Shown: one piece after another, positions 1 to 64,000 of the stretch
Position numbering within the stretch: the stretch's first letter is position 1
How the letters are laid out: every line of letters starts with the position of its first letter
Assembly: GCF_026571515.1 (NCBI RefSeq)
Contig: NW_026854344.1
Span: forward strand, 310,001 to 374,000
DNA from: Ruditapes philippinarum
Taxonomy: Eukaryota
Direction of reading: 5' to 3'
Length of the DNA: 64,000 nucleotides
Notes under the pieces: generated by a model
What the model was told of the DNA's origin: nothing
What the model saw: the letters and a program-made list of their open reading frames with translations, nothing else
Database searches by the model: none
Made by a program: the position numbers and the translations under genes

Positions 1-394
1 CATGGAACGATATTTGTTATCACATGTTTTCGCGATCAATTAAGAAATCTTGTGTGATTGAAAATCTTATAAATAAGAAAACAGTGTAGTTTGCCCGTAA
101 GGACATTCGATCATAGCGACATTTGCAGCATAACATATTTGTCCGTTTCTGGCCCGTTTTCTTCAATAAATTGTTTTATCAAATTTGTGTAATTTTGTGT
201 TGGTTGTAACACACTTGTGATACCTGATAGACAACTTTACTTCTCTGCAAGATATTTGACATTGCTCTTATTTTACCCTAGCATATCTGACACATCAAAC
301 ACTAATATTTTGGAAAAAAAAATGTTGAGTCCAAGTAGATTCTAGCCTTTTATGAACCAAAGATTTCACAGCCAATTTTTCCTGAAACTGTCAT

Positions 395-1285
395 TTATTT
401 CATGTGATCCAGCTAGCTTAAGGAATGTTTGTGGCTCTGCTCAGATGCCTGTCATGCCTGAAATACAGAGGGGAAGCTGAGGTCTCCCACCACCAGTAAA
501 CCTGGGAAGTTGTGGCCATTTGACCTTAGTCCAATAAATTAGACGTTACAGGCTTGTTATAGTTTTATGTAGGTCAAGCCTAACATCTAATAGTTATTGC
601 TCAAAAACGCATAGCATCATAAAAAAATCAAAAATTGTCTATTGTTTTGCCTTTCAAGCTTGATTCAAAAGTTTTACTTCTTTTCTTTTAATTTCATGCT
701 CAATCATAAACCAAAACTCTCTAAAAAATGTACTTATCAATTTAAAATAAAATATAAACATAAATCTCTTTTAGTCTATCGGCCATACTGGTTAAGTAAG
801 GCGTTTTTCAGATTGGTTCCAAATTTTTGAACGGAAAATATATTCGATCATGCTGAAGGTGCATGGGCAATTATTTCGTTAAAAAAATAATCTGTTAAAA
901 TGTTCTGAATCAGTTAAACGCTTGCATTTGAATTAGCCAATTAGATTTCACGCACTGTATTGCAGCCATTTTTTTATCGGCTGTATAAGGAATTTAATTA
1001 CATGAGAGGATTTAATCATGATTTTATGGATGTGACAGTTTAATTATTTTGTCAAAAGGTATTTATTTTTTAGTTTTGTTCATAAATTGGTCAAAATTAA
1101 TGTACATACACGCTGTCTTATTGTTTTTTCGTTCCGCCCGATTTTGTGGCGGAACGTGCTATGGGTTTTTGAGCAATTTGGATATGACGTTGCTTTGCCC
1201 AGAAGCAAAAATATCTCAAAGTGACGTCATATTTATAGGACTAATTTGACCTCTGTTATGTGTTTGATGGTAAACCCAACAAAGA
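395..1285 (+). mobile_element. SINE family A copy split by a MITE insertion (body ~395-526, tail 1253-1285)
   Basis: ccagctagctta...gcctgaaat...gaggtct...ccaccagtaaa..ctgg matches the copies at 16776 and 30871. The tail (..aaacccaacaaa) resumes right after the 9-bp duplication at 1244-1252. Confidence 0.75.
527..1243. mobile_element. Non-autonomous DNA transposon (MITE), TAG..CTA termini, 9-bp TSD (hAT- or Mutator-type)
   Basis: TIRs tagtccaataaattagacgttac / gtgacgtcatatttataggacta. Inner IR 596-616 vs 1157-1177 (20/21 match). TSD ATTTGACCT at 518-526 and 1244-1252. Confidence 0.9.
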
Positions 1286-1428
1286 AAATTCACTCATAGT
1301 ATGTATTTAGCAATGATGCAATTTTGATAATTTTAGTGAATGAACAATTCAATGCAGGATGTCTTATAATTTGTGTTCAAAACAACGAAACAAGTAATGT
1401 TCAATTAAAAGAACTAGGAAGTAATAGA

Positions 1429-1636
1429 CTGCCTCCGAGGGGTTAGAGTCGATGACTTCTTATCCAGTTACCTCTCTGGCGTGGGTTCGAACCCTGGGAG
1501 ATGCTTTATTAGTTTAGCACGGAGGAAGGTAGTCTAGTACTGGTGTAACTCTCCAGGAACGATTGTTAGGAAACTACCCGCCAATATGACTGAAATACTG
1601 TTGGGAAAAGGCGTAAAATGAAACAAACAAACAAAC
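1429..1636 (+). mobile_element. tRNA-derived SINE with (AAAC)n tail
   Basis: B box GGTTCGAACCC at ~1484, (AAAC)n tail, TSD aggaagtaat(a/g)ga at 1416-1428 and 1637-1649. Confidence 0.8.
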
Positions 1637-1834
1637 AGGAAGTAATGGAATATTCTTTTTGTGTGTTCTAATCTTTCTTTCACAGATGTATTCAATTGCA
1701 TGTGCCAGTTTGTATGTAAAAGGGCAGTGTCTTTTATATTTGATTATATTAAAATACAAATAAATTTTGTGTTGTTAATGACTTACTATTATATTTTTTG
1801 GTTCATTGTTTGTCTGCTTTGTTTATATTTTTAG

Positions 1835-1935
1835 CAATGAAAGATCACATATTCAAGAAAGCTATCAAGTCAGATTACTGTATAGTTACAGGGCTAGCTA
1901 TGGGCATTGAAACTGTAAGGCAGATGGGACATCAG
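1835..1935 (+). other. Candidate upstream exon (5' UTR/uORF or N-terminal extension of the host gene)
   Basis: Pyrimidine tract and ttttag acceptor; CAG|GTAAGT donor; open frame from ATG 1837, MKDHIFKKAIKSDYCIVTGLAMGIETVRQMGHQ, ending in phase 0. Confidence 0.5.
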
Positions 1936-2179
1936 GTAAGTGGATGAAAATCTGAAGTTTATAATTATGTACAAACCAGGAGATTTGATTAATTATGTAC
2001 ACACCAGGTACACATAAATAACTTGTCATTGTCACATTAAAATGTTGTCCCAAACTTGCGCATTTGAAATATGTAAACATAATTTAAAATGTAATATTGA
2101 AAATAAAATTCTAATACTAATTTTAAGCAAAGTCTTTCAATATAGGCAAAAATCACTGAGTGCACCCTAGGATATAGGA

Positions 2180-2378
2180 TCATTCAAAATAAGCTTATAG
2201 ACACACTTTCATATCGGTTCCTGGAATCAATCAGTACTGAGTAGTGTGTAGTAAGTGTAAAGTTTCTTGCTCAAGGAAAAAACTACTTGCCTATGACTGG
2301 GTTTGATCCCATGTTGCCAAAAATCCTTAGAATTGATTACTAGTTCAACGTGTTAACCACTTGGCCATGTCGCCACTA
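2180..2378 (-). mobile_element. CORE-type tRNA SINE (family B)
   Basis: Reverse complement contains a tRNA-like head and ccttgagcaagaaacttt; matches the + strand copy at 44113. Confidence 0.7.
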
Positions 2379-2868
2379 CTGGCCGGTCCCTTTGGCTTAT
2401 CAACGCAGGGTTTCTATTGACGCACATTTCCTGCGTCCTTGACGCAAAAATAGTAACCTAGGACCCTCAATTACTCTTAGTGTGCGTCCATTGGGACGCA
2501 AATTAAATTTTCCTCCGTAAATATCATTTGGAAATTCCTTCCGCTTCTTTAAAGGAAATGACGTAATTTGGTAGACGGGTTCTAAAATTGAATACAGCAG
2601 AGTTATCTTTCTTTCAATTAATAATAATTATTTTCATTCAAAATAATTCAATTTATTTTCGAGAAAGAAATAGTCCGTGTATTACATTAATATTGGTACC
2701 CGTTTTTATTAAGTATGTCATTACACATACGTGCATAAACTGAGCTACAGTCGTTTACAGTTACATTGCTATAAATGCGTGAAAATCGCGCAATGCTCCC
2801 ACTTGCTTTCGACAACGCATTCAGACTGATAGTACCTTAACGAGAATTCTAATTTGCTGTGTAACGCT

Positions 2869-3898
2869 ATGCCACGTGGTCGCAGGACAGCTGTAACATT
2901 GCCTACTCCTCAGGAAGAGGATAGAAATGCTAGAACAACGAGAGGCCGAAAGAGACCAGCTTCTACAGCGTTAACGTTGGAGGACTCCGTTGATGAGCGC
3001 ATGTTGCAGAACGAAGCCGGTAGGTCAAACACTATAGACTTTGAACAAATTCTTAAAGAGTCTCAGATTATTCCAAGCTCAAATTTAAGTAATAGTAATG
3101 AGGGGTGTGGTGCGCAAAATATTTTAGAACTCCCGCTTTCAGGCCCGCGAAAGGCCAGCACGGGTTTAAATTCGGCAAACAATGTGGTAACTACGCCACC
3201 GTTAGCCATGGTCCGCATAGCAGACGATGATATTGCGGCACATGTTCCAAGCTCCCTGAAGCAACAAATTTGCAAGGGTGAATATATTAACCTAGCCCTT
3301 TTGCTCAAAGGGGCTGTTGAGCTATCCGAGTTTTGTTCAGGCAGTTTATATCGCTTGAATGCGAATGGTCAGAAAGAATGTAAGGATACGAATTTTAACA
3401 AACGCCTTTATAATATACATGTCTGATTATTTGTCGGCACATGCAAATTAAATGTATGAACTGTTGCACTATATGTTCAACCTAAGAGAATGCGCTTTAC
3501 GTCAATGAAACGTTGCATTGTGGACGTACGACGAACAGTTTCACCTCCGTCAAGCTATTTCACCCGCCTCATGGTCAAAAATTAATAATGATTTGTGGTG
3601 GCGCTGCATGCAATTGCGCCCCCCTTCCAAAGCCCCATCAAGTTCCGTTAGATACCCGTGTAATGATTTCAATAGAGGTAGATGCTCATGGCGAAATTGT
3701 AAATTTGCCCACGTGTGTAACACGTGCGCGGCTCCTCATCCAGAATTTGCGTGCACTAAAAATCAGTCATCAACAAGTGGAAGTTTTAATCAGTTTAAGA
3801 ATAAGCTGTCAAGTGAGTCTGTAACGCCCCCGCAAAAATCCTTTCGTGCCAGTCCCTTCTACAGAAGAGGCGACTCTAAAAATGGGAGAAAAAATTGA
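2869..3898 (+). pseudogene. gag: Gag-like ORF1 with CCCH/CCHC-type zinc finger, disrupted
   Basis: Motifs HVPSSLKQQICKGEYINLALLL, TNAFIIYMS, YDEQF, CNDFNRGRC..NCKFAHVCNTCAAPHPEFAC. Frameshift near 3390; in-frame stops TAA 3449-3451 and TGA 3506-3508. Confidence 0.85.
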
Positions 3899-5579
3899 TA
3901 GCACAAAAAAAAACGGCCTTAGTTCGTTAGATGAAGTTAATTCTGATATTTTTTGTTTAGCAAAATCACCTGTCAAACTTTCAGTTTTAAGGAAATTATT
4001 AAAATATTACGATCAAGTTGAAGCTTCGTTTTTATTAAGTGGTTTTAAAAACGGCTTTCCTATTCAGTATTCAGGTCCACGTGCTCCACGTGACTCAAAA
4101 AACCTGCGTTCTACTTCACTTAATCCAGAGATAATAAAGTCTCAAATAAGTAAAGAGCTTTCCGCAGGCCGCATCGCTGGCCCATTTAAGAAAAGACCAA
4201 TCAAAAATTTAATTGTATCACCAATTGGTTTAGTGCCGAAAAAAGTGCCTGGTGAATATAGAATGATTCATCATTTGTCATTCCCGCCAGGCGAATCGGT
4301 TAATGACCACATTGATCCAGCGTTATGCACTGTGTAATACACAAGCTTTGATGACGCAGTCAAGATGGTTCAAGATCTAGGTCATAACTGTCAATTATTC
4401 AAGACGGACATCAAAAGTGCATACCGTATTATTCCTATTAAGCCGTGTGATTTTGAATTGTTAGGTTTTTATTTTGACGAGAATTATTACTTTGATAAGG
4501 CCCTACCTTTTGGGGCTTCTATAAGTTGTATCACATTTGAAAGATTTGCACGGTTTTTAGAGTTTTCTGTTGAGAGAAATCTAACTTCTGCGAAATTGTT
4601 GCATTATTTAGATGATTTTTTAGGAGGGGACAGATCTAAGGAAACATGTGCGCATGCGCTAAGAACTTTTAAAGATACAATGTCTGAGCTGGGCGTACCT
4701 TTGGCCGAAGACAAAACGGAGGGTCCGACGGAAGTGTTGACCTTTTTAGGCTTAGAATTAGATACAAACCAAATGTGCGTGCGTATACCTGAGCTTAAAG
4801 TTCTAGAAGTAACAAAAAAAATTCAGGAATGTCTGTCAAATAAGAAAACAACACTTAAGAAAATGCAATCACTAATAGGCTCGTTAAATTTTTGCTGTAG
4901 AGCAGTCATAGTTGGACGACCGTTCATTCGTCGTTTAATCAATTCAATTTGTGGCTTAAATAAACCACATCACCATATCAGAGTAAAAGAAGATATTTGT
5001 TTAGATTTAACTATGTGGTTACATTTTCTGAAACAATTTAATGGGGTTTCCGTTTTTCATGACCGATTTTGGGTGTCAAACGAAGATGTTCAGTTGTTTT
5101 CTGATAGTGCGGGTGGCAAAAACTTAGGTTTTGGGGTATATTTTCAAGGTCATTGGTGTCATGCTAAGTGGCCGGAAGTATGGCATGAGTTGGGCATAAC
5201 AGAGGATATAACGGTTTTGGAGCTTTTTCCCATCTTAGCGGCACTATATATATGGGGTTATGAGCTTAAAAATAAAAAGATACGGTTCAACTGTGATAAT
5301 TTTGCAGTGGTACATATATTGAATAAATTAACTTCTAAATCTGAAATGGTAATGTGTATTGTTAGAGTGTTAACATTACGTTGTTTAAAGCTCAATATTT
5401 TGATTAAGGCTTCGCATGTCCCCGGTTGCCAAAACAATATATGTGACGCTTTATCTCGGTTTCAGTTGACCAGGTTTCGAGAGTTAGCTCCAAACGCCGA
5501 CGAAATACCTTGCTTGGTCCCACCCTTCCTTTGGCACATCTTCAGTTTAGAGCCGGAAAGCTTATTCACTCTGGAATAG
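3846..5579 (+). pseudogene. pol: Reverse transcriptase / RNase H (DIRS-type pol) with one nonsense codon
   Basis: SPIGLVPKK..YRMIHHLS, KTDIKSAYR, LPFG, YLDDF, RNase H FSDSAG / LELFPI / NCDN / NNICDALSR. ORFs 3846-4337 and 4365-5579 share a frame, split only by TAA 4335-4337 (CTV*YTSFDDAV). Confidence 0.93.
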
Positions 5580-6433
5580 CGGCCAACTCAAGGTCAACAT
5601 ACAATACTTCTTTATCGGCCTTTGAGAAATTTCGGTCGCAATATGGGATGGAAAAGCAATCACCGATTCCTGTAAAACATATTATTTTGTTTTTATCATT
5701 TTGCTTTGAGAAAGGTCTGTCACCTAAATCAATCACAACGTACTTGGCAGGGATCAATTATTACCATAAACTTAACGATTTTTACTACATAAAGAAAGTT
5801 TTTATCATCAGAAAATTATTAGAAGGCTGCCATAGAAGTAGAATCTCGCTTGACAATCGTGCTCCTATAACTCTATCAGTTTTAGTTAACATCTGCAATT
5901 CTTTACCTATGGTTTGTTACGATAATTTTGAGGTGAAACTTTTTACATCGATTTTTGTTCTTGCATACTTTGGTCTTTTCCGTGTGAGTGAATTGGTTGC
6001 GACTAGTATTAACCATTGTGAGAATTCTTTACAAGAAAATGATGTGTCTTTTACACATAACAACAATTATTTAATGGTTCGTCTTAGGCATTTTAAAACT
6101 AATCAGAGAGGTAAACCAGTTTTCTTAAAATTACCGAGACAGACTTCACTACCTTGCCCTGTAGAGGCGCTAGAGAATTACTTAGTATGTAGACCGAATG
6201 TCCAAGGTTCATTGTTTTGTCACAAAAATGGTACGGTCGTAACTAGGTCTCAGTTTTCATCAGTTTTATCAAAATCCATCCGTTTTAATTCTACGCTCGT
6301 GGCACCATATAAAAGTCATAGTTTTAGAATTGGTAGAGCTACTGATCTTGCATCATTGGGTTATTCAGCGGAAACAATTAAACAGTTAGGACGCTGGAAT
6401 TCTGGGTGTTTCAATAACTACATTCGAGCTTAA
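5510..6433 (+). CDS. Tyrosine recombinase (YR integrase) of the retrotransposon
   Basis: Catalytic residues intact: FRVSEL (R), FKTNQ (K), HSFRIG (HxxR), GRW, YIR (Y). Overlaps the end of RNase H; no ATG at the 5' end. Confidence 0.93.
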   Translation: MLGPTLPLAHLQFRAGKLIHSGIAANSRSTYNTSLSAFEKFRSQYGMEKQSPIPVKHIILFLSFCFEKGLSPKSITTYLAGINYYHKLNDFYYIKKVFIIRKLLEGCHRSRISLDNRAPITLSVLVNICNSLPMVCYDNFEVKLFTSIFVLAYFGLFRVSELVATSINHCENSLQENDVSFTHNNNYLMVRLRHFKTNQRGKPVFLKLPRQTSLPCPVEALENYLVCRPNVQGSLFCHKNGTVVTRSQFSSVLSKSIRFNSTLVAPYKSHSFRIGRATDLASLGYSAETIKQLGRWNSGCFNNYIRA

Positions 6434-6489
6434 GCCTTTTTAATAAGACATAATTAGCTGTATCTCAAAGGCACTTTTTAACACTGTTC

Positions 6490-7092
6490 ATGTCAAATTA
6501 TTTATTTTTTCTGGTCTATTTATATTTAGATGTTTGGATTCTGGGGGATTCAATCCCATACTGGGCCGGGAATTATGCAAAGAATGCGGCTAAGGAGAAT
6601 TTGGGCTTGAAGGATGTGTCCATTGCCTGGTGGGCAGAGAGAGGCCTCAGATGGGGTGGTTTTAGACGCCTAATAGAAATGCAGGTGTTGTTATCTTTTC
6701 CACCTTCTATTATTTTTATTCATTTAGGTGGTAACGACCTTGTGTCGGTCAATACAGTTCAACTACGACTTTTAATTGAACAAGAAATTATATATTTAAG
6801 GGAAGCCTTTCCTCATACTGTGATAATCTGGGTTGATATTTTACAACGTCAAAATTGGTCAGGCGCTATTAGGGGATATCGACCTATCGAAATGAAAAGA
6901 AAACGCCTTAATCGTCTAGCCAGAAAAATTGTTACGTCATCAGGCTTAAGTGATATCATTATACCAGATATTGATGCGGCCACGGCCTTTTTTCGAGATG
7001 ATGGCGTACATCTCAATTCAGTAGGTTTGGAATTCTATCTAGATTATATTAAGGATGCTATTGTCAAGCATTTAGGAATACGCCATGTATAG
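6490..7092 (+). CDS. SGNH/GDSL hydrolase (esterase) ORF of the element; the true domain probably starts at ~6530
   Basis: Block I ILGDS, block II RG, block III HLGGNDL, block V DGVH, with an intact Ser-Asp-His triad. Confidence 0.88.
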   Translation: MSNYLFFLVYLYLDVWILGDSIPYWAGNYAKNAAKENLGLKDVSIAWWAERGLRWGGFRRLIEMQVLLSFPPSIIFIHLGGNDLVSVNTVQLRLLIEQEIIYLREAFPHTVIIWVDILQRQNWSGAIRGYRPIEMKRKRLNRLARKIVTSSGLSDIIIPDIDAATAFFRDDGVHLNSVGLEFYLDYIKDAIVKHLGIRHV

Positions 7093-7118
7093 ACCTGGAA
7101 GTTGTTACCGGTCTCTTT

Positions 7119-7146
7119 AATAAAAAAAAAAAAAAAAAAAAAAAAA
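7119..7146 (+). other. AATAAA overlapping a 25-nt poly(A) run after the hydrolase stop
   Basis: tttAATAAAAAAA...; A run 7122-7146. Confidence 0.6.
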
Positions 7147-8137
7147 TAGTATGAATAAATTTGGGGGATAAATTAATCAATTTATTGTGGCGAAAATTTA
7201 TTTTAAGAGAAGTGAAATTAATCAATTTATTGTGGCGAAAATTTATTCATGGAAGAAGTCAGATGTGTCACATTTTTTTGCATTAGCCGGTAAACTATTT
7301 TGCATTCGGTTCTGGTTACCCGGTAGCCAATGTTAAATGGTTTCAGTATGGCACATGTGTTTTTATTTAATAAGCTTGAAATTAAATATTAGCGCGACAC
7401 GTCTGGCTTTCTTGCTGTTTCGCTGCATTAGGTACATGTTTATAGGAATCAGGCGAGATACCTCGACTGGTTATTCAGAGCGGCCATTACCTCCATTATA
7501 TATTTTATTGATCTATTTGACTTGTATAAAAGCTATGATACAAGCTGAATTGCAGCGTATGCTCGTACAAAATAAATTTGACATTTAAATTTATTTGGTA
7601 TTCTTTTTTCTTTCGAATAGTAAAATAATTACAGTTTAATACGGAATAAAACGGCGCACACTAGAATTTAGTCGACCTTAAAAAAGCGTCCCAGTCTATG
7701 CGTTTTTTGTTACAAAATAAATCGTAAAACATGTCGGCTGCTCCCCCAATTTTAATGAAAAGTGGCTTACCCGTGGCTCGTCCAAAACGAGACGACCACG
7801 GATATGAAATGCAGCCATTGCGTCTCAACCAAAAAATGTAATCCATTTGCCTCGGAAAATGGAGGTTCGAATTTCCAAAATAGATACATTTGTCCGTCAT
7901 CAAGACGTAGAGCTATATGCAGTTAAACTAATTGATAAAATTAGTCGGACCAGATGTGAAAGATCTTGACTTTATGCAAGTTTCACAAACATTCAGCCAA
8001 ATAAAAGAAATGAAAAAATAAAAAGTAACAATAAATAATAAATGGTTTATATTTCTTATTTTATTTAACAAGGTCAATAAAAATGCATATGTAGTTGAAC
8101 AATGTATATAAATGTAAAGAATGAAACCTAGACAATA

Positions 8138-8791
8138 CAGTCAGGACTCATTACAATGACACTGTTGGTTCCCAAATGATATGTCAGTATATCGAATTTG
8201 TCAGTATATTGAACTTCATCATTTATAATGTAATGATATGCTTATTCGCTGGTATCTGAACATTATGTATTTAGGTCTATTATGATTTTTTGTGTGTTTA
8301 TGTGTTCACTTTATTATACACATTACATATCATACACATAATACAACAACTTTATTAAAATAATAACAACTAAACTAAACTCGTTTTTGTTGTTCAAAAG
8401 TTAAATTAGTCCGTTGATGTTTAGCTGGAGGTTCTGCCATTATTTTAATAAAAAGTCACAAGTTGGCAAGTGTAACAAAACAACAACACGTTGGTATTGT
8501 AATAAGGTGTAACAATCAACTGACCAAGCTACAATACCTGTTTTAACACCTTGCGGCTTTTGTTCACGGCTCAATGATGCGCGTGCTTGACTGACCAAGT
8601 GTCAGTTTAACGGGTACTGATTGTATAGAAAATAACACGTTTGGTTTCCAATTTTATTGTGTCGGAGTCGGAATACGAATTTTCCGTTATAAAGGATTAT
8701 AATAACGTTGAAAAAATTTGGTTCCCACCAATTCACTGTCGTTATTTGAATTTGTCAGTATAATGGATTCCGATGTATTGAGTCCTGACTG
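8138..8791. mobile_element. Tc1/mariner-pogo-type MITE nested in the TIR shell
   Basis: TA|CAGTCAGGACTCA ... TGAGTCCTGACTG|TA; subterminal gaatttgtcagtata at both ends. Confidence 0.9.
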
Positions 8792-8942
8792 TATATATAA
8801 GTAATACCTTACTTTAAAGTAATAAATGATTAGGACCCTCATATTTTTCTCTGGGACCCTCATATTTTATAAGCACGAGTCCCTGGGACTCTTAAATAAA
8901 AATTCCTAGTAGAAACCCTGCAACTGATAACTGACTAAAGCC

Positions 8943-10529
8943 CAGGGCTCATCCTGGGGGGAAATTTTAGGGAGAAGTGACGACCTCGCGAAAATTAGGG
9001 AGAAGGGAAACAACCCAATGTGTATGCATTAACATGTATGGCTATACATCCTTTAATTATAATATAAACACAATTAACATCACTTATAATATTTCTCCAG
9101 TTTATTAATTAATAGTAGTATTAATTAAAAGTAGATTAATTATTTAGTAGTAGATCAGGCAATTGCATCTAAGCTTTCTCTAAATATGTGTTTATATATT
9201 TTCATGTACATTTGTTGATAATAATGTGTAAGAAAGGATGATGATAAAATCAATTTCATATTTTTTACTTTACTTTCCTCACCTTTAAAAGAAAAGATGA
9301 AGTCACATTGGATATTGATTAATAATATCTGTTCTGGTAACAGAAATTTCTCTCAAAATCCTGAACGTTGTAATGTCACATTTATATGCATATAATTATG
9401 CTTATAAAACAATTTTCAAACATCAAAGAATATGTAAAATATGTACTGCAAACATTTGTGCACATTATATTTGATCACTAAAATTACATACATTCATTTC
9501 TTATTGAAAAATTTGACTGAGAAATTGTAGAAAATTAATTTCTAATTACCTCCCTTTATTTTCATGAAATGTTCAATTCGATAATATCTTTATAAATAAT
9601 GCTTTTTAAAATTTACAATATTGATAAATCTTAAGCTGAGCGTCATATTTACGAATTTATTTTGAAACAAGAAGAACACTTCTTTCCAAACAAATGTTGT
9701 TGTTATATACACGTTACATGATATACGACCGATATGTAGTTAAGCCCCGTCTTGCCCACGTGCGTAAACTGTGTCAAATTTGGCATTTCTACAAAGAGAA
9801 CAATGCCAAACACCCCCTACTGTCTACAACATACCAATCGGAAGATTTTTGCGAATTGGCTTTCTTAAATTTTCGCGTATCAGAATCAGTAACTTTCTTA
9901 CTGCTCGGTTACGGCATTTCGCCTTGTAGCCATGACGTGAGCGACGTAACAATTTTACAGTAAAAATTGATGTTAACAGACTGAAATCATTCAAAACTAT
10001 GATTAAGTTTTTAATCTGGTTGCTGATCATTAATGAAATTGATTATTTTTAATTGACTAACAGTTTTGTGATAGCCGTGAAAAATCCATTGCACATCGCC
10101 TTTACTCGGGTTAAAAACCCACCATCGAAGTGCATCGTGTACATCAATTAGGGAAGATTGTACTTGTTTAGATAATCGGGGAAAAAACAATTTATAATTA
10201 TCGCCAAATCCCGTATTAAACTCGCAAAACTATCACACAATTATACCGTTTCGGGCCGATGCTCTCATTATTTACTGTTTAGAGTAGGCGGTCTATCGCT
10301 TCGCTTACAGGTAGAAGGGTAGTATAAAGCGACGCTCTGATTGGATAATGATAATTAGCGGTCGTCATATGGGCGGATACAATCTCTGCTCTTTACATTG
10401 CTAAGTAATTACTATTTGGGAATTAAGATTTTATCGGCGATGTTGACTTCTCTTTGATCAATCGGAAGAGCGAAATTGGAATATACACGGCGAAGTTTTC
10501 GCCTGAATCACCCTTCCGGATGAGCCCTG
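8943..10529. mobile_element. Non-autonomous CAGGG-TIR DNA transposon with perfect 5-bp TSD (hAT5-like)
   Basis: TIRs CAGGGCTCATCC (8943-8954) / GGATGAGCCCTG (10518-10529); TSD AAGCC on both sides; no coding capacity. Confidence 0.88.
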
Positions 10530-10930
10530 AAGCCAAAACAGATAATAGCTTATATGCTGATAGTAACTATTGCGCAAATTATTCCCCTGGCCAAAGGCAG
10601 AGGGATTAATAATAAATTAGAAATTTTCTTCATCTGTGCAGTTTTAGAGTTATTCCCCTTTATTAGAGCTTTGTCTCACTTTATGATTCTAGAATTATTA
10701 CCATAATTGTTAAAATGTTGCTAAAAAAAAGAGAATAATGTTTAAATGCTTTTAACTCAAATCATGCTAATATGATGCTAATAATCAACCAGAAATACAA
10801 GTTTCAATTCAATTGTAATTATTTTTCTGTATTATTTTTATTAATCATGTTGTCGTTATAAGTGAGTAAGAAATTCAGATTTTATATTTTTAGGCTTTTT
10901 GACATCATTGCAGTTCCCTTTATTCTACAG

Positions 10931-10979
10931 TGGATGGTCATAAACAAATATGATTGAAAGAATTGATACATAGTCCCAG
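10931..10979 (+). other. Candidate 49-nt non-coding (5' UTR) exon
   Basis: ttccctttattctacag acceptor and CAG|GTAAGG donor; all three frames contain stops. Confidence 0.4.
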
Positions 10980-11872
10980 GTAAGGCAGGTTTTTTTTATA
11001 TAACAGCTTTATACGATGCACATATCAAAGATTTCACCTGTTTTGAGCAGATCTTAGATACCAAAGGTGCATTAATCAATATTTCAATTTAAAACAGAAT
11101 GTCTTATTAGTGATCTAATTACTGTAGGACATCATAGACTGAGTGTAACATATTTTATAGAAGTTTGATATGTAGAATCTAAAGTCTTAGTGGAGATATT
11201 TGGCTTAGAAGTACAGGGTCAAGATGAAATTTTCAAGATTATACCTAGAATATGTTAAGAAATATTTGTAATGGCATTGTAGTTGATATCGAAATTTGTA
11301 TAATTATCACAAGTTAAAAATAGTTTTGTATTTCATTTATGGGAAACTAATACTATTTAAAATTTTTGCACATGTTTATATAAAGTTATCTCCCTTCCAT
11401 AACCAAATTGCATAGGGTAGAATAGAACAGTGCATAAAATCATCGTTATAAAATGTGAAGTTCCCTGGCTGAGACTGTGAAACTCACTATCAGTGTAACA
11501 GTGACACACTGTTAGCTTAACAGTGACACACACCATGAGTGTTACAGTGAGACACAACTTCAGTGTTGCAGTGACATACACGGAAATCACATAACCAGTG
11601 ATATTTTTGAACAAAATTATTTATTTGCAGGGACAAGAGTTGTCCACCTCAACTATTTTAAAGATTACATTGATTTTATTTACCTTTGTTAAACCACCCC
11701 CTCCCCCTTAGGTTAACAAATAGGTCAGCTGGAAGTTTAACACTTTTGGCGGAAGTTCATCAGCTCAGTTGCTGGATTTTCACTCGCTTGTTTCAAAAAC
11801 GTGCATGTTGGTTGAAAAAATAGAGTGAATTCTGCAATTTTGGGTCATAAAGGAGATATAGTATTGTTAGTG

Positions 11873-13970
11873 CAGTAAGACACACCATCAGTGTAACAGT
11901 TAGACACACTGTCAGTGTAACAGTTAGACACACTTCCAGTGTAACAGGGAGACACACTGTCAGTGTAACAGTTAGACACACTTCCAGTGTAACAGGGAGA
12001 CACATTATCAGTGTAACAGTTAGACACACTATCAGTGTAACAGTTAGACACACTATCAGTGTAACAGTTAGACACACCATCAGTGTAACAGTTAGACACA
12101 CTATCAGTGTAACAGTTAGACACACTGTCAGTGTAACAGTTAGACACACCATCAGTGTAATAGTTAGACACACTTCCAGTGTAACAGTTAGACACACTTC
12201 CAGTGTAACAGGGAGACACACTGTCAGTGTAACAGTTAGACACACTTTCAGTGTAACAGTTAGACACACTGTCAGTGTAACAGACACACTGTCAGTGTAA
12301 CAGTTAGACACACTATCAGTGTAACAGACACACTGTCAGTGTAACAGTTAGACACACTATCAGTGTTACAGTTAGACACACTATCAGTGTAACAGTTAGA
12401 CACACTATCAGTGTAACAGTTAGACACACTATCAGTGTTACAGTTAGACACACTTTCAGTGTAACAGGGAGACACACCATCAGTGTAATAGTTAGACATA
12501 CTATCAGTGTAACAGTTAGACACACTTTCAGTGAAACAGTTAGACACACTATCAGTGTAACAGTTAGACACACCATCAGTGCAATAGTTAGACATAGTAT
12601 CAGTGTAACAGTTAGACACACTATCAGTGTATTAGTGAGACACACTATCAGTGTAACAGTTAGACACACTGTCAGTGTATTAGTGAGACACACTTTCAGT
12701 GTAACAATTAGACACACCATCAGTGTAACAGTTAGACACACTATCAGTGTAACAGTTAGACACACTGTCAGTGTAACAGTTAGACACACCATCAGTGTAA
12801 TAGTTAGACACACCATTAGTGTAACAGTTAGACACACTTCCAGTGTAACAGGGAGACACACTGTCAGTGTAACAGTTAGACACACTTCCAGTGTAACAGG
12901 GAGACACACTTTCAGTGTAACAGTTAGACACACTATCAGTGTAACAGTTAGACACACTATCAGTGTAACAGTTAGACACACCATTGGTATAACAGTTAGA
13001 CACACTATCAGTGTAACAGTTAGACACACCATCAGTGTAACAGTTAGACACACTGTCAGTGTAACAGTTAGACACACCATTAGTGTAACAGTTAGACACA
13101 CTTCCAGTGTAACAGGGAGACACACTGTCAGTGTAACAGTTAGACACACTTTCAGTGTAACAGTTAGACACACTGTCAGTGTAACAGACACACTGTCAGT
13201 GTAACAGTTAGACACACTATCAGTGTAACAGACACACTGTCAGTGTAACAGTTAGACACACCATCAGTGTAATAGTTAGACATACTATCAGTGTAACAGT
13301 TAGACACACTATCAGTGTAACAGTTAGACATACTATCAGTGTAACAGTTAGACACACTATCAGTGTATTAGTGAGACACACTATCAGTGTAACAGTGAGA
13401 CACACTATCAGTGTAACAGTTAGACACACTGTCAGTGTAACAGTTAGACACACCATCAGTGTAATAGTTAGACACACTTCCAGTGTAACAGTTAGACACA
13501 CTTCCAGTGTAACAGGGAGACACACTGTCAGTGTAACAGTTAGACACACTGTCAGTGTAACAGACACACTGTCAGTGTAACAGTTAGACACACTATCAGT
13601 GTAACAGACACACTGTCAGTGTAACAGTTAGACACACTATCAGTGTTACAGTTAGACACACAATCAGTGTAACAGTGAGACACACTATCAGTGTAACAGT
13701 TAGACACACTATCAGTGTAACAGTTAGACACACTATCAGTGTAACAGTGAGACACACAATCAGTGTAACAGTGAGACACACTATCAGTGTAACAGTGAGA
13801 CACACTATCAGTGTAACAGTTAGACACACTATCAGTGTAACAGTGAGACACACTGTCAGTGTAACAGTTAGACACACTGTCAGTGTAACAGTTAGACACA
13901 CAATCAGTGTAACAGTAAGACACACTATCAGTGTAACAGTGAGACACACTGTCAGTGTAACCGACACACA
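11873..13970. repeat. 24-bp minisatellite (CAGTGTAACAGTTAGACACACTAT), ~87 units, with 20-bp deletion variants
   Basis: Direct periodicity; diverged copies at ~11480-11580. Confidence 0.97.
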
Positions 13971-16775
13971 ACAGTTAACTGTTTATATCTTGTTTCTAGA
14001 AGTTTAAGCAACCTTCTGCTTTTATTTTTTGTTGGAAAAACAATTCATTGTTGTTTCAAACTAAGTATTCCAGTAATTTTATCTTGGAAAAGTGCATCAT
14101 ATCACTGTTAAGCCTTCTTCAAAACATTGTCCCGAGAGCTATTTATAAAGTGTGAAGTTCATTTCTAAAAAGTAGAGGATTGGGAAACGAATCATCTGTT
14201 TTACTAATTCAAATATAGAGAGTGGACCAGTAAATAAGAGGTATTGCGGGCTTTCCTTGTTATTTATGTTTTTTATTGTCGGCAGATTTCATTTTCCACC
14301 TTTATTCTTTTGATTTAACAATTAAATGAAACAATTTATCAAAAAAGAACATATTTAACCTTTAGAAAGGCTGAAGGCCACTTTTAAAGTTGCAATAGTC
14401 TGTAGTAAAACTACCACATTCCATTATGTTCTTAAATTTATTTTTTAACAATGCAGCATTAGATTCGTTTATAGAAATTGTCTTGTTAAAAATTAGTTGA
14501 TCTTTAAAACAATGAAGAAATAATGGCTATATATTCAAGAATTAAATACTTTGAAAACAGGTTACACATAAAACTTCGAAGAATTTTAAAATCTTCAAGA
14601 GTAACACTTGCTTGTAATCAATCATTACAGTTAACTAAATGTGACATGGTAATTTACAAACTTTATTTCTGCCTCAGAAAGGTACTATAAAATGTGAATT
14701 CTTTGAATGATTTCTGTAGATTTTGACAGACCCCGTCTGTTATTCTAATAGACTTAGAATTTTTTATCTGTCTTACAATTTTTTATCTGTCCATCTTCAC
14801 AGAACCACTTCTGCTAAAATTCAGCAGCCCTACAGGAAGTGATCTTGTTCTACCAGATGCTTTAGGATTGGTTGATCCGAGTCATCTAGAGGCATTAGGA
14901 TTGGTTAAGATAAGGGTTGAATTTTTTATTTTTATTTTTGGACAATACTTCTTTTTCTGTTTCGCCTCACGGATATTTGGAATCTGGAAAATACCTTTTG
15001 AAATTATTTTTTTGAAGTTTTGGATTTTAAAACAGGAAGAAAAGTTTGATACTTAAACTTTAGTACATAAAGGTAAGAGAGAGATAAAATTACTTTTGAA
15101 TTTAGCATGATTCATCAACCCAGATAATGAATGCACCTGTTAAATACTGATTTATTATGCTATCTTTAAAATTTGACTTTTTTTGATGATAAAAAAATGA
15201 CTGTAAGATTATATTAGTTAATATTCAAGCTTTCTTAAACATCTGCTATAAGATTGATGATTTTTAATTTACTATTAATAATTCACCGAGTACAGTCAAA
15301 CTTGTGTATTAAGACCATCCTTGTTTACAATCTCCACTATGCACTGTAATTACAAATGTTTTTTATTTATGACATGTTTAAACTGGCCAGTGGACAATAA
15401 TGAAAATACTATAGCCACATGTGTAAGTAAAGTACTGATATGATTTTATAAGATTAAGGTTTTACAGTGACAGAATGTTTCATGTATTTTATCTGTTATC
15501 TATGTAACAGCTGATCTCTTAGTTATTTGCAAAATAGAAATTTGAAACTAAAATTTTTTTATTCAATTTTGTTGATGTATAAATGTGACTTTTTCTGATA
15601 CAGAGATGTTTTTGTTGTTTTTGTTTGTTGTTTTTTTTTTTGTTGTAGAAAAGCTTAAATTAGTCAGTATTATGTAAAGTGTAAGATAAAGATTTTAGTG
15701 ATCCTTCTGTTTAATCCTTGTTTAATTTATCAAAACATTTTGATTAATTACAACATGCCAGCTAGGTTTAATGGATTCATTTTTTTGATTAATTAGTGAC
15801 TCAAAAAATTATAATTATCATGATAACACATTTTATCAGTATCTTTATTTTCTATAATTGGAATATAAAAGTAAAAGTTATGTTGTACCAAGATAGCACA
15901 AATTCGTCAGTAATTATCGAACATTCTATTTTATTGTTTGACGTGAGTTTATAAGCTAGCCCTGTCTTAAACCAGGGGGCTTGAATAAATGTCCGTTTAT
16001 TTACCTTTAATAAGAAAATGCCATCCATCTTAGGAATGTAGAGTGAAATCCTGTCCATGTTGTAAAGTGGCGTAACTTGATAAGCCCTACAAATCCGCAG
16101 GTAAATATAATATCTGACCTGAAATATAATAGTGGATGTAAAATTTTTCAATTTACTTACCACTGATTTTATAATGTGTTTAGTTGTAAGTGGGAGATTT
16201 ACATGTTTATGAGGGTTGAACAATTTTAAGGGAGTATTAAAATTGAATGGAATTTTAGGTAAATAACCATCATTTTGAATTCATTTTAGACATGCATATA
16301 CTTATTTCTGTATAAGACTTAATTGAGTTAAAAATCTTTCTTTTTTTAAACTTTTTTCTTTTTCAATATTTGCAGTTTGGTATCTTCTTTGTTAAATTGA
16401 CACATTGAATTAATTATTTGAAGACAGATATTACAACATTAAATATAGATGTAAAGTAAACTCAGCTTATAATGATATTCAGGGGACCTCCAAATTTATA
16501 TTGTCATATCAGAGAGTAAACCACTTTAAAAACAGAGCATGTTAAAATTGAGGATGTAAAGTGTGTTGCAATCTTTTTTTTATGTTTTTTAATTTTATGT
16601 GGTAGCATGTGTCTAAATGGTCAAAGAGCATGTTTTGAAAAGTATGATTATTTAATAAAAAGTAGTTATGTAGTGATCTCAAAGTAATACATGCCTTTCT
16701 CTACAGTGATACCTCACCTTTGAATCATTACATAGCCTCTTCTCTTATTGTGACAGTCCTCTAAATGACAGTCCT

Positions 16776-16938
16776 ATCCAGCTAGCTTACGGAACGTCGG
16801 TGGTTCTACTCAGGTACCCGTTCGTGCCTGAAATAATGCACGGAAGGGCACCCGAGGTCTTCCTCCACCAGTAAAGCTGGAACGTCGCGATATGACCTAT
16901 ACTGTGTCGATGTGACGTAAAACCCAAAACAAACAAAC
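16776..16938 (+). mobile_element. 5'-truncated SINE family A with (AAAC)n tail
   Basis: Same body as the 30871 copy; TSD aaatgaca(g/a)tcct at 16763-16775 and 16939-16951. Confidence 0.85.
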
Positions 16939-17000
16939 AAATGACAATCCTTTCCTTTTCTTTTCTTTTCTATCAAAATGAATGTAAGATTTTCATCAAA

Positions 17001-18555
17001 TCCTGTCTTATAGTGATTATCTTCTAGTCTCATAGTGATTGTCCTCCAGTCCAATCTTATAGTGATTATCCTCTAATCTCATAGTGATTGTCCTCCAGTC
17101 CTGTCTTATAGTGATTATCTTCTAGTCTCATAGTGATTGTCCTCCAGTCCAGTCTTATAGTGATTATCCTCTAGTCTCATAGTGATTGTCCTCCAGTCCA
17201 ATCTTATAGTGATTATCCTCTAGTCTCATAGTGATTGTCCTCCAGTCCAGTCTTATAGTGATAATCCTCTAGTCTCATAGTGAATGTCCTCCAGTCCTGT
17301 CTTATAGTGATTATCTTCTAGTCTCATAGTGATTGTCCTCCAGTCCAGTCTTATAGTTGTTATCCTCTAGTCTCATAGTGATTGCCCTCCAGTCCTGTCT
17401 TATAGTGATTATCCTCTAGTCTCATAGTGATTGTCCTCCAGTCCTGTCTTATAGGGTATTATCCTCTAGTCTCATAGTGAAATGTCCTCCAGTCCAGTCT
17501 TAAAGTGATTATCCTCTAGTCGCATAGTAATTGTCTTCCAGTCCCTCTAGTCTCATAGTGAATGTCCTCCAGTCCAGTCTTAAAGTGATTATCCTCTAGT
17601 CGCATAGTAATTGTCTTCCAGTCCAGTCTTATAGTGATTATCCTCTAGTCTCATAGTGATTGTCCTCCAGTCCTGTCTTATAGTTATTATTCTCTAGTCT
17701 CATAGTGAATGTCCTCCAGTCCTGTCTTATAGTGATTTTCTTCTAGTCTCATAGTGATTGTCCTCCAGTCCAGTCTTATAGTGATTATTCTCTAGTCTCA
17801 TAGTGATTTCCTCCAGTCCTGTCTTTAGTGATTATCTTCTAGTCTCGTTAGTGAATTGTCCTCCAGTCCTTTGTCTTATAGTGATAATCCTCTAGTCTCA
17901 TAGTGATTGACCTCCAGTCCAGTCTTATAGTGATAATCCTCTAGTCTCATAGTGATTGTCCTCCAGTCCAGTCTTATAGTGATTATCCTCTAGTCTCATA
18001 GTGATTGTCCTCCAGTCCAGTCTTATAGTGATTATCCTCTAGTCTCATAGTGATTGTCCTCCAGTCCTGTCTTATAGTGATTATCTTCTAGTCTCATAGT
18101 AATTGTCCTCCAGTCCTGTCTTATAGTTATTATCCTCTAGTCTCATAGTGAATGTCCTCCAGTCCTGTCTTATAGTGATTATCTTCTAGTCTCATAGTGA
18201 TTGTCCTCCACGTCCAGTCTTACAGTGATTATCTTCTAGTCTCATAGTGATTGTCCTCCAGTCCAGTCTTACAGTGATTATCCTCTAGTCTCATAGTGAT
18301 TGTCCTCCAGTCCAGTCTTACAGTGATTATCCTCTAGTCTCATAGTGAATGTCCTCCAGTCCTGTCTTATAGTTATTATCCTCTAGTCTCATAGTGAATG
18401 CCCTCCAGTCCTGTCTTATAGTGATTATTATCTAGTCTCACAGTGATTGTCCTCCAGTCCTGTCTTATAGGTTTTATCCTCTAGTCTCATAGTGAATGTC
18501 CTCAAGTCCTGTCTTATAGTGATAATCTTCTAGTCTTATAGTGATTATCTTCTTG
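17001..18555. repeat. 49-bp minisatellite, ~32 units, built from related 27-bp and 22-bp subunits
   Basis: AGTCCTGTCTTATAGTGATTATCCTCT + AGTCTCATAGTGATTGTCCTCC; period 49 (17006 to 17055). Confidence 0.96.
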
Positions 18556-18734
18556 TCATCACATCCTCTCTCATAGTGCATTTTCTTCAATAGGGACTTA
18601 AATATGACTTCCTTAACAATTTTTTTGGATATTAAACAAAGAAGGAAAAGATTTGGGCTAAAACTAACCAGAATTCGCTATAACATTGTTTGCTTTAAAT
18701 GAAGTTTACTGCAGTCCTTGAGTCCTCTTAAATA

Positions 18735-19590
18735 CAGTCTAACTTGCCCATGCGACCACGTGTATTAAGCGACTTTTGTCTTAAACGACCACTTTAAATT
18801 CCCCCCGATCATTTTCTCTCTATATCTTTAATGTATTAAGCGACTTTTGCTCAACGCGACCAGCGACCGCTAATTAGTCACCTAATTGACATCATCTTTT
18901 CATTAAACGACCATTTTTACCTGTCAAGTAATTGATGTTTTTAGAGAACGCCACCTCGTTAAGTCACAAGTGTCAACATCAAAACACAAACAATAAACGT
19001 GTGAAAAGCTCTATTTCCCATACCGTTTTAGCGTATGCAATGAAGTAAGTATACGCGTGACGTGTATTATCCAAAATATCGATAAACATTGCAACGCTCC
19101 GCCCATACTGAGATGGTGTTAAACGCTTCGCTTGGTTGACATTTAGACTGCATTGAATTGACCTTGAACTTGATCAGCCATTAAATTAATCGTAACAAAT
19201 AATGTAGTTTGTTTATTTCAAATGAAAAAAAATGCACAACAGAAAACGTCTTCACTTATAGGGTTTTTCGTGTTGGAGACAAGGAAAACAACGGAGAAGT
19301 TAAAAAATTCTGGAAAAAATGTCAAACATGTACGTAATGGATCTTGAAACTGTTTTGTCAATAAATATCAGAAAGTTTTTTTTTTTACATTTGCATCCAT
19401 TTAGATTATCGGAGCGTACTTGTTTCAACATTTATATAAAAATGAAGTTGAAAAACAATCCTGCCGAATTAAAAAGATGTCATTTATAAATTTTGACTTT
19501 TATATCACGCTGACTGTCTTAAGAGACCGTTTCATTAAGCGACCGTTTTGGGTGTTTCCCTTGCCCGGTTGCTTAATACACGTTTGACTG
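18735..19590. mobile_element. Tc1/mariner-pogo-type MITE
   Basis: TA|CAGTCTAAC ... GTTTGACTG|TA; repeated subterminal TTAA(G/A)CGAC motifs. Confidence 0.88.
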
Positions 19591-20074
19591 TATTGATAGT
19601 GCTCGGTGATTATCTTCTCTAAAGTGATAGTCATTGCCTCTTTTTTTGTAGTGCATTTTATGATTAAAGAGTGGTACAAAAAGAACCAGATTTCCATTAG
19701 GTAAAAGGCTTAAGACTGATTTCTTAAAATTTTGTATCAAAGTTGACCTACATTGAGAGCTAGGTGTGTAGAAACTGTTTCTTGTTGTTTGTTCTGCAGA
19801 ATAGTGCACTAGGAGTAAATGTTGCAGGAATGTTATAACTGCACACAGGGATAGTGCCAGGAATACATGAGTCAGCATTGTTAATGAATCAACTGCCATT
19901 ATAAAATATTATCTCTCTTTAACCAGAACAGCTGCTGTCTATGTATTTTTCATTTTCTTTACAGTGTATGATTATTTTTTCTGTATGATACATTAACACA
20001 AGTCATTTTGTGTATTTTCTTTGTTAATAAGGTGGTTAAAATTGTTGATATGCAGACAAACTGTACAAGAACAA

Positions 20075-20900
20075 AATTTTATGCTCCTGAAGGGAGACAT
20101 ACAGTTTTGTAATAGTTTGCCTGTTTACCCATCTGTCTTTTTTTTGTGTTGTCTGTAATTTTGTAATTCATGGGTGGAATTTTAAGTAATTGTGCAGAAG
20201 TATGTGGCCCATTGAGACGATGTGTTTGTAAGTCAAAGGTCAAGGTTACACTGAGATTAGGAAGGAATTTCATAAAAATGAATCGATGGTTTTGTCCAGT
20301 CAATAATTCTGTCATTGCTATGTGTATTTTAGAATATCTAGATAGTTAACATAACAAAAGTCATGACCCATGCTCAAAGGTGAAGGTCACACTTGTACAT
20401 CCAGTCATGTAAAGGTCATAGTCAGTTCAGAATTCTGCCAGTCTTGGATTGTGTTGCATGCAAGAATTGAATCTCCAGCACAAAGGTTAAGGTCACACTT
20501 GTATGTCCAAAGTAATAATATAATTGTGAATATAATTATGGTGTTGTTTGGTCCATGACTTTTTCATTCATATCTGGATTTTAAAATAATTATTCTTTAA
20601 TGCTTATGGCATGGAGCTGGTGTGTCTCATGCAAAAAAAAGGCTTGGAGTTCAAGGGTCAAGGTTACACTTAACATTTAAGGAAATTTTTCATTTAAGTT
20701 TATAAATGTTGGTGTCTGGTCAACAGTCCTGTCAGTCATAATAATATTGCATGCATATGCTTCTAGGTCAGACAACTTGTTGTGGGCAAGAGTTAGGTGT
20801 CCAGCTTAAATTTATGTCAAAAATGATGTCTCAAGGTCAAAGGTCAAGGCCACACTTGTACATCAAAAGTCATGGTTGTGTTTTGTGTATATCTTTGTTA
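20075..20900 (+). mobile_element. Degraded Helentron-associated (HINE-like) element
   Basis: T-rich start with hairpin ctcctgaagggag, then spaced aaggtcaaggt(c/t)acac core motifs. Confidence 0.45.
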
Positions 20901-22538
20901 TTTATGGATGGGTATACAATCATGTTGTATCAGTTTTCCTCTTACCTATAATATACTATAGGCAACACTTAAGTATCAAAAATGTTTTGCTTCTAACAGA
21001 AACTTGTTGAAATATCAGAGATTTTCAAAGTTAAAATTCAACTTTCTATAAACGCTTACACTGCTGAAGTGCTGAAATAGAAATTTGCTTGCTTTCAGTT
21101 TGGACTGTCCATAGTTAGTTTGATAGCTTTTAAAGAAACAACACTGAGTTACAAAAACCTAAATATATATAATCTCACAAAGATCAGCTGAAACACTTAA
21201 AACAGAAAAATATCCAAAGGATAAATAAGAATTATACTCAGAAACAAATTTCAGAAAATTGTATTTTTCTGCTATTCTTAGTCTGATTTGAGATTTTGGG
21301 TTATTTTCCACATTTAGAATAATTATTCTGAAAAAATGGAGGGAGCAAATGATCTTAAATTTTGCACCCAGGTTATTGCTTTAGACTTACATCAAATGGA
21401 ACATATATCTCAAAAAATCATTTCCAGTTCTGTCATGTCAAAAAGCCTTGGTGGAGTCCATATAATATCGAATAACAAAATTGATCAGCTAACAGACTGT
21501 TGAGAAGGTTTGCAGTTTTAAAATTTAAATATATTCATTTGCACTATCTATAGATATTTCAAAATCTTAGAACAGAACTTTTTATCCTGGTTCACTTACT
21601 GTATGAAAAAAAGTGTAGGAAATGAAAGGTGAAAGGTAAAGAATTCTCTACTAAGGTTAGTGATAGTGTAAAAGAGTGTGTGTTTGTGCCAATTATCAGC
21701 TGATAGCATGTCTAGATTATCTTTGATTTGATATTTTGTCTATATCTCTGACTCTCACTGACATAGTCTTTAATCATTACTGATCTAATACCTTGGCACG
21801 GTGCCAAGATTCCTGGCCAGAAACACACACATGTAGTCATTATATGTTTAAGAAATTGTTTTTATTACCTTTACAAAAACTGTAAAAGAAGGAAAATCTA
21901 CATATCTCCTACTCCATCTACAAGTGAAACAGTGAACTGTAGACTTGAGCATATACTCCGTGTTTTACTTGGTAAATAATTGTTCTGATAGGTTTGTTGA
22001 GCAGTCAATGACTTATTTTAACATTTTGTATGTTAAATAAGTGGGGTACTTTTATATGTACTATGCCGTGATTGATTTTCATCGCTAGTTTGAAGCAGTT
22101 TTGAGTTCTATTTTCTGTTGTATGTTTTGTTCCAAAGCATCGTGCCGGAGTTCAGCATTGATTACTCCCGGGTCTGCAAATCAGAGAATTCAGGAAATAG
22201 AGAAAAAATGAATCCCAAAATTTTATTGACTTTGAGAATTTTATACAATATTCTTTTTTTCATAATTTGTTGCTATAAACAGTATTTTAATGGACTCATT
22301 AATGTAAATTATTTCATATGAGACCTTACAACTCTTAAATATTGGACTTTGTCATGCTTCGAATGGCACTTTATATTTTGTTATTATTTTAATGAATTGT
22401 TTCAATATCAAATTTGCGAAGAAGGTGAACTTGAAAACACTGCACATATGCTTTTAACAGGCATTTCCTCATTACTGGATTGACCATTAATTAAAAAAAA
22501 AGAAAATCATGAAAAAATATTTCCAGCCCTGTCTTGTC

Positions 22539-22596
22539 CACAGGTAAACGTCGTGTGGCCATGACTTAAGTCATGGCCACACGATGTTTACCTGTG
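22539..22596. mobile_element. 58-bp palindromic mini-MITE with 8-bp TSD
   Basis: 29-bp arms with 1 mismatch and no spacer; TSD GTCTTGTC at 22531-22538 and 22597-22604. Confidence 0.88.
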
Positions 22597-24044
22597 GTCT
22601 TGTCGAAAAACCTCAGTGGAGTTCCTTTCATTAAAAGATTACAAGTATTTTTAAGTTGTTCCCATACTGTCTTCAGTAGTAAAGAAAATACATTCACCAT
22701 TCAACATATGTGTTAAGAATTGAATAATTTCGGGAGTTTTTATCTAAAAAAACATAAGGTGTTGTAAAAGAGTATGTATGTAATTGAGACCATACACTGG
22801 TATCAGGCTTTGTATCTAACACCTGCCAAATGTAAAGTGTGTTTAGTGAGGAAATGGCACTACATAACTTCAAGCAAACATATAAACAATCTTGTAAGCT
22901 TCTACAGGAGGGAAACATTCACCCATCTTTCCCCTTATCTTCAGATTAGCAGACATGCACTGATGCCAACAGATGAACATATGACAGTTTTATTCTATTT
23001 ATAGGCAGATGTTATTAACTGAGAAATATTTAATTGAGATTTAATAAATACATTAAATTCCATCTTTGATTCTTGGATTTTTTGGAATTTTCATTTGTAT
23101 GTGAAATGTATATTTGTTTTGTTTGGTTTGGTTTTATGTCACATCGACACAGTAAAGGTCATATGGCGACTTTCAAGCTAAACCTCAGGTACCCCTCCAT
23201 GCACTTGAGTAGAACCTCTGATGTTCGGCAAGTTAGCTGAATAGCTTCACCACATAAAAGGATCCAAATAAAAGTCCCTGAAGAATTTGAACCCACAGTG
23301 GTTAGGGGCACTCTATGAAAATACCTCCCTGTGATAATCAGCAATTAATTGAAGGGAGTACCCATGTTATGTTCATTTATGTAAAAGATAACCCCTTCTC
23401 TTACATTTATTCTTTATCCTCATGACAAAGAAGAATTTACTATCTTTATACTCACTAACTGTGAGTATATTTGACTGTATTAACCTTTACCACACTAAGT
23501 ACTTTAAATGGACTAGTCCATCTTTCAGTCTGGACAAAACCATTCATCAGTGTAGGTAAAATTTTGAAATATGTATTGACTAATTGGGGAACAGTGCAGA
23601 CCATGATACTAGGACACTGCAAATTATGAATTCCTTTTTTTTTTTTTTTAAGTCTATTGACTTTTGATCAAATATTTTTTATCATCTTCCTGCAAAAATA
23701 TTTGAATGGTCATCTTGTACAAAAGTTTTAATTAAAGTTTACATATAAAAAAATTCTATTTCGCAAACATATGCACTGAACTGTGCCAATATGAATGTTT
23801 ATTTTCAAACATCGCTAGTATAAATCATATAAATTGAGTTTTTTTTACAAGAAGATGCCTAATTAAGATGCAAATGAGGTAATATAGGATTAGATAAACT
23901 GGGCGAGTGTAATGATATATAATCATGGTAGCATAGACTTGAGGTAAACTGACAGACAGACCCCCACCTTAATGACAATCATGACCTTATACTGCAGAGA
24001 TAATTGTCATAAGGTATTTCTATACTTCATACAATAAACTACGG

Positions 24045-24315
24045 GTATTTAAGAAGTTTTAAAGAAATAATATAATTTTTACAACAAAAAAACACAGAAC
24101 TTTACAAATGCAAGAATTTTGTATTTAAGAAGTTTTAAAGAAATAATATAATTTTTACAACAAAAAAACACAGAACTTTGCAAATGCAAGAATTTTGTAT
24201 TTAAGAAGTTTTAAGGAAATAATACAATTTTTACAACAAAAAAACACAGAACTTTGCAAATGCAGGAATTTTGTATTTAAGAAATTTCAAGGAGATAATG
24301 CACTTTTTACAAAAA
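24045..24315. repeat. 76-bp tandem repeat, ~3.5 copies
   Basis: gtatttaagaa starts at 24045, 24121, 24197 and 24273. Confidence 0.92.
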
Positions 24316-25666
24316 AAAAAGGAAGGGAAATACAATTTTTACAAGGCAAAGAAGAAAATTAAGAATTATTTCTTCTGAAACTTTATCCTTGATTAAAAAG
24401 AATTATGATTTTGAAACAAATTGATAAAAATAATATAGTGAGGGTCACTCTTACTGTTTGGAAAACAAATGCACTACATGTATTCCCATAAATGTCTTTA
24501 ATGTATGTAACAGTTGTCTGGGAGTTTTTCAGTCATGTATCTAATACAAGATAAATTTGAAGAGATTTGCCCTTGAACTCACCACCAGTCTTTACTATCA
24601 TGCTGTGATAACATTTTCATGAAACTAAAATATTACATGAATATTTAATGTGACCTGGAAAATGATGCATAATAGAGATTTTGTAGAACTCCTGGGCAGA
24701 TGTGGAGGTGGGGTGGATGTCTTGAAAGCCTCGTATCCCTTATGACGATTGTAACACTGACGTTAAACCATCTAGCATTTTTTCCGATTGTCTCTAAGAG
24801 TTTGATAGTAATTTATGAAGCATCATTAACATTTCGCAAAGTTACAGTAAAAAAATCGATCCCTAAGGTCTTTCTCCACCAGTAAACCTGGAAAGTTGCC
24901 ATATGACTTACAGTGTGGGCATAACTTAAAACCCAACCCAACTGGAAAAAAGATAATTAAATCATCAGAAGTGGGATCACTGCACCAGCTAGGATTTTAA
25001 CATTCAACTATATTGTGTACAAACAGGGATTTCTTTAACATCTTAACCTAGATGTTTGAAATTCTGATCTTATGAATAGAAGAATTTATCTCCTTGCACT
25101 TTTTCAATTACAATAACTATAGTTGGGGAAGATAGCACAGAATAGTTTAAAGGTAGATGGATAGACACCTAGACATGGAGAACTAATTGAGAAAAATGAG
25201 ACTGTACTGAACTGTATAACCTCAATGGTAAATTGTCTAACATGTTACATCTGATATCATTCTTGTTAAGCAGCAGTAGCATTTGTTGTCAATTTATACT
25301 TTGGGTGGTCAGAAATAAAAATGCAACAAAAATTTGAAAAATCTCTTTTGTAACTGTAGTGTGAAAGTTGAGTGTTACAGATCCTGAGGTGATAAACATT
25401 TTTCAGTAAGATGTAATGGAGTCAAGTGAAAGACTACAGAATATTAAATCAAGACTGATAAATGAGTGTAGAATACCTCTCTCTAGAGTAACCTGTGTAT
25501 GCCTGTGTTTGTATATAATGAACTTGTGTATTTGCTCTGTCTTGTATATTCAGACAACTAGTTGCTTCAGTAACTGTTAAACATCCTGTTGCTAGACATC
25601 TAGATGCTTAATAAACTTATTTGACATCTTGTTGATCATCTGCTACTGTCTAGAAGTTTGTTACTC

Positions 25667-25955
25667 AAGCCATCCGGTTAGCTCAATAGGTACATGGTTG
25701 GACTGTGATACAAGCGACCTGGGTTCTATTCCTGGACGGCGCAGGTCACTTTTGTTGAGATTAATCATTAAATCTTTTCATTTCGCACTGTATCACTCCT
25801 CAGGTATGTACAGAAGTTTCAGTACCTTGTGAAAGTGAAGGCAACTAGTACTGGTAAAATGCTTCACAGCCTGCAGTGGCTGAACTGTGCTCTGGTAAAT
25901 TCAATTTTGCTAACTGCCGTGATCCAGAGTGAAAATTACCAACACCAGTACCACC
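25667..25955 (+). mobile_element. tRNA-derived SINE with (ACC)n-like tail inside a degenerate minisatellite
   Basis: A box (ttagctcaatagg) and B box (gggttctattcc); TSD aag(t/c)ttgttactc at 25654-25666 and 25956-25968. Confidence 0.78.
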
Positions 25956-25959
25956 AAGC

Positions 25960-26340
25960 TTGTTACTCCAGTAACAAGGCATCTTGTTGCTTCTTCAACT
26001 TAGAAATCTTGTTGCTCCATCAGCTGTTTAGATATCATGTTGCTCCATCAACTGTTTAGACATCATGTTTCTCCAACTGTTAAGGCATCTTGTTGCTCCA
26101 TCAGCTGTCTAGACATTTTGTGGCTTAATCAATTACTGTTCAGACATCTTGTTGTTCCATGAACAGATTCAAATAATCTTGTTGCTCCATCAAGCTTTTA
26201 GACATCTTGTTGCTCCTTGAACAGATTAATAATCTTGTTGCTTCATCAAGCTTTTAGACATCTTGTTGCTAGACAACAACTCCAGCAAGAGATTTGATAT
26301 CCTGTTGCTCAGACACCTGTTGCTAGACATTTTGTTTCTA
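25960..26340. repeat. Degenerate ~28-bp minisatellite (gacatcttgttgctccatcagctgttta); also at 25550-25660
   Basis: Recurring atcttgttgct core. Confidence 0.75.
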
Positions 26341-28155
26341 CAGCAGTATCTCAAAAAAAATTTACCTAACATTTTAAGTAGTAATATTTCATCTTTACAA
26401 TGACATTTAACTTAAAATAAATTTAGGTGTTTCAACCATTCTTATAAGAGTCTGTTAAACATTGAAATACCTGCATGCAGATGGTGTCTACAAAATATGA
26501 AATTGAAATTTATTGCAATGTTTTTGCAGTGTTAGCTCTCTTGTAAGTTATTTTGTTTTTTTTGTAAACTTGACACAGTTGTTATGGTTTCCGATTTTAT
26601 GACACTGAAATAGATTTTTGATACAGATGTAAGATTGTTTAAAAAGTTAGAATGGTTAAAGTACACCAGCCGTGTGGTTTTACATAAAAGGCAGGTAAAA
26701 AAAATTAAATTATAAGATAGTGTAAACAAAATAGGTGGATATTTAACGCTTTGTTAAATCAGCTTTGTTTTTAATAATGACTTGATCATGTTGGATACTG
26801 ATGTTATTAGGTAAACTGTATTACTTTAATAGTGTGTTTTTATCTTGTGTTTATATCCACATTTTTAGATAAAAAATGCAAAATTATGGTGTTTATTTTT
26901 TATAGAAACAGATTATTAATGTCAACTATACATGTATATTACATGACATGTAAAACAAAACTTTGATTATACAAAAAATGTTCATTATTTTGATGCTAGA
27001 TTTCAGGCAACTTATTGAATTGTGTTGATTTTTCTTAAACTTTATTTTGATGGCAGAATTTAACTTCAGGCAAATTGACCATGTTGACATATTTCAAGCA
27101 CTAACTTAATGTAGTTATTTGATGGCAGAATTTTATTTCAGATAATCCATGTCTTAAATTTTATAGCCCATTTCTGGCAATTTTGTGTCTTAAATAGTAA
27201 TACGTTAATTTCAGGCAAATTGATTTCTTTATCTTAATGACATTTAGAAGTATCTGTATAGCTTTATGATGTTGATAAATTACTCTACAGGCAGGATTAT
27301 AACAGAGTTTACTGTAAAATTTTTTTTTAAGGCAATGGTGTGCCTGAAGTTTGAAGTTTCTGTAAGTTTATTTCAGGCAACTTGAAGGTTATATTCGTTT
27401 ATCTAAGACAATTTGAAGTCATTGTTAAGTTATTCAAACCACTAAGAGTTTATAAAGTTTATACAAGTTAACTTCAAGTTTGATGTTCCTTCAAACTTTA
27501 AAGTTTATGTTAGTTGTTTTCAGTATCCTGAAGTTTATACTTTGATGGTGGAATGGCAATTTGAAAAGTTTTATTAAATTATAGATTTCTTGGTTTTTCT
27601 AAGACATTTTGAAGTCATTGTTTATTTATTCAGCCCACTAAGAGTTTGTAAAGTTTATACAAGTTAAATTTAAGTTTGATGTTCCTTCATTTCTAGCAAC
27701 TTAAAGTTTATGTTTATGTCTGGTGTTTTTAGTATAAAGGTAAGTCTATACTTAGATGGGGGAAATGCAATTGTTAGTATTACTAAATGATAGATTGCTC
27801 AGAAGAACATTAGAGGAATTACAGAAATGATAGCTCAAAAATATGATATGCAAATATTCAAGTTAATTTAGCATGGCAAAATATGCAACATAGCAAGATA
27901 AACAACACTGCAAAATATGTTACTGTAACAAAACAAATCTTAAAAATTGATAGGTCTAGTTCATGGATGATGTTGTCGTGTTGTCAATGAGTGTTTTTAA
28001 ACAAAGCTAATTACGGATTCTTTAAGTGAAGTCAGTTAAATTTATTTGATACAGTAGCATAGATTAAATCACTGTCAGCAAGTATCAGATTCCATCTAAA
28101 TAAGTTAACAATATTTTCAGTTTGCATTTATTTTCATCACAGATGATATATGAAA

Positions 28156-28340
28156 GGGGAGCAGTATCCTTAGCGGTTAAGATGTCTGCCTCTCAACCCA
28201 GGGATCATCGGGTTCAAGCCCTAACCGGGCCATGACCATGTTCCTTCATATGCACCAGTACTGGTTAGTTCCAGGAAGCAGACTCAATAGTGATTAATAA
28301 GTTTAAAGAACTTGTTTTGCATTGAGCTTAAATAATAATG
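28156..28340 (+). mobile_element. tRNA-derived SINE (family C; reverse copy at ~39600-39722)
   Basis: tagcggttaagatgtctgcctctcaacccaggga...gggttcaagccc head; accagtactggttagttccagga body. Confidence 0.72.
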
Positions 28341-30519
28341 TAGTTATAAGTTAAAGAACTTGTTTTACAATCAAGCTAAAATAATTCTGTTGATATTACA
28401 AAGTTCTGCTGAGTTATTTCCACTTCATACAGAGTATATAAATGACAACATATTCTTCCGTTTTTATCCTTTCATTTTAAGAGTATATACTTTATATTCA
28501 TTATCTCTGAAAATCATATAAAATTCATGAGGTAAAATATACAGAGAATCCAGTAAAAGTGGCAAGTGTACTTCTGTTTGACATGAGTGATTGTCACATG
28601 AATGAAGAGTATGATATATAAGCCCCTACCACCTGTTCTGCCATATGCTCAAATTGTAATTGAATATGTGGTATTTATAAAATAGTACTAATGTCTTACC
28701 TATATTGAAATTAAGTATTGTGATTGACAGATTAGGTTGGCAGATGTAATTAATTGAATACTGCATCATTTCTTAAAGGTACATTATACCTCAGAAATAA
28801 ATATTTTTTTTATTTCTTTAGAAAGGGCAAACATGAATTTTATAATGTTTAAGTAACGATTTTAGAGCATGTTAGATGCTTGTTTCCTGAAGTAGTGATA
28901 CATTTATGTGAAATAATTTGTCATAAAAGTAGCAAAATATAAACAAAGTGGTATTTTGACTTTCATATATAATATTACTTTAGTAAATGTCAAAAAGCAA
29001 CAGAAGAAAAGATGATTCAGGTAATTAGCCAATGAGTAACTTTTGGCAAAAATATAAAAGTACATCAAAAATAAAAAAACTTGAGAAATAAAAATAAAGC
29101 CATTTCTGGGGCATATTGGGTCTTTAATGTAGTAGGTATACTCTTTGAAAGATTTAAATCTTAACCTACTGAATTTCTTAAACAGCTTTATCAAGCTTTG
29201 ACCATCTTCAATTTTTGGATGTCATGGTAACAAATTTAAGTTGGTCAGGCAACAGTATAATGAGCCTGGTCAGACTTGCATTAAAGGCTCAAGGAGGTAA
29301 GGGTTATATCCCTTTTTCAGAAGGAATCACCCTTTTTCCAGATTTTGTTCTTAACAATAATTCTAGGTGTCAAGTGCTGGGTGGCAGCAAGAGTTGCCCC
29401 ATACTTCAGTGTTGTTATATTTTTCTGGTTCTTCAGGATCATTAATTTCAGCATGTTAATATTGAAGATTGCATACTACTTAAACTGGTGCTAGAGGGCA
29501 TGAAAGATATTGCACTTTTACATTATCTCTGATGAACAGACTTGATCAAACCTTAAGTCTTCAATTTTCATATAATGTGGTTGGGATCTACCTGGTTTCC
29601 AGATTTGTATAATGTACTTATAATGCAGGTGGTGTAGTCATGGCCTGGTACTCATATATGATGGATGATTTTAATGTTGAGATATATTCTAGTTTTCAAC
29701 TATCATTGCAATGCAATTACTCATCATTCACCAGATGTAAATATCTTTTTCATGACAATAATTGTTACTTCTCTAGAGAGAGAGAGCGCTTGATTAAAAT
29801 AATTGTTGCATGCTGAGATGTGGGGAGATGTTTTGCACTTTTTTTTCCCATAAATTTTTAATACAGTAAATCTTATGCTGAAGACCACATCTGAATTGCA
29901 GCTTTAAATATATAATAAATTCTGTTGCTAATGAATACACATTTCACATTCCATTTTGGTGAACAGTCATGCAAGACAATTCTTACACATATTCTGCAGA
30001 CGGCTACAGAATCTAAGGTCTTAACAAGTAAGGTCAAGGTCACAGTTTAACTCTCTAAGATGAAATGAATAAATATCATACCAAAAGTTTATCATTTTAT
30101 GTATTTTATGAAACTTGGACAGTACTCTCAGTGCTTTGATTTTTAAACAGAGGAATGCTGAGTATCCTAATTTGTAAGTGTAGAATAAACTTGAATCTTT
30201 AATTAAAACACTGAGAGCATCCTGGGCCTTTAAAGATGAGGACATTGACAGGGTAGCGCTTGTTTGTTTAATGATAGCAGAACCAGGAGATTGCTCATGA
30301 ATTAGAAATTTTAATTGTATGAAAATTGTGACAGTAAGTACTTGAATATAGAGGTACTGATTATGAATATATGTACTGATTAAACATTAAGTTTATAGTG
30401 CCAAGATAGCAAAACTAGTAACTTAATCATAAGAGTTATTATAATAAGAAAATTCAATAGACAACATAAATGTGATAGTTTAGGCAGTGTAAATGCAGTT
30501 GCTTGGGCAACATTTATGA

Positions 30520-31710
30520 GGTAAATCAGGCAACACAACCTTTATGTGGTAAATCAGGCAAGACAACTTTAATGTGGTAGATCAGGCAACACAATGTGAA
30601 TGTGGTAGATCAGGCATTGTATTGTTATTGTGGAAGATCAGGCATTGTATTGTTAATGTGGTTGATAAGGCAACACAACATGAATGTGGTGGATCAGGCA
30701 ACACAATGTGAATGTGGTAGATCAGGCATTGTATTGTTATTGTGGAAGATCAGACAATGTATTGCTATTGTGGTTGATAAGGCAACACAATGTAAATGTG
30801 GTAGATCAGGCAACACAACATGAATGTGGTAGATCAGGCAACACAATGTAAATGTGGTAGTTCAGACATTCCTCACCGCTGTGGGTTGGAATCCTGACAG
30901 GGTCTTTGGATTCTTTCATGTGAGGAAGCTATCCAGCTAGCTTATGGAACGTCAGTGGTTCTACTAGGGTGTCCGTTCGTGCCTGAAATAATGCACGGAG
31001 GGGCGCCTGAGGTCGTTCTCCACCAGTAAAGCTGGAACTTCGCCAAATGACCTATACTGTGTCAGTGTGACATAAAACCCAATAAAAAAAAAATGGATCA
31101 GACATTGTATTGTTTATGTGGTTGATAAGGCAACACAACATGAATGTGGTAGATCAGGCAACATAATGTAAATGTGGTATATCAGGCATCCTATTGTTAA
31201 TGTGGTAGATCAAACAACACAATGTGAATGTGGAAGATCAGGCAACATAATGTAAATGTGGTAGATCAGGCGACATAATGTAAATGTGGTATATCAGGCA
31301 TCCTATTGTTAATGTGGTAGATCAGACAACACAATGTTAATGTGGTAGATCAGGCAACACAATGTGAATGTGGAAGATCAGGCGACATAATGTAAATGTG
31401 GTATATCAGGCATCATATCGTTGATGTGGTAGATCAGACATTGTATTGTTAATGTGGTTGATAAGGCAACACAACATGTATGTGGTAAATCAAGCAATGC
31501 ATCCTTAATGCGGTAGGTCACACAACTCTTAATGTGGTAGATCAGGCAACGCAAGGTTAATGTGTTAGATCAAACAAGCATCGTTAATCTTGTAGATTAG
31601 CCAATGCAATATTAATCTGGTGGATCAGACAACACAACATGAATGTGGAAGATCAGGCAACACAATGTTAGTGTGGTAGATCAGGCAATGCAAGGGTGAT
31701 GTGGTAGATT
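30520..31710. repeat. 28-bp minisatellite (AATGTGGTAGATCAGGCAACACAATGTG) interrupted by a SINE
   Basis: Direct periodicity on both sides of the insertion. Confidence 0.93.
30871..31093 (+). mobile_element. SINE family A, 5'-truncated, A-tailed
   Basis: B box gggttggaatcc, family A body; tcagacatt duplicated at 30862-30870 and 31098-31106. Confidence 0.85.
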
Positions 31711-34390
31711 TCACACCATATTATGGTGTTGTCATACTGAAAAGATTGAACTTTTGTAGAAAAATAAGATAATGGTTATTTTATGAAAATGATCAAAAAT
31801 AAAAACTATATATTAACATTTATTTGAACTTAGAATATGTTAAAAGAAACATTGTAAGCAAACAAATCTTTAAAGAAGGTGGGTGTCACTGACCTCCATT
31901 GCTCATTTGTTCTTCATGCTAATTTTATGTCCACATCAATGTGGTCAATTTTCATATATCATACATAAGCTGATCTGTTGCCTAGAAAATAAATGTTATA
32001 GTTTAGATCTTGTTTTTGCTTATACTTCATAACACATTAATCTGGTTTAGTAGAACACGTCTGTCTGTAGATGAAAGGGAACTGAGAGAGGCTGAGATAT
32101 ATTAGTTAAGTACCATTCAGCACATTTTCTCTTTAACCCTTACCATTCTATATATCTTATCTTTCAATCTGGACAAGACCATTCATCATTTTTAGGGAAA
32201 AATTCAAAATCTGTATGGACTGAATAGTGAGCAGTGCAGACCATGATTTCATGGCCCAACTGATCACATTGGAAGATTCTGTAGCTGTCAGCAAGCTAAA
32301 GAAAGAGCTCAACTTTCTTAAAAAATTGAAGTGACATTTGACTGGTTTTGGAAGTAGCGGCAATATGGTTAATCGGCAATTTGGTTAACCGGCAATATGG
32401 CTTAATTTCGTGGATTGACCAGAATCCACAAAGAAAACTTACAGAAAGTAGTGCTCAACAAAAAATGATATTTTTGCTGTAGATGTTTGAATTCTTGTGT
32501 AATTAACTTCCCTTGTTTGTAAGTTTATATTATCTCTCATTTCTAAGCTTAAAAATCTTTAAGTAATTATTCTTTAATATATATTTTCATGCAGCAACTT
32601 CATCAAAGCATCTTTCAGTGATTAAACATGTTCTTAACTTGAGTCATAACATTTCAATCAAGCAAGTAGTATGCATATATACATGTATTTATATAGATTC
32701 ACTTGATTTCCATTGAAAGAAATACAGTTCAACAGTGAATCAGTGATTGACCTGGCTAAATGTAAACAAAATATAAACAAAGAAATCTCTGATGAAGAAA
32801 TAGCCCTCAAGTATCCTGCACATATACATTGCCTTGAATATTCTAATGATTGAAGTATGCTAAACTTTCTAGTTTGGGAGAAATTGCTTATCTTAAGCCT
32901 GGTTCACTGAAAATTCTGATGTATAAAAACTTTTTCCAGCCGAGATAAAAAATTTCTCAGAGAGAAATCTAATGTGAAATAACTGAGTGGCAAGAATTTT
33001 TCCTAGTCTGATTTATTGTGCAGTGGAATTTATAGGGTTGGAGTTTAACTTTGAACTGGGAAATAAATTGAATAAAAATAAGTGAGTATTTTCATTTTGG
33101 ACTAATAGTGAAGGTAATGATATTGAAGTGTAATTAAAGCAGGAATCTGAAATTAGTTTATGATAATAATATGGATTTTAAAAACAATTTTAATCATCAT
33201 TATAGTTTATGTAAAGTGTTACTAATTTAAGAACCTGATGCTAATTTTAGAACGTGAATTGATCATTATTTAATTTTAATGGTTATAGATTTGTGAACTT
33301 TTTCAGAAGCTTGGATAAGGCTCAACATAACAGGTTATGGAAATTAATTAATTGATATAAGGAGAAGTAAAATAGCTTTATTGAAACTTTAAGATTTTTT
33401 ATTTGAAATTGTCTGTTATGTGAATCATTTGCAATGTTTGTGTAGTTAGGAGAACTTCCTTTATGTCAGACTTTGTTTTGTAAGTTTTTGTGTGTGTTTT
33501 ATTTACTTTCATTCAGTCAAGAATAGATTTTAATTGAAAATTTCTTCCTTGAAATAAAAGGTTACCATGTATTCCATATTTATTTTTGTCATTTTCAGCT
33601 TCATTTTTCAAAGAAAAAAATCGAGCTATTGTTTTGACCATCTATTTGGCATTGCTTAACCTTTTGCGAAGGTGCATTTTTCCAGAAACTATAAAAGATA
33701 TTCAATTCCAACATGGTATAATTGTTCACTATAATAACTGTTAGAACATCCTTGGCTAAAAGGGATTAAGGGCCGAAAAGTTGTGATTGCGCTTTCACAA
33801 AATCTGAATGCATTCCATAAAATGTGTCATGCTTCAGCGTGGACGCCAATGAATGTTATATCATAAGGGCAGATAATCCTTAAATACTTTTTTGTAAAGT
33901 TATGCCCCTTTTACTTAGATTTTTCCCCTTTTGTTAAAATCCATTTCTCATTTCAACTACCAAAGTTAAGGTATTCAATTTAAACTTGGAATATTTAATT
34001 GGATTGCATTTCTGAGGTCAATAGAGGCCTATGTAATATTTTCTTCAAGGTACATTTTTGCAAAGATATTCACCTTGAACCTAATAATACCTTTTCATAT
34101 CTAAGAAACAATAAAAAATATTTATTCTAAACTTTAAATACTTGTTTACTAAAAAAATGTTGTATTCTTTTAATCTGTCAAAGATATTTACCTTGAACTT
34201 GAAAATTTGTTCACTATAAAGGGCAGGGAAGGCTCTCAAAACACTGGCAGAATTTATTTTAATACACAGCTCTGTCAAAACTGTCCATATACTATATGTT
34301 GTGCATCTGTGAAGCCAAAAATTTCTCTTACTAGCTAAACATATTCTGCTAAAGGAACACCTTTGAGACATTTGTGAAAGTTTTTTGGTA

Positions 34391-36760
34391 AAATAGTGGT
34401 CAAAGATCACTGATGAAATAGTGGTAGAAGATCACTGATAAAATAGTAGTAGAAGATCACTTATGAAATAATGGTACCAGATAATGTAAAAGATCACTGA
34501 TGAAATAGTGGTACAAGATCAGTGATGAAATAGTGATAGAAGATCACTAATGAAATACTAGTAGAAGATCACTGATGAAATAGTGGTAGATCACTGTTGA
34601 AGTAGTGGTAGGAAATAACTAATAAAATCGTGGCAGGAGATCACTGATAAAATAGTGATAGAGGATCACTGATAATAATGGTAGAAGATCACTGATGAAA
34701 TAGTGGTAGAAGATCGCTGATAATAATGGTAGAAGGTCTCTGATGAAATAATGGCAAGAGATCACTGGTGAAATAGTGGTAGAAGATAACTGATAATAAT
34801 GGTAGATGATCTCTGATGAAATAGTGGTAGAAGATTACTGATAGAATAGTGGTAGAAGATCACTGATGAAATAGTGGTAGAAGATCACTGATGAAATAGT
34901 GGTAGAAGATCACTGATGAAATACTGGTAGAAGATCACTTATGAAATAGTGGTAGATCACTGATGAAATAGTGGTAGAAGATCACTGATGAAATAGTGGT
35001 AGAAGATCACTGATGAAATAGTGGTAGAAGATCACTGATGAAATACTGGTAGAAGATCACAGATGAAATAGTGGTAGAAGATCACTGATGAAATGATGGT
35101 AGAAGATCACTGATGAAATAGTGGTAGTAGATCACTGATGAAATAGTTGTAGAAGATCACTGATGAAATACTGGTAGAAGATCACTGATGAAATACTGGT
35201 AGAAGATCACTGATAAAATAGTGGTAGAAGATCACTGATGAAATAGCAGCAGAAGATCGCTGATGAAATAGTGGCAGTAGATCACTGATGAAATAGTGGT
35301 AGAAGATCACTGATGAAATAGTGGTAGAAGATCACTGATGAAATAGTGGTAGAAGATCACTGATGAAATGATGGTAGAAGATCACTGATGAAATAGTGGT
35401 AGTAGATCACTGATGAAATAGTGTAGTAGATCACTGATGAAATAGTGGTAGAAGATCACTGATGAAATAGTGTAGAGATCACTGATGAAAATAGTGGTAG
35501 AAGATCACTGATGAAATAGCAGCAGAAGATCGCTGATGAAATAGTGGCAGTAGATCACTGATGAAATAGTGGTAGAAGATCACTGATGAAAATAGTGGTA
35601 GTAGATCACTGATGAAATAGTGGTAGTAGATCACTGATGAAATAGTGGTAGAAGATCACTGATGAAATACTGGTAGTAGATCACTGATGAAATAGTATCA
35701 GTAGATCACTGATGAAATAGTGGTAGAAGATCACTGATGAAATAGTGGTAGGATATCACTGATGAAATAGTGTCAGTAGATCACTGATGAAATAGTGGTA
35801 GTAGATCACTGATGAAATAGTGTCAGTAGATCACTGATGAAAAAGTGGTAGAAGATCACTGATGAAATACTGGTAGTAAATCACTGATGAAATAGTGTCA
35901 GTAGATCACTGATGAAATAGCGGCAGAAGATCACTGATGAAATAGTGGTAGAATATCACTGATGAAATAGTGGTAGGATATCACTGATGAAATAGTGGTA
36001 GAAGATCACTGATGAAATAGTGGTAGGATATCACTGATGAAATAGTGGTAGAATATCACTGATGAAATAGTATCAGTAGATCACTGATGAAATAGTGGTA
36101 GAAGATCACTGATGAAATAGTGGTAGGATATCACTGATGAAATAGTGTCAGTAGATCACTGATGAAATAGTGGTAGTAGATCACTGATGAAATAGTGGTA
36201 GTAGATCACTGATGATATGTGGAAGTAGATCACTGATGAAATAGAGTCAGAAGATCACTGATGAAACAGTGGTAGGATATCACTGATGAAACAGTGGTAG
36301 AAGATCACTGATGAAATACTGGTAGAAGATCACTGATGAAATACTGGTAGATAATTGATGAAATAGTGGTAGTTAAAAATCACTGATGGAATAGAGGTAG
36401 AAGATCACTGATGAAAAAGTGGTAGTAAATCACTGATGAAATAGTGGTAGGATATCACTGATGAAACAGTGGTAGAAGATCACTGATGAAATACTGGTAG
36501 AAGATCACTGATGAAATACTGGTAGATAATTGATGAAATAGTGGTAGTTAAAAATCACTGATGGAATAGTGTCAGTAGATCACTGATGAAATAGTGGTAG
36601 TAGATGATCACTGATGAAATAGCGGTAGAATATCACTGATGAAAAAGTGGTAGAATATTACTGATGAAATAGTGGTAGGAAATCTGATGAAATAGTGGTA
36701 GAAGATCACTGATGGAATAGTGTTAAAAGATCACTGATGAAATAGTGGTACAGGATCACT
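34391..36760. repeat. 25-bp minisatellite (GATCACTGATGAAATAGTGGTAGAA), ~95 units; diverged A-rich continuation to ~37170
   Basis: Direct periodicity. Confidence 0.97.
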
Positions 36761-37278
36761 AAGATCATGTACAGAAACTTGTAAATAGATCACTAATACA
36801 AGTATCTGAGATCGCAAGTAAAAATTGATAGGCTAAAAATGCAAGATATATTTGTAAAGGATCACTGGTAAAACAATCACTTATCAAAACTGGTCAATAG
36901 ATAACAAGTCAAAACAGTTAAATGATCAATAGTAAAAACTGGTTTAAAGATCACTAGTAAAAACTGTAAAATGACCACTAGTAAGAACTGGTAAAAAAAT
37001 CACTATTTATCATTAGTAATAACCGATAAAAAGATCACTAGTCAAAACTGGTAAAAAGATCAATTGTCAAAACTAGTAAAAGGATCTCTAGTCATAACTA
37101 GTTAAAAGATCACAAGTCAAAACTAGTAAAAGATCATAAGTCAAAACTGGTGTAAAGATCACTTGCAAAAACTATAATTATTTCGTTTGAAATTACTGGT
37201 CTATATAAACATACTTACATGTGATAAAAATTACGTTTTCATCTTTTACAGGTAGTTCTTCATTTCGAACCAGACACA

Positions 37279-37343
37279 ATGAGTTCAATGTCTCTAGAAG
37301 AAAGGCGGGCGGAGCGACGTCGTCGAAGACAGATGGAAGAAGA
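37279..37343 (+). CDS. Host gene coding exon 1 (exon starts 37252): MSSMSLEERRAERRRRRQMEE; caldesmon-like R/E-rich protein
   Basis: Acceptor ttttcatcttttacag, ACAATG start, GA|GTAAGT donor in phase 2; GC-rich island in AT-rich DNA. Confidence 0.85.
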
Positions 37344-38406
37344 GTAAGTCTACTTTAATTTACATGTAGAACCCTGCCATGTTTAATTTAGAGGGTGATA
37401 TTTACAAATGTAAGAAAAAATATACAGTAGCTTAAAACAGTGGGGCTCCTTTAATATCTCTCTATTATTAAATATCGACAGAATTAAATATTGACAGAAT
37501 TAAATTTAAAGTAGGACATATTCATTATACATGTGAAGGTGTTGAAGGGTGAATTAGGATATCAATGTAAATGTTTGGCATGATGGAGTAAGTACTGACT
37601 GTTACTTTAAGCCCCAAACATTCTATCTTGAAATAACACTTTTATGTAACATATTCCTAGAATACAACATTTATATTGGCAGCTAATTGCTAATTGGGAC
37701 TAAAAACTTAAGTTTTGCAACTTTACCTTGCAATTTTTATAACAAACTCTTTAATATAATGTTTTTTCCTTAAATGTTTACTATTTCACACAATATTTAC
37801 AGTAATCGTAAATCAGTAAATTGTTTGTGGGCGAAATCCTTAACTAATTTAAATTCATATTTTAGAAATGTTATATGGTTGGTCTGTTGTTGTAAAACTG
37901 TAATAACATTGTTGAAATTTTTTAGTGCAATTAAATCTTTTACTAATTTTTGTGCATGCTTTTAATTTAAAATAACCTTACACTGTGATAAGAAGAATGT
38001 CTTTTTATTCTTTTTCCTTTCCTTTATAATAACATGTTTTGATATGATATTATCTGATGAAGTTAAGATGTTGCATGTATCTTATTAAGACATCAGTCCT
38101 CAAACTTTGTAAGAATATATACAAGGCGTATAATTATGAGGCCGTAAAAAATGGCTGCTTAACAGTAGAAAAATTCTTTAAAATTATGCAGTTTTCCCTG
38201 TATATTCAATTAAATCCAAGTTTTTTCTTTCTCTTTTGTAAAAATACCTTTTAAATTACCAAATTTAAGAGATTAGTGGCCCTGCCTGAAGAAAATCGGA
38301 TTAGATACACATTTGGCAGAGTTATGACCCTTCACTCACTTCAAACTAGTATATATTGATGTTAAAACAATTATGTATGTTTCATATTGCAAAAAGTACA
38401 TAGGAC

Positions 38407-38744
38407 ATAGAGGATATTGAATGAGTGTAAGTTCAATACTAAATTTATTGCACGAGTTGAATAAAATAATAATATGCGAGCCTCTGGCGAGTATAATATT
38501 ATTTTATTCAACGAGTGCAATAAATTCAGTAATGAACTTACACGATTTTAATGTTCTATTTATCACATACCCAAAATAAAGACCGTTTCAAGTGATTCAT
38601 TGACGCGCCTATAGTATAACGCTAACATTTAGCGCGTCTTTACACTATGATTGTATAACGCTAATGACGTCACGTCAAAATATATGCACGGCCGTGCAAT
38701 ACCATATTAACGGAGTCGCAAAATCGGCACGGGTGTGTGATAAA
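38407..38744. mobile_element. Palindromic non-autonomous element without a clear TSD
   Basis: ~70-bp-arm hairpin 38411-38557 centred on TCT 38483-38485; second IR tttatcacatacc / gggtgtgtgataaa; interrupts a ~40-bp tandem repeat. Confidence 0.75.
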
Positions 38745-41259
38745 ATTACGTATGTTTCATTTCGCAGAAAGTACATAAGACAATTAAGTGTGTTTTACAT
38801 CACAGAAAGTACAATAAGATAATGATGTGTGTTTTCACATCATAGAAAGAAGATAGCAGAAAATACATATGTACATGTAATACTCCAGTCAGACTACTGT
38901 ATAGCAGATTAAACAACCATCACAAAATACAAACTATTCTGACACTTTTACATTCTTTAGATTTATATCATGTTACTGAAAGATGATAAAATCACATATA
39001 TCAAACATTATCTAGCATGGTTTATAATTTCATAAAAAAAACCATGCAAAGCAAAACTGAGCCGTTTTAAAGATGACAAAATTTAAAAGATAGAATTAGT
39101 AATGCTTGCGTTAGGGTAAAATCGTTTTAAGTAAGGAACATTAAACTTGTATTCAAATTTCTTAACTGTATTTTAAAGCTGTTACTCATGATTTAATCGT
39201 ATTCCTCCTCAATAAAGATGACTCAAAATATGATTTACTTCATACAGATGTGGAAAGATAAACATTATAAGTCTTGAAATCTTATATTTGATAATGTTTT
39301 TTTTTTTGCTGACTGAAATTAAATTTCAAAAGTTTTTGTTGCGGAAAATTAACAGTTAAAACTAGTTTTGCATTGTAGTAGTACATGCCCATTCACTTTT
39401 CATAACTGTCCTGATTTACTTGCGATACTTGCATTTTTCAGCTGACCCATTAAAAAATGTTCATAATAAACACTAAGATAATTATTTGGCAGAATGGACT
39501 TAATACATTTAATGTACAAAAAATCATGTTTTTTGACATGCCAAATTGGTTTAAACATATTTATTAAAGCTTGATTGCGAAACAAGTTCTTGTGACTTAT
39601 ATTAATCTTTTTCGAGTCCGCGTCCTGGAACTAACCAGTGCTGGTGTCATATAAAGAAACATGGTCGTGACCCGATTATGGCTCAAACCTATGATCCCTG
39701 GTTGAGAGGCAGACACCTTAACAATGCCAAATTTTAATTGTATGATATATAAGCTTTTCCGTTTCTTCTAGAAATCATTTTGTTTATTCTACTTGTATTA
39801 AAGATACTGTAGATGTATCAGCACTTTTCCAGGGATTACATTATACATCTGTTCACCTTTAATCTAGTAATGAAAAGGTCATCAAGTACAGTAATTTATC
39901 TGAGATGTTAATCTTTCTTAGCAATCTAATGCTTAATTAATTCTGGTCAAAACATGTCTTCCTGTCATATTTTTGTAAACAGCAGGAAAAAAAAAAGATT
40001 ATTTATACTTACATGTTTTCATTTTTATCTGAGCATATAATTAATATCTTCAATAAAAAACACATTTAGAGAAAGCTGTGGATGACAGAATAAACATTTG
40101 TCCAGAAATCATGTCTTACCATTATTCCCATCAACTTTTATCATTTTATTAGCCTGACCAATCATAATTAAGCTTTTTTTTCATGTTAGCCAATCAGAGG
40201 TCTTGATATATTTACTGCTCGTCACTGCAGTACTCTGTAATAGGTAATGTCCTTGACGGTGGCATATAAAGTTTCTGTTTTGCTTGTCAGACGTTCTGGC
40301 AGAGGAATCATAACACATTGTATTCATTGTTCCATGAGGCTTGGGACAGGATATCTGTACTCGACACAACAAAAACACTCTTAGTATTGGTCCTATAATA
40401 TCCATTTCTTCTCATAATTTAATACATATCCAGATTTTTATCTCTCTGAACTTATAAAATTCAATTTGTTTGCTATACAGGTGTTCCTAGATTTTCAGCA
40501 CAACAACTGTGCAAGCAGTTTTTAATACAAAACTATTAATAATTTTTTGGCAAGGAAATTGCTATATGTATGTACTCTTTGTTGTTATATTAATGCTTTT
40601 CCAGTCTGTTAGTGATAATATGTAAACCCCCTCTTGTTACCTTTTCGTCTAATAGAAAACAAAGCTTGTAGTCTCATTACACATTATTTTTTATGACAAG
40701 TATGATGGTAGGAATCTTTCGGGGGATAGATGGTTTTCAGGATTAGCTTATTTGCTAGAAGATTGGAACTGACTTAGTGCTCCACGTTTTCTTTCCCCCC
40801 TCCTCTTTTCTACTTGTGTTTCGATTCAGTGTGTATAGTGTGCTTGTGAAGACATTTGAGTCTCTGAATTTTTGGTGAGTGAAAAAAAAAATTGGATTTT
40901 AATCATAATATTGACTATTAATTAATTAATCAATCGAAAGTGGATTATATTTAATATGTTATTTTTTTTAAATTTGGTTTTATCTCAATGCAAGAAGATT
41001 ATTTAATTGAATTAAAAGATAATTTTTAACAAAATATTAAAAAATGGATTACTTCTAAATGGAGTTTTTTCTTTAAAAAAAATGGGTGTATTAAGGAATG
41101 ATAAAATAGAATTGTTGAATTTATTTTAAAAAACAGTGTGCTGTTGGATACTTGGTGCAAGTAGACCATTCACTGGGAATATTAATGCTGTAACACATTG
41201 ATCAGGAGTATATGTTTTTAGATCTTATAATTTTTACTGAAATTATATTTTGCCATTAA

Positions 41260-41571
41260 AGGAACTCCACTGAGGTCCAAAAGTCTAAAAAAAAAAAAAT
41301 TTCTTACATAGATCAGCTGGCGAACTTTAATAGAAATATTTATTAATGATTATTGAGAAAGAAATACTTTTAAAGCCATAATTTTGTGCTTATCTTTCAT
41401 GCAAATGCTTTTCACTTGTACATGTATGTCATTTTCTATTGGAAAAACTGAGAGAGCGCATGATCTAGAATTTTGCATACAACTTAGTCTAGACCTACAT
41501 CAAATGGAACATAAATTTTGAAAAAAATATTTCCAGTCCAGTTATGTCATAAAAACCTCAGTGAAGTCCCT
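41260..41571. mobile_element. TTAA-targeting MITE (Kolobok-like); fragments at ~21370-21460, ~22515-22628 and ~42533-42600
   Basis: TTAA|AGGAACTCCACTGAGG ... CCTCAGTGAAGTCCCT|TTAA. Confidence 0.85.
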
Positions 41572-41868
41572 TTAACCTGCTAAATTTCTTTAATGGAGTT
41601 GCCTTGTTTTAAATATGGGATGGCTCGTTTGAAGTATAGGAATTTCAGTATCAAAATTCCATGGGTATAGAGCCTGGACAGGATGCATTGATGTACAGGC
41701 TGGTCGGGCTCTATAGTGATTGACAAAGGCTTATTTGTTGCAGATTAAGTGTTAAACTTTTTTTTTTTGTCATTGAGTTGCTTTAATTATTTCTGCAAGT
41801 CATTTTGATCAGAAAAACACATTGAGCAGGTAAAACTTTGAAATCATAGGGGACAGGATAGTCCTTAA

Positions 41869-42459
41869 AGGGCCAGTTACACAGACGGTCCGTCCCCAAT
41901 CGGTCATTTAATTATAAATTTACTCGCTGTTATGATCGGTTGTCATGCATGATTTTATTTCTGGTTTTTATGTGTAAACGGCCATCGGTGACAGAAAGCA
42001 AACTCAAACGGGGTTGGATCGGTGATAAAAATGCTGAAATACTATCGGTTTTTATCGTTTGTAAATCGGAGCTAAATCGGGCGTAACGCTGATGGTGTTT
42101 GATAGCTAGTCATCAGAGGTTAAACACTTTCCGTCAGATATGGCCGGTAATTCATATTTGGTTATCTTTGTCCGATCGGCGATATCGGTGATTAAGAGCT
42201 TGCCTATCTCGTGATATAAGTTGCTGTCGGTTATTAAAATTTTGTAAAATATTTTCACCGATCGAGAATTTTAAACATGTTTAAAAATCCCAATCTGTAA
42301 TTTTTCGCCAATAAAACTTATCTTTCCCCAATAGTTGATAGGTGGAAAACAGGTGACCAATCAGGTGATATCGGTGTTTAATACGTTGTCATGGGTTCAC
42401 TCCATGATTTGGCTAAAAAACTACCGATCAATCACCGATGGCTCTGTGTAACTGGGGTG
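41869..42459. mobile_element. MITE with 13-bp core IR and many ATCGGT subterminal motifs
   Basis: CCAGTTACACAGA (41873) / TCTGTGTAACTGG (ends 42455); outermost bases asymmetric (aggg vs ggtg). Confidence 0.75.
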
Positions 42460-42959
42460 TAATACTGACAAAATAACTATCTTTTTTCTGTATGAAAACT
42501 GAATTTTATATTTTGAAAGTAATAGTCAGCATTAAAGGGACTCCACTGAGATTTTTTGACATTGTGGGACTGGAAATATTTTTTCGAGATAAATGTTCCA
42601 ATTCAATATGTGTATGATTTATGTATCCATTGAAGAAATTCTGTAGAAATAATAAAAGAAGATATTTATATATTTACATTATAATTTAAGACATCTCAAT
42701 TCATTTTGATATATTAGAATAGTATGTTGACATATTACTTGTTTTAATGATATATCATTATTGTAGTTTATGTAATGTTGAGTGTCAATATAAGTTACTG
42801 TTCTTGATGAACAGATGTTTAAACATTTACAATGACAATTTTGATAAAGTAATTGCTTAAATATGTTAGTATAATATGTCAAACATCGAAACATCATTAT
42901 CAAGTTAAACAAAAAGAAAAGAAAAGAAAGAAAGTTTTAAACCAAATTTTGAAAATAGG

Positions 42960-44110
42960 CCAACTTAACAACAGAACTCAGACATAAGAAATAAAGCAAA
43001 AAAGAAACACATTTGATTTAGAAATAAAGCAGACACAGACATGAAAAAAATACACATTTCAAAATGACTAGGCTTAAGAAATTTTATATAAAACAAAGAA
43101 ACAGACATAAATAAAACAGACCATTAAAAATAACTGAAGCAAAGAAATGACAAAACTTAAGAAACAGACATAATGAATGAAACAAAGAAAAAGACATTAA
43201 AAAATAAAGCCATGAAACAGACATAAGAAATTAAGTAAAAAACAACAACCAAGAAACAGACATAAAAAATTAAGTAAAAAAAAAACAACAACCAAGAATC
43301 AGACATAAATTAAGTTAAAAAAACACCTACAAACAGACATAAGAAATAAAGCAAAAAAAAAAAAACAACAACAAAGAAACAGAGATAAGAAATTAAGTAA
43401 AGAAAAAAAAACCAAAGAAACAGTCATAAGAAATAAAGATAAAAAAAACAACCAAGAAACAGACATAAGAAATTAAGTAAATAAAAAAAAACAACCAAGA
43501 AACAGACATAGGAAATAAAACAAAGAAATGACAGGCTTAAAAAACAAGGCAAAGAATCAGTTTAAAGGGGAAAGTAAACAAAGAAAAGAAGTTAAAAAAT
43601 AAAGCAAGAAAAAGGCATAAGAAATAAAATAAAGAAACAGACATAAGAAACAAAGCGTTAAACAGACATAAGAAATAAACTAACAAAATAAAGCCAGGAA
43701 ACAGACATAAATAAAAAAAATATATGACAGGCTTATAGAAGTAAAGCAAGAAAAGACAGGCTTTAGAAATAAAGCAAAGAATCAGATTTAAGAAATAATA
43801 CAACTGAAGATTTAACTAACTTAAGAAATAAAGCAGAGAAACAGACTTAAGAAACAGAGCAAAAGAAATGACAAACTTAAGGAATAAAGCAAAAAAAAAT
43901 AAACATATTAAAGGAATAAAGCCAAGAAACACACATAAAATATAAAGCAAATAAAATAATAGTCATAAGAAATAAAACAAAAAAAACAAACAAACAAAAT
44001 AATCAACAAATGTCTGATACAAGTAAAGTAAAGCAAAAGAAAAAGACATCAGAAATGCAGCAAATAAATAGATATAAGAAATAAAAGCAAATTATCAAAC
44101 ACAAGAAATA
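42960..44110. repeat. Degenerate A-rich minisatellite (aagaaacagacataagaaataaagc)
   Basis: Recurring cagacataagaaat core with variable A runs. Confidence 0.85.
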
Positions 44111-44112
44111 AA

Positions 44113-44322
44113 GGAAGCGTAGCTAAGTGGTTGACACGTCAGACTAGTAATCTAAGGAATGCTGGCAATGTGTGTTTAAACACATCAGGGGCAAGCTGTT
44201 TTTTTTTCATGAGCAAGAAACTTTACACTCATTGCTTAGTACTTTTTGGTTCCAGAGAGGGATTCGAGAGTGTTTCAATAAGCTTATAGCTTCCAACACA
44301 ATAAAACTAAAATAAATTTGTA
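44113..44322 (+). mobile_element. CORE-type tRNA SINE (family B); further decayed copies at ~45400-45555 and ~51590-51720
   Basis: gtagctaagtggtt A box; tgagcaagaaactttacactcattgcttagtact core. Confidence 0.75.
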
Positions 44323-46327
44323 TGACTAAACAAGGAGTAGGAACCTGATTTCAGAAACAAAACATTAAAGCATCTTGGCATTGAACCTCTTGGTGAAAAG
44401 GGTGATGAAACTACTGACAATATGACTAAATGTGAGGGATTGAGGAGGATTGACCTTACATGAAAGACTGAGCAAACAATCATTTTAGCTAAAGAATGAA
44501 ACAAAAGTAGACATTAATGCCAGGGACATCTTGAGTCAATCTACTTTGCTTGGTTAGGAATTTTGGCTTGCCTAGTTATTTGTTGTTTTCCTTGAAGATA
44601 TGTTCTGCATTCATCAAGGACTTAATTGACAGCATTGTGTCTGACATAAACCTAAACTCTCATTTATTCTTCCAGAGAAATGAATTAGCTGTTACTTGTC
44701 CCTAAGGGTACTAAGCTGTAAATTCCTTGATAACTGCTACCTGGATATATATTCCAGAAGTGTATTGATAAAAGCAGTAAAATATGTAAAAGATAAGCTG
44801 CTTATAGAAGCCCTGCACATCTGAACTGCAAACATTTTGTTATATATGCTCATAATATATGACAGAAAGCAAGATTTTATTACTCCTTTCAGATACATAA
44901 ATTGATATTCACTGGTCTCATTTCCCTGAGTTTTAAGACCACCTTTGTTAAGTGACCATTTTCCTACAGTCACATTCCCATTATAAAGGTAGTGAAAACT
45001 GTAAAAATAGAAATCATCTTCATTTAATACCATCAATATTCTTCAATCTTTTTATTATTCTTTTCAACAAACTAAAGCTTTATATCTGGTACCAGTAGTT
45101 CATAAAATTTTGTTTTGACATTCTATTAAACCAGACCTTTCAAAATATTCTGTTTTGGATATGTAATAGTTCTAACGATTAAGAAGATACTTAATTGTAC
45201 AGAACATTATACGTTACGTCAAATGTATGATCAGTCAAATGTTGTTAGAACATACTTATGTTACAACTTTTTTGGGAATTGATCATCTGATTATTGATAC
45301 AACATATTTTTACTGTTTATTGATTTTATAAAAATATTTCATTAGATATAGTTTTGTACCCTCAGTAAACATTGTTCAGCAAACTTGTTCCGGCATAGCT
45401 GAGTAGGACATCACTAGCTGTGTGGGTTCAAAACCCAGTCAAGTTCCTTGAGCAAGAAACTTTAAACTTGTTGGTTCCATGAACAAATTCAAGAGTATGT
45501 CTTTATAACAAGCTTTGCCTTCCTACACAATGGATCTAAAATAAAATTTATATAAATGGCATATTATACATGTATGTTGACAGCAATGTTGTACCCTTAG
45601 CAAGAACTTTAGAATAGAATGCACATAATAATTCTGCAAATCTTCAATAACAATCCCAAGATTTATATTTATCATGATGCCTGGGGAGATAATTAGTTGG
45701 AGTTAGGATAGTAATAATTCTACAGTAATTGATACAATATGTGTAGTGTGTACGAACCAGTCTGTACCACTGTACTTGTCTACATTATTCATACCTATCT
45801 TTGGGTATTGTTCTGTATACAATTAGGGTTATATTTTTATAAATGTTTGTAATATAATATCAAAGCAAAAGAAAACTTTGTTGTTTTTTTCATACATGAT
45901 TTGAAATCGAATCAAAACACCATATCAAAATTGTCAACATTACAAAAGTACATGTAGCATTGATAGAATTCTTAAAAAAACAAGTGGTCTGTTTGATCAT
46001 TTTTACACAAATTAATGAAATGACTTTTTTAAATATATCTATTTTGACTTGTCAGTTTTGTCATATTTTGTCCAAATATGACTTACCAACAAAGTTAAGA
46101 CAGTATAAGCAAAATTTAATAATTTGACCTTGACAGTCAACATCATTTTTAAAGGTCAAGGTCATATTTGAATTATTCAACATGTTTTTTACCTGTAATT
46201 CAGATACTTTAGTTTAGGCTTAATGAAACCAAGAAAAAAAAACTTGGATATGTATGTCAAAACAAACTCAGTAAAATTCACAGTAAAATATTAACAGTTC
46301 ACTTACTCATATCATATTGAATCTTTA

Positions 46328-46830
46328 AAATGTCAAAAGCTAGCCACTTATCATGTCATGTCTAATCAAAGTTAAAAACTAGACATTGATTCTTCAAAGA
46401 TATTCTCATTTCATATTGTTTCTTAAAATATCAAAAGTTAGCCTTTTATTCATGCCATATTTTGTAAATGTCAAAAACTAGCCACTAATTCATGTCATAA
46501 TCTGTAAATGTTAAAAGGTTGATCACTTAATCATGTCATATTCTGTAAATATCAAAAGCTAGCCACTTATTCATGTCATAATGATAATCTGTAAAATGTC
46601 AAAAGGTAGCCACATATTCATGTCATATTATGTCAATGCCAAAAGCTAGCCACTTATTCATGTCATTTTCTGTCAATGCCAAAAGCTAGCCACATATTCA
46701 TGTCATATTCTGTCAATGCCAACAGGTAGCCACTTATACATATCATAATGAATATTTAAAATGTCAAAAGCTAGCCACATATTTATATCATATTCATTCT
46801 GCAAATGTCAAAAGTGTACCACTTATATTG
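46328..46830. repeat. 40-bp minisatellite (aatgtcaaaagctagccacttattcatgtcatattctgt..), ~12 units
   Basis: Period 40 (46631 to 46671). Confidence 0.88.
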
Positions 46831-47048
46831 ACTTCTAAATATGATAAAGTTGGTTATTCATCAATTGTCAATTGCTGGCCTCTTTATTTAGATCATTTTG
46901 ACCGTTTCCAATGTATTATGCCCTATTTAGCCTAAAACTGTAAAACTCTGTTACTTGATAATTGTGGTTTATACATGTAACTGGATTTAATTTATAGAAT
47001 TGAATTCATTACTCTTTTTGTTTTGCATGTGTGTTTTGTGCATGGTAG

Positions 47049-47150
47049 AAATAACTATGGTGGAACTAAGTCAGCAGATGAAATTCATGCAAGTGTCCAG
47101 GAACGTCTAGCACGTCGCAGGAAGGAACGAGACGAAAGAATGGCTAACAT
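47049..47150 (+). CDS. Host gene coding exon 2 (102 nt, phase 2-2): (E)NNYGGTKSADEIHASVQERLARRRKERDERMAN
   Basis: tag acceptor after a TG-rich tract, AT|GTATGC donor, open frame in phase with exons 1 and 3. Confidence 0.85.
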
Positions 47151-47329
47151 GTATGCATGTCTTGTTTGGTTTGTTGCATGAGTTTTTATTCTTTAATCAC
47201 AACAAAATTGTAAGAGGCCTTGACAATAACATTATTAGAAAGAAATATTTTTCTTCCTTTCTTTGAAAAAACAACAAACATTAGAAAATAATGTGAAGAA
47301 ATAATGTTAGACAAGGTTAAGACAGAAGC

Positions 47330-48635
47330 CTTTTGTTGATAATCAGTGTTAGATAATGTTGCTTGACAAGGTTAGTACCCTCTGTAAACAACCAGTGAAA
47401 TACAATGCTAGGCAGGGTAACTTCTTAGAACAACCAGTGCAAAACAATGTTAGGAAAGGTACCCTCTGTTAACAACTAGTGCTAAATAAGGTTAGGTGAG
47501 GTACTCTCCATAAATAACCAGTGCTAAAAAGATCAGGCAAGGTACCTTCTGTAAACAACCAGTGCTAAAAAGATAAGGCAATGTACCCTCTGTAAACAAC
47601 CAGTGCTAAAAAGATAAGGCAAGGTACCTTCAGTAAACAGCCAGTGCTAGAAAGATAAGGCAAGGTACCTTCTCTAAACAACCAGTGCTAAAAAGATAAG
47701 GCAAGGTACCTTCTGTAAACAACCAGTGCTAAAAAGATAAGGCAAGGTACCTTCTCTAAACAACCAGTGCTAAACAAGGTTAGACAAGGTACTCTCTGTA
47801 AACAACAAGTGCTAAAAATATAAGGCAAGGTACCTTCTGTAAACAACCAGTGCTAAAAAGATAAGGCAAGGTACCTTCTGTAAACAACCAGTGCTAAAAA
47901 TATAAGGCAAGGTACCTTCTGTAAACAACCAGTGCTAAAAAGATATAGCAAGGTACCCTCTGTAAACAACCAGTGCTAAAAAGATCAGGCAAGGTACCTT
48001 CTGTAAACAACAAGTGCTAAAAAGATAAGGCAAGGTACCTTCTCTAAACAACCAGTGCTTAAAAGATAAGGCAAGGTACATTCTGTAAACAACCAGTGTT
48101 AAAAAGATAAGGCAAGGTACCCACTGTTAACAACTAGTGTTAGACTAGGTGAGGCAAGGAACCCTCTGTAAACAACCAGTGTTAGACAAGGTTAGACGGG
48201 ATATGCGCTGTTTGCAACCAGTGCTATTCAAGTTAAGGTCAAGGTACCCTCTATAAACAGCAAGTACTAGACAAGGTTAGGCAAAGTACCCTCTGTAAAC
48301 AAACAGTGCTTGAAAAAGTTTTATGGCAATGCACCTTCTGTAAACCACCTGTGTTAGGCAAAGTTAGGCAAGGTACTCTCTGTAATCAACCAGTGTTGGA
48401 GAAAAATAAGCAAGGTACCCTCTTAAAACAATTAGTGCTAAGCAAGGTTAGGCAAGGTACCCTCTGAAAACAATCAGTGCTTTACAAGGTTTAAGACAAG
48501 GTACCCTTTGTAAACAACCAGTGCTAGACAAGGTAAGGCAAGGTACCTTCTGCAAACAAGTGCTTGACAAGGTTAGGGAAGGTACCCTCTGTAAACATCC
48601 AGTGTTAGGTAAGGTTTAAGGCAAGATACCCTCTT
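47330..48635. repeat. 41-bp minisatellite (AAGGCAAGGTACCTTCTGTAAACAACCAGTGCTAAAAAGAT), ~32 units
   Basis: Period 41 (47521 to 47562); homogeneous centre, diverged edges. Confidence 0.95.
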
Positions 48636-49517
48636 TAAATCAATTTTTACCTGCCTTTAATAACAATTATTAATATATTCAATATGAGATTTTTTATCAA
48701 ATCTTAAGGGATTGAATTATTGCATGAATAAGATAAAAAGGAACACAGTTTTAGGAATAATTATCATAACAGCAGTATGCCCATGTGTGGCAAACAAGAT
48801 AGAGAGAATCTTTCAAGACTTTGTAAATTGGATTCAAATAGTCAGAATTATCAGTTATAATTGATAGGCAGTTTGAAACTATTTTGAGTTTCAAGTTTTG
48901 TGCAAAAAAAATTGTTTAAATCATTTTATCTGTTACTGTAATTGAAATGATAAACTGTATGTAAACAGATTTCAACTTTGCTGCCTGTAAAACATATTTT
49001 CCTAGTCTGTCTGTAAATTATACATTTCACATAAATGTTCTTTTCCCTGACTGCCAGTTTCCATGCAAAAAAAACTAGAAGCTTATAACTTAAGGTACTT
49101 CACTTATCTGTAAACTGGTTACACATTATTAATACTGAAGTCAAAGGATGTATAAACATATAGAAAACATCAAAAGATATATGATTGTAGGCAGACATCT
49201 GAAAAATTGTTTCATGCATAAACATTGTAGTTATATAAATAGACTAACATACCTGGTAAAATCATTATATTTGTTTGTTATTATCTTAGAATAGATACAT
49301 TCTTTTGTAATATTAGCCAGGAGTAGCCAGAATGACCTGAATTTTGAAGATAATTTCTTTCATCTCTGGCACCTTTCTGTTTAACTCTTTATCCTTGAAA
49401 ATGATTCTTGTCCATCTTTCAGTATTGCCAAAACCATTCATTATATTTAGGAAAAATTTCAGAATATGTGCTGATTGATCTATCAAACAGTGCAGACCAT
49501 GATCAGATGGCATGGGG

Positions 49518-49740
49518 TTGAAGCTTCACAATGTAAGGGTTGCATGGGAGGGGGTATTTGAAGCTTCACAATGTAAGGGTTGCATGGGAGGGGGTATTTG
49601 AAGCTTCACAATGTAAGGGTTGCATGGGAGGGGGTATTTGAAGCTTCACAATGTAAGGGTTGCATGGGAGGGGGTATTTGAAGCTTCACAATGTAAGGGT
49701 TGCATGGGAGGGGGTATTTGAAGCTTCACAATGTAAGGGT
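49518..49740. repeat. Perfect 40-bp tandem repeat, ~5.5 copies, G-run rich
   Basis: aagcttcacaatgtaagggttgcatgggagggggtatttg identical at 49521, 49561, 49601, 49641 and 49681; partial copy at 49721. Confidence 0.97.
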
Positions 49741-52009
49741 CTCTGAGAAAGCCCTTGTAACTCATTATTGATAGAAAGGTTACTAATTTATTGCTTGATT
49801 ACTTTAAAATAGCAGTTGAAAACCTTTTTCTCATGATACTATGTCATACATATTAGCTTAAGTTTAAGATTATTGCCAGCACATTTTAAAACAGAATGTC
49901 AAAGGTCAAATAATGGAATAAAATTATAGCTTTTAAAAGAAAGAATAAAATAATCTTAAGGCATATTGTATGCCAGTTCTTAGGTTGAAGGTCAAAGGTT
50001 GTGGAGAAATTTAATAGGGTCAAAGGCTTGCAGTTTTATAATCGAAAATCATTTCCGGTTGGATGATTGATAATGGTCAGAAATTGGATTCCATAAATTT
50101 TGTTTTATTTGGTTATAATTCCTTTGTATACTTCAAGTAATATTTTGATGTTTTAAAAACAGTGTATATTCATATCTTCGAACAGCAAAATTTTGTTTAA
50201 CGTTAAGGTACGTTTATATTTAGTGATATTTCATAAGTAAACCTTGTAAAAGTGGAAATATATATAAAACATAAAATACTTATTAATATACCTATAAGCT
50301 AACAGATATTAAATAATCAAATAAACATTTTTGTATGGTTATCATTCTGAAGAACAGAAAACAGGTATTATAAATATAAATCATTCATAGAAAATGTATG
50401 CCTTAATATATAGGAATTATAAATCATTCATAGAAAATGTATGCGTTAATACTTTACAGTTTTCATTTGTTTTCAAACAGAGCACCATGAAATCTGTACA
50501 TCAGTAATAACAATTTACTATAGAGTTATGGCCCTTTGCCAGTGTTACCATAGCGACGCAAAATGTAGATGATTTAAATTTCTTTGCTTTGTGGGTTCTT
50601 AACTAACCTTAGAATAGCATGTTGTGTACAGAAAACTACAAAAGCTCGCAAAAAAAGTACATGGCACAATCCCAGGTATTCTAAACGCTTTCAAAAATAT
50701 CACGAATCATCCGAAAATAGTGTCTTAACATTGATAAAACAAGAGATAAATTATTTACTGATCTGATCGTTGATTTCTATACTTCATTTCTTCAGTTGTT
50801 GTCAAAATTGGGGTTTCCACGTGGTAAGCTAAAAAAAAAAAAAAAACTCGCTAATCATCAGATAGGTTGAAATATTACAATTTCGATAATTTTGGTTCAT
50901 TTTAGTTAATTGAGTTAATAATGCTAAATTCCGTAGTGAAAATTGATTGACAAAAACAGTGCTGAAAGTTAAAACAATAAATGATATGTACAGTATGTGC
51001 AAATGTATGTCAACTTATGATTATTTTTGAAAACATTTCAGTTTTGATAAATACATGGTTTTTAGGTAAAAAAAGCAGTTAGCAATACATATTTCAAGGA
51101 TTGAAAGAAACATTTTATATTGCTTAATCAAAAAAGAAAAAAACAAAACAAATAACAATAACAACAAACAACAAAGGAAACTTCTCCACCCAATTTCCTC
51201 TAATAGAAACTATACAAACAAAACAAATATTTGAATGAAAGCATAATGATGTAAATTATCCAGCTGTTGTTTGCACATAATATTGCATGACATTTTTATA
51301 TCTTCCTGCGTTGTTGTTGTCAGAAAACAGACTTCTTCACTCACAAACTTTATGCTTTGTTTAGGAATTTGACAAAGTAGCGAAACAACAGCCCTCTCGT
51401 TTAATGATCTAGAATAGAATTAATATGGTATAAAATGTCAAATTATCAAAGTAATTTCAGTGGGTACTTAAAATGATGTGCATAATGAAAATTGGGATGA
51501 AATAGGAAGTTATTCCTGGATTTAATGTCTTTCTTTGCAATAGATTGTAGATGTATTAAACCTGTTTGACTCATAATCTAAATATTGCTGGGTTTGAAAC
51601 CCCTTCATGGTCAGTCCCGGCAAGGTACACTAAGTGCAAAGTACTGGTTCAATGGTTCCTGGGAATGGATTTTGTGTGTCTTATAGCTTCTCACACAAGC
51701 AAATTAAAATAAATTCTGAATAAGGTAAACCCCAATGGACAAAATTTAATACCCACCCTGTAAACTTTACATTATTACATTAGCAGATATTGACCCAGGG
51801 GCAGGGTAGGTGGGGGATGGGCTTAAATGAGGTTTTGATTTCAAGATTCTTATTTTTACCAAGGATATTTCCGTTGGTTTCCTTTAACTTTTTGATAGTT
51901 TGTTTTTTGTGTGAAGTTTTATGTAGCAAAGATTGTTTTATTTAGTCGTGTAGTGGTGTGATGCAAAATAACTGTTTGATGATAACCTGTGTGAATTTCC
52001 TGTGTTTAG

Positions 52010-52087
52010 AGCCGCCAGTGTCGCAACGGTGAATGGAGAAGACGACCTTGAACGTAGAAGGAGAGAGAGAAGAGAACAGCGTCTAAG
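52010..52087 (+). CDS. Host gene coding exon 3 (78 nt, phase 2-2, GC donor): (I)AASVATVNGEDDLERRRRERREQRL
   Basis: tttcctgtgtttag acceptor; AG|GCAAGG donor gives the phase needed by exon 4. DDLERRR resembles the caldesmon N-terminus (recalled, not searched). Confidence 0.8.
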
Positions 52088-52108
52088 GCAAGGCTATAAT
52101 ACCGATAT

Positions 52109-52289
52109 GAGCCGCGTCACAACAAAACCAACATAATGGTTTGCGACCTGTTCGCTTACAAATCCTATTACAAGTAGAGAAACTGATAGCGAACAGCATG
52201 GATCCTGATCAGACTGCGCGGAGGCGCAGTCTGGTCTGGATCCATGCTGGTCGCAAACCCACTATGTTGGTTTTGTCATGACGCAGCTC
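52109..52289. mobile_element. Palindromic MITE with GAG..CTC termini and 4-bp TSD ATAT (Sola-like), internally deleted
   Basis: ATAT|GAGCCGCGTCAC..ACAAAACCAACATA..GGTTTGCGACC ... GGTCGCAAACC..TATGTTGGTTTTGT..TGACGCAGCTC|ATAT. Confidence 0.85.
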
Positions 52290-52559
52290 ATATATTCTTT
52301 TATATTTAATAGTTTTGATTTTTGTGTGATTTACTGAAACATTAACAGAATTGCTAACATAACTATTTGGAATTTGCTGTGGTGTTTAACCCTTTACCAT
52401 GCCCTATATCTTATGCAAATGTCCCATCTTTCATTCTGGATAAAACTATTCATCATATTTTGTGAAAATTTCAAAATATGCATATTATGTATTAGGGTAT
52501 GTTGAAACAGTTGTCATAAATAAGTTGCCTTTTTCCCCCAATTCTAACACTTACTGCTA

Positions 52560-52712
52560 TAGCTAGCTTACAGAATGTCGGTGGTTCTACTCGGGTGGCA
52601 CCCTCGTGCCCGAAATAATGAATGGAGGGAGGTGCACATGTGGTCTTTCTCCACCAGTAAAGCTGGAAAGTTGGCATGTGTCAGTGTGACATAAAGACTC
52701 ATCCAAACACCC
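52560..52712 (+). mobile_element. SINE family A fragment (others at ~23115-23310 on - and ~24860-24940 on +)
   Basis: agctagcttac..gtcggtggttctact...gaaataatg...ccaccagtaaagctggaaag. Confidence 0.8.
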
Positions 52713-55243
52713 CAAAAAGTAACATTTTGATATAGAATTTACATATACAAGTGGTATAGATAAATATTATGTATATAGATAATGCGGAACTCGGCAAATG
52801 TTGCTTTTTCCCTTATAGTCCTGGGGTAAAAAAAAAACATTTACCATTAGAGCTTGGTTAATATATTTATATTAAGAGCAATATGTTGATCACCCTATTG
52901 TGAACAGTAGTGCACCATGATGCTGTAATGGTTAAAAGCTTGTTTGTACCCAGAGATTAGATGGGGGAAACCCCACTTCAACTGAGTTCAGGATAACATC
53001 TATTGACAATCTATGACAAATTGTATGAACTTTCATTCATACTTATTTTCAAAACATAATTATATTCACAGTATATATTACCACATGTATACTATTGCAC
53101 ATTAAGTGAAGTTGTTGGCACTGAATGATTCAGACTGGAGCGGAAATGAAACACATGTTGATTTCATATCAGTTAAATCTTTTCTATTTTGGGTTGTGTA
53201 GAAATCATTTATTAGAAATTAAAGCATAAAATTTTTATGGTCTTTGATTGTGCCAGAATTATACCTAGCTCAGAAGAAATTATTTGGTTATGCTTATATC
53301 AGCAGATCTGACAGATCAAAAAATGATTGGTCTTACAGTCATTTGGTGCATAGTCATAATCACCATTTCGTTTCCTTTCAATAAATGTAGATGCTTGTGT
53401 CTGTAAACGTTGTATAGCACAAAGGTCGAGGTTAAAATGAGTTTGTGACACTGTATCAGTTGTTTAATAATAAATAAATATCTTTATAGGATGACCTTTT
53501 GGTTTGGGTAACACTAAATAGGTCAAAGGTCAAGGACACATTAATGCTGACATTTCAAACTGCATCTTTTCAGTACCTGCCAAACTCCATAGTCTGAAAG
53601 TAGAAATGCTTAATAAATGAGCAAGTAATTTGGCCATGTGGTGCCCTAAATCATTGTTATTATGAAGAGAGCCTGTTATCACTAAAAAACTCATTCCATT
53701 TTATGGGTCCAAATAAGGTCAAGGTCAATATAAGATCAAAGTCCTTAGAATACAAAGATTTAAGATTGATTTTGCTGAATCAATTGATGGAGAAAGGTAA
53801 AAGTTCTTTAAGTTTAAAGCCAGTTTCTATTCTCTATGTCATGTGATCACCGATGGTCCTAATATTGTCCAAGCTTTCATTTGTCTAAGCTCATCTTAAC
53901 TTGTCTGAAAACTATGTAAGACTAAAGTCACTTTCTAATTTCTTGAAAGCTGTGTAGGGTGTGTATGGAATAAAACTTGTCAAGAACTTGCTCTTTGAAT
54001 GAAGGGTCAATAAGTCTCTATCTCAAAATGTTAAGGTGATCTTTAAAGGTCATGTGTCAGATACAGGTAAATATATAGCTTTTGGATATCATTTTCCTTT
54101 ACCTAGAACACACATATCATCTTCCCTGGTTATGATCGCTTTCTCTTGTTTTAATAATATTTCAGTAGTACTTTAACAAAATCTAAATGTCTATAAGAAT
54201 ATGCCAGTATAGAACACAGTTTTTAACTTTCTTGATTTAAAAATAATTTGCTCTATGTGGCTGAGGGGTTGCTTTTACAGATTGAGGCCTCAGAATTTCA
54301 GCCACTGATTAACCCTGTGTGGTCATAAGAGGCCACTAAATGGGTTCCAATTATTCTAGTCTATGCATCTCTTAGCTCCAGCAGGTGAAGTGGTTTTGAC
54401 TCCTGGTGTTGCTTAAAGTTTTTAACACCCATTGTTACTCAAAATCATCTTTCCTGTTTTGATGACCAAAATTGTGTAGGTGCGCCATAAAACCAAACAA
54501 AAATAACAAAACAGAACAAAAAATTCTTTTATATACATGTTAATGAATAATTGTGTTAACTGAAAGTATTTTTACATTGAAGTAAACTATAAGAGAAAAA
54601 TGAAATGTAACCTGTGTTATGAAATACACAGAAAGAATACATTTGTTTAAATTAAACTCTCGTTAAACTGACAGTAAATAAACTGGTAAAATGAGAGCTA
54701 TATACAGGGGTCAATTAGAATGTAACTTATCCTATTTTGTTATTTAGTTTATTTGTTAGTGAATACGTCAGTTTAGTTTATGCAAAATAAATGTTTTTTA
54801 TATAAGTCTTATGGTGACCTGTAGACAGTAAATGTACATTAGGAGTGGGGATGGTGAGATAGAATTATGAAACTTCTTGAAATACTAGATGACAAAAAGT
54901 TCTGTTTTTGACCAATTAATAATGCTGAAATTGTCTAAGGTTATGCTGTTCATAACCTAACAATGAAGGTGAATTTTTCAATACCTTACATTATAGATGT
55001 ATTTTTCATGACCGAATTTTTCATGAAATTAAAATGATGGTAAATTTTACATGAGACTTTAAAGTAGATGAATTTTTCATGGCCTTATGATGAAGGTCCT
55101 ACCACATATGTTGTTGAATTTTACATGAGACTACAATATTGGTGAATCTTTCATGACATTACAATGTAGGTGAAGTTTTCAGGAAATTACAATGTAGGTA
55201 AATTTGAATGTATTAACAGTTTTGTTTTATTGACATATTACAG

Positions 55244-55331
55244 AGCCTCTGGTGATACAGATTACACTGCAACAGACGACTATAGTTCTCGTCGTAACAG
55301 ACGTCGTGGCACAGACGACGACACTTCAGAG
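55244..55331 (+). CDS. Host gene coding exon 4 (88 nt, phase 2-0): (R)ASGDTDYTATDDYSSRRNRRRGTDDDTSE
   Basis: ttacag acceptor and GAG|GTAATA donor; lies within ORF 55170-55415. Confidence 0.85.
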
Positions 55332-55907
55332 GTAATATTTTATTGTATTATTTCTGTATATTACATGATTGTTTCGTTTCAAAGTCACACAAATATACAA
55401 AATACCCGTCAATGAAGAACCAGGAGCTGAAGTAGAAACCAAGTAGATCATAAGGTTTGAGCATTGTATTTGACACAGTTATAGATACTGTGTTGATACT
55501 CTGGGTTGCATTTCATTCTAAAATATGTCTTAAGACCAAAAGTTGAAAACTGAGATAATTTTAATTTCAATGAAAATGTTTATTACTTATGACTCTTATG
55601 TTAAGACTCAATTTCTGAATAGTACATGCATGTAGATGAACATTTACACATTGCAGACTGAAGCTTGTGCCATTGTATTTTGTCAGTTTTCACAGCATAA
55701 TGAATTAGATAAAAGTCTAAAACATTTACTAAAGATGATGATATTTATTAAAACAGTCCCACATGTAAGTCAGTCCTATAGTTTGTCATAAGTCTTAGGA
55801 ATTAGGATACACTCAGGACTTTCTCTGAAACGCAGCCCTGAACTCAGCATGATGGTGTTCTAATGAAAACTTCAGGATGAGCTATTATTGTAGGAATATA
55901 CAGTAAA

Positions 55908-57291
55908 TTATTATACCCCCAAAAACGAAGTTTGGGGGGGTATATAGGAGTCACCCGGTGGTCGGTCGGTCGGGCGGTCGGTCGGTCGGTCCAGACGTCC
56001 GTTGCATTTTCCTTGTCCGGAGCATAACTTGAAAACTAATGATTGGAATTCAATATAACTACACACAATGGTCTAGCACATTGAGAGGAAGTGCAGTGCA
56101 CAAGAACCATAACTCTATCTAAAGTAATTACAGAGTTATTGCCCTTTGTTACTTTTCCATTCCTTTCTTTTGTCCGGAGCATAACTTGAAGACTAATGGT
56201 TGGAATTCAATATAACTACATACAATGGTCAAGCACATTGAGAGGAAGTGCAGTGCACAAGAACCATAACTCTATCTTGACTAATTACAGAGTTATTGCC
56301 CTTTGTTTATTTTCCTTGTCCGGGGCATAACTTGAAAACTACTGGATGGAATTCAAAACAACTTCATACAATTGTCAAACACAATAAGGGGAAGTGCAGT
56401 GCACAAGAACTATAACTCTATTTAAAGTAATTACAGAGTTATTGCCCTTTGTTACTTTTCCATTCCTTTCTTTTGTCCGGACCATAGCTTGAAGACTAAT
56501 TGTTGGAATTCATTATAACTTAATACAATTGTCAAGCACATTGAGAGGAAGTGCAGTGCACAAGAACCATAACTCCATCTTGACTTATTACAGAGTTACT
56601 GCCCTTTGTTACTTTTCCTTGTCCAGAGCATGACTTGAAAACTACTGGTTGGAATTCAAAACAACTTCATACAATGGTCAAGCACAATAAGGGGAAGTGC
56701 AGTGCACAAGAACTATAACTCCATCTTGACTAATTACAGAGTTATTGCCCTTTGTTACTTTTCCATTGCTTTTTTTGTCCGGAGCATAACTTGAAAACTA
56801 ATAGTTGGAATTCAATATAACTTCATACAATTGTCAAGCACATTGAGAGGAAGTGCAGTGCACAAGAACCATAACTCGATTTTGACAAAATACAGAGTTA
56901 CTGCCCTTTGATACTTTTCATTGTCCGGAGCATAACTTAAAACATACTGGTTGGAATTCAAAACAACTTCATACAATGGTCAAGCACAATAAGAGGAAGT
57001 GCAGTGCACAAGAACTTTAACTCCATCTTCAGTATTTATAGAGTTATTTATTGCCCTTTGTTTCTTTTGCTTGTCTTTCTGGACTTATTACAGAGTAATT
57101 CAATAAAACTTCATCAATGGCCAACTACATTGGAAGGAAATGCAACATACAAGAACCACAACTATCTTTTATTGCCCACAACCATAACTCTATATTTTAA
57201 TTCTTTTACAAGGTATTCTGTTACTAGTAACATCCTCATTTCTGAAGCAGTCTTGTGGGGGTATTAATCACATTTAGTGATAGTTCTAGTT
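55908..57291 (+). mobile_element. Helentron-associated non-autonomous element (HINE / DINE-1 / pearl-like) with an internal tandem array
   Basis: 5' subTIR ttataccccc with hairpin, (GGTC)n microsatellite, 7 core repeats of 146-157 bp, 3' subTIR gggggtatta, palindrome tcac..gtga, ctagtt end in a T-rich site. Confidence 0.88.
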
Positions 57292-59853
57292 TGATTGGTT
57301 ATGTTTTTGTTTCAGCAATTATCTACAGTTTTCTTTAAAATTTGGTTAATTTTGGCTTCATCTTTTAGGCTATTACTTTTGATTTATTCACTCACACCTG
57401 GGTAAATGGGTCCAGGTCCTCTCAAAAAATTTTAATGTAAATTTTTAGAGATGTGAAATTTGGTAAACTGAGGATGAAAAACAGCCAAATATGATTCTTT
57501 AAAGCATTATTTTGGAGAAAAATGCATTTTACATTGTCTGTACGATATCACAATTAAATATATGTTTGAAAGAAAGAAATTTAAAATGAATAATAAATTA
57601 GTCTTTATCCTAAGTAATAAAATTAACATGTTAATTATCAAATATGCACAATCATGTGTTTTTATACAATATTAATTGAGTTTTTTAAAAAAAAGGTTTT
57701 ATAAATTATGTATGAATAAAATAGGAATCTTGAAGCCACAGGTTATAACTGTATATGATATATAATTTTTATATGATACTTTTAACGAAGATAATTGAAT
57801 GATTAAAAAAGTTGAAAGTCATTAGAATTTAACTAAAAAACCTGTCAAATAATGTTTTACAGTAATTTCTTAAAAAAAATATTCAAATAAAGAATCAATT
57901 CTTGGGGGGTAAAAGTAAAGATAATTTTGCCGTTTTGCTAAATCAGCAAAATTAACAAAGTTAAAAGATGGCAATTTGACAGTAACGCTATTTGTTGGCT
58001 GTGTATTGGCATGGTAGACAATCTGTTCTCAATACATATATATGATATGATATGTGCCAACATTTTGCTTTCATTTTCTGGCACAGGTAGTGTGTAAATA
58101 CAAGTTTTTTCCGTCTCCTTTTCAAGTTTTAGTTTAAATTCTGTAATAATAAGATGAGAATAATGTTTGTTGTTAGGAACTTAAAGACATTATTGTTCAG
58201 TCTGCACTCATCTAACAGATATAAGCAATTGATAGTCTGCAAAAGATAGTCCTGGTCACACTTAAGGATTGCTTTGGTCATGATGAGTGAGTGAAAAATA
58301 AGATGAAAAGACAAAAAATAACCAGAAGAATTTTCAATCCGTCCTACTCAGAGTTGGACCTAAATTCTTAATTTTTAGTTATGAATGTATTGTTATTGGC
58401 ACATGATTTTTAATTAAGCATCTTGTGACCAAGTTATGTAGCTCTGACTTATTATTAAACACCCCATGCCGGCACTGTCAAAGACTGATGGATATAGATT
58501 TGGTATTGTAGGTTTAAAAAAATCTGATAAAAAAAATTTAAAAGCAAAATTAAATTTTCTCTTTATATAATTATGTAAATATATGAAATACTTAAATTAA
58601 AGAAGAAAAAAAATCAGTAAAAGCAGAATAAAAAAATGAAAATCTCTTTTCACAATTGAATTGAGATTTTATATTGGGTGTACTTCATAATATGATATGA
58701 TATTGCACACTTACTCCCACCATAAATTGACTGGAGGTCCTAGGTTTCAAGAAGTTCTCTTTACATTCCCCAGCCTTCTGTTTTCCTTTTATTTACATTA
58801 CATGACATTTTTGTAATTGCTTCTATTTGAGAAATGTTTGATGTTAATGATTTTTCAACCGTCAACAAATAGTCTGTAAAGTTTCTAGCTAATGGGCAAA
58901 AATAATGGCAGACTGATAGTGCTACTCAATAAAAGTCATTGCAAAACATCTTCTCAGAGGTTTTCAGTTTTTCCGCAATTCTGCAAAAAAATTAGCTAAC
59001 TTCCTCTGCATATAATTGAAGAAATATACATTTTGTAAGTAATGGAAATTACAGACGGTTATTTGGAACGATGTTACCTAGGAAGCAGGTATTATATTTA
59101 TGATAACTGAGTGCAAACGCAGCAGTGGCTGGAAATCTTCAGTGATATTTTAATGTTTTCTCCCTAAATAAATGTATAAAGTTAAAGAAATAGCGTGGGT
59201 GAACTGTTGGCTCTTTATTTCAATTAATTTTATGTGTAAGAAATGTTCAAAGTAATTAGAATGTTTGTATAGAAAGTTTATAGGTATAACAGAAGGTTCT
59301 GGCAACACTTTGAAATGGTTTCTAGGGAACGTTTTTTTTTTTATAGGTATTTGTTGAATAAACAGACAAACCCATTCGGCAAATTGAATTACACAAATTC
59401 CTACAGATATGTGTTGCTTATTAAGACTGATTACTTGACATTTTGTCTTAATGTTATATGAAACAAATCTTTATTGTTTGATAAATGTATGACAGAATTC
59501 ATATTGGTATCTTTATTATGCTGCTATTCATATCCTTTATAAATAATACTTTTCTACTTTATTATATGTCTGCATTGATTGATAATCAGTGGACATCATA
59601 ATATATTTACTTTTCATTGGTCAATTTATTTCTTGGTTTGTCACTCTGACCTTGGTAATTATACTCACAAGTTAGAATCATCTTACTTAAACACATGACT
59701 GCTTTATTAAAGATGATTATTGAAATATGACGTTGTGACCTTATTGACCTTGAGTCCTTGACCTTCAAGGTCAAATTTGCTTGATTCTGGTAATACTGTC
59801 ATGATAGACATGAACAATATAAAATCTTTGGTTTAAATTTTATTTCCACACAG

Positions 59854-59907
59854 GATACATTTAGTTATAGTAGTTATCGTTCAAGGAGAGAAAGAAACTA
59901 CGAGGAG
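59854..59907 (+). CDS. Host gene coding exon 5 (54 nt, phase 0-0): DTFSYSSYRSRRERNYEE; gene continues beyond the window
   Basis: ttttatttccacacag acceptor and GAG|GTAACC donor; in frame with exon 4. Confidence 0.82.
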
Positions 59908-60615
59908 GTAACCATAACAACTGTATACATGTTATCTGTATTTCACTATTTTATAATATATATTGTTATAATCTTTATTATTATTGTATATAAATTCACA
60001 ATACCAAGCTTTTTATAACTATAGCACTGCAGCAAAGGTTTAACTATAGCAACTGTACCTGATGTGTATGTCAAGGTCACATACCAAATAGATACATTTA
60101 GTATTATCATTTAAGATTGGTTAGATTTCATTTTATGATTTATAGTAAGATAGAATATGAGATAAATTAATCATTTACTCAAAAGACTAACTTAAAAAGA
60201 TGAAACTGGACCTTACTATAACAAAACTATTGCTATAGTTACCTTTGTAAACAAATATTTGTTCATGAATTGTCAAATTAAATTCTGATGGTGTATGCAT
60301 TTTGCTTCACAATGCTAAACCAAAAGTTGATTGCTTTTAACTAGATGTGTATGGTATTCAGTGGTTTATGCTGGTTGTTATGTGAACAACATGGATTAAT
60401 ACGATTGGAAGTTAATAAAAAAATGAATCTATTAGAACAACTCTTTAAAAATCACTACTCAGAATTATTTTTGGAATTCACATATACTTTTGTGTTTTAA
60501 GGTTGTTTTACCTCATAATAATTCACCTGTACGTACTTTGAATTATATAAACCCTATTCCACAGGTAAAATTCCAGTTACAACAAAGATTTTATGTAAAT
60601 TAAATGCAGAATTAA

Positions 60616-60808
60616 CCTTTAACCTGTTGGGACTGAAATTGATTAGCCTTTGCCACCAGTATAGAGCTGCCAAGCCAGTCTGAACTTTTGTGCAATCTGG
60701 CTGGGCTTTATTTTTAAATTTTCATCTTAATATCCCTAAAATTGGTAATAGACTATCCCAAAAATGAAAGCTGGACAAGTCCATTTAAGAAATTCAGAAG
60801 GTTAAGGG
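60616..60808. mobile_element. TTAA/CC(C/T)TT-terminated MITE (piggyBac-like); relatives at ~63392-63566 and ~41572-41756
   Basis: ttaa|cctttaacct ... aggttaaggg|ttag; body gattagcctttgccaccagtatagagc shared with the 63392 copy. Confidence 0.7.
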
Positions 60809-61184
60809 TTAGACATGCATTGGCAGTTCAGAATATCAGTGGTACTTGATAACTGCTGTCATTTTAGTGGGAAAGGTGCAACATAGCATTAATCAAAAGG
60901 AGGCTGAATAAATGTACATGTATAAAGATGATGTAGACAGACATATTGTAATAGTATATATAACAGCTGGATATAATGTTTATCTGTGAGCATATCATCT
61001 CCATGCAGGCCCTCTCTGATGTTCCTATACTCTGCCAGAATTCAACACAATAATATATAATTATATAGGCTAAATGTATATAAATATTAGTTCTTGTTTT
61101 CTACATCCTAACAGTACACTGTACGCCTTCTTAATGAAGTGCTTTTGTTTTATTAAGAATGTTCATAAAAAAAAGTTATTTTTG

Positions 61185-61460
61185 ATTCATTTAAGATTTG
61201 GACCATCAGTGCCTTCAGGGGTCACAGAGAACATAAAATTCTGCTATTCCCCAAGAAGAACTTTAATAATTCATTTCATATTTTGGCCATCAGGGGGTGA
61301 GAGCATAAAATTTCAGTATTCTCCAAGAAGTACTTTTGTGATTAATTTAAGAATTTGGTCATCAGGGGGTAAGAACATAAAATTATGGTATTTCCCAAGA
61401 AGTACTTTATGGTTCATTTAAGATTTTGGGCATCAGATGGCGAGAATATAAAATTCTGAA
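61185..61460. repeat. ~72-bp tandem repeat, 4 copies
   Basis: attcatttaaga..catcagggg..gaacataaaatt..ccaagaag recurring. Confidence 0.8.
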
Positions 61461-62520
61461 GGACTATGTTGTTTTAATCTGCCTGAAAACTACCATACCA
61501 TCTTATCAGGGAAATAAATCTGATCTAATGTTTACTATTAATGTGTTCATTTATTTGAATTTAAGCTAGAAAACAAGTCAGAAATCAAACAGTGGGAGTT
61601 GTATTATAAACTGTGTTATATCCTGGAATTAGATTTTATCCTTAACAACAAGCTATATATTGTGGAAAAAAGGTCTGATTAAAGAATTGGAGTGACCTTT
61701 TAAATGCTATAGCCAAAAGTGAATAGTTAAACATTTAAGTCAACTGCAAATTCTGAAATTCCCTTGCTATTGTGCTGAACAACCTTCTTCAGTTGCTTTA
61801 TAAATTGTTAAAGGGCAGTCTAATCAGACGGCAGTCTAATCAGACTGTTTGGTGCATTTTGGTTCTAAACTTAAGGACTATCCTAAATTCAAAGCAGCCC
61901 AAGCTGGTAATTAAAATCAGGAATAAAATTATTAAAGCTTTCCCTACTGGAACCAAAATTGTTAAGCCTTTGCCACCAGAATAGAGCCTAGCTTTTCTGT
62001 GGCATGAGCAGTACCTGTGCTTTGTGCTTCAAGGAAATATTCACTAGCATAGTGTGTACCTTCAAAGAAATCTTTGTGCAATCAAAATGTTTATCAACTT
62101 GAAATTCTTTTATAATTGTTAAAAAATGGAAAATGTTAATACTTAAAGTAGTATATTAATACATGTCAATACTTAAAGTGATGTGTTCAAATGTTAATAT
62201 TTACTTCCTGTTATACATGTATGTTTATGTGCTAATGTGTTTAATATGTAATTGCTCTATGAAATGTAATTATATGTTAATACTTAAAGCAATGTGTTGA
62301 AATTTAAATACTAAAAGTTAAATACTTGAAATAATGTGTTCATGTGTAAATACTTAAAATAATGTGATAATATGTTAATACTTAAAGTATCAAAGTAATG
62401 TATTAATGCTTAAAGTAATGTCATTTTATGTTCATTCTTAAATTAATTTGTTTAGTTGTTACAACTAAATTATGTGTTCATATGATAATACTTAAAGTAA
62501 GTTTATATGCTAGTGCTTAA

Positions 62521-62866
62521 AGCAGCACGCCTCCAGATTCCTGCTAATGTTCATGAAAATTTTGAAAATGTATTCAAAAGTGAAATATTGTTAAGCTGAC
62601 AGAGAAAATAATATGCACATTTCAAACGGCACTTACAACCAATGTAAATTACAAAAAAGAAATCAAAATATGCAAAATTAACACTTACTGCGTTAGTAAC
62701 GCAGTAGAAATATGGTGAAATTTACTGAAAAATTGGCCATCAGTCGCAAATAACATGGAAATTATTACTTTTATCTTTAGTCTTTTTACTTTTCATAAAA
62801 CCTCAATACATTTTTCTCAAGTTTTATTTTCTTGAAATATTTTGGCTCATCTGGAGGCATGCAGCT
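62521..62866. mobile_element. TTAA-targeting MITE (Kolobok-like) inserted in an AT-rich ~28-bp minisatellite (62130-62990)
   Basis: TTAA|AGCAGCACGCCTCCAGAT ... ATCTGGAGGCATGCAGCT|TTAA. Confidence 0.88.
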
Positions 62867-64000
62867 TTAAAGCAATATTTTGATATGTTATAGTTAAAGT
62901 AATATGTTAATACTGAAAGTGACATACTAATACAAAATATGTTTTAATTCTTAAAGTAATATGTTGAGAATATTAATAATTTGTCTAAAATGTTAAGCAC
63001 ATTGAATGTGGGTAACTGTATACATGTTGGTACATGTATTTTAACCAAGTATTATCGTGTGCACTATAAGCTTGGCCTGAAGTTTGCATGCTCTATCTTA
63101 TATATACATGTGGAGTAGATCTGCTGACTTTGATTAGAACCATATTTCCTATGTAAATATACTGTTATCATGTCTTTCTGGAGCTCTCTATCTCTTTCTT
63201 ACTTTAGTAGCTTGTCAGACAGACCATACATTATATATTTAGCTTTCAATATAATGCATGTACATGTATATAATTAGTGTCCTTAGACTCCTTAAGAATT
63301 TAAAATCATATTTGACAAACATGAATCATATACAACTTCATGTGGAGACATTGCAACTTCTTTGTTTGTTAAAATGAAATTACTAGTCTTTAAACAGCTG
63401 GAACCGAAAGTGATTAGCCTTTGCCACCAGTATAGAGCCGCCAAGTCAGCCTGTATATGCTAGCAGTCTGACCAGGCTCTATACTGTTGGCGGACAAACT
63501 TGAAATTAACAGTCCCAATAATGGAAACTGGGCAAGTCAATTTAAGAAATTCTGCAGGTAAAGGGCTTAAGAACTTTCAGTTTAATTAAACTTTCGACAG
63601 ATAGTGTGTCACTTTAACTTGACTTTTATAATAATGTTTAAAATATCAACAAAACATGATAATGGTATATGTAAATCATTCTTCGATATTCTACTTTAAG
63701 CTGCATGTGTATATATATACATGTTAATTATCTTGAAGATCCCTTTAACAGGTGAAACCAGTAGATATTTTTCTTCAGCTATTATTAATAGTTTTGCTAA
63801 TAAATGATTATAACATAAATCAGAAAAGGCATTGCTTCAATTTGTTCCCGCTATTTTTATCTGTAGTGTTTAAAACTTTACATTTTGGATAAACATTGGA
63901 TATACATGTATATATATAAATACATGTAGCTGACTATAGTAAACAAGGTGATTATTTATAGGAAGACTAACTAGCAATTATTGTCAAAATGACATGAAGT

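Follow-up and report, generated by a model that had tools for sequence, protein, structure and literature searches.

Nested insertion of an Ngaro-type retrotransposon and a MITE in a non-autonomous hAT5-like element of Ruditapes philippinarum

The window analyzed here, a 64,000-nt stretch of a Ruditapes philippinarum contig, carries at 2406-8920 a hAT5-like element bounded by terminal inverted repeats (TIRs) and interrupted by other mobile sequence; all features are on the + strand except a nested MITE, to which no strand is assigned. The 11-bp 5′ TIR (CAGGGTTTCTA, 2406-2416) is matched by the reverse complement of CAGGGTTTCTA at 8910-8920, each 11-mer occurring once in the 64 kb, where 0.01 occurrences per window are expected for an 11-mer of such make-up. 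The flanking target site duplication (TSD), CAACG at 2401-2405 and CAACT at 8921-8925, agrees at 4 of 5 letters, and among lengths from 2 to 10 only 5 fits well, with a chance of ~0.01. Subterminal GGACNC motifs cluster at both ends (2433, 2461, 2484 and 2494 on the left; 8833, 8854, 8877 and 8886 on the right), such that 8 of the 32 window sites, counted on either strand, fall within the terminal 100 nt of each end. The TIRs, TSD, GGACNC motifs and retroelement cassette that the initial annotation had described at 2406-8920 are real and present in the letters. The element comprises a multi-copy left arm of 213 nt (2406-2618, with four motifs), where the bin 2431-2670 reaches 4-9 times the depth of the cassette interior; a 510-nt continuation (7626-8135), which reads and contigs join directly to 2618; and a 129-nt 3′ end (8792-8920) with the other four motifs and the 3′ TIR. 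The hAT5 features of short TIRs with subterminal repeats are present, as is the 5-bp TSD, on the basis of two loci only (4/5 here and a perfect 5/5 at a neighboring CAGGG-ended element). An exact search of metagenome contigs with the 22-nt left end gave 0 matches, an Rfam scan of the 64-kb window likewise gave 0, and the window holds no further arm or cassette copies.

Between the continuation and the 3′ end lies the nested 654-nt MITE (8138-8791), an inverted repeat with the TIR CAGTCAGGACTCA and a TA duplication, which is skipped through a joint from 8135 to 8792 in all four sequencing runs described below and which we take, by an assumed rule, to be Tc1/mariner-like. The continuation itself retains the probable 5′ end of a hAT transposase as a frameshifted remnant with a C17orf113/ZNF862-type zinc finger (7731-7915, best piece 7768-7878), matching Pfam PF25431 at E 5.6e-6 and 26.5 bits, below the 29.5 cut-off, and P0121 at E 4e-6. 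Longer relatives reached through P0121 (P0122-P0124) combine DUF4371 with LDET, TDGA, CxxH and RW motifs that we presume to be hAT motifs; they gave no Pfam hAT dimerization match, and a PDB sequence search with P0122 returned one weak unrelated match and no solved transposase. Since the ~850-nt empty element retains this broken hAT-transposase zinc finger, we conclude that it is probably a hAT5-like deletion derivative; the transposase evidence within it is a 37-aa zinc-finger piece, and a catalytic domain by which it could be assigned to the hAT5 clade is missing. The MITE and the remnant were absent from the initial annotation, as was the 33-nt exact repeat at 7170 and 7215.

The insert at 2619-7625 is a 5007-nt Ngaro-type tyrosine recombinase (YR) retrotransposon copy, delimited by a joint from 2618 to 7626 in 4/4 runs and uncertain at its ends by 4 nt, as TAAT at 2619-2622 recurs at 7626-7629. 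It encodes a gag-like ORF with a CCCH finger (2869-3898; frameshift near 3390, stop at 3506-3508), an RT/RNase H frame with YLDD and no methyltransferase motif (3825-5579, one stop at 4335-4337), a YR ORF overlapping pol (5447-6433, with R...K...HxxR...W...Y residues whose roles are assumed here) and an SGNH/GDSL hydrolase ORF (6454-7092, with GDS, GxND and DxxH), followed by an A25 run (7122-7146). Pfam supports RVT_1 (E 4e-14), Phage_int_SAM_1 (5e-5), Phage_integrase (2.5e-4) and Lipase_GDSL_2 (5e-8), with a weak CCCH finger match at 0.03. Thus the gag-RT/RH-YR-SGNH cassette that had been called full is complete in gene content and not intact in its reading frames. Gene order, with YR overlapping pol, is that of Ngaro elements, and the SGNH ORF after YR, which is also present in 29 of the 43 related loci having at least 700 nt downstream, is that of their animal subset. 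No methyltransferase follows RNase H, as judged by the lack of a Pfam match and of a DPPY-type motif, and the frame stops 40 aa after the RNase H DALS motif. The DIRS1-like combination of inverted terminal repeats, an internal complementary region and a methyltransferase was not found, the cassette ends sharing no inverted match longer than 11 nt. The same four ORFs recur in relatives whose YR is 43-47% identical, bivalve sequences come closest among the named YR homologs (Mercenaria, 57%; Ruditapes, 52%), and none of 36 candidate stretches in viral contigs held a YR relative. We classify the cassette as an Ngaro-type element. This copy differs from its family contigs by 0.7-3%, with substitutions predominating (in one case, 35 letters differ and 5 gaps occur over 2895). 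Joints in contigs that skip 4261-4690, 4726-5127 and 5186-5437 were considered as deletions of the cassette and rejected; they occur in contigs only, and we attribute them to more distant families that align in patches.

Ngaro elements are organized as A1-ORFs-B1-A2-B2, and this copy is not, so we read it as truncated. Self-comparison confirmed the earlier observation that neither Ngaro split direct repeats nor the inverted terminal repeats and internal complementary region of DIRS1 are present in it, with nothing found beyond a local 33-nt repeat; exact direct matches between the non-coding part on the 5′ side and that on the 3′ side all stay below 15 nt, and the best local alignment was equalled in 8 of 100 shuffles. 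The positions of single A and B repeats can be proposed from the family. A putative A1 spans 2619-2834 (right end approximate, 2834-2855), where a contig of run X2 covering 2627-2834, and starting at 2627 without flank, has a depth of 137.8 versus 54.5 for an interior contig; A1 of the relatives ends ~55 nt before the gag ATG. On the other side, 7157-7247 holds the G-rich motif conserved in the clade and the clade's B-start motif, the latter occurring twice, within the 33-nt exact repeat (7170-7202 and 7215-7247), and B begins at this B-start motif in the relatives L002 and L006. The putative single B repeat, either a B1/B2 hybrid or B2, would accordingly extend from approximately 7185 to 7625, and an X9 contig at 7278-7580 has a depth of 219.7 versus 98.3 for the interior. 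Terminal bins exceed interior depth on the A side (1.65 in X21, only 1.13 in X24, 2.38 in X2, 1.74 in X9) and on the B side (2.07, 1.63, 2.75 and 1.95, respectively), both cassette ends standing at about twice the interior depth, as split repeats predict. Among related loci of at least 3.5 kb, which are mostly short contigs cut at repeats, 4 of 32 show the A pair (L013, L018) or both pairs (L002, L006, with 1.2 kb of unique sequence separating A2 from B2), and L047 has one pair after YR. The joint from B end to A start expected from B1-A2 was absent among the 15 listed of 41 joints, and those 15 include no joint of any kind that goes back. We infer that A2 and one B are gone from this copy. 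Xenopus Ngaro copies are described as often being without part or all of their repeats (PMC9210276).

We used reads and contigs from four public runs of four studies (X21, X24, X2, X9), taken from individuals other than the source, the best-matching run containing 0.58 of the sampled words. In all four the arms are joined without the cassette, by the joint from 2618 to 7626 that skips 5007 bases across a 4-nt shared core, as evidenced by 18 reads with 17 starts in X21, 27 reads with 22 starts in X24 and two contigs, one from X2 at depth 130.7 and one from X9 at 346.8; three of the four runs also show a variant of the empty joint, from 2618 to 7634. The empty-joint contig is 2.4-fold (X2) and 3.5-fold (X9) deeper than the cassette interior, and ~15-fold deeper than a flank contig in X2. 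X21 yielded 20 joint reads, where 14-17 would be expected with all arms empty and 9-12 with every cassette placed in an arm (P 0.002-0.015 for the latter), whereas the X24 count fits both alike (P 0.4-0.8). At 10 positions, picked from the best 40 of 990 difference rows that were themselves pre-selected for strong differences, reads departed from the window letter in 141 of 144 cases for the arms and 88 of 92 for the cassette, implying that the variants of this copy were not amplified in X21 or X24. The TTTCTTTC shared by 2608-2615 and 7607-7614 was tried as the crossover core and rejected, given that reads set the joint at 2618/7626 and that the alignment is not above shuffles (8/100).

We therefore read the locus, with a probability of roughly 92%, as three known kinds of element stacked at one place, the Ngaro copy and the MITE being nested in the hAT5-like derivative; the arrangement is commonplace nesting of mobile DNA rather than a novel hybrid or a composite family, although the genome may hold one or a few composite loci. 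Arms joined without the cassette in 4/4 runs bear out the first option of the initial annotation, simple insertion into a non-autonomous hAT5-like element, and its headline option, a cassette moving as cut-and-paste cargo, is not supported, empty arms being dominant in the same runs. A further expectation, that other cassette copies have split repeats in unrelated flanks, is borne out only indirectly, through the doubled depth of both cassette ends, the contig whose first letters are those of A and the A1-B1-A2-B2 arrangement of relatives.

The order of events may be reconstructed as follows. An internally deleted hAT of ~850 nt, with both TIRs and the first transposase codons, would have spread in many copies using transposase presumably supplied in trans, and one copy would have landed here with a 5-bp TSD; empty, multi-copy forms are observed. 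Ngaro would then have integrated 213 nt into this copy, its tyrosine recombinase exchanging strands at an AT-rich core of 4 nt, so that TAAT flanks the insert on either side and there is no TSD of the kind a transposase makes; the breakpoints and the shared core are observed, and the strand exchange is proposed from family knowledge. A TA-targeting MITE has entered the right arm, its insertion being directly visible. A2 and one B would subsequently have disappeared from the Ngaro copy. The simplest route is B1 x B2 recombination; alternatively, a deletion that began early in B1 and ended immediately ahead of B2 may have left the 33-nt repeat behind. A literature search for Ngaro repeat loss by recombination returned mostly retrovirus papers, so the recombination step is one that we infer. 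The copy would also have acquired its frame-breaking changes, and without A2 it cannot rebuild both ends and is dead.

An alternative that leaves the nesting in place is that A2 and one B are missing through assembly collapse of B1/B2, the genomic copy having full split repeats. Two B copies of ~440 nt would be near-identical, and in relatives the short-read contigs break off at such repeats, yet the window contains no N and resolves tandem arrays above 2 kb, which suggests long reads, and the mostly substitutional differences from family contigs are those of a decayed copy; we regard collapse as unlikely. It is similarly improbable that the low-copy Ngaro family is tied to the hAT5-like element, with the cassette at the same arm position at more than one locus, whether by site preference or as a 6.5-kb composite moved by hAT5. 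For site preference, with several independent insertions at one position in different arm copies, the left side of the target resembles the B end and its right side the A start, a resemblance that forms the best local match shared by the two non-coding regions, and Ngaro types with a preference for another mobile element are known from Cafeteria, 91% of type 1 lying in EMALEs (PMC8547959). However, that match is AT-rich and equalled by 8 of 100 shuffles, the X2 A contig opens at 2627 without arm sequence, X2 record 7 (1039 nt, single-copy depth, a diverged copy) matches 7385-7609 and continues for 558 letters off the arm, and the X21 counts disfavor all cassettes residing in arms, making such targeting very improbable. 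That arms and cassette were cut and pasted at least once by hAT5 transposase, the retroelement being passive cargo, is very improbable as well: the two TIRs and the subterminal motifs are preserved in a unit of only 6.5 kb, X24 counts are compatible with composites and a retro-derived part rides a MITE in MER6 with its V-SINE domain (PMC6887750), but empty arms dominate in 4/4 runs, the copy's own variants are rare in arm and cassette reads, the TSD has one mismatch and DNA transposition is reviewed as declining above 6 kb of cargo (PMC6431247).

As found, the nesting is of limited import, since elements nested in one another are commonplace in animal genomes rich in repeats; the gain is one clean, read-defined Ngaro integration site with a known empty target and a 4-nt shared core, together with an instance of an Ngaro copy that has shrunk to A-ORFs-B. 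Were a hAT5-moved composite true, a repeat-less, dead YR retroelement would gain a second route of spread via a DDE transposase, and were site preference true, Ngaro would target a DNA-transposon relic as Cafeteria Ngaros target virophages. A narrow literature search did not find a YR retroelement co-moving within a DNA transposon.

The cassette has the same gag, RT/RH, overlapping YR and SGNH genes as the Ngaro-like Xenopus DIRS-53_XT and DIRS-54_XT, as these are described, and similarly lacks a methyltransferase; A and B repeats would be a further shared trait, as family-level evidence suggests (PMC9210276). It differs in that a single A and a single B remain in this copy. The host shares with hAT5, the hAT group with a 5-bp TSD named in PMC12730594 with citation of Kapitonov and Jurka 2007, the duplication length, a short TIR starting CAG, repeated subterminal motifs and, probably, a remnant of a C17orf113/ZNF862-type transposase, ZNF862 being listed as hAT-derived (PMC3257199), but it is non-autonomous and ~850 nt long. 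Cafeteria Ngaros in endogenous virophages are, as reported, likewise Ngaro elements inside a TIR- and TSD-bounded DNA element; their nesting is recurrent and type-specific, whereas here there is one case and the host is a short hAT relic (PMC8547959). The equivalent of a composite is the MER6 MITE with its V-SINE domain, described as class I sequence spread inside class II; MER6 was amplified together with its cargo, whereas here the amplified form is the empty one (PMC6887750).

Twenty of the 24 listed public sequencing runs contain the stretch, the best covering 0.58 of sampled words, and four of the 24, from four studies (raw reads X21 and X24; contig sets X2 and X9), were compared with positions 1951-9150 at 85% likeness. 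A joint running directly from 2618 to 7626, with 5007 bases skipped, was observed in all four runs, supported by 18 reads with 17 starts in X21, 27 reads with 22 starts in X24, and a single contig in X2 (depth 130.7) and in X9 (depth 346.8); four letters at this joint, TAAT, fit either side. Three of the four runs also contain a variant of the empty joint, from 2618 to 7634, with nine other junction letters (X2 contig depth 17; two reads each in X21 and X24), which is either a subfamily difference or a footprint. A second joint, from 8135 to 8792, was likewise observed in all four runs; it leaves out 656 bases and has a TA duplication, and the sequence left out is a MITE with TIRs of at least 13 bp. 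We conclude that the nested insertion is real but of an ordinary kind: a single copy of a non-autonomous hAT5-like element contains a decayed Ngaro copy (2619-7625) and a MITE (8138-8791). This agrees with the simpler option of the initial annotation, as the arms are joined without the cassette in every run compared and the empty form is multi-copy.

The TIRs and GGACNC subterminal motifs reported to enclose the cassette are present: the 5' TIR CAGGGTTTCTA occupies 2406-2416 and its reverse complement 8910-8920, neither recurring in the window, and 8 of the window's 32 GGACNC sites fall within the terminal 100 nt of the element's two ends. The proposed TSD, CAACG/CAACT in the two flanks, also holds, with four of five positions identical and length 5 the sole good fit among lengths 2-10 (chance probability ~0.01). 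Without both passengers the element measures 852 nt. Within its right arm, 7731-7915, read across frameshifts, resembles a transposase start; the piece at 7768-7878 has a Pfam match to zf-C17orf113 (E 5.6e-6, under the curated cut-off) and matches a single protein, P0121, among 1.84 billion representative proteins (59%, E 4e-6). Three longer proteins were reached from P0121, two of them bivalve proteins named C17orf113-like and zinc finger protein 862-like; DUF4371 was found in two of the three by profile scan and in all three by precomputed annotation, and they contain motifs that we take to be the hAT DDE core. Another non-autonomous TIR element, 1587 nt in length and without a long ORF, lies 22 nt farther right at 8943-10529; it has CAGGG ends (CAGGGCTCATCC) and a perfect 5-bp TSD, AAGCC, and the four runs show its left end at high copy number. 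Based on the transposase-start remnant, the C17orf113/ZNF862-type relatives, and this neighbour's CAGGG ends and perfect TSD, the outer element is most plausibly a hAT5-like deletion derivative; its place in the hAT5 clade is only tentative, since it has no catalytic domain and the longer relatives reached from P0121 gave no dimerisation-domain match. Directly left of it, a short repeat at 2189-2377, SINE-like by size, is ~545 reads deep in X21 versus 3.4 in the flank, with a diverged copy at 44122-44181. Long tandem arrays lie at 11873-13961, 16988-18588, 34391-37174, 47375-48639 and 56006-57048 (periods 24, 49, 25, 41 and ~146-151 nt, respectively).

The cassette was described as a full gag-RT/RH-YR-SGNH unit, and all four genes do lie between the TIRs, as a gag-like frame, RT/RH, tyrosine recombinase and SGNH hydrolase; the gag reading frame shifts near 3390 and meets a stop at 3506-3508, that of RT meets one at 4335-4337, and the YR and SGNH frames are open. 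Outside the cassette, the window has no stop-free frame of at least 200 aa except within the 24-nt array. This gene order without a methyltransferase is the animal Ngaro layout as outlined in sections of three reports (PMC9210276, PMC3783388, PMC4157794). The YR retains its catalytic residues, and 252 of 1050 candidates are homologs of it; the highest-ranked named ones are bivalve (Mercenaria 57%, Ruditapes 52%), and one unnamed protein is 99% identical. SGNH is also encoded in 29 of the 43 related loci with at least 700 nt downstream of the YR, from a set of 74 (6 genome-contig, 68 metagenome). Animal-type Ngaro elements also turn up in GTDB under the genome labels Sedimenticola and Candidatus Thiodiazotropha (L001-L006), probably as host DNA in symbiont bins; the protein P0047 likewise carries a bacterial integrase name.

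Self-comparison of this copy found neither split direct repeats nor ITR/ICR, as initially annotated, and its only repeat is a local 33-nt exact one at 7170-7202 and 7215-7247. Recombination between B1 and B2 may have removed A2 and one B, or a deletion may have done so and left the 33-nt repeat as a relic. Xenopus Ngaro copies that lack some or all of the repeats are mentioned in one account (PMC9210276) and solo AB units in one on Cafeteria (PMC8547959), so the missing repeats need no special cause. A collapse of B1 and B2 during assembly is improbable and would change only this account of the missing repeats.

The hAT copy would have been in place first, with the Ngaro and MITE passengers arriving later. 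Ngaro elements integrate by tyrosine-recombinase exchange, and this copy presumably did so at breakpoints sharing the 4-nt core. An AT-rich 10-nt inverted match (2625-2634/7622-7631; regions 2622-2634 and 7619-7631) surrounds this core; it could be a pair of arms bound by the recombinase or, in DNA this AT-rich, a chance match. For the YR-encoding Cryptons, part of one report treats short direct repeats as microhomology, with no true TSD (PMC13465315). That the Ngaro family targets this arm site is very unlikely: the target site resembles the element's ends, but that likeness score was matched by 8 of 100 shuffles, and the A contig begins without arm sequence.

On contigs, where depth is a rough guide only, the empty joint is 2.4-fold (X2) and 3.5-fold (X9) deeper than the cassette interior, and in X2 these stand at ~15-fold and ~6-fold a flank contig, respectively; arm bins reach 3-7 times interior depth in raw reads. 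X21 gave 20 joint reads; the expectation is 14-17 with all arms empty and 9-12 with every cassette copy inside an arm (P 0.002-0.015). In X24 the two cases are indistinguishable (P 0.4-0.8). That arms and cassette moved together by cut-and-paste, the initial annotation's other option, is scarcely credible despite intact TIRs and a precedent in MER6, a MITE with retro-derived cargo (PMC6887750), since here it is the empty form that has been amplified. DNA transposition falls with cargo above 6 kb, according to a passage of PMC6431247. Compared with eight family contigs, the cassette copy shows 0.7-3.1% divergence. At ten positions chosen from the 40 best-supported of 990 differences, a set thus pre-selected by support, the reads disagree with the window in 141 of 144 cases for the arms and in 88 of 92 for the cassette; the RT stop is one of these positions and so looks private to this copy. 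Since the runs come from other individuals, polymorphism may explain part of the differences.

Among 32 loci of at least 3.5 kb, A and B pairs were found in L002 and L006 and an A pair in L013 and L018, most others being broken off. In L002 and L006, B starts at a TGTGGCGGAAATT-like motif that closely follows a G-rich one 3' of the SGNH ORF, and window 7157-7198 has both. A G-rich then TGTGGCGGAAA-like motif is kept just past this ORF in relatives whose YR identity is only 43-60%, and the second motif occurs in 23 of the 74 loci; the pair is likely a cis signal at the B start. Relative to the interior, depth in X21, X24, X2 and X9 was 1.65, 1.13, 2.38 and 1.74 in the A-side bin and 2.07, 1.63, 2.75 and 1.95 in the B-side bin, with single contigs at 2.5 (2627-2834) and 2.2 (7278-7580). 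Ends raised in this way would be expected from elements with two As and two Bs each, or from solo AB units. A joint leading from the B end back to the A start is not among the 15 listed of 41, but those 15 are all joints that skip sequence, and its absence there may say little against such pairs.

In bivalves, Ngaro and DIRS are low-copy and hAT elements and MITEs abundant, according to part of one survey (PMC10294476). L002 and L006 are arranged A1-ORFs-B1-A2-spacer-B2, with a unique spacer of ~1.2 kb between A2 and B2 (L006 6186-7443; L002 5570-6782) that has no long ORF and opens with a CCCACCC-type tract, a tract also seen past A2 in L018. SIRE, as described in a portion of PMC6681497, consists of the A2 and B2 of VIPER with a short unique part between them, but that unique part is only roughly 30 bp, compared with ~1.2 kb for the spacer of L002 and L006.

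Follow-up and report, generated by a model that had tools for sequence, protein, structure and literature searches.

The window, i.e. the whole 64,000-nucleotide stretch of Ruditapes philippinarum DNA that was analysed, carries at 2616-7629 a Ngaro-type tyrosine-recombinase (YR) retrotransposon with the following features.

2616..2851, + strand, split direct repeat A1, the 5' end of the element; recurs on the 3' side of sister copies L031, L033, L083 and L084
2869..3019, + strand, coding part of the shared first exon, a 50-aa Arg-rich Gag start; N-terminus of database protein P0001
2869..3898, + strand, gag, encoding a CCCH-like zinc finger; disrupted in the window copy by three gaps near 3371-3397 when compared with L031
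3020..3025, + strand, shared phase-1 donor CCG/GTAGGT; kept in 4/4 full-length copies; 5' end of the gap in L083-L085
3813..3818, + strand, GTGAGT, a second donor proposed earlier; private to the window copy and considered non-functional
3825..5579, + strand, pol (RT, RNase H), shifted by +1 from the gag frame; the window copy has a premature stop at 4335-4337
3839..3847, + strand, TCC TTT CGT within the gag/pol overlap, in frame with gag; predicted +1 frameshift site; TTT_CGN in 11/12 family representatives
5446..5465, + strand, phase-1 YR acceptor TTTCAG/TTG; L138, L142 and L219 are joined exactly at the homologous site; overlaps the RNase H codons DALSRFQ
5466..6433, + strand, tyrosine recombinase exon (Pfam); first Met at ORF codon 68
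6490..6492, + strand, nominal hydrolase ATG, within the predicted intron; in-frame conservation absent
6505..6529, + strand, T-rich tract and phase-1 hydrolase acceptor TTTAG/AT; exact join in L083-L085; YAG in 39/42 unspliced rows
6530..7092, + strand, SGNH hydrolase exon (Pfam); Ser58, Gly89, Asn119, Asp208 and His211 of the 237-aa product
7278..7629, + strand, split direct repeat B, where the window copy terminates, without A2-spacer-B2

Pfam confirmed the RT, YR and SGNH domains in the element, with PF00078, PF02899 and PF00589 covering RT/RNase H and the tyrosine recombinase, and PF13472 (E 5e-8) matching the hydrolase ORF downstream of YR, which is a feature of a subset of Ngaro-like elements. 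Gag was assigned from its position and a weak zinc-finger match (E 0.032). No integrase family was matched by Pfam in the window element, i.e. no DDE integrase, and by Pfam scan alone (E<=0.05) no methyltransferase domain was found in it; DIRS and PAT carry such a domain, whereas Ngaro-like elements do not. The window copy retains A1 and one B only, but the split repeats A1 ... B1, A2, B2 are complete in L031+L081, L033+L082, L083 and L084, where A2 and B2 are set 1.47 kb apart by a spacer in which an ORF of 100 aa was sought and none was found.

Ngaro elements with an SGNH hydrolase are already known. In the accessible part of PMC9210276, Ngaro-like YR retrotransposons with an SGNH ORF (e.g. 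Xenopus DIRS-53_XT) have the same A1-ORFs-B1-A2-B2 layout as the clam element, and the same order of gag, RT/RH, YR and SGNH hydrolase, the methyltransferase being absent here by Pfam. That part of the source describes overlapping ORFs that often miss their start codons and a hydrolase of unproven function, and it nowhere contains “splic” or “intron”. The hydrolase is a separate ORF there, whereas YR and hydrolase of the clam element would both be second exons on a shared Gag leader; the spliced genomic copies and the 1.47-kb A2-B2 spacer also differ from that description.

The five residues of the hydrolase listed above were invariant in 30/30 aligned proteins. The Ser (GDS), Gly, Asn (GxND) and DxxH of SGNH/GDSL enzymes are all present, and the structural model (pLDDT 88.8) has a predicted flavodoxin-like fold. 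Foldseek matched it to PAF-acetylhydrolase and GDSL esterases with a best E of 1.4e-8 (4c1b was absent among the matches listed), and a PDB sequence search with the hydrolase gave no match. Its pN/pS was 0.28-0.56 (uncorrected), and at the sequence level the hydrolase appears clearly to be under purifying selection. According to the accessible part of PMC3905857, the esterase-type LINE ORF1p of ZfL2-1 likewise has an SGNH domain behind an Arg-rich N-terminal peptide, but it belongs to a non-LTR element, is read from a single unspliced ORF and contains a coiled coil, whereas the clam protein is a predicted splice product of a YR element. Identity with esterase-type LINE ORF1p was rejected, because the element encodes a YR and has split repeats. 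The lipid binding of ZfL2-1 in the same part of PMC3905857 offers a lead for the clam enzyme, and one might speculate that it acts on lipids or membranes.

Splice sites of the shared Gag leader

The gag ATG at 2869 opens a 50-aa leader in which a 15-residue helix was modelled at low pLDDT (56-68), and its RGRKRPA motif is a possible nuclear-localisation or RNA-binding peptide. The preliminary description had placed phase-1 donors after this basic N-terminus (3019/3020) and just after the zinc finger (CAA/GTGAGT, 3812/3813), and a phase-1 acceptor before the hydrolase (6529/6530); all three are present at these coordinates. It had also proposed scoring the sites, and this favoured them: the 3019 and 3812 donors ranked 1 and 2 of the 270 GTs in 2601-7100 by a crude weight matrix, and by number of pyrimidines acceptor 6529 came third among 125 YAGs.

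Segments 2869-3019 and 6530-7092 together are open throughout in the window copy, as expected for the proposed 237-aa fusion. Three genomic copies, L083, L084 and L085, carry the exact 3019>6530 join, the ends of their missing segment being the first donor and the acceptor, and L083 and L084 also have complete split repeats (2/3 joined copies of the window's family). The database gene model P0001 (XP_060583688.1) is identical, letter for letter, to the spliced 237-aa translation of the window; such models are automatic predictions. The joins and the model bear out the earlier suggestion that splicing from 3019 leads to the hydrolase, and by these sequence criteria the splice is evidently real.

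The ATG at 6490 was rejected as hydrolase start because it is not conserved in frame. In two of four unspliced family copies, the window and L031, it is in frame and open, and any in-frame Met upstream of the hydrolase was found in 14/42 unspliced rows and in none of the other 28, whereas the GT at 3020 is kept in all four full-length copies and the YAG in 39 of the 42 rows (L034 and L039, with shifted register, are excluded from the 42). The 13-aa “leader” read from this ATG was thus correctly taken for translated intron. Three distant families have no hydrolase acceptor. Since the GGT of the donor is also a Gly codon, conservation alone is weak evidence for that site.

The second donor did not survive comparison. 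The full-length copies L031, L032 and L033 (3/3) read CAA/GCGAGT at this position, so the GT is private to the window and the near-full Gag-zinc-finger-esterase supposed for an intact ancestor loses its donor. A strong phase-1 donor near 3812 was found in no family representative, and zinc-finger sequence was found within 900 nt upstream of the hydrolase N-terminus in 0/149 fetched loci (overlapping loci counted separately). The GTGAGT is a good phase-1 donor that could be used in the window copy itself, but gag is broken there upstream of it by the three gaps (L031 gag is open for 352 aa), and that a 3812>6530 fusion is a genuine product of the family is highly improbable. The predicted product consists of the basic leader and the hydrolase and lacks a nucleocapsid domain.

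Donor 3019 would also serve the YR. Joined to 5466, the leader-YR frame is open for 373 codons, stop included, and database model P0069 uses an acceptor homologous to 5465. Leader>YR joins were found in three genomic copies (L138, L142 and L219) of two families, and the window's own family yielded none. The CAG of this acceptor doubles as the Gln codon in a conserved RNase H motif, so its conservation alone is again weak evidence. Neither the use of donor 3019 for the YR nor the retrotransposed spliced DNA had been noticed in the preliminary description.

Joined copies across families

Altogether 17 spliced genomic copies were found in related families of the clam genome, 14 of them leader>hydrolase (three in the window's family and 11 in six other families) and three leader>YR. 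A hydrolase without YR is also present at two further loci, L145 and L266, but no leader join could be recognised there and they were excluded from the count. Every join is in phase 1 and runs from a GT donor to a YAG acceptor, with 1-3 nt of microhomology. In the unspliced relative of each family, GT stands directly after the join (GTAGGT, GTAAGT, GTAACC, GTAAGT, GTAGAG, GTGGGT and GTGAGT), and YAG precedes the point of resumption where it was seen, which was not the case for the parent acceptor of one of the seven families (L292). The missing segments thus have the GT donor, pyrimidine tract and YAG of GT-AG introns and were removed precisely in 17 genomic copies; position and phase of the sites are kept across families with 40-65% protein identity.

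The joined copies sit at independent insertion sites, with differing flanks and the same ends as full-length copies; both split-repeat pairs were present in 7/12 joined copies examined. L083 had 0+5 differences from full-length L031, versus 2+8 and 3+14 from the other joined copies. Being nearer to L031 than to these, it indicates that the join arose more than once.

The gag/pol overlap

Two sister copies have an uninterrupted pol frame of 584 aa. In the overlap, 11 of 12 family representatives (the least broken copies, chosen by hand) have a TTT_CGN in frame with gag, against 0.38 expected by shuffling, a figure that ignores kinship; the third position is free (CGT, CGA, CGG and CGC were all found), and one family has TTT_CAA/CAG instead. 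UUU_CGN is the +1 frameshift motif of influenza A PA-X (PMC3498833) and plant amalgaviruses (PMC5052127), and from the accessible parts of these sources the window shares the identical UCC_UUU_CGU, read by the upstream frame, and a downstream ORF in +1. The clam motif, unlike theirs, lies in a retrotransposon gag/pol overlap and is predicted from sequence. DIRS or Ngaro go unmentioned in the portion of the frameshift review PMC5009743 that was searched.

Pol might instead be a third spliced product of the leader (3019>3865) or start at Met 3885, and the window's family does have a pyrimidine-rich phase-1 YAG ending at 3864. But no leader>Pol copy was found among 30 pol loci or 80 exon-1 hits of five families, no positionally conserved Pol acceptor was found in the 30 pol loci, the Pol models P0204 and P0183 lack the leader, and a leader>Pol splice was found in none of the three models inspected (these two and P0284) among 120 Pol homologues listed. 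Together with the conserved in-frame TTT_CGN, this makes such a route for Pol rather unlikely, and a frameshift is preferred.

Expression model and alternatives

In 17 genomic copies across related families, the short leader exon is fused at GT-AG sites to the hydrolase or to the YR. We propose, with considerable confidence, that the underlying spliced mRNAs likely make both proteins and that the element's own enzymes at times return them to the genome. Unspliced RNA would give Gag and, via +1 ribosomal frameshifting at UUU_CGN, Gag-Pol; the 3019>5466 splice would give leader-YR and the 3019>6530 splice the 237-aa leader-hydrolase. Spliced RNAs would retain A1, B1, A2 and B2, and could therefore be reverse-transcribed and integrated in trans; in the accessible part of PMC7192593, DIRS-1 RT is able to act in trans. 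The joins likely explain how the YR and hydrolase genes, mostly without a start codon of their own, are expressed. The earlier idea that splicing brings a last-position ORF to expression therefore stands for the 3019 donor and falls for 3812. Speculatively, the basic leader directs both enzymes to an RNA particle or the nucleus.

Internal deletions are common in these families, so joined copies could be products of template switching or recombination that chanced on GT and AG, with the hydrolase translated from ATG 6490, in frame and open in the window and L031. This is barely credible when both phase-1 joins turn up repeatedly, across eight families, at GT and YAG with so little microhomology, and 28 of the 42 unspliced rows offer no in-frame Met. 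LINEs copy host RNAs, and joined copies stemming from spliced RNA could be LINE-made processed retrocopies rather than the work of the element's own RT and YR; but their terminal positions coincide with those of full-length copies, and they have complete repeats and have no terminal poly(A) run, and we consider a LINE origin very unlikely. Only slightly better placed, and still improbable, is splicing that is real but cryptic, or imposed by the host to disable the element, the joined copies being by-products and the proteins made otherwise. Splicing does remove gag and pol, the joined copies are immobile on their own, and our model is built from DNA joins and gene models; however, with either join an ORF that usually has no start codon gains a long open frame, the sites hold their place and phase between the diverged families, and the hydrolase shows signs of purifying selection.

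Spliced subgenomic mRNAs are known from retroviral and gypsy-type elements, such as avian retrovirus env with a few Gag codons and the spliced pol of foamy virus. The clam element would resemble them in having one 5' donor, alternative downstream acceptors and an unspliced RNA that is both genome and Gag/Gag-Pol message, but its spliced products would be the integrating enzyme YR and an esterase, and its spliced RNAs would keep all terminal repeats and re-integrate. On balance we lean towards a wider reading, in which animal Ngaro elements have a retrovirus-like programme apparently new for the DIRS order: unspliced Gag, PA-X-type +1 Gag-Pol, YR and hydrolase spliced to a particle-targeting basic Gag leader, and spliced RNAs with all terminal repeats that routinely re-integrate and leave a DNA record of the isoforms. 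The splice/frameshift scheme was not found in the literature searched.

The model offers exact routes for all four proteins of the element, and the joins would define true N-termini for biochemical expression. Intron-less genomic copies may serve as a natural retrotransposition indicator, recording movement through spliced RNA and mobilisation in trans. A set of “uncharacterized” clam gene models would also be explained as transposon isoforms: LOC132745207 is annotated with X1 as leader+YR and X2 as leader+hydrolase on one common 60-aa leader, and gene models named Mercenaria have the same two layouts.

Spliced copies in the window's own family

The Ngaro-type element in the window had the domain order RT, YR and SGNH hydrolase (Pfam), and its YR and hydrolase frames were open while gag and pol were broken. 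Its features were as follows:

2616-2851, repeat A1
2869-3019, leader (Arg-rich start of Gag, 50 aa, the shared first exon), with a phase-1 donor at 3019/3020
near 3371-3397, break in gag
3839-3847, TCC TTT CGT within the gag/pol overlap
4335-4337, stop in pol
5465, phase-1 acceptor homologous to that of leader-YR copies
6529/6530, phase-1 hydrolase acceptor
7278-7629, repeat B1

A genome search found seven copies in the clam's own genome, with 97-100% identity across the hydrolase. The sister copies ran A1, ORFs, B1, A2, a 1.47-kb spacer and B2, which is the repeat and ORF order given for Ngaro in PMC9210276. A single B ended the window copy, the sister copy L032 and the joined copy L085, and loci L086 and L087 were only A-spacer-B; recombination between repeats would fit both forms. 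The spacer (2779-4251 in L083) had no ORF of 100 aa and persisted in L086 and L087. Between the hydrolase and B, a 33-nt sequence occurred twice, unchanged, at a distance of 45 nt (window 7170-7247); one portion of this interval (7158-7198) was about 85% conserved in the related family F2, and the adjoining non-coding DNA was not conserved.

The preliminary description had placed phase-1 donors at 3019/3020 and 3812/3813 and a phase-1 acceptor at 6529/6530, all of which were correct, and had predicted a short and a long Gag-hydrolase fusion. The short join, read from the ATG at 2869, was open for 237 aa as claimed, and three of the seven, L005-L007 (also numbered L083-L085), carried exactly this 3019>6530 join in genomic DNA, with window 2619-3019 fused straight to 6530 onward. 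Their flanks differed from one another, their start and end bases were those of full-length copies, two of the three had all four repeats (99-100% identical within a copy), and two of the three kept the 237-aa frame. L083 showed 0+5 differences from the full-length sister L031, against 2+8 and 3+14 from the other two joined copies, and the join therefore entered the genome more than once. These genomic copies indicate that the 3019>6530 splice is real.

The long fusion, which would retain the zinc finger, was not borne out. The 3812/3813 donor read GCGAGT in the sister copies L031, L032 and L033, no strong phase-1 donor stood at this place in eight representatives with full gag, and of the 149 fetched loci that had a hydrolase N-terminus (overlapping ones each counted), none joined the zinc-finger part to the hydrolase.

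Joins in other families and to the YR

Copies were grouped into families by DNA similarity. A phase-1 YAG stood immediately before D-(V/I)-W in 39 of 42 unspliced rows, counted without L034 and L039 (shifted register), and an in-frame Met lay upstream of the hydrolase in only 14 of the 42; in the comparison proposed earlier, of the AG with the ATG at 6490, it was the acceptor that was conserved. The three YAG misses were distant families (L147, L149 and L150) with GSS replacing GDS; these may rely on a different acceptor or a different route.

At least 14 leader-hydrolase copies were found (window family 3, F2 2, F3 1, F4 1, F5 1, F6 5, sister family of F6 1); the counts are lower bounds because the loci fetched were the best-scoring hits only, and the first-exon search did not extend to F5. 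In every case the unspliced relative read on with GT at the join point. Microhomology at the seven junctions measured was 1-3 nt, and both repeat pairs were present in 7 of the 12 joined copies examined. Judged from these copies, leader-to-hydrolase joining is general in the clam genome. Six older F6 copies (L216-L218, L220, L223 and L224) all lacked the same internal segment, reaching from gag to roughly RT residue 190. In at least five of them the GT donor also read as lost, and the six are possibly an amplified non-autonomous derivative. In L241-L243 (F2) the first-exon match ended early with the 3' part of gag directly after, which suggests a shared deletion.

In three further loci (L142, L219 and L138) the leader was joined just upstream of the YR, with the hydrolase acceptor region retained downstream. 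Their parents had CTG|GTGGGT or CTG|GTGAGT at one end and TTTCAG at the other, and the leader-YR frame of L142 was open for 387 aa. The window YR ORF had no Met before codon 68. The acceptor CAG kept its exact register in 22 of 30 YR loci, but the evidence for this acceptor is the joined copies and not CAG conservation, because CAG is also a Gln codon in an RNase H motif. The search yielded no leader-YR copy from the family of the window element itself.

Expression of Pol

The window family had a phase-1 YAG (3864) and, further on, a Met (3885). Neither the 30 pol loci nor the 80 exon-1 matches included a leader-Pol copy, and several families had no Met ahead of the conserved region. The gag/pol overlap read TCC TTT CGT in the gag frame, with pol in +1; UCC_UUU_CGU and UUU_CGN are known from the literature as +1 frameshift sites (PMC3498833; PMC5052127). 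Of 12 family representatives, 11 had TTT_CGN, where shuffling gave an expectation of 0.38; the motif had first been spotted in the window, each family was represented by its least broken copy, and the shuffled control takes no account of kinship. Among the 30 pol loci, 18 had the motif, and the misses comprised one family that read TTT_CAA/CAG and copies whose frames were broken. Gag-Pol is probably made by +1 frameshifting. TTT_CGA was still in the overlap of L150.

Proteins, database models and surroundings

Ser58, Gly89, Asn119, Asp208 and His211 were invariant in all 30 aligned proteins (30 of 44 matches were aligned), the predicted hydrolase structure (pLDDT 88.8) matched PAF-acetylhydrolase and GDSL esterases, and uncorrected pN/pS between families was 0.28-0.56. 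The leader was mostly disordered in the predicted structure and ranged from 29 to 112 aa across the clam genome, with MPRGR and RG(R/Q)KR motifs retained in most families. In combining an Arg-rich peptide with an esterase, the leader-hydrolase protein resembles ZfL2-1 ORF1p, a phospholipid-binding protein (PMC3905857); by analogy, such binding offers a functional lead for the clam hydrolase.

Database models, which for the leader joins are automatic predictions, were in agreement with the joined copies. P0001 (XP_060583688.1, source name Ruditapes philippinarum) was identical to the spliced translation of the window and carried leader variants absent from all three window-family joined copies. 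LOC132745207 had leader plus YR (X1) and leader plus hydrolase (X2) with one common 60-aa leader, the start of gag in L050. A comparable basic leader preceded the hydrolase in eight models named Mercenaria mercenaria and the YR in two. Near homologues of hydrolase, YR and RT (P0036, P0040, P0114, P0115, P0195, P0207 and others) were labelled as bacterial symbiont MAG proteins (Sedimenticola, Thiodiazotropha) on contigs a few kb long, and probably represent transposon DNA of the host that was binned together with symbiont sequence.

The element is of a known type, and Ngaro elements with such a hydrolase are described in PMC9210276, PMC7192593 and PMC6681497. In the article texts searched, no description of spliced expression or spliced copies was found: 'splic' and 'intron' had no matches in the text of PMC9210276, PMC3783388 and PMC3266345, and the portions available of PMC9341512, PMC13465315 and PMC5009743 had nothing on either. 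Both the putative scheme of expression and the trace it has left in the form of retrotransposed spliced copies appear new.

Window 1834-1936 (+) was an exon-like 103-nt stretch (TTTTTAG ... CAG|GTAAGT) with a single open frame, for which Pfam gave nothing above cut-off. A host intron of the same orientation may contain the element, whose acceptors could there capture host splicing. In window 11479-14000 a 24-nt unit was repeated in tandem; this long array had open frames on either strand and is probably a minisatellite.

Follow-up and report, generated by a model that had tools for sequence, protein, structure and literature searches.

The long hairpin at positions 38411..38557 of the window (the whole 64-kb stretch of DNA analysed here) has GA facing GA at several places in its stem, which raises the question of whether it is a folded single-strand site and, if so, for which enzyme. 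The first-pass annotation treated it as a free hairpin. Its fold stands, but the hairpin is not a free-standing element: it makes up the first (5') half of a 337-bp element, which we show below to be a Crypton. The parts of this element and its flanks are as follows.

38369..38406, + strand: host flank, one unit of a degenerate 38-39 bp tandem repeat, with the left target half-site inside it; present in the empty allele
38407..38743, + strand: whole non-autonomous Crypton copy, 337 bp, delimited by copy boundaries and empty-allele contigs
38407..38413, + strand: seven bases after the inferred cut; 38407-38411 pair with 38555-38559, and GG at 38412-38413 is unpaired
38414..38482, + strand: left hairpin arm, starting with a WTA half-site like the right arm of the target
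38423..38424, + strand: outer tandem GA, facing 38544-38545; invariant in alignment A1 (described below)
38454..38455, + strand: middle tandem GA, facing 38513-38514 (CGAG/CGAG); invariant in A1
38478..38479, + strand: inner tandem GA, facing 38489-38490 (CGAG/CGAG), three pairs below the loop
38483..38485, + strand: apical loop TCT
38486..38559, + strand: right hairpin arm, including the five bases that pair with the first five of the element
38560..38572, + strand: internal complement of the far end (inverted repeat I9), by which the stem continues across a circle or tandem junction
38573..38680, + strand: non-coding middle, with no alignment to autonomous family A
38681..38743, + strand: 63 bp of the far end, matching the start of autonomous family A at 94%
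38731..38743, + strand: last 13 bases, ending in TAA and pairing with 38560-38572
38744..38782, + strand: host flank, the next repeat unit; 38744-38749 is the six-base target spacer, lying whole on the right side

A non-autonomous Crypton and its recombinase partner

The host genome (1.41 Gb, 15,874 contigs) was searched for copies of the element. This gave 973 candidates, and the 40 of these that were scored shared 96-100% identity. Pattern counts gave at least 1,499 small-element copies by the exact left-arm pattern, 1,681 exact element starts, and 2,286 inner cores including those of a sister subfamily. Aligned copies start with ATAGAGG, end in GTGTGATAA and are mostly 349-354 bp long, against 337 bp in the window.

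In four of four public sequencing runs, from three studies, contigs join 38406 straight to 38744, without a gap in the contig coordinates, and loose ends from other copies accumulate in the run contigs at 38407 and 38744. Therefore, the insertion is polymorphic, and it added no duplication and lost no target base. The empty allele may be either the pre-insertion state or the product of clean excision; since 38407 and 38744 are both A, the boundary is ambiguous by one base. The absence of a clear target site duplication (TSD), noticed at first pass, is thus confirmed by the empty alleles. Among 28 copies the apparent TSD was 0, 1, 2 and 4 nt in 10, 9, 8 and 1, respectively, so that neither these copies nor the empty alleles show the regular TSD typical of DDE transposons. 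No terminal inverted repeats were found in the compared copies. A fixed 4-6 bp direct repeat at both ends, as in fungal and oomycete Cryptons, was not found in them either, the in-register flank identity being variable, with only TAW and one A preferred. We also asked whether the 39-bp direct repeat flanking the element could be a long TSD or terminal repeat, and dismissed this because both units occur in the empty allele and belong to the host tandem repeat.

The 64-kb window holds no recombinase gene. A DUF3504 profile search of the host genome returned 149 matches, 40 of which were taken with wide flanks, and these yielded what had been predicted from the window, autonomous elements with this hairpin end and a tyrosine recombinase gene. 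Family A (L061 and L062, 96% alike, 2.17 kb) starts with the last 63 bp of the small element in reverse (94%) and ends with the hairpin (170 bp, 81%); at L061 a small-element copy adjoins it head to tail. The L061 element has a single frame of at least 170 residues, which runs for 495 residues from stop to stop with the catalytic R244, HSAR (HxxR), H and Y intact. Its product (P0002) matches DUF3504 at 99.9 bits and Phage_integrase at 31.5 bits, both above the Pfam cut-offs, and family A gave only Pfam matches of the tyrosine recombinase type, with no reverse transcriptase, RNase H or DDE transposase. Two family-A recombinase copies were found, one of them intact. The shared ends are less alike than in the published Rhodnius pair (98%), so family A, a close partner, need not be the direct parent. 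In family B, with six copies of 2.18 kb, the hairpin has equal length, the same three GA/GA sites and a different stem; one copy is truncated at the hairpin. In family E (L074, L075, L080 and L093) the recombinase frame is split by a fragment of a Crypton of another family, at nearly the same site in several copies.

The predicted structure of the recombinase (mean pLDDT 77) lies nearest to the folds of QRICH1 and Cre, and its best relative of solved structure is QRICH1, a Crypton-derived gene. Integron integrase ranks 40 by fold, and IntI4 is a weak sequence match (E 0.0029). Residues 11-54 (L061:2548-4032, - strand) are predicted to form a small all-beta N-terminal domain before the core, with no Pfam match.

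The 337-bp element is therefore a non-autonomous CryptonA-type transposon, a class assigned by domain and ends rather than by a tree against named CryptonA references. The animal CryptonA elements in the available text of PMC3212892 likewise comprise an autonomous element of ~2 kb that encodes a single DUF3504 tyrosine recombinase and lacks both terminal inverted repeats and a TSD, and fixed direct repeats are not reported for them either. They include a short, abundant non-autonomous form, CryptonA-1N2_OL, of 353 bp, against ~351 bp for most copies here. In that text all rows for terminal repeats read 'n.d.', none having been found, and neither 'hairpin' nor 'palindrom' occurs; the hairpin, the GA/GA sites, the junction complement and the dyad target found here are absent from its description.

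The hairpin and its tandem GA sites

The + strand folds around the loop TCT at 38483-38485 as first proposed, with pairing about position 38484, and GA does face GA at 38478-79/38489-90, 38454-55/38513-14 and 38423-24/38544-45. The stem, put at ~70 bp in the first-pass annotation, has 69 positions (38414-38482 against 38486-38554), with 56 Watson-Crick pairs, 3 G.T pairs and 10 mismatches, six of which belong to the GA sites. The sites were also said to lie mostly in CGAG context, and of the six GA four do; TGAG and CGAT account for one each, the latter through a private change at 38546 in the window copy, where nearly all aligned copies have A. The outer stem register contains the GG bulge at 38412-13. 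Against shuffled sequences, the folding z-score was -10.7 for the + strand and -11.1 for the - strand.

Decay of a perfect stem is an unlikely source of such sites, as had been supposed: in 200,000 simulated runs, each placing 11 substitutions in a perfect 68-bp stem, a frequency of 1.7e-4 was obtained for at least two tandem GA/GA or TC/TC sites. All three sites are present in 28 of 30 genomic copies, and the inner site is intact in 91 of 100. The family is thus not a perfect palindrome. Alignment A1 covers nine hairpins in five lineages, with a metagenome contig among them; of its cells, 97.7% pair, and 35 of 68 pairs have changed on both sides, which provides the compensatory changes expected of a conserved stem. 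Covariation alone is weak evidence, because the rows are related and arm-to-arm conversion can produce compensatory changes without selection. The telling point is that the GA positions resist conversion, being invariant at 12 of 12 against 52 of 126 other stem positions (four lineages, p 5e-5).

Conversion to perfect pairs does occur in the genome. Perfect-palindrome cores gave 8 matches against 2,286 cores, representing ~5 in-place conversion events once the head-to-head fusions L176 and L177 are set aside and L181 and L182 are taken together as a single rearranged locus. Two copies of family B are converted; in family E one copy retains GA/GA and two are converted in opposite directions. 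The families thus keep GA/GA although individual copies lose it. In the two fusions (approximately L176:1400-1600 and L177:1400-1600), two elements meet head to head through the hairpin centre to form perfect palindromes, which suggests recombination or template switching at the loop.

For comparison across families, one hairpin was taken from each, 18 in total and only from loci with a detected hairpin, and the strand was picked by position alone. On the strand so chosen, GA/GA makes up 28 of 34 2x2 loops and TC/TC none; 15 of the 18 hairpins contain at least one GA/GA. The GA strand is antisense to the open reading frame in one recombinase clade and sense in another, so its polarity follows the element end and not the mRNA. 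Regardless of gene orientation, the hairpin always leads the element on this strand, which fits a function at the DNA end better than one in an mRNA; in the window copy the GA strand is the + strand, antisense to the recombinase gene of the partner. The recombinase tree used here is a quick version with long branches and a midpoint root, and shows the two orientation groups only. Among 44 metagenome loci, 13 carry, downstream of the recombinase and antisense to it, a hairpin with GA/GA, 19 showed no hairpin (9 of these with at least 700 bases of downstream flank), and the rest have other hairpins or layouts; several recombinase loci of the host genome also have no hairpin.

In a standard DNA energy model the GA strand of the window copy is favoured by only 1.6 kcal/mol, and across the 18 hairpins its advantage is ~1-7 kcal/mol, with the GA strand equal or worse in 4. 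RNA parameters give -75.1 for the GA strand against -65.2 for the other strand, an advantage of ~10 kcal/mol. Tandem sheared G.A pairs in CGAG blocks are reported, from NMR, to form stable DNA hairpins, and the GNA triloop to be a stable DNA loop (PMC10085684, in the part available). A GNA triloop caps 10 of the 18 family hairpins; the small-element family has TCT instead. An Rfam search of the hairpin returned 9 matches at E up to 1, all under the gathering score and consisting only of weak miRNA-type hairpins, and a SECIS or K-turn reading was rejected since the helix lengths and bulges are incompatible with either motif.

Other repeats occur in the window. The segment 52105-52293 is an abundant nested palindromic repeat without GA/GA, with relatives in L043, L064, L068, L076, L077, L078 and L099; by contrast with the element, it indicates that long hairpins of the host genome do not generally carry GA/GA. 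Positions 22538-22597 form a near-perfect 60-bp palindrome with no loop (97% complementary), and minisatellite arrays lie at ~11700-13500, 16850-18660, 30400-31780, 34350-36000 and 47330-48620, with periods of 24, 49, 28, 25 and 41-42 bp, respectively.

Junction, target and spacer

Just behind the hairpin lie 13 bases (38560-72) that are the complement of the far end (38731-43). Such a match, 12-24 nt long and of differing sequence, is found in 11 of 12 families, the twelfth being family F, in which the far end is provisional, and across these families the far end terminates in TAA. Copy comparison independently fixed the far ends of the small-element family, A, B, D, E, G, H and the L121 group, whereas in F, I, L101 and L108 they were placed from the complementarity. 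Because of this complementarity, the stem runs on past the joint once the ends are joined, whether in a circle or in tandem. In 12 of 12 families the joined strand is two bases longer than its partner strand, and a WT[AC] half-site stands 7 nt after the joint on the GA strand in 11 of 12 and 5 nt on the partner. In the window copy, 38407..38413 would form the central spacer, with an asymmetry of 7 against 5.

Tandem junctions are present in the genome, where 65 exact head-to-tail junctions were counted. The arrays on three contigs examined contain small-element family copies only; mixed junctions occur at L061 (family A followed by a small element), L025 and L076. At L199:1408-8701 (G000:C10169), ten full or partial copies lie within 7.3 kb in runs of two to four, and two of these runs have apparently been duplicated together with flank.

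The target consensus, obtained from 67 left and 55 right flanks of the small-element family and close relatives, is a TAW-N6-WTA dyad. The left flank prefers T at -3 (51/67) and A at -2 (60/67); the right flank prefers A at 0 (49/55), T at +7 (45/55) and A at +8 (31/55). Dyad symmetry has its maximum, 0.706, at a spacer of 6 bp, with the next best at 0.242. This layout corresponds to the canonical tyrosine recombinase site as given in the available text of PMC2727003.

In the inserted copies the target spacer remains whole on one side, with the six bases of the element itself, ATAGAG, on the other. At the left ends 1,374 of 1,681 are exact ATAGAG, about the expectation at 3% divergence, and in 27 of 27 copies found by the inner core alone the six bases are within one mismatch of it. 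Two staggered exchanges without spacer homology would be expected to leave about half of the copies with a foreign spacer after replication. No such class was seen among the 1,681 starts or the 27 core-found copies, and retention of the spacer of the element fits exchange of one strand only.

Copies often lie inside or against other Crypton-type elements (L005, L012, L019, the flanks of L022, L076:5237-5410, L079 and L080), which suggests that element ends and interiors, including those of unrelated Crypton families, are preferred targets.

Proposed mechanism and alternative explanations

Judged from the sequence, the hairpin is probably a folded single-strand recombination site, resembling the attC sites of integrons, for the tyrosine recombinase of the partner. 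The mechanism that we infer has four steps. The GA strand would fold when single-stranded or when forming a cruciform; sheared G.A pairs would leave its stem uninterrupted, and the other strand would have TC/TC bubbles. The recombinase would then circularise the GA strand by joining its two ends, and the junction so formed would complete the stem with a TAA arm, a 7/5 spacer and a WTA arm. One strand would be exchanged at TAA with a double-stranded TAW-N6-WTA target, and replication would resolve the junction, giving one chromatid with the insertion. We lean, by a small margin of belief, to a broader proposal, that animal CryptonA elements are the eukaryotic counterpart of integron cassettes, in which a tyrosine recombinase encoded by the element itself reads a folded strand by its shape (sheared G.A tandems and 7/5 spacer) and exchanges one strand with a degenerate dif-like target, with resolution by replication; such a system would have evolved independently of IntI and be common to DUF3504 clades and host lineages.

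Several observations count against the folded-strand reading, namely the small DNA energy gap, which RNA parameters make larger, a TCT rather than a GNA loop, the loci without hairpin, and a fold nearest to QRICH1 and Cre instead of integron integrase. In Chlamydomonas, inversions between CryptonF copies (PMC9977147, available part) point to two-strand exchange in that lineage, and biased heteroduplex repair could mimic one-strand exchange.

The closest competitor is the model of Goodwin, the standing one (PMC3212892 and PMC13565253, as far as their available texts go), which we consider unlikely here while giving it more room than any other alternative. It has a double-stranded circle excised and two strand exchanges; the palindrome would consist of double-stranded binding sites, the GA of direct repeats read by sequence, and mismatch repair would always favour the element strand. 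The target and element arms do resemble canonical recombinase half-sites, the fold is Cre-like, and CryptonF shows clean excision as well as inversions (PMC9977147, same part), all of which this model accommodates. Against it, a double-stranded junction would have a spacer of 7 bp and the internal complement one of 5 bp, neither equal to the 6 bp of the target; there is no 6-bp homology between element and target spacer, and swapped spacers are absent. It also leaves unexplained how the stem turns over with constant pairing and mismatch placement.

An RNA function is improbable, and we rate it less likely than the DNA single-strand reading. The transcript of the GA strand might fold and either guide or bridge the joining of ends, or be copied by a borrowed reverse transcriptase in the manner of DIRS. 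Tandem sheared GA forms in RNA too, and it is with RNA parameters that the GA strand gains its 10 kcal/mol. DIRS elements, moreover, pair an internal complementary region with a tyrosine recombinase (PMC13465315, available text). What speaks against an RNA is that the 495-residue frame of the partner matches no reverse transcriptase family, that no Rfam family reaches its gathering score, that GNA triloops, stable in DNA (PMC10085684, available part), cap 10 of the 18 hairpins, and that GA polarity is independent of open reading frame direction.

Movement as a rolling-circle, Helentron-type non-autonomous element by an HUH enzyme is very improbable. Helentron-associated elements carry sub-terminal inverted repeats and then a terminal stem-loop, lack a TSD and form arrays; the present element resembles them in all of these, its head-to-tail arrays showing 65 exact junctions and runs of 2-4 units. 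By definition, Helitrons and Helentrons have a Rep-helicase partner with the same ends; in the long elements found with both ends in common with ours, a tyrosine recombinase is the sole product encoded, the target has the dyad form typical of recombinases, and the stem is ~70 bp rather than a short palindrome.

An ordinary palindromic MITE of a DDE transposon, with decayed arms and GA/GA as frozen accidents, can be dismissed, for although long palindromic MITEs are common in the host genome and all copies of one family inherit the mismatches of their founder, terminal inverted repeats and TSD are both absent, two such sites had a chance of 1.7e-4, identical mismatches at identical spacing occur in families with very different stems and in a metagenome contig, and the empty allele together with the cross-family alignment rules it out.

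The attC-like reading can be set beside several known systems, each described here from the available part of the source. Integron cassettes (PMC2727003) share an imperfect hairpin at one end, strand-distinguishing features, an unpaired spacer by the cut and head-to-tail arrays, as well as a cut next to AA and transfer of one strand to a double-stranded target, the last two being inferred for our element; in silico, its hairpin is completed at the circle junction and carries strand-marking unpaired features. The differences are a eukaryotic host, an element-borne recombinase that is not specially IntI-like, dispersed targets, and the lack of an attI/Pc platform and intI. The GTT/AAC core of integrons is absent, the core here ending in TAA, and the strand is marked by tandem GA and a 2-nt excess instead of the single extrahelical bases of attC (PMC2727003). 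In CTX phage integration by XerC/D (PMC3442271, PMC4792948), a folded single strand likewise exchanges one strand pair with a double-stranded dyad and replication resolves the product; CTX uses host enzymes and one fixed site, whereas the element would use its own enzyme and thousands of degenerate targets. DIRS elements (PMC13465315) also combine a tyrosine recombinase with internal sequence complementary to the ends, but the partner here lacks a reverse transcriptase match and long terminal repeats. The SE elements of Vibrio (PMC9345347) are tyrosine recombinase elements with one strand only in the circle; they are bacterial, have four core genes, and no folded GA-marked site is described for them in that text. 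CryptonF-1_cRei of Chlamydomonas (PMC9977147) shows clean excision with copy gain and 'a complex mode of transposition', but belongs to another lineage with 5-bp donor-target homology and inversions between copies. The terminal repeats of fungal and oomycete CryptonF (e.g. GATAAT and its complement; PMC3212892 supplement 1) resemble the TAA arm and first spacer bases here; speculatively, the reported CryptonF direct repeats may be conserved half-sites.

In the literature searched we found no account of this Crypton anatomy; palindromes may be noted in Repbase, Dfam, figures, most supplements or subscription journals (Goodwin 2003 and Kojima's 2019 review among them), which lay outside the search. 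Within the available portions of the sources, a 2026 review (PMC13565253) calls the mechanism of Crypton transposition undemonstrated and gives a model that assumes a double-stranded circle. Kojima 2018 (PMC5753468) files Eulor5 and Eulor6 as Crypton with no mention of hairpins, and the words hairpin, palindrome and single-stranded do not appear in the Glomhopper paper (PMC13465315). A 2026 Starship preprint (10.64898/2026.09.21.753150) reports circles, with no occurrence of single-stranded or hairpin, and a 2016 paper (PMC4792948) names CTX phage as the only reaction resembling cassette recombination.

The element thus represents a new family of a known superfamily, and its end structure and insertion pattern point to a mechanism that has not been described for Cryptons. 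One intact frame defines the enzyme, and the donor site, the cut position, the target consensus and the mutations worth testing are specified as well, so that the open question of mechanism becomes an oligonucleotide experiment. If the folded-strand reading is true, sheared tandem G.A pairs would have a biological role in DNA, animals would possess a structure-specific recombinase that inserts without duplication, and a structural rule would be at hand to classify many palindromic repeats. The reading would also have a bearing on how QRICH1 and ZMYM, both derived from these enzymes, originated.
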